Position numbers and translations under genes: made by a program | From: Coleofasciculus chthonoplastes F2-STO-03 | GTDB taxonomy: Bacteria > Cyanobacteriota > Cyanobacteriia > Cyanobacteriales > Coleofasciculaceae | Assembly (NCBI GenBank): GCA_040222015.1 | Contig: JAVJWO010000203.1 | Span: 1 to 19,152 of the forward strand | Reading direction: 5' to 3' | Length of the DNA: 19,152 nt | Part shown: piece by piece, positions 1-19,152 of the stretch | Position numbering within the stretch: position 1 is the stretch's first letter | Layout of the letters: each line of letters opens with the position of its first letter | The notes under the pieces: generated by a model | Database searches by the model: none | The model's input: only the letters and a program-made list of their open reading frames with translations | Told to the model about the DNA's origin: nothing

Positions 1-57
1 TGGACGGGTAAAATTCCAGCAGCTACATTGGTGTTGAACATTTTTGTATTGTTCCGG

Positions 58-172
58 CGCGGTGGGGCATCCCGTGCCGTTAATAAAGCTCAGTTAATGT
101 CCCGTCCCAATAGGTGGAGTCGCTGAGAAGCCCACATCATAGTCTTTTTGATTTGATGTGGGAGTATGTCAC
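58..172 (+). mobile_element. IS200/IS605-family (TnpB-type) right-end remnant / possible omegaRNA scaffold
   Basis: GAGAAGCCCACATCA-loop-TGATGTGGGAGTATGTCAC (9-bp hairpin 131-139/154-162, ending TCAC) resembles cyanobacterial tnpB right ends. Upstream GCGGTGGGGCATCCCGTG encodes AVGHPV, like a TnpB C-terminal tail; CTCAG/CTGAG stem at 89-93/123-127. No intact tnpB reading frame in 1-57. Confidence 0.65.
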
Positions 173-271
173 TTCCGGTAGTGGTTTGAGTTTAAACGTT
201 ATCGGTAAAACCCGCCCCTACACAGTCACACACCATGTCATCAAGGATCGCCTTGGATCACAATTTCCCCA

Positions 272-1051
272 ATGGTCAATATTCAGCAACTGAAACAATG
301 GAAACAACAAGGGCGTCCGTTGGTCGTCTTGACCGCTTGGGACTATGCGATCGCGCAATTATTAGAGGCGGCGGGAGTGGATATTATTCTGGTTGGGGAT
401 TCCTTGGGAATGGTCACATTGGGGTATGAGACGACATTACCCGTAACCTTGGACGAGATGCTGCACCATGCTAAAGCCGTGCGTCGGGGTGTCAAACAGG
501 CATTCGTGGTGTGCGATTTACCCTTTTTAAGTTATCAGGAAAGTTTACAACAAGCGATGCACTCGGCGGGTCGGGTATTGAAGGAAACTGGGGCGCAGGC
601 GGTGAAATTAGAAGGCGGACATCCAGCCATAGTCCAAACGGTAGCCCACTTAACGGCGGCGGGAATTCCGGTGATGGGTCATGTCGGGTTGACACCGCAG
701 TCGGTACATCTGCTGGGTTATCGTCAGCAAGGGAAAACAGAAGCAGCAGCGGAGCGGATTTTAGCCGAAGCGATCGCCCTTGAGCAAGCGGGTGTTTTTG
801 CCCTGGTTTTAGAGCATATTCCGGCAGATTTGGCTAGGAAGATTACACAAACCTTAACCATTCCCACGATTGGGATTGGTGCTGGAGTCGATTGCGATGG
901 ACAAGTATTAGTCACAGCCGATTTACTGGGACTTTCGGAACGTCAGCCACCCTTTGCCAAAGTCTATGCGAATTTGCGGCAAGTGATTACTCAGGCGGTG
1001 CAAGACTATAGTAATGATGTGCGAGAGCGACAGTTTCCGGAGGAGAAATAG
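272..1051 (+). CDS. panB: 3-methyl-2-oxobutanoate hydroxymethyltransferase (ketopantoate hydroxymethyltransferase)
   Basis: 259 aa; motifs [48 protein letters not shown]. Confidence 0.97.
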
Positions 1052-1085
1052 CTGACTTCTCCGGCGACTAAAGTACGCGGGATTC
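1052..1085 (-). mobile_element. IS200/IS605-family subterminal hairpin / end remnant
   Basis: Minus strand reads GAATCCCGCGTACTTTAGTCGCCGGAGAAGTCAG, the GAATCCC..hairpin..GGAGNNGTCA pattern typical of IS605/tnpB ends; abuts the panB stop codon. Confidence 0.55.
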
Positions 1086-1262
1086 TAATATGTTTTTGAA
1101 TCGCTCACCTGTTGCTGTTCTAACCAAGCCACTAAATCAGCAACTTATGGCGGCGGGGAGGGGTACATGTCCATTGGTGTCAACTTACCGAAAACACCGT
1201 AGGGGCAAGGATTCGCAACCAATTAACATCACCCAATTCTTAATTTTATCAGTTTGTCCCCC

Positions 1263-1342
1263 TGTAGGGGCGACCTAGACCGGGGCGAGTCGAGATAGGT
1301 TAATTCTCGCCTCGAACATTTGTGCAGCGACTCGCCCCTACA
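1263..1342. repeat. GTAG-type REP/REPIN-like inverted repeat (variant family)
   Basis: TGTAGGGGCGA (1263-1273) and GGGGCGAGTCG (1282-1292) are both complementary to CGACTCGCCCCTACA (1328-1342). Confidence 0.75.
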
Positions 1343-1451
1343 CAAAACTTTACAATGACGCGATCGCGAAACCCCCCGCGATTGCTCCGCCGGATGAAAC
1401 ATTCCTGGCAAGAGAGCGTATCGTTAAAGAGCAGGGTAGAATGAAACGATT

Positions 1452-3833
1452 ATGGCTTCTGTTCCCAATCCCTCCCTCGATGCTGGTTTAGCGGCTCTCA
1501 AACAGGGCAATTACGATGTGGCGATCGCACATCTGGAAGATGTCTGCGAATTTGAGTTAGATCAAGCCATTATCTCCCGCGCCAGTGTCGCCCTCGTCAA
1601 GGCTTATCGCCAAAGTGGTGATATCCAAAATGCGATCGCACTTTGCCAAACCCTCACCCAAGATCTCAATCCCAAGGTGCAACAATGGGCGACAAGCACC
1701 TTATCGGAACTCATGGCGGAATCCCCACCCTCAGCCAATCAGACGGGTTTTACGCCAGAAGAAGACACTTCAGCGAATCCGACGGGATTTGTTCCCCTCA
1801 ACTCACCCTCCTCCCCAACCAAACCGGGAACGATTAAACAGCGGTTAACCGATTCAGCCAAACGCCTATTTACAGGAGGTAAATCGCAACAACAGTCTCC
1901 GGGAAACCAACCCTCTCCTCAACCCTCATCCCAACTCCCCGTGGCGTTCACACCCCCTTCCGCGCCCTCTGTCTTTTCCCCCAGCCCTCGGTTTCGCAAC
2001 TTAGGGCGTGCAGAAAATTGGCGTCCGTTCAAACCCCCGAAATTAAGGCAATTGGCGCTAATTGTTGCAGGAAGTGCGATCGCGTTTGCTTGGTTGCTGC
2101 GTTTCTGGCTAAACTTTTTAATGGCAACCACCAACACTATCTTGGTGCAATTGCCGCTATTATCACCGATTCAATGGTTATACCGCGATCCCACTCAGGC
2201 TTTAGCTGTCTTGGCGATTGTGACACTAATCGTCTCTCCCTGGTTAATGGATTGGCTATTAAAGCAGGTGTATGGATTAGAACCACTCTCCGTCAGCCAA
2301 CTCGCGGCGCGATCCTCGGAATCAGCTAAAGTGATCCAACGGTTTTGTCGTCAACGCCGTTTACCGTTACCGACGTTGGGTATTTTACCCACAGAAGCGC
2401 CATTAGCGATAACGTATGGGAATTTGCCGCGCACGGCTCGAATTGTCGTCAGTGAGGGGTTATTGACACAACTGGCTGACGATGAAATCGCGACGATTTA
2501 TGCAGCTCAGTTGGGGCATATTGTTCACTGGGACTTTATCTTAAGTTCTCTAGGCACATTAATTCTCCAGTTTCCCTATCTCTTTTATCTATATGTAGCT
2601 CAAGGGGGAGAACAGTTAGCCGAGTGGATTCGGGGAAAATATCCCGCCACCCAACGAGTCTTACCGCCTCTGTGTTTAGGAATATCGAGTATTATTTCTA
2701 GCTTAGGTTACGCTACCTATTGGCTACTGCGCCTCCCCTTACTCTGGTTTTCCCGGATTAGAATTTACTATAGCGATCGCGTGGCGATAGAAACCACTGG
2801 AAATCCCAATGGGTTAACCCGGGCGTTATTGAAAATTGGCTTAGGGATGAGTGATGCAATCCACAAAGCCGGACAAACCCGCCCCTTATGGGACAGCTTT
2901 GATTTAGTATTACCTGTAGGATACCGACAAGGATTACTCCTAAGCAGTTGTTCGCCCCATGTCCCCTTTGAACGGGTTTTACAGTGGGAATGTACCAACC
3001 CTTACCGCCACTGGTTAATTATTACAGCCGCTCATCCACTTTTAGGCGATCGCTTGCATTTATGCGCTCGTTATGCTCTTCATTGGAAACTAGGTACAGA
3101 ATTAGATTTACCCATACCACCACCACCCATACGGGATAATAAAACACGCTGGTTAAAACTCATCGCCAGTTATGAAGCCTTTCCCTTATTTCAAAGTGTC
3201 CTATTAACTGGATTTGTTGTCGGTGTTTTACTGCGAATTGGGTTCTGGTTACTCGGTATCATTAGTGATTGGTTATCTCGCTGGTGGATAACTGGATTCT
3301 GGCGGCTAATCTGGTTACACAACGCTGGATCATTTCTGGATGCTTGTATCCTAATTGCATTTAGTCTAAGTATTATTTTCTGGATTAACCGTTACTTTCC
3401 CGATATCAAACCAGCGGCGATTCGTCACCAACCCAGCTTAGAACAAATGCTCGCTGATCCGAATGCGTTACCCTCTACCCATCAACCCGTGGAATTTACA
3501 GGTAAACTTTTAGGGCGACGGGGATTGCAGAATTGGTTAGGGGTAGATTTAATTATCGAAACCGATAGTGGTTTAGTTAAACTGCATTACTTTTCAATTT
3601 TAGGTCCTCTGGGTAACTTACTCCCCCTGGGAACCCGCCCTAGTGAGTTAGTGGGTGAATCAGTGATAGTAATGGGTTGGTTTCGGCGGGGGGTAACGCC
3701 GTGGATTGATGTGGAGACATTGAGTACATCCGATGGGAAAGTCAGTCGCGCCGATTATCCCTTATGGTTAGTCATCCTGGCTGTAGTCGCCGCGATATGG
3801 TCATCTTATTTAATTTGGACGTTACCTGCATAG
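1452..3833 (+). CDS. M48 (HtpX/Ste24-like) membrane metalloprotease homologue with N-terminal TPR-like repeat; zinc motif degenerate
   Basis: 793 aa: helical TPR-like N-terminus, Pro/Ser-rich linker, several TM segments. M48 context PLAITYG..ARIVVSEGLL..L.DDEIATIYAAQLGHI, later TGNPNGLTRALLKI and HPLLGDRL. Confidence 0.8.
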   Translation: MASVPNPSLDAGLAALKQGNYDVAIAHLEDVCEFELDQAIISRASVALVKAYRQSGDIQNAIALCQTLTQDLNPKVQQWATSTLSELMAESPPSANQTGFTPEEDTSANPTGFVPLNSPSSPTKPGTIKQRLTDSAKRLFTGGKSQQQSPGNQPSPQPSSQLPVAFTPPSAPSVFSPSPRFRNLGRAENWRPFKPPKLRQLALIVAGSAIAFAWLLRFWLNFLMATTNTILVQLPLLSPIQWLYRDPTQALAVLAIVTLIVSPWLMDWLLKQVYGLEPLSVSQLAARSSESAKVIQRFCRQRRLPLPTLGILPTEAPLAITYGNLPRTARIVVSEGLLTQLADDEIATIYAAQLGHIVHWDFILSSLGTLILQFPYLFYLYVAQGGEQLAEWIRGKYPATQRVLPPLCLGISSIISSLGYATYWLLRLPLLWFSRIRIYYSDRVAIETTGNPNGLTRALLKIGLGMSDAIHKAGQTRPLWDSFDLVLPVGYRQGLLLSSCSPHVPFERVLQWECTNPYRHWLIITAAHPLLGDRLHLCARYALHWKLGTELDLPIPPPPIRDNKTRWLKLIASYEAFPLFQSVLLTGFVVGVLLRIGFWLLGIISDWLSRWWITGFWRLIWLHNAGSFLDACILIAFSLSIIFWINRYFPDIKPAAIRHQPSLEQMLADPNALPSTHQPVEFTGKLLGRRGLQNWLGVDLIIETDSGLVKLHYFSILGPLGNLLPLGTRPSELVGESVIVMGWFRRGVTPWIDVETLSTSDGKVSRADYPLWLVILAVVAAIWSSYLIWTLPA

Positions 3834-3836
3834 ATG

Positions 3837-4155
3837 TTTGTCACCCCCTTTTACCACGGCGATTAAAATCGGAAGTAGGGGCTGGTTTAACTACTAACAT
3901 TTGTTGTTATCCTGATGTCACTAAACCCGCCCTTTTGGTAGGGGTGAGCCTTTGTAACCCTCATTTACCACGGCGATTAAAATCGCTGCTACACAAACAA
4001 AGTCCGCCTACGCGGACTGGGTTATAACAGGGGTGACTAACACTGATTTGGTGTAACATTTTTTGTCACATTAATGTCACTAAATCCACCCTTTTGTAGG
4101 GGCTGGTTTAACTCCTAACATTTGTTGTTATCCTGATGTCACTAAACCCGCCCCG
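3837..4155. repeat. Mosaic cluster of REP-like repeats (two families)
   Basis: 58-bp direct repeat GTAGGGGCTGGTTTA..AAACCCGCCC at 3875-3932 and 4096-4153 (1 mismatch), with a degenerate copy at ~4028-4091. 35-bp repeat TTTGT..TTTACCACGGCGATTAAAATCG at 3837-3871 and 3951-3985. Hairpin AGTCCGC-CTAC-GCGGACT at 4001-4018. Confidence 0.85.
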
Positions 4156-4240
4156 ACTAAGTGCCATGCCTTCTTTACGAAGTGAAGGGTGAAAACTTAC
4201 CTCCCTTCATGACACCACATACCGTGACAAGTCACAATAA

Positions 4241-4816
4241 TTACGGTGCCATAACATTATCGGGAAACTGTCCCATCACATTACCTGCAGGCGCATATTG
4301 GCAAACCACATAGAAGGCATTATACTGAGTCCCTTGAATCGTTTGAACCCCCCGTGCTTCACCACATCCTAACTGGGTGCTATTCTTCCAAACCACCTGG
4401 GTAAAATGCCCTGTTTCTGAAGAAAACCCAGGATTGGCATAGTCATAATCTGAAACCTCGTTGTACCAGCTCGTAACCGCTTGGTTCGCCAGGTTAGCGG
4501 CGTCTACAGAGGATGCTGTCGTGTAGGACACATATATGTTTTCTCCCACATCCGACGAGTTACTGTGTTCAAACACGCCATTCGTTGCCAGATAATCTGC
4601 CCAATTTTGAGCGCTGTCATTGAGGGAATCACTCAGGGTCATATCAGAACTATGATGGGTGTCCCGATAGGTATTGTGCTGAGACAGGGCTGTGCTGCGA
4701 AATGTACTTAGGTTTATCCCTGTCTGCCCATTAACTGGGTTACTGCTGATTATCCCCAAGGGAATCATCGTTGCCAAGCCGAGATAAACAATCCCAAAAA
4801 ATTGCTTCCGATTCAT
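4241..4816 (-). CDS. Secreted CAP (SCP/PR-1/GAPR-1-like) domain protein
   Basis: 191 aa; N-terminal signal peptide; HNTYR, FEHS, GENI, SWYNE, GHFTQVVWK, LGCG, VVCQYAPAGN. Confidence 0.92.
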   Translation of the reverse strand: MNRKQFFGIVYLGLATMIPLGIISSNPVNGQTGINLSTFRSTALSQHNTYRDTHHSSDMTLSDSLNDSAQNWADYLATNGVFEHSNSSDVGENIYVSYTTASSVDAANLANQAVTSWYNEVSDYDYANPGFSSETGHFTQVVWKNSTQLGCGEARGVQTIQGTQYNAFYVVCQYAPAGNVMGQFPDNVMAP

Positions 4817-4822
4817 GGGTTA

Positions 4823-4854
4823 CTCCTAACCATAGATGCTCCTAACCATAGATG
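4823..4854. repeat. Perfect 16-bp tandem duplication containing the CAP-gene Shine-Dalgarno
   Basis: CTCCTAACCATAGATG x2; minus strand gives AGGAG 6 nt before the ATG at 4816. Confidence 0.85.
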
Positions 4855-4872
4855 GAAAAAAGCTGTATATTC

Positions 4873-6000
4873 TTATACTAATTCAAACCGCCCCGAAAAA
4901 TAACCTTTGACAATTTCCCAAATCCGTGCTGCGGCGTAACCATCCCCAAACGGATTAACGGCGGTAGCCATAACTTGATACGCCTTAGCATCTCCGAGTA
5001 ATTCACTAGCTGCGGCGACAATTTGACTCGGATTGGTTCCCACCAATTTCGCTGTCCCCGCTTCAATCGCTTCTGGGCGTTCCGTAGTTTCCCGCAACAC
5101 TAACACCGGTTTCCCTAAACTCGGCGCTTCCTCCTGCAATCCCCCCGAATCCGTCAGCAACAGATAACACCGTGCGATCGCGCCCACTAATTCGCCATAA
5201 TCTAAGGGTTCGGTCAAAAAGACTCGCGGATGATTACCCAACACTTGTTTCAGAGGTTCTCTAACCGTAGGATTTCGGTGTAGCGGTAACAGTAACGCCG
5301 TATCCGTAAACTTATCCAACAGTTGGATAAAGGCTTGGGCAATATCTGCTAACGGTTTACCCCAATTTTCTCGGCGGTGAACCGTGGCTAACAAAACGCG
5401 ATACTTGTCCCACTCTAACCCCGGCACCAGACATTGAGGTTCCTGCTTAGCTACCGTCAGTAAAGCATCAATCACTGTATTCCCCGTCTGGTGAATCTCG
5501 CCCACAATCCCTGACGTTTTCAGATTCTCTACCGCCTTAGCTGTCGGCGCAAAATTAAGTTGGGCTAACTGAGAAATCAACCGCCGATTCGCTTCTTCGG
5601 GATAAGGATTAAACAAATCATCGGTTCGTAACCCTGCTTCCACATGACCCACAGGGATTTTTTGATAAAATGCCGCTAAAGTCGCCGCGAATGCGGTTGT
5701 TGTATCCCCTTGTACAATCACCAACTGTGGGTTAATATCGGCAAATAACTCCTCCAATCCCCGCAAACTTCGACAGGTAATATCGGTCAGCGTTTGCTTG
5801 GCTTGCATAATTTCTAAATCGCGATCAGCTTTTAGTTGAAATAGCCGCATTACCTGATCCACCATTTCCCGATGCTGACCCGTTAAAATGACCTGAGTCT
5901 TAAACAGATCACAGGCTTGAAATTGTTGGATCACAGGTGCAAGTTTAATCGCCTCTGGGCGAGTACCTAACGTAATACAGATTGTTGGTTTATACGTCAT
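4873..6000 (-). CDS. wecB: UDP-N-acetylglucosamine 2-epimerase (non-hydrolysing)
   Basis: 375 aa; GTRPEAIKLAP, TGQH, VQGDT, HVEAGLR, PEEANR, TVHRREN, TDSGGLQEEAP, TERPE, NPFGDG. Confidence 0.96.
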   Translation of the reverse strand: MTYKPTICITLGTRPEAIKLAPVIQQFQACDLFKTQVILTGQHREMVDQVMRLFQLKADRDLEIMQAKQTLTDITCRSLRGLEELFADINPQLVIVQGDTTTAFAATLAAFYQKIPVGHVEAGLRTDDLFNPYPEEANRRLISQLAQLNFAPTAKAVENLKTSGIVGEIHQTGNTVIDALLTVAKQEPQCLVPGLEWDKYRVLLATVHRRENWGKPLADIAQAFIQLLDKFTDTALLLPLHRNPTVREPLKQVLGNHPRVFLTEPLDYGELVGAIARCYLLLTDSGGLQEEAPSLGKPVLVLRETTERPEAIEAGTAKLVGTNPSQIVAAASELLGDAKAYQVMATAVNPFGDGYAAARIWEIVKGYFSGRFELV

Positions 6001-6022
6001 AATTCATAAATAAATCATACGT

Positions 6023-6270
6023 CAATTGTAGGGACAGGTTTAGTCACAATTGTAGGGGCGGGTTTAGTCACAATTGTAGGGGCGGGTTTAGTCACAATTG
6101 TAGGGGCGGGTTTAGGAACTCGATTAGATTGTTACCGATAACGTTTGAACAAAACCCGCCCGCCCTCACCGATAACGTTTGAACAAAACCCGCCCTGATT
6201 ATCGCCAATAACGTATCAGCAAAACCCGCCCGCCCTCACCGATAACGTTTGAACAAAACCCGCCCTGATT
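6023..6270. repeat. Amplified REPIN-like element: 4 tandem 24-bp left arms followed by 4 right arms
   Basis: CAATTGTAGGGGCGGGTTTA(GTCA) at 6023 (degenerate), 6047, 6071, 6095; (A)CCGATAACGTTTGAACAAAACCCGCCC at 6134, 6168, 6205 (variant), 6238. Confidence 0.9.
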
Positions 6271-6331
6271 CTTAGATAATTTATGTTTGGTCATGAGAAA
6301 ACTATTCCATAATTTATGATTCCTGTTGATT

Positions 6332-7261
6332 ATGCCATTGAATGACTCAACCCAGCTACTATTAAATCAAATTAAACAATTAGGACTACCTTCTCTCAAT
6401 GAACTTGATCCTATCCAGGCGAGAGAACAAGCCACGCAAGCGAATCAATTGTCCCATAAACCTGAACCTGTCGCCTTGGTGGAGAATCGTCTCATTCCGG
6501 GTTCTCAAATCGATATTCCGATCCGAATTTATACACCAGCCGGAAACCCACCCTTTCCGATTCTGGTATTTTTCCACGGTGGCGGTTGGGTGATTGGAAA
6601 CTTAGAGGCGGTGGATAGTATCTGTCGCACGCTAACGAATCAAGCGGGGTGTATTGTTGTTTCCGTGGATTACCGTCTCGCACCCGAACATAAATTTCCC
6701 GCCGCCGTAGAGGATGCGTATACCGCCACAGAATGGGTGGCTAAAAATGCGGCGTCGTTTCAGGGTGATCCGAAACGCATTGCTGTGGGTGGAGATAGCG
6801 CTGGAGGAAACTTAGCCGCCGTTGTCGCCTTACTGTCACGCGATCGCAAGTTTCCCTCCCTAAGGTATCAAGTGCTATTCTATCCCGCGACTCAGTATGG
6901 CTTTGACACCGACTCCCATCGGCAAAATGGCAAAGATTACCTGTTAACCACAGAATTATTAGTGTGGTTTTGGCATCACTATCTCTCATCAGCCGCCGAC
7001 GGACAAAATCCCCAAGCTTCACCGTTACTGGCGGACGATTTGAGTAATTTACCCCCAGCTTTGATTATCACCGCTGAATATGATCCCCTGCGAGATGAAG
7101 GAGAAGCGTATGGGATGCGCTTGCAAAAAGCCGGAGTATCGGTGAAAATGACTCGCTATGATGGTACGATTCACGGCTTTGTTGGCATGGCACAGGTTCT
7201 AGATCAAGGTCGAGAAGCCCTAGCTGAAGCCGCCGTCGCCCTCCAGTCTCAGTTCAATTAA
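6332..7261 (+). CDS. HSL-family (family IV) alpha/beta-hydrolase esterase/lipase
   Basis: HGGGW oxyanion motif, VDYRLAPEH, GDSAGG nucleophile, DPLRDEG, HGF; ATG at 6332 preferred over TTG at 6326. Confidence 0.93.
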   Translation: MPLNDSTQLLLNQIKQLGLPSLNELDPIQAREQATQANQLSHKPEPVALVENRLIPGSQIDIPIRIYTPAGNPPFPILVFFHGGGWVIGNLEAVDSICRTLTNQAGCIVVSVDYRLAPEHKFPAAVEDAYTATEWVAKNAASFQGDPKRIAVGGDSAGGNLAAVVALLSRDRKFPSLRYQVLFYPATQYGFDTDSHRQNGKDYLLTTELLVWFWHHYLSSAADGQNPQASPLLADDLSNLPPALIITAEYDPLRDEGEAYGMRLQKAGVSVKMTRYDGTIHGFVGMAQVLDQGREALAEAAVALQSQFN

Positions 7262-7412
7262 AATCCTGGAATCTGACTGTGTAGTAAGCCCCAGGACAAT
7301 GGGTATAAACTAAACTATATTAAGTTATGTAAAAAGTTCTCAAACCCTTACATAAGACATAAGACGATCCCTACCGTTAACTTTAATTGTCCCCACCGAC
7401 TTACTTTTTTTG

Positions 7413-8129
7413 ATGAAAATAGCATCATTCGTGTCTCCCGCGATCGCAGCCAGTGTGATCCTGTTCCTCAACCCCGGATATGCAGCCATACTCAACACAT
7501 CGGTTCGCTTAGCCGGATTCTCCCCGGATAATCGTCATTATATTCATCTAGAAAGTTACCGGGATTCAGTCACAGAAGTTCCCACGGCTCATCTGCAAAT
7601 TATCAATATTCCCAATAATTCCTGTGTCAGAAATGGATGTCTGCGAACCAACTATGATCGCGATGCCTATAGTCTTAGCAATCAAGCGGCTGAAAACGAC
7701 TTGCTGCAAGACACAGTAACCCTCCGACAAGATTTGGGACTGAATCGGCTCAAAGTTGGCATTAAACTCCCTGTCATCAATAGCACCCGTCAGCCAGATG
7801 ACAGCGAAACTATTACATTTCGCTTAAACAACCAACCGTTACAACTGCGCCTAGAACAAAGGCGTATCCCCTCCGTTTTATCGGGAGGCACGTCTCCCGT
7901 CGAACGGGCGTCCATGCGCTTAATCATAAACTATCAGAATCAGCGCTTAACTCTGGGTAGTCTGAACAACTACCGGGATGCCGTGAAAGGCTATCGGATA
8001 CGAGAGGTGCGGCTATCTCCTAACCGTAGTAATATCGTAGTTCTGCTAGATATGCTGCAACCGACTCATGAGGATGTCGTCAAAACCACGTTAGTGCAAA
8101 GCTTTTCTTTGCAGCCGTTTGAGAATTAG
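7413..8129 (+). CDS. Predicted secreted protein, DUF2259-like
   Basis: Signal peptide followed by GFSPDNRHYIHLES, resembling the DUF2259 N-terminal motif; family call from recall only. Confidence 0.6.
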   Translation: MKIASFVSPAIAASVILFLNPGYAAILNTSVRLAGFSPDNRHYIHLESYRDSVTEVPTAHLQIINIPNNSCVRNGCLRTNYDRDAYSLSNQAAENDLLQDTVTLRQDLGLNRLKVGIKLPVINSTRQPDDSETITFRLNNQPLQLRLEQRRIPSVLSGGTSPVERASMRLIINYQNQRLTLGSLNNYRDAVKGYRIREVRLSPNRSNIVVLLDMLQPTHEDVVKTTLVQSFSLQPFEN

Positions 8130-8133
8130 TCAT

Positions 8134-8171
8134 ATTGGTGAATCCAGACGAGAGTCGCTACTCTCACCAAT
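8134..8171 (+). terminator. Hairpin just after the stop codon, possible terminator
   Basis: ATTGGTGA...TCACCAAT 8-bp inverted repeat followed by TT; long loop and weak U-tract. Confidence 0.35.
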
Positions 8172-8232
8172 TTAAAGTTATGTGTCTCTAAGTTAGGAAA
8201 AGAAAAGAAACATTAAAAAACATTGCAAAGGG

Positions 8233-8260
8233 TTGTACTTTTCTGAGAGAGTAGTAAATT
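8233..8260 (+). promoter_or_regulatory. Putative sigma70-type promoter with A-rich upstream element
   Basis: TTGTAC-16 nt-TAAATT, preceded by A-tracts at ~8198-8220 and placed 5 nt before the first hairpin of the structured region. Confidence 0.4.
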
Positions 8261-8264
8261 AGTA

Positions 8265-8530
8265 ATTGAAGCGAAAGATAAACCTTCAATGACAGATATT
8301 AATGTCACTTAAAACTCCAGAAAGGAGGGAAAGCTAAGACTCTGTTAAATCTAATATCTGTCTTATCCGAGACCAAACTTCTAACAGCAACACTCAACGC
8401 GAAGACTGATACATCCTCCAACTAGAAATGTAGGGAGCAATGCATCTGAATTCCCGAATTTAGAGCAACTCTATTTAGCATTAATCATGGAGAGGAAGTC
8501 ACTCAGAGAGCAGGTTGAGTGTTGTTGTTA
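8265..8530 (+). ncRNA. Candidate structured non-coding RNA, family unknown
   Basis: Three consecutive stems: 8265-8271/8284-8290 (7 bp), 8291-8301/8352-8362 (11 bp perfect), 8382-8398/8514-8530 (17 bp, one G-U), with nested inner helices; no convincing ORF. Confidence 0.55.
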
Positions 8531-8534
8531 TGTA

Positions 8535-8664
8535 TAAGTAGGTTGGGACAATTAAAGTTAAAGGTGGGGGTTGTCATTCGTCATTTGTCATTTGTCATTT
8601 GTAAGGGTTTGAGGCTTGTTAACATAACTTCATAAGATTGAGTTGATTTCCACCAACCTACTTA
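8535..8664. mobile_element. 130-bp MITE with TAAGTAGGTTGG terminal inverted repeats
   Basis: Perfect 12-bp TIR at 8535-8546/8653-8664, bounded by TA; internal (TCATTTG)n heptamers at ~8571-8602. Confidence 0.75.
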
Positions 8665-8766
8665 GCAAAAACTGGAATCCCTTAAACATAAAGGTTTTAA
8701 AGGCAATTATTCCAGATTCTTAGAGCATTGTTCATGGTTGATGGTTCATGGTTGATTGGTAATCCT

Positions 8767-8865
8767 CTCCCCCATCTCCCCCATCTCCCCCAGCTTCCCC
8801 ATCTCCCCCATCTCCCCCATCTCCCCCAGCTTCCCCAGCTTCCCCAGCTTCCCCAGCTTCCCCTG
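8767..8865. repeat. 9-bp tandem repeat x11 (CTCCCCCAT/CTTCCCCAG), STRR-like
   Basis: Direct reading; preceded by TT(C/G)ATGG heptamers at 8731-8760. Confidence 0.92.
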
Positions 8866-8995
8866 CTCCCTGTTCCCCCTTCCCTCTCCTCACCCCCAAC
8901 ACTTAATTTAGCGTTTGACTAGAAACAGGTTAAGATTTGTATACAGGCGTTCTTTCCATTTACGCCGCCGCATCAGCCGTCAACCTTGTTTCCCA

Positions 8996-9991
8996 ATGAC
9001 CCTTATCCGCGTTCCCCAATCCTGGGAAATTCCCGAAAACCAAATCACGCCTGAAGCCGTTTACTTCAATCGGCGTCGCTTTCTCAAAACCCTAGTCGGT
9101 GCGAGTATTCTCCCCATCCTGGGATGTCAAGCCTCCTCTGACTCGGAAACCAATAAGGAACTAGCCGCTACCCTCAATCAACAGACGGTTAAATCCCTTA
9201 ACACCAATCCCGCATTTGCGAATGTTGACCGTTCCATCACCAATGAGTTATTGGCGGGACAATATAATAACTTCTATGAATTTGGCAGTGGCAAATCGAT
9301 ATGGCAAGCCGCGCAAGCCTTACCGACAGACGAGTGGAAGGTTGAAGTCACCGGATTGGTGAAAAATCCCCGCACCTACGATTTAGACGATTTACGCAAA
9401 AAATTCCCCCTAGAAGAACGTATCTATCGCTTCCGTTGTGTCGAAGCCTGGTCGATGGTATTGCCATGGCTAGGATTTCCGATGCGATTATTAATGGAAG
9501 AGGTAGAACCCACATCTAAAGCCAAATTTGTCCGGTTTACGTCTTTCGATGATCCTCAAATTAGAATCAGTCCAGCGTGGTCATTCAGTGGTAAACTACC
9601 GTGGCCCTACACCGAAGGATTAACGGTAGAGGAAATGGCGAATGACTTGGCATTTTTTGCCGTGGGGATTTACGGTCATTTTCTGCCGAAACAGCATGGG
9701 GCACCGATTCGAGAGGTTGTGCCGTGGAAATATGGGTTTAAGGGGGCTAAGTCTATTGTCAAGATTGAATTTGTTGAGACTCAACCCGCGACATTTTGGA
9801 ATAAGTTAATTCCTTACGAGTACAAGTTTGAGGCAAATGTAAATCCGGATGTACCCCACCCACGTTGGTCTCAAGCGACGGAAAAGTTTGTTGGTAAGGG
9901 ACCAGATTTTTCCTGGGAAAGACGGGAAACGCTTCCCTATAACGGGTATGGGGAATATGTGGCACAGTTGTATCCCAGACTCCGCACTTAA
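8996..9991 (+). CDS. msrP: Protein-methionine-sulfoxide reductase catalytic subunit (molybdoenzyme)
   Basis: 331 aa from ATG 8996; ITPEAVYFNRRRFLK Tat motif, YNNFYEFG, EERIYRFRCVEAWSM, WPYTEGL, PWKYGFKGAKSI, HPRWSQA. Confidence 0.95.
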   Translation: MTLIRVPQSWEIPENQITPEAVYFNRRRFLKTLVGASILPILGCQASSDSETNKELAATLNQQTVKSLNTNPAFANVDRSITNELLAGQYNNFYEFGSGKSIWQAAQALPTDEWKVEVTGLVKNPRTYDLDDLRKKFPLEERIYRFRCVEAWSMVLPWLGFPMRLLMEEVEPTSKAKFVRFTSFDDPQIRISPAWSFSGKLPWPYTEGLTVEEMANDLAFFAVGIYGHFLPKQHGAPIREVVPWKYGFKGAKSIVKIEFVETQPATFWNKLIPYEYKFEANVNPDVPHPRWSQATEKFVGKGPDFSWERRETLPYNGYGEYVAQLYPRLRT

Positions 9992-10040
9992 AAGTAAAGT
10001 TGGACAGCAATAGTGTAGAGACATATCTTGGCACGTTTAT

Positions 10041-10112
10041 CAATTGTAGGGGCGGGTTTAGGGACTAAAATGTGCTTACCCCGCCGATAACTGTTCAACA
10101 AAACCCGCCCTT
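10041..10112. repeat. REPIN-like element (single intact copy)
   Basis: CAATTGTAGGGGCGGGTTTAGGGACTAA...GCCGATAA...AACAAAACCCGCCCTT. Confidence 0.85.
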
Positions 10113-10150
10113 AATCGTTATGGGCTAAACCCTTTATCGAACAAACCATT

Positions 10151-10768
10151 ATGTCTTTTGGTGACTATAGAAAATACTCAGCCGCTGAATTAAAAGCTAT
10201 CTTTAATATCACGCTATTGAAAGACGCTAATTTATTTAGCAACTTTAACCCCACAGATCAGTCTTATCCTGATTTGCAGGTAGCCGTGAAAAAGATGAAG
10301 TCTCGCATTAGCCTGTCCAAATCGGATAATGAAGCAACCCGAGGCAGTCTCTTAGTATCTCACATTTTGTGGGAAGCTAGCGACACTTATAATCTCGGTA
10401 TCTTTTTTGAACCACCCGTTGATATTAATCCAGAGGAAACACCGGGTTTACCTCACCCTTTAAATGGTAAATACGATTGCGCTTTAAGCCTTGATGAGAT
10501 TGATTTTATATCGCCGATTATTTCAGTGGTTGAAGTCAAAAAAAGTAGTCTATCTGATGGTTTAGGGCAATGTGTCGCGGAAATGTATGCGACGCTAAAT
10601 AAGTTCCAGCAAAATCAAGTCTACGGCATTATCACAGATGGGGAAGTCTGGTCGTTTTTATTGCTAGAAAACCTGACACTTTCGGTTGATGAAAATAATT
10701 ATTACATTAGCAATGTTGTCGATATTGTTGACCGGATTGGTTATATCGCCGAAACGTTTAAGGAATAA
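10151..10768 (+). CDS. Hypothetical protein with PD-(D/E)XK-like nuclease fold (HsdR-N-like)
   Basis: 205 aa; FFEP..LNGKYDCAL..VVEVKK..GLGQCVAEM..VYGIITDGEVWSF resembles type I restriction enzyme HsdR N-terminal-like proteins common in cyanobacteria. Confidence 0.65.
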   Translation: MSFGDYRKYSAAELKAIFNITLLKDANLFSNFNPTDQSYPDLQVAVKKMKSRISLSKSDNEATRGSLLVSHILWEASDTYNLGIFFEPPVDINPEETPGLPHPLNGKYDCALSLDEIDFISPIISVVEVKKSSLSDGLGQCVAEMYATLNKFQQNQVYGIITDGEVWSFLLLENLTLSVDENNYYISNVVDIVDRIGYIAETFKE

Positions 10769-10799
10769 GCATTCCCTCGAATCAAGTCAATCAAGTGGA

Positions 10800-10971
10800 C
10801 AATTGTAGGTGCGGGTTTAGGGAGAATGTCACTGACTTAAGCTGGGTTCGTAGTAGGCACTTTAGTGCCAGAAGCGCTAAAGCGCTTACTACAAACTCTA
10901 AAGTCAGTGGCATTCGGTTTAGGGACTAACGCTAATTAAAAGCCGATAAATGAATAACAAAACCCGCCCTT
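10800..10971. repeat. REPIN-like element interrupted by a MITE
   Basis: Removing 10824-10925 regenerates a close homologue of the 10041 copy. Confidence 0.85.
10824..10915. mobile_element. 92-bp MITE with IS4-like terminal inverted repeats and a 10-bp target-site duplication
   Basis: TIR GAATGTCACTGACTTAAG (10824-10841) versus CTAAAGTCAGTGGCATTC (10898-10915), 16/18 complementary; GGTTTAGGGA duplicated at 10814-10823 and 10916-10925. Confidence 0.88.
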
Positions 10972-10982
10972 GCTATAAGAGC

Positions 10983-12338
10983 CTAAAGAAAAATCCCACG
11001 TAAACTGATAAAGATAATTGCCCCTAAACTAGCGGCTGCGGGTAGCGTAATCAACCAAGCCAGAGCAATCGATCTAAGGGTTTGAAAGCGAACTGTGCGC
11101 CAATTCTGAATCAATCCAATACCCACAATACCCCCCACTAAAGCGTGAGACGTTGAAACCGGGAAGCCGAAGCGGGAGGCGAGTAAAACAGTTGTAGCTG
11201 TGGCAATTTCGGCACAGAATCCACTACTGGGTTGTAAAGGGATAATATTTTCCCCAACGGTAGTAATCACCTTTTTGCCCCAAACAGCTAACCCTGCAAC
11301 GATACCAGTACCACCAATGATGAGAATCCATAACGGAATATCAAAGGCGGTGAGGGGAACCGTACCCGTTGCAATGATATACGCGATCGCAGCTAAGGGA
11401 GCGATCGCATTCCCGACATCGTTGGAACCGTGAGCAAACGCCACAAAGCAAGCACTGAGAACTTGAAACCGCGCCAGTTGTTGCTCAATCGCTGAAGGAA
11501 AGGGAGACACAGCATTAGGGGGTGGGGCAAGATTCGCTTCAATTTCCGCTTCTCCAGTTTCCCGGATGCGAATATCCTTGTCTGGAGATTCTTCAGGATT
11601 AATAGGTAGAATTAAGGTGCTACGTTCCAACTGACGCCAACTAATCAAACTCAGGACAATAGCTGCAACCGAAACCGTAATAATTGGTAAATCATGGGTA
11701 GGAATTGGCAAGGCATAAAATAGAGGACGATTAAATAAACTTGGCATGACAATCGCGCCAAAAATACTCAAAAGAATAGCACTTAGCCAAGGAATCCATT
11801 CCCGTAACTGGGCAATCGGATTCCTTTGCCTTAAAATTGAGGTATTGATAATACTGTAAAATCCGGCGGCTAAACTACCACTAACAACAGGTGTAATAAT
11901 CCAAGTTAACGAAATACGCCCCAAAGTTCCCCAATCTACCGCCTGCACCCCAATCGCCACCCAACAAAATCCGGCGATCGCGCCAACCACCGCATGGGAT
12001 GATGCCACAGGTAATCCAAAACTGGTAGCAATTTGTAACCATAAACCACAAGCGAGTAACACCGAAGTCATCCCCAGTAGTAACACCTGTGGCGTTTGAG
12101 CAAATAACGTTGGATCAATCACTCGCGTGGCTAACGTTGTCGCCACCCCTTGACCAAATAAAACCGCGCCCGTAAACTCCAAAATACCTGCAATAATTAG
12201 CGCTTGCCGTAGCGTAACCGCTTTTGAACCAACTGACGTTCCCATGGAATTAGCAACATCATTGGCACCTAGATTACAGGCTACATAGAAGGCAAGAATG
12301 GCAGTTAAACTGAGTTGAATTAGAGCTATCGAAATCAC
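10983..12338 (-). CDS. Inorganic phosphate transporter, PiT family
   Basis: 451 aa, GTG start; GANDVANSMGT and HGSNDVGNAI signature repeats, PVASSH/PVSTSH, multiple TM helices. Confidence 0.95.
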   Translation of the reverse strand: MISIALIQLSLTAILAFYVACNLGANDVANSMGTSVGSKAVTLRQALIIAGILEFTGAVLFGQGVATTLATRVIDPTLFAQTPQVLLLGMTSVLLACGLWLQIATSFGLPVASSHAVVGAIAGFCWVAIGVQAVDWGTLGRISLTWIITPVVSGSLAAGFYSIINTSILRQRNPIAQLREWIPWLSAILLSIFGAIVMPSLFNRPLFYALPIPTHDLPIITVSVAAIVLSLISWRQLERSTLILPINPEESPDKDIRIRETGEAEIEANLAPPPNAVSPFPSAIEQQLARFQVLSACFVAFAHGSNDVGNAIAPLAAIAYIIATGTVPLTAFDIPLWILIIGGTGIVAGLAVWGKKVITTVGENIIPLQPSSGFCAEIATATTVLLASRFGFPVSTSHALVGGIVGIGLIQNWRTVRFQTLRSIALAWLITLPAAASLGAIIFISLRGIFL

Positions 12339-12341
12339 TCG

Positions 12342-12872
12342 TTATCCCTTATTAGTGATAGTATCCTCCACGGCTTGCCGATGGTAGTTATAGGATGGCT
12401 GGGAAAAACAAACAAAAATCACTTGATCGATGGTTGTATTTCCTTCCAAAACCTGCTTAACTGTACCTACAGCTATTCTGGCAGCCCGTTCTAGCCCAAA
12501 CCCATAAGCGCCCGTACTAATTGCTGGAAAGGCAATACTACGAATATTATTTTGCTCGGCTAATTCCAAACTCCGATAATAACAACTGGCTAACAAAGCA
12601 TCCTCGCCATGATTACCATCCCGCCAGACAGGTCCGACGGTATGAATCACCCAATCAGCCGGAAGATTGTAACCCTGGGTAATTTTAGCATCACCCGTTT
12701 CACAGCCATTCAAACCTCGACATTCTGCCAACAAACCGGGTCCAGCCGCCCGATGAATCGCCCCATCCACACCGCTGCCACCTAGCAGAGAGGTGTTTGC
12801 GGCATTGACAATCGAATCAACGCTTAACTGAGTGATATCCCCTTCAACGACATTTATTTTACCTGTTATCAT
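12342..12872 (-). CDS. Macrodomain protein, O-acetyl-ADP-ribose deacetylase (YmdB/MacroD-type)
   Basis: 176 aa from ATG 12872, with AGGAGG SD at 12882-12887; [37 protein letters not shown]. Confidence 0.94.
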
Positions 12873-13148
12873 GACTATTATCCTCCTGAGAAATAATACT
12901 GTTTTGTTGGATTCATCACAGATCACCGATAGGTAAGCTCAGCAGTAGGGGGAATAGTTTTGGTGGTGTTGTAATAGGCGAGATCGCGTCTGAGTTAGGC
13001 TCGGTATAAAACCAAGACTCAGTAGACTCAGCCGATAAATGATACCATTAGCTACCCAACCTTCCCATAGATGTTCCTCTGAAACCGTCTACCTTATGGC
13101 TTATTTCTGGGAGAATTCTTCAAGATTGAACTGACCCTCTAGCACAGT

Positions 13149-13466
13149 ATGTTACCCACACCCTTACCATCTCAACCAAGAATAGCTAAGCGCTGGCACA
13201 CATTCACGAAAATATTACAACGCCTGCATCGAGAAGGTATATACATTCATTCTGAACAATTAGCCGAATTTATGGTGGCACATGGATTGCCCGTTGATTT
13301 GTGCTATGTCCCTGAACATTTGCACTCTAAAGCCATTCAAATCAATCAAAACTATCAGGGTGATATGGTGTCCCTAACTGAACAATCCGAACCCGATTGG
13401 GATTATTCCTGGATGAACGAAGTCCAAACGCCCATCATCAAAAACAATCCCTGCTATAAAATTTAA
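13149..13466 (+). CDS. Hypothetical protein
   Basis: 105-aa ATG ORF filling an intergenic gap with protein-like composition; no recognised motif. Confidence 0.7.
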   Translation: MLPTPLPSQPRIAKRWHTFTKILQRLHREGIYIHSEQLAEFMVAHGLPVDLCYVPEHLHSKAIQINQNYQGDMVSLTEQSEPDWDYSWMNEVQTPIIKNNPCYKI

Positions 13467-13543
13467 GGTAAAAATAAGGATGGCTCCTCTCATTTCCAGT
13501 TGTTTCCAAATTCTCTAAACGTTTCATCCAAGTCCACTCAATT

Positions 13544-13591
13544 CCTCTGCGTACCTCTGCGCTATCCTCTGCGTACTCTGCGTTAAAAAAA
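13544..13591. repeat. Short (C)CTCTGCG repeat x4 followed by an A-tract, between convergent genes
   Basis: CCTCTGCGTACCTCTGCGCTATCCTCTGCGTACTCTGCGTTAAAAAAA. Confidence 0.75.
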
Positions 13592-13636
13592 CATAATTCA
13601 TACGACTCGACTTGATCTGACCGGGTAACCCTCAAT

Positions 13637-15688
13637 TCACTTTCGCTTAACTCTTGACCCCTTACGACTACCTTTTCCCTTCCCTTTAGATTGCTTTGAT
13701 TCTGATGTTGGCGCAATCATTGGCACCGTAAAGTGAAACTGAGAACCCTGGTCTTTACCCGCCGAGTCTGCCCAAATTTTACCGCCCCACCCATTGACAA
13801 TTTGGCGACAAATTGCTAACCCCAAGCCTGTGCCGCCTGTAGTCCGTCGCAGCGCCCCTTCTTCTTGATAAAAGCGATCAAAGACATCCTCTAGGCGATT
13901 CGGTTCAATCCCTCGCCCTGTATCAGCGACAGTCACTTTTAACATCGAATTCCCATTAGTTTGAATCCCAATGGTGATTTCTCCTTGAGAGGAGGTAAAT
14001 TTGCAGGCGTTGTCTAACAATTTGGCAAGAGTTTCTACCAGCCACTCACCATCGGCTTGGACTAAGGGCAGATCTGTGGGAACTTGAGTAATAATATTGG
14101 GTCGCCGATCCTCTGACCAATGGACGTTGATCCGGCTCAGGGCTAAGTCAACACATTCTTGCAGAGAAATGGCTTCGACATTCCATTCCACGCGCCCACT
14201 TTCCAGGCGGGAGAGGGTGAGAAAGTCTTGCACCAGTTTCCGCAGGCGTTCGGCGTCGTCAAGGGCAGTATTCAGCATCACCTGACGCAATTCTAGTGAC
14301 ATATCCGGTTCGCTGGCGAGACTTTCTAGGCAAACCTGAATTGTGGACAGGGGGGTGCGGAGTTCATGACCCGTGATAGCTACTAAGTTACTACGAGTCC
14401 GGTCAAGGGCGGCGAGTTGTTGGTTCAAATCTTGCAAATTCGCATAAGCTTCAGCTTGGATTAAGGCGACACCCACTTGAGTTGCGATCGCTTCGACAAG
14501 GGCGAGTTCTTCATCCTTCCACCGATAAGGAGTTTCGCCGCAGTGGTGTAACTCAACCATACCCAATAACCGACCCTGATATAGTACAGGAACCATGAGC
14601 CACGATCGCATGCCAAAGGTTTGCACCAATTCCTTTAATTTAGAAGATGGGGAATTGGCGCTTTGGCTGGCTGTCTGGTTCAGCCGAGGATCATCTTGGG
14701 TATCTTCTACGGAAATAGACTCTTGATGTTCGACAATTCCTTGAAACAGAGTATTGTCTTTTAGGGGCCAAGGGCTACCTAGGGTGGAGCAAAGGATCGT
14801 GCGATCGCGCCCTCGGGTTTCTAGGTACTCATGGGTAATCGTGGCTTCCGTATCCGTGGCTTTACAGCGGTAAATCAGACAACGACAGGAACCCATGGCT
14901 CGCCCTAACTCTTGCACCGCGATTTCCATAACTTCATGGGGATTGAGCGATCGCCGAATCGCTGTGGTAATCGAATTCACCAAACGCTCGCGTTGTTCTT
15001 GAGCCGCGATCGAGCTATAGGCTTTCAGGAGTTTATACTGACCCGCTTGTAAGTAAGTCACCAACCGATGCACAAATGGATCAGGATTGGGTGAGTCTTC
15101 CGGATTCAGATTTGAGCTTTGAGTTGAGCCAGAACTGATATACTCAGCTTTTGCCTGCTCGATTTTATCCGCTAACTCAGGTCGATAGGTGACAATGCGA
15201 TCCAGAAGCAGCTCGGCGGCTTTTGCACTAACCGTCCGGTCAAATGTCCAAATTCCCTCAAAACGCCGAGAGGTATCCATCTCCCCATTGGCTCTATTGG
15301 AGACAGACAGACGTTTTTCTCGGCAGATCAAACAGTTGGCATAGTGAGAGCCAATCACCACTAAATGCCACTCGTAACTTAAGGCATCGCCCGGATCAAA
15401 TGCCACGGTTTCGTGGTGGTCTGAGCTATTCTTGAAATCAGTTTCCGGTGCGGCTAATACATACACATGAGTTGTCCGTTGAGCAATACGCCGATAGCGA
15501 TGGGCTTCCTGACGATAGAAGCGTTCTCGCTGAAAACAGGCAATCACCAACGGCTGCTCCGAGCCAGCCAAGACCTGATCTTCCATTGCATGGGAGAGTG
15601 CGGTCAAAGACGCTTTGAAATATACTTGTTGCCGCAGTTGGGGCATGGCTTGGAGTAAGTGAGCCAGCACCGAAGTTTTGATGATCAT
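13637..15688 (-). CDS. DICT-domain / GAF sensor histidine kinase
   Basis: 683 aa; N-terminal FKASLTALSHAMED..FQRERFY..EWHLVV (DICT-like), GAF domain, H-box GHELRTPL, LLDNACKF, DTGRGI, GGTGLGL; no TM segments evident. Confidence 0.92.
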   Translation of the reverse strand: MIIKTSVLAHLLQAMPQLRQQVYFKASLTALSHAMEDQVLAGSEQPLVIACFQRERFYRQEAHRYRRIAQRTTHVYVLAAPETDFKNSSDHHETVAFDPGDALSYEWHLVVIGSHYANCLICREKRLSVSNRANGEMDTSRRFEGIWTFDRTVSAKAAELLLDRIVTYRPELADKIEQAKAEYISSGSTQSSNLNPEDSPNPDPFVHRLVTYLQAGQYKLLKAYSSIAAQEQRERLVNSITTAIRRSLNPHEVMEIAVQELGRAMGSCRCLIYRCKATDTEATITHEYLETRGRDRTILCSTLGSPWPLKDNTLFQGIVEHQESISVEDTQDDPRLNQTASQSANSPSSKLKELVQTFGMRSWLMVPVLYQGRLLGMVELHHCGETPYRWKDEELALVEAIATQVGVALIQAEAYANLQDLNQQLAALDRTRSNLVAITGHELRTPLSTIQVCLESLASEPDMSLELRQVMLNTALDDAERLRKLVQDFLTLSRLESGRVEWNVEAISLQECVDLALSRINVHWSEDRRPNIITQVPTDLPLVQADGEWLVETLAKLLDNACKFTSSQGEITIGIQTNGNSMLKVTVADTGRGIEPNRLEDVFDRFYQEEGALRRTTGGTGLGLAICRQIVNGWGGKIWADSAGKDQGSQFHFTVPMIAPTSESKQSKGKGKGSRKGSRVKRK

Positions 15689-15936
15689 TCAAATAAGCGA
15701 TAAGCAGTTTTTAGCTTGAGCTTGGCAACAAACCCTTGACAAATTCCCTTTTTTATGATTTTGATTGCCATAATCCCCAATTGATCGAGAGCAATCGGCA
15801 GGTATGGGGAATACCAAAGGGACGCGATTCGGCAAAGAACCGCTTTGGTGTCATCTAGAGTTGATAACTTGTCCTATCAACCTATGGTACAAAAAAGAAG
15901 GTAACTTCCACCTAGCGAACCCGATAAAATTTCTCT

Positions 15937-16170
15937 CTAGGCTCCGAGGAGATGTCCAGTTGAGCGAATGCCTGGAATCAGGGGTAGAGCAATTTGAAAC
16001 GTCGAACCCTGTCCCAGGGTGCTGGTAACGCTGATGTGTCCCCCATGAGCTTGAACAATCTGTTGCGCGATCGCTAATCCTAAGCCAAAGCCGCCGGAGG
16101 CTTTGGCACGCTTTGAATCAACGCGATAAAACCGTTCAAACAGATGATGTAGAGCCTCTACGGGAATTCG
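15937..16170 (-). pseudogene. C-terminal remnant of a histidine kinase HATPase_c domain
   Basis: Own translation: [63 protein letters not shown]..; in-frame stop at 16174-16176 upstream and no start codon. Confidence 0.88.
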
Positions 16171-16188
16171 GAATTATCAATGGTTTAA

Positions 16189-17034
16189 TCATTTTTTATT
16201 GAGTTTGTTTCCCACAGCACAAGTTCCCAATGTCAATAAACCCAATAGCATTGATGCTTCAGGAACAGAAATTTCAGATTGTTTAGACTCAATAAAATTA
16301 ATATATGCTTTTTGATTGTTATGATTAAACAAAGAATTATCTGAACTCTGGAACAGATTAAAACCGTAAGGGTCTCCAACCGCTAAGACTTGACCTCCAT
16401 CGGCAAAAGGCTGAAACTCCACCATCGACCTGATTGAACCATTTGTACCAATCAGCGTCCCCCCAGTGGGAGTAATATCGGTTACCATTGACTCAATATC
16501 AGTGGCTAATGATGTACCAAATGTTTGACCTCTGAGGTCGCCTAATGCGCCGACGGTAGTTGGAGAAACTATATTTTTAAACATGCCACCTGTAGGAGAA
16601 TTGACACCACCGACAACACCTGTATACCGTGAACCGAGCCCCAGTGATTCCAGTACCGAATTAGCCGAATTCTGTTCAGAAGGATTTGAATCAGATTCAA
16701 CAATCACAAAACCACCTGTTTTAACGAAATTTCTCAGCACAGTACTTTCAGTGGGTGTCAGAATTGTTGAGGATGTTCCGTGAAAGAATATATCAACGTC
16801 AGCAAGATTTGCCTCGGTTAGGGTTGATACTCCTGGAAGGATAGTATGTGAACGCTCCAGAATACTTGATCTAAATGCACCGTATAGCAATGCACCATTT
16901 CCGTCATTAAATAAGTCACCACCACGCTGATTAGCGCTGTTCCAACTTCTTAGGGTTAATGCGCCTGCTGAATTTCCTCCTAAAGCTTCTAGAAGAATAG
17001 ATATTGATAGAGTCATTATTAATAGTTTATTCAT
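16189..17034 (-). CDS. PEP-CTERM-type sorted surface protein
   Basis: 281 aa; signal peptide; C-terminal VPEAS + hydrophobic segment + KLNKK basic tail. Confidence 0.82.
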   Translation of the reverse strand: MNKLLIMTLSISILLEALGGNSAGALTLRSWNSANQRGGDLFNDGNGALLYGAFRSSILERSHTILPGVSTLTEANLADVDIFFHGTSSTILTPTESTVLRNFVKTGGFVIVESDSNPSEQNSANSVLESLGLGSRYTGVVGGVNSPTGGMFKNIVSPTTVGALGDLRGQTFGTSLATDIESMVTDITPTGGTLIGTNGSIRSMVEFQPFADGGQVLAVGDPYGFNLFQSSDNSLFNHNNQKAYINFIESKQSEISVPEASMLLGLLTLGTCAVGNKLNKK

Positions 17035-17184
17035 ATTAGTAATGGTATAATCAGCTTGTTAATATTCAGGATACATGAATTTAAAGTTTAACTCTCTAGT
17101 GTTTGGTCATATTCACAAACACTTTACATAGAGCAATAAATGCAGTTATTAGTAATTTAAATGAGTATTAAGAACAAATTTACA

Positions 17185-17216
17185 TAGATGAGAGATGACA
17201 CCTGTCACTCCATCTA
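17185..17216. promoter_or_regulatory. Imperfect palindrome in an AT-rich divergent intergenic region
   Basis: TAGATG-AGAG-A-TGACA-CC-TGTCA-CTC-CATCTA; function unknown. Confidence 0.3.
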
Positions 17217-17367
17217 CCTTGATGAAACTACGCCAATATTTGTAAAATAAGTTTATAATATTTAAATAAACTTAACTATATTAACCAAACAAGTCGTTAT
17301 ATTTATAAGATAAACTTATCAAAACCCATAGAGTTTATCTTCACACAATATTTAAGAATTGCCCCTT

Positions 17368-17511
17368 GACAAAGGACAAAGGACAAAGGACAAAGGACAA
17401 AGGACAAAGGACAAAGGACGGACAAAGGACGGACAAAGAAAGGACAAAGAAAGGACAAAGGACAAAGGACAAAGGACGGACAAAGAAAGGACAAAGGACA
17501 AAGGACAAAGG
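17368..17511. repeat. Heptamer tandem array (GACAAAG)n, about 20 units with interruptions, STRR-like
   Basis: Direct reading; ends just before the ATG at 17513. Confidence 0.95.
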
Positions 17512-17512
17512 A

Positions 17513-17854
17513 ATGAATAAACTGTTGCCCGGTTTCTCCGAAGGCTTCCCTGTAGCGCTAAGAGTATGGTTAGTATTTTTGCTATGTCTGGTTTTACTTG
17601 GATACTCAGTTCCCTTCAGTATCGTGGTGGGCGCTGTTGGGGGAATTGCTAGCGGCTGGGTTGTAGCTTGGTGGAATAGTAAAGATGAACCGAGTACCGC
17701 ACCCTCTGACTCTGAACCCCAAGATGAGCCAGAGGAAGCCCCCGTCAAGTTAAGTGGATTAACCTTGGCGAAACAGCGTCGAGAGGCTAGAGCGAGGAAG
17801 CGTTCCCAGAAAAGCTCCATTCCTTTGACGGGATTATTAAACAGAAGTAAGTGA
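17513..17854 (+). CDS. Hypothetical small membrane protein
   Basis: 113 aa from ATG 17513; two hydrophobic segments, acidic linker, basic tail. The longer 17366 ORF only adds translated repeat. Confidence 0.75.
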   Translation: MNKLLPGFSEGFPVALRVWLVFLLCLVLLGYSVPFSIVVGAVGGIASGWVVAWWNSKDEPSTAPSDSEPQDEPEEAPVKLSGLTLAKQRREARARKRSQKSSIPLTGLLNRSK

Positions 17855-17910
17855 GCAATGGGGATTGAGTATTAGGTACGGGGGTTGAGAACCAAATCCC
17901 TAATCACCTC

Positions 17911-17940
17911 TTGTCATCTCTTTCGATTTGAGTAGATAAT
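17911..17940 (+). promoter_or_regulatory. Putative promoter for IS607 tnpA
   Basis: TTGTCA-18 nt-GATAAT upstream of tnpA. Confidence 0.4.
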
Positions 17941-17967
17941 AGAGTGAAGACTGTATCAGTAAACGAT

Positions 17968-18606
17968 ATGGAAACACCGGAAGTGACAATGAGCATAGGA
18001 GACGCGGCTAAGGAGCTAGGTGTCTCAGTAATCACACTAAGAAGGTGGGCAGACTCAGGGAAAATCCGTTCGGAGCGCTCACCTTCAGGGCAGAGAAGAT
18101 TTTTTCTAGCCGATATTAAGCGCATTACACCAAGAGAGCTTGGGACTCTAGATGAGCGCATCACAATCAACTATGCGCGTGTCTCAAGCCATGACCAAAA
18201 GCAAGACCTCATAAGACAAGCACAAGTTTTAGAAACTTTTAGTGCAGCTAATGGTTGGCAATACGAGACAATTCAAGACCTTGGCAGTGGTTTGAATTAC
18301 CAGAAAAAAGGATTACAAAAACTCCTGAAACGCATAATGAAAGGCAACGTTGGTCGATTAGTCCTGACTCACAAAGACCGATTGTTGCGCTTTGGTTCTG
18401 AGCTTGTCTTTGCCATGTGTGAAGAGTTTGAGACTGAAGTAGTAATCATCAACAAATCATCTGAGGAGTTAAGTTTTGAGCAAGAGTTAGTGACAGACAT
18501 GATTGAACTAATCACTGTATTTTCGGCTCGTTTGTATGGTTCACGTTCTCGGAAAAACAAAAATCTAATTGACGGCATGACTCAAGTGGTCAAGGATGTT
18601 CAATAA
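17968..18606 (+). CDS. tnpA: IS607-family transposase (MerR-like HTH + serine recombinase)
   Basis: SIGDAAKELGVSVITLRRW HTH; YARVSS catalytic motif, DLGSG, HKDRLLRFG, FSARLYGSRS; start could be 17944, 17968 or 17989. Confidence 0.95.
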   Translation: METPEVTMSIGDAAKELGVSVITLRRWADSGKIRSERSPSGQRRFFLADIKRITPRELGTLDERITINYARVSSHDQKQDLIRQAQVLETFSAANGWQYETIQDLGSGLNYQKKGLQKLLKRIMKGNVGRLVLTHKDRLLRFGSELVFAMCEEFETEVVIINKSSEELSFEQELVTDMIELITVFSARLYGSRSRKNKNLIDGMTQVVKDVQ

Positions 18607-19152
18607 TGCTATTAGGATTTAAAACCGAGCTAAAACTCAACAACAAACAGCGAACCGCATTAGCTAAACATTGTGGCGTTTCCCGCCATGCGTGGAATTG
18701 GGGTCTAGGTTTAACCAAGCAAATACTTGACCACAACCGGGACACAAGAGAGGATAAAATCAAGTTCCCCACTGGGATTGACTTACACAAGTGGTTAGTA
18801 GCGCTGGTTAAACCAATCTGCCCTTGGTACTATGAGGTGAGCAAATGCGCCCCCCAGTTTGCGCTTAGACAATTAGCCCAAGCTTGGAAAGCTGCGTTCA
18901 AGAAAAACAAAAAACCGCCTCAGTTCAAGCGCAAGGGAAAACATGACAGCTTTACTCTAGACGGGTCAATTAAGCTCGACCATTTTAAAATTAGAGTTCC
19001 GGTCATTGGTTGGCTAAGAACCCACGAACGGCTACCCGTTTGTTTTCAGCCCAAATCTGTGACCATATCCAGGACGGCTGACCGATGGTTTATCAGCTTT
19101 AAGCTGGAATATGAACCAGTCAACCGCCCCAAACCCCACCCTGTAGTGGGTG
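18606..19152 (+). CDS. tnpB: RNA-guided endonuclease TnpB (5' part; truncated by the window edge)
   Basis: Own translation, open to the window end: MLLGFKTELKLNNKQRTALAKHCGVSRHAWNWGL..PWYYEVSKCAPQFAL..PQFKRKG..DSF..IGWLR..SVTISRTADRWFISF..HPVVG (reaching RuvC-I). Confidence 0.93.
   Translation, partial: MLLGFKTELKLNNKQRTALAKHCGVSRHAWNWGLGLTKQILDHNRDTREDKIKFPTGIDLHKWLVALVKPICPWYYEVSKCAPQFALRQLAQAWKAAFKKNKKPPQFKRKGKHDSFTLDGSIKLDHFKIRVPVIGWLRTHERLPVCFQPKSVTISRTADRWFISFKLEYEPVNRPKPHPVVG

What the first reader, a model, noticed from the sequence alone, without database searches (positions are those of the whole stretch)
8233..8530. Unassigned ~265-nt three-domain structured RNA candidate with its own putative promoter
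Seen: in an ORF-free gap, a TTGTAC-16-TAAATT motif is followed by (i) a 7-bp hairpin ATTGAAG/CTTCAAT; (ii) a directly adjacent perfect 11-bp stem GACAGATATTA/TAATATCTGTC enclosing internal loops and a CTCC-AGAAA-GGAG hairpin; (iii) after a 19-nt linker, a 149-nt rod closed by a 17-bp stem, with nested helices (CTGA/TCAG, CTCCA/TGGAG, TCTGAATT/AATTTAGA) separated by bubbles. The mismatches in two helices are G-U on the + strand, favouring a + strand RNA over a DNA palindrome. I see no tRNA, rnpB, ssrA, ffs, Yfr1 or riboswitch hallmarks. Inference: a stand-alone ncRNA. The layout of a 5' hairpin plus two stem-closed loop domains loosely recalls IS110 bridge RNAs, and the third domain recalls 6S-like rods, but no partner gene is in the window.
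Basis: partly seen in the sequence, partly recalled or inferred. Interest (0 to 1): 0.72.

Follow-up and report, generated by a model that had tools for sequence, protein, structure and literature searches.

The report
Extra copy of known PmgR1 RNA
This is a real, folded non-coding RNA gene, but it belongs to an already described cyanobacterial regulator of sugar storage (PmgR1), here present as one of eight diverged copies in a single genome.

Summary
The RNA is real: + strand fold z = -4.25, strong covariation, conserved promoter. It is not unassigned. A covariance model built only from this genome's close relatives matches, full length, a locus whose sequence reads identical to the published Synechocystis PmgR1/Ncr0700 and carries its probe primer (61.4 bits). 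No Rfam family matched it, so the suggested Rfam scan misses it. Homologues occur in 39 of 42 same-order genomes, mostly single. This genus has 6-8 matches per genome and this genome has eight copies. Bridge-RNA and MITE readings fail: no IS110 recombinase found in the genome, no shared terminal repeats, copies 49-60% identical. The housekeeping 6S lies elsewhere, and published Grad-seq puts PmgR1 in lighter fractions than 6S. Most likely mechanism (inferred, about 0.55): a low-light or dark-induced RNA that binds a protein through sequence-conserved helices. Expression of this copy was not shown. New here: the paralogue expansion and a covariation-backed structure.

The parts
8212..8229 (-). 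Degenerate copy of the family's upstream activator motif (HLR1/RpaB-like), centred about -46
   Evidence: 13 of 16 matches to the HLR1 consensus (consensus from PMC6525291). In the family the best site sits at -46 to -50 in 49 of 91 non-redundant promoters.
8233..8238 (+). -35-like hexamer TTGTAC
   Evidence: Blastn homology with other genera starts here. The TTG is conserved in the own family and only weakly in the whole family.
8255..8260 (+). -10 hexamer TAAATT
   Evidence: TAnnnT at this position in 105 of 110 homologues.
8265..8530 (+). PmgR1-family RNA gene, about 265 nt. Start inferred at 8265-8268 from the published Ncr0700 5' end; 3' end at or just after the closing stem.
   Evidence: Model R1 202.7 bits (a training sequence). 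The same model hits the PmgR1-identical locus L217 full length; 50% identity in the alignment.
8265..8290 (+). Domain 1: 5' hairpin (GAAGC/GCTTC core in the family)
   Evidence: 95.4% of cells paired; 8 positions at least 90% conserved.
8291..8362 (+). Domain 2: near-invariant basal stem GACAGA/TCTGTC closing a large loop. This paralogue lacks the inner ACAGC/GCTGT helix of most homologues and extends the basal stem to 11 bp.
   Evidence: 97.9% of cells paired but no double changes in this helix; alignments.
8323..8328 (+). Shine-Dalgarno-like AGGAGG in the domain 2 loop, not followed by a start codon
   Evidence: GAGG/GGAG-type motif in 110 of 111 homologues; no start codon 4-16 nt downstream in 103 of 110; mean P(unpaired) 0.54, 0.32 in this copy.
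8382..8530 (+). Domain 3: long rod with closing stem, two internal helices, a central bubble (about 8419-8433 / 8473-8491) and a variable distal hairpin
   Evidence: The top 10 MI-APC pairs all lie in this rod and are 78-100% canonical. Bubble strands are 12-17 and 19-22 nt in 111 of 111.
7410..8129 (+). Upstream neighbour, DUF2259 secreted protein; not a functional partner
   Evidence: Pfam PF10016. Adjacent only within the genus; two other genera have the gene with no RNA within 1.5 kb.
8535..8590 (.). Dispersed genomic repeat abutting the 3' end; not part of the RNA
   Evidence: 89 blastn hits in the genome. Replaced by other sequence in most same-genus orthologues.

Best explanation
A paralogue of the cyanobacterial regulatory RNA PmgR1 (Ncr0700, DsiR1), one of eight copies in this genome. 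SHOWN: family identity (about 0.97), three-domain fold, own promoter position, stand-alone location. FROM THE LITERATURE on the Synechocystis member: very abundant in darkness, stationary phase and heat, repressed by high light, needed for photomixotrophic growth and normal glycogen levels, cut by RNase E, targets unknown. INFERRED for this copy: an RpaB-type activator at about -46 to -50 drives transcription in low light or darkness; the RNA folds into a compact particle and acts mainly by binding and titrating or scaffolding a protein through its sequence-conserved helices and fixed-size bubble, and so shifts carbon between storage and use; RNase E cleavage turns it over; the extra copies tune dose or respond to different signals.
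For: Identity: L217 carries the published probe primer H08 exactly (primer) and reads by eye identical to the published 251-nt Ncr0700. R1, trained on 29 sequences from near relatives only, hits it over model positions 1-258 (61.4 bits; E 2.2e-12 per genome). Specificity: R1 hit 26 of 29 named cyanobacterial loci and 0 of 51 other loci that shared a seed pattern. Structure: 95.0% cells paired, 18 of 47 pairs with double changes, 0 of 500 shuffles, slid controls 37-49%. Promoter: the RpaB regulon table lists an activating HLR1 at -59..-42 for ncr0700, the same 18-mer my scan picked in L217; PmgR1 falls log2 -4.13 in high light. Protein binding: by my reading 44 of the 48 positions conserved at 90% or more lie in helix arms, not in a loop seed; bubble length is tightly held while the distal hairpin varies; Ncr0700 sediments in Grad-seq cluster 10, which the authors link to stable RNA-chaperone complexes.
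Against: No transcript evidence for this copy: RNA runs hold only 0.06-0.25 of the words of a 2.6-kb stretch, which does not single out the RNA, and no reads were laid. No protein partner is identified, here or in the passages read. Cluster 10 is also the main cluster of most RNAs, so it is weak support. This paralogue lacks the inner domain 2 helix and has a degenerate activator motif, so it may have diverged in function. The activator motif has one good and one weak HLR1 half-site and could bind another factor. Shuffle controls ignore relatedness. The Synechocystis member folds only weakly on its own (z = -1.60).
Confidence: 0.55

Rival explanations
1. PmgR1 paralogue acting as a base-pairing sRNA. 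The Shine-Dalgarno-like GAGG loop of domain 2, or a fragment freed by RNase E, pairs with CU-rich anti-SD stretches in mRNAs, other sRNAs or 16S rRNA and changes translation of carbon-metabolism genes.
For: GAGG/GGAG motif in 110 of 111 homologues, about half unpaired, with no start codon behind it in 103 of 110. RNase E processing is published and its authors raise a seed-region model.
Against: Only one loop G reaches 90% conservation; the motif varies (AGAGG 65, AGGAG 27, AGGAGG 14, GAGG 4). Direct RNA targets are stated to be unknown. No target prediction was run here.
Confidence: 0.25
2. Domain 3 is an open-promoter mimic that binds RNA polymerase holoenzyme (a second, 6S-like decoy, perhaps for group 2 sigma factors) and reprogrammes transcription in the dark.
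For: Rod with a central bubble of nearly fixed size; a TAnnnT hexamer in the 3' bubble strand in 56 of 111 against 29 +/- 4 in shuffles; very high abundance in dark and stationary phase; 16% of Ncr0700 lies in Grad-seq fractions 10-11, where 6S peaks.
Against: No 6S match at E up to 10 in the window stretch or 7 homologue loci; a canonical 6S exists in the genome; Ncr0700 peaks in fractions 6-7 (52%) and 6S in 10-11 (45%); the hexamer is absent from half the members and the count ignores relatedness.
Confidence: 0.12
3. Orphan IS110-type bridge RNA that guides a recombinase in trans.
For: Gross layout of a 5' hairpin plus two loop domains (the bridge layout is recalled, not tested against a model); tandem and scattered copies.
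Against: No DEDD_Tnp_IS110 match in the genome (0 matches, 14 candidates scored; control rang in 6 of 14 genomes). No recombinase ORF recognised by eye beside the blastn homologues in 30 loci. Near-universal, mostly single-copy presence in the order. Published metabolic phenotype of the family.
Confidence: 0.02
4. Decayed MITE or other non-autonomous mobile repeat.
For: Eight copies in varied contexts, one tandem triplet.
Against: Copies at different loci are 49-60% identical yet keep pairing and promoter; no shared terminal inverted repeat or target duplication (longest flank matches 5-10 nt, all different); this locus is orthologous in 7 of 9 genus genomes.
Confidence: 0.02

Closest known systems
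PmgR1 (Ncr0700, DsiR1) of Synechocystis sp. PCC 6803 (de Porcellinis et al. 2016, doi 10.1093/pcp/pcw128; not held, title seen in reference lists only)
   Same: Same ordered motifs over the full length, 50% identity, same three domains, same -10 position and upstream activator position, stand-alone gene.
   Different: One of 8 copies rather than one; about 265 nt against about 290; lacks the inner domain 2 helix and has a longer basal stem; degenerate activator motif; expression and function untested.
6S RNA (Rfam RF00013; ssaA)
   Same: Long rod with a central bubble; high abundance in non-growing states (family level).
   Different: No model match; separate canonical 6S gene on contig C168; two extra 5' domains; different sedimentation.
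IS110 bridge RNA / IS1111 seekRNA (layout recalled)
   Same: 5' hairpin followed by two stem-closed loop domains.
   Different: No recombinase beside it or found in the genome; vertically conserved chromosomal gene; no match in phages and one 39-nt match in plasmids.
Multi-copy protein-titrating sRNAs such as CsrB/C and RsmX/Y/Z (recalled analogy)
   Same: Several independently promoted paralogues, an SD-like purine motif, a link to glycogen.
   Different: One SD-like motif in a large loop rather than many GGA hairpins; no CsrA-type partner tested. It may work like them, but membership is not claimed.

Membership tests
PmgR1/Ncr0700 | Full-length sequence homology to the Synechocystis RNA | tested here: met
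   R1 hits L217 over positions 1-258, 61.4 bits; L217 carries primer H08 and matches the published sequence by eye; 50% identity.
PmgR1/Ncr0700 | Conserved three-domain structure with covarying domain 3 rod | tested here: met
   the alignment of 111 includes L217-L220.
PmgR1/Ncr0700 | Inner domain 2 helix present in most members | tested here: not met
   The window copy cannot form it. It is variable in the family (about 60-68% of weighted members), so I treat it as a subtype difference, not a defining loss.
PmgR1/Ncr0700 | Own promoter with an HLR1-like site in the activating position | tested here: inconclusive
   -10 conserved in 105 of 110; window 13 of 16 at about -46 but with the family's GTAAA core altered; published prediction for ncr0700. 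Binding not tested.
PmgR1/Ncr0700 | Dark or low-light induced, abundant transcript | not testable with these tools
   The run search was not specific to the RNA; no reads were laid.
PmgR1/Ncr0700 | Required for photomixotrophic growth and glycogen control | not testable with these tools
   Needs genetics.
6S RNA | Match to RF00013 | tested here: not met
   No 6S match at E up to 10; the true 6S scores 98.8 bits elsewhere.
6S RNA | Rod with central bubble mimicking an open promoter | tested here: inconclusive
   Bubble of fixed size, P(unpaired) 0.53 and 0.62, TAnnnT in 56 of 111.
6S RNA | Co-sedimentation with 6S RNA and RNA polymerase | tested here: not met
   Published Grad-seq rows for the Synechocystis member: peak F6-7 against F10-11 for ssaA. 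Polymerase protein rows were not retrieved; growth condition not checked.
6S RNA | Product RNA synthesis | not testable with these tools
   Needs small-RNA sequencing or in vitro transcription.
IS110 bridge RNA | Cognate DEDD recombinase beside it or in the genome | tested here: not met
   the genome is a 219-contig draft.
IS110 bridge RNA | Guide loops that match target and donor DNA | not tested
   No element ends to test against.
MITE | Terminal inverted repeats, target-site duplications, near-identical copies | tested here: not met

The most novel reading that the evidence does not exclude
PmgR1 is a second class of promoter-mimic RNA: its domain 3 bubble, with a -10-like hexamer on the 3' strand, traps RNA polymerase carrying particular (group 2) sigma factors in the dark, and the 6-8 diverged paralogues of this genus are sigma- or signal-specific decoys. 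This would explain the absence of known mRNA targets.
Probability: 0.12. Interest if true: 0.75.

Novelty: new member of a known kind. Interest (0 to 1): 0.3.

Why it matters
PmgR1 is among the most abundant RNAs of Synechocystis and its mechanism is stated to be unknown. The finding itself is another family member. The useful by-products are a covariation-backed structure that names the helices, loop motif and bubble to mutate, a conserved activator site, and a natural series of 6-8 diverged paralogues per genome for complementation tests. I found no mention of such an expansion in the passages read, but the founding paper and the 2026 screen's supplement, which hold a PmgR1 alignment and hit list, could not be read, so it may be in print. 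An Rfam model would stop scans from flagging this family as new.

Tried and rejected
Rfam: no match in the whole window (E up to 1) or in 8200-8560 (E up to 10); four chance-level matches, none 6S, in 7 homologue loci. Phage collection: no match; plasmids: one 39-nt match. Blastn alone found one copy in the genome and missed seven paralogues. Blastn hit L025 was a 26-nt match inside a coding region; I dropped it and the two overlapping, chimeric copies of L011 from the training alignments, along with near-identical same-genus rows. The probe primer found nothing in the named genome collection or in 23 genomes of another family; the locus was reached through the model. Small-ORF readings rejected: no start codon after the loop motif in 103 of 110; ORFs from the domain 3 ATG (49 of 111 members) have no common length. 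RNA runs with small shares of the 2.6-kb stretch are no evidence for this RNA; no read mapping was obtained. Weak reverse-strand model hits are the self-complementary rod. The one hit among 98 genomes outside the class (100 nt, E 6e-6) is treated as spurious. A tree places all 8 own copies in a 34-member clade of mostly own-family sequences, with support of only 0.80 and biased sampling: suggestive, not proof, of a family-level expansion. Earlier scan findings: none relevant.

Full report
Observation. The + strand of 8260-8535 folds at z = -4.25 and the - strand at z = -2.95, with 0 of 200 shuffles as good in each case. The gap lies between a DUF2259 gene (7410-8129) and a molybdopterin oxidoreductase gene (ORF 8915-9991) and holds no ORF of 60 aa or more. 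Rfam gives nothing.

Homologues. Blastn found matches in 25 of 41 related genomes, counting this one; one match (L025) was spurious. Homology with other genera starts at the -35 box and ends at the closing stem, in unrelated gene neighbourhoods. A profile of 27 sequences found eight full-length copies in this genome, three of them in tandem about 510 bp apart on contig C195. Copies at different loci are 49-60% identical, all intergenic, each with a promoter-like upstream region. Covariance model R1 (29 sequences from near relatives) matched 45 of 151 genomes drawn from the phylum: by my tally of the family counts, 39 of 42 in the same order, 4 of 10 in other orders of the class, 1 of 98 beyond the class (weak), plus this genome. 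It matched 77 of 89 genomes of another family and 9 of 9 genomes of this genus with 6-8 matches each, one of them partial. On 80 loci that shared a seed pattern it hit 26 of 29 named cyanobacteria (Nostoc, Anabaena, Tolypothrix, Spirulina, Cyanothece and others; the three misses were marine Synechococcus and Prochlorococcus) and 0 of 51 others. This locus is orthologous in 7 of 9 genus genomes. Two other genera carry DUF2259 with no RNA within 1.5 kb, so the neighbour is incidental.

Structure. On 27 sequences, 95.0% of cells pair, 18 of 47 pairs show double changes, no shuffle of 500 reaches this, and slid controls pair at 37-49% (relatedness not removed). On 111 sequences (effective 70) the ten strongest MI-APC pairs are all nested pairs of the domain 3 rod, 78-100% canonical. 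The domain 2 basal stem is nearly invariant and so has no double changes. This copy lacks the inner domain 2 helix seen in most members.

Identity. The distribution suggested PmgR1 (recalled lead). The supplement of PMC6596454 lists the 251-nt Ncr0700/DsiR1 sequence, and the supplement of PMC8682795 lists two PmgR1 probe primers. Locus L217 (genome G275, found by R1 at E 2.2e-12) carries the forward primer exactly, shows the reverse primer site at 875-896 by eye, and reads by eye identical to the published sequence from 603 to 853. R1 aligns to it over all 258 model positions at 61.4 bits; window and L217 are 50% identical in the alignment. The RNA is therefore a PmgR1 homologue.

Promoter. 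A TAnnnT hexamer sits just upstream in 105 of 110 homologues. A GTAAA-containing motif lies further up; the best HLR1-like 18-mer is centred at -46, -47, -49 or -50 in 49 of 91 non-redundant promoters, mean score 12.44 against 11.40 +/- 0.08 in shuffles (kin not independent). PMC6525291 places RpaB activator sites around -51 and its table lists an activating site at -59..-42 for ncr0700, the same 18-mer my scan chose in L217. The window copy has a degenerate version (13 of 16).

What is published. PmgR1 dominates the Synechocystis sRNA pool in darkness, stationary phase and heat (PMC6596454, PMC5386190), drops in high light (PMC12850537), rises in a crhR mutant (PMC6693541), falls on YlxR overexpression (PMC11622646), is cut by RNase E (PMC8682795, PMC10939160), and has unknown targets and mechanism. 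It peaks in fractions 8-9 in one gradient study (PMC12475003) and in F6-7 in another, where 6S peaks in F10-11 (PMC8136920 supplement). A 2026 screen built a PmgR1 model and reports 34 hits in its search regions (PMC12873609). What I saw: passages of all these papers; also the abstract and outline of PMC12873609, passages of the preprint 10.1101/2020.07.02.184192, and supplement rows or pages of PMC8682795, PMC6596454, PMC6525291 and PMC8136920. The supplements of PMC12873609 and PMC6693541 and the founding paper (doi 10.1093/pcp/pcw128) could not be read; its findings are taken from its title and from citing passages.

Mechanism. By my reading, 44 of 48 positions conserved at 90% or more lie in helix arms. 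Bubble strands are 12-17 and 19-22 nt in all 111 members while total length runs from 242 to 379. That pattern fits recognition by a protein better than a loop seed, so I put protein titration or scaffolding at about 0.55. The SD-like loop motif (110 of 111, no start codon after it in 103 of 110) keeps base pairing alive at about 0.25. A 6S-like decoy role gets about 0.12: the bubble has a TAnnnT hexamer in 56 of 111 against 29 +/- 4 by chance, but there is no 6S match, a true 6S lies elsewhere and the sedimentation differs. Bridge RNA and MITE get about 0.02 each. None of these mechanisms was tested directly, and expression of this copy is not shown (one search is not specific).

Verdict. Real feature, new member of a known family. 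The 6-8-copy expansion in this genus and the covariation-backed fold are modest additions that make the open question of PmgR1's mechanism easier to test. Interest 0.3.

Noticed in passing
L217:853-896: The 251-nt Ncr0700 sequence listed in the 2015 review stops inside domain 3, about 40 nt before the 3' strand of the covarying closing stem; a later probe primer lies at the structural end.
   Followed up: partly
G000:C195:3583-4862 (L032); L019; L066; L059; L197: Head-to-tail arrays of 2-4 PmgR1 copies, each with its own promoter-like region, occur in several families.
   Followed up: partly
L011:1137-1708: Tandem duplication in which the second copy begins inside domain 3 of the first, giving a fused, truncated pair.
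   Followed up: no
L024:1-1790: A PmgR1 copy lies upstream of and in the same direction as an ORF that looks TnpB-like (recognised by eye, not scanned); recalls the published read-through of Ncr0700 into a transposase gene.
   Followed up: no
L012, L026, L029: Copies in three genera share the same small downstream membrane-protein ORF, which may mark an older syntenic locus.
   Followed up: no
window 7300-7403 and 8535-8652: Two members of abundant dispersed repeat families (142 and 89 blastn hits in the genome) flank the DUF2259 gene plus RNA in inverted orientation; probably coincidental.
   Followed up: partly
window 8766-8873; 17371-17510; 6022-6267: Short tandem repeat tracts (9-mer and 7-mer units) and GGGGCGGGTTT-type dispersed repeats in intergenic DNA.
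   Followed up: no
window 17944-18606: MerR-type HTH plus resolvase ORF, the layout of an IS607-family transposase (Pfam; family name recalled); a partner gene may run off the window end.
   Followed up: no
window 16189-17034 (-): 281-aa secreted-looking protein with no Pfam match and a PEP-CTERM-like C-terminus by eye.
   Followed up: no
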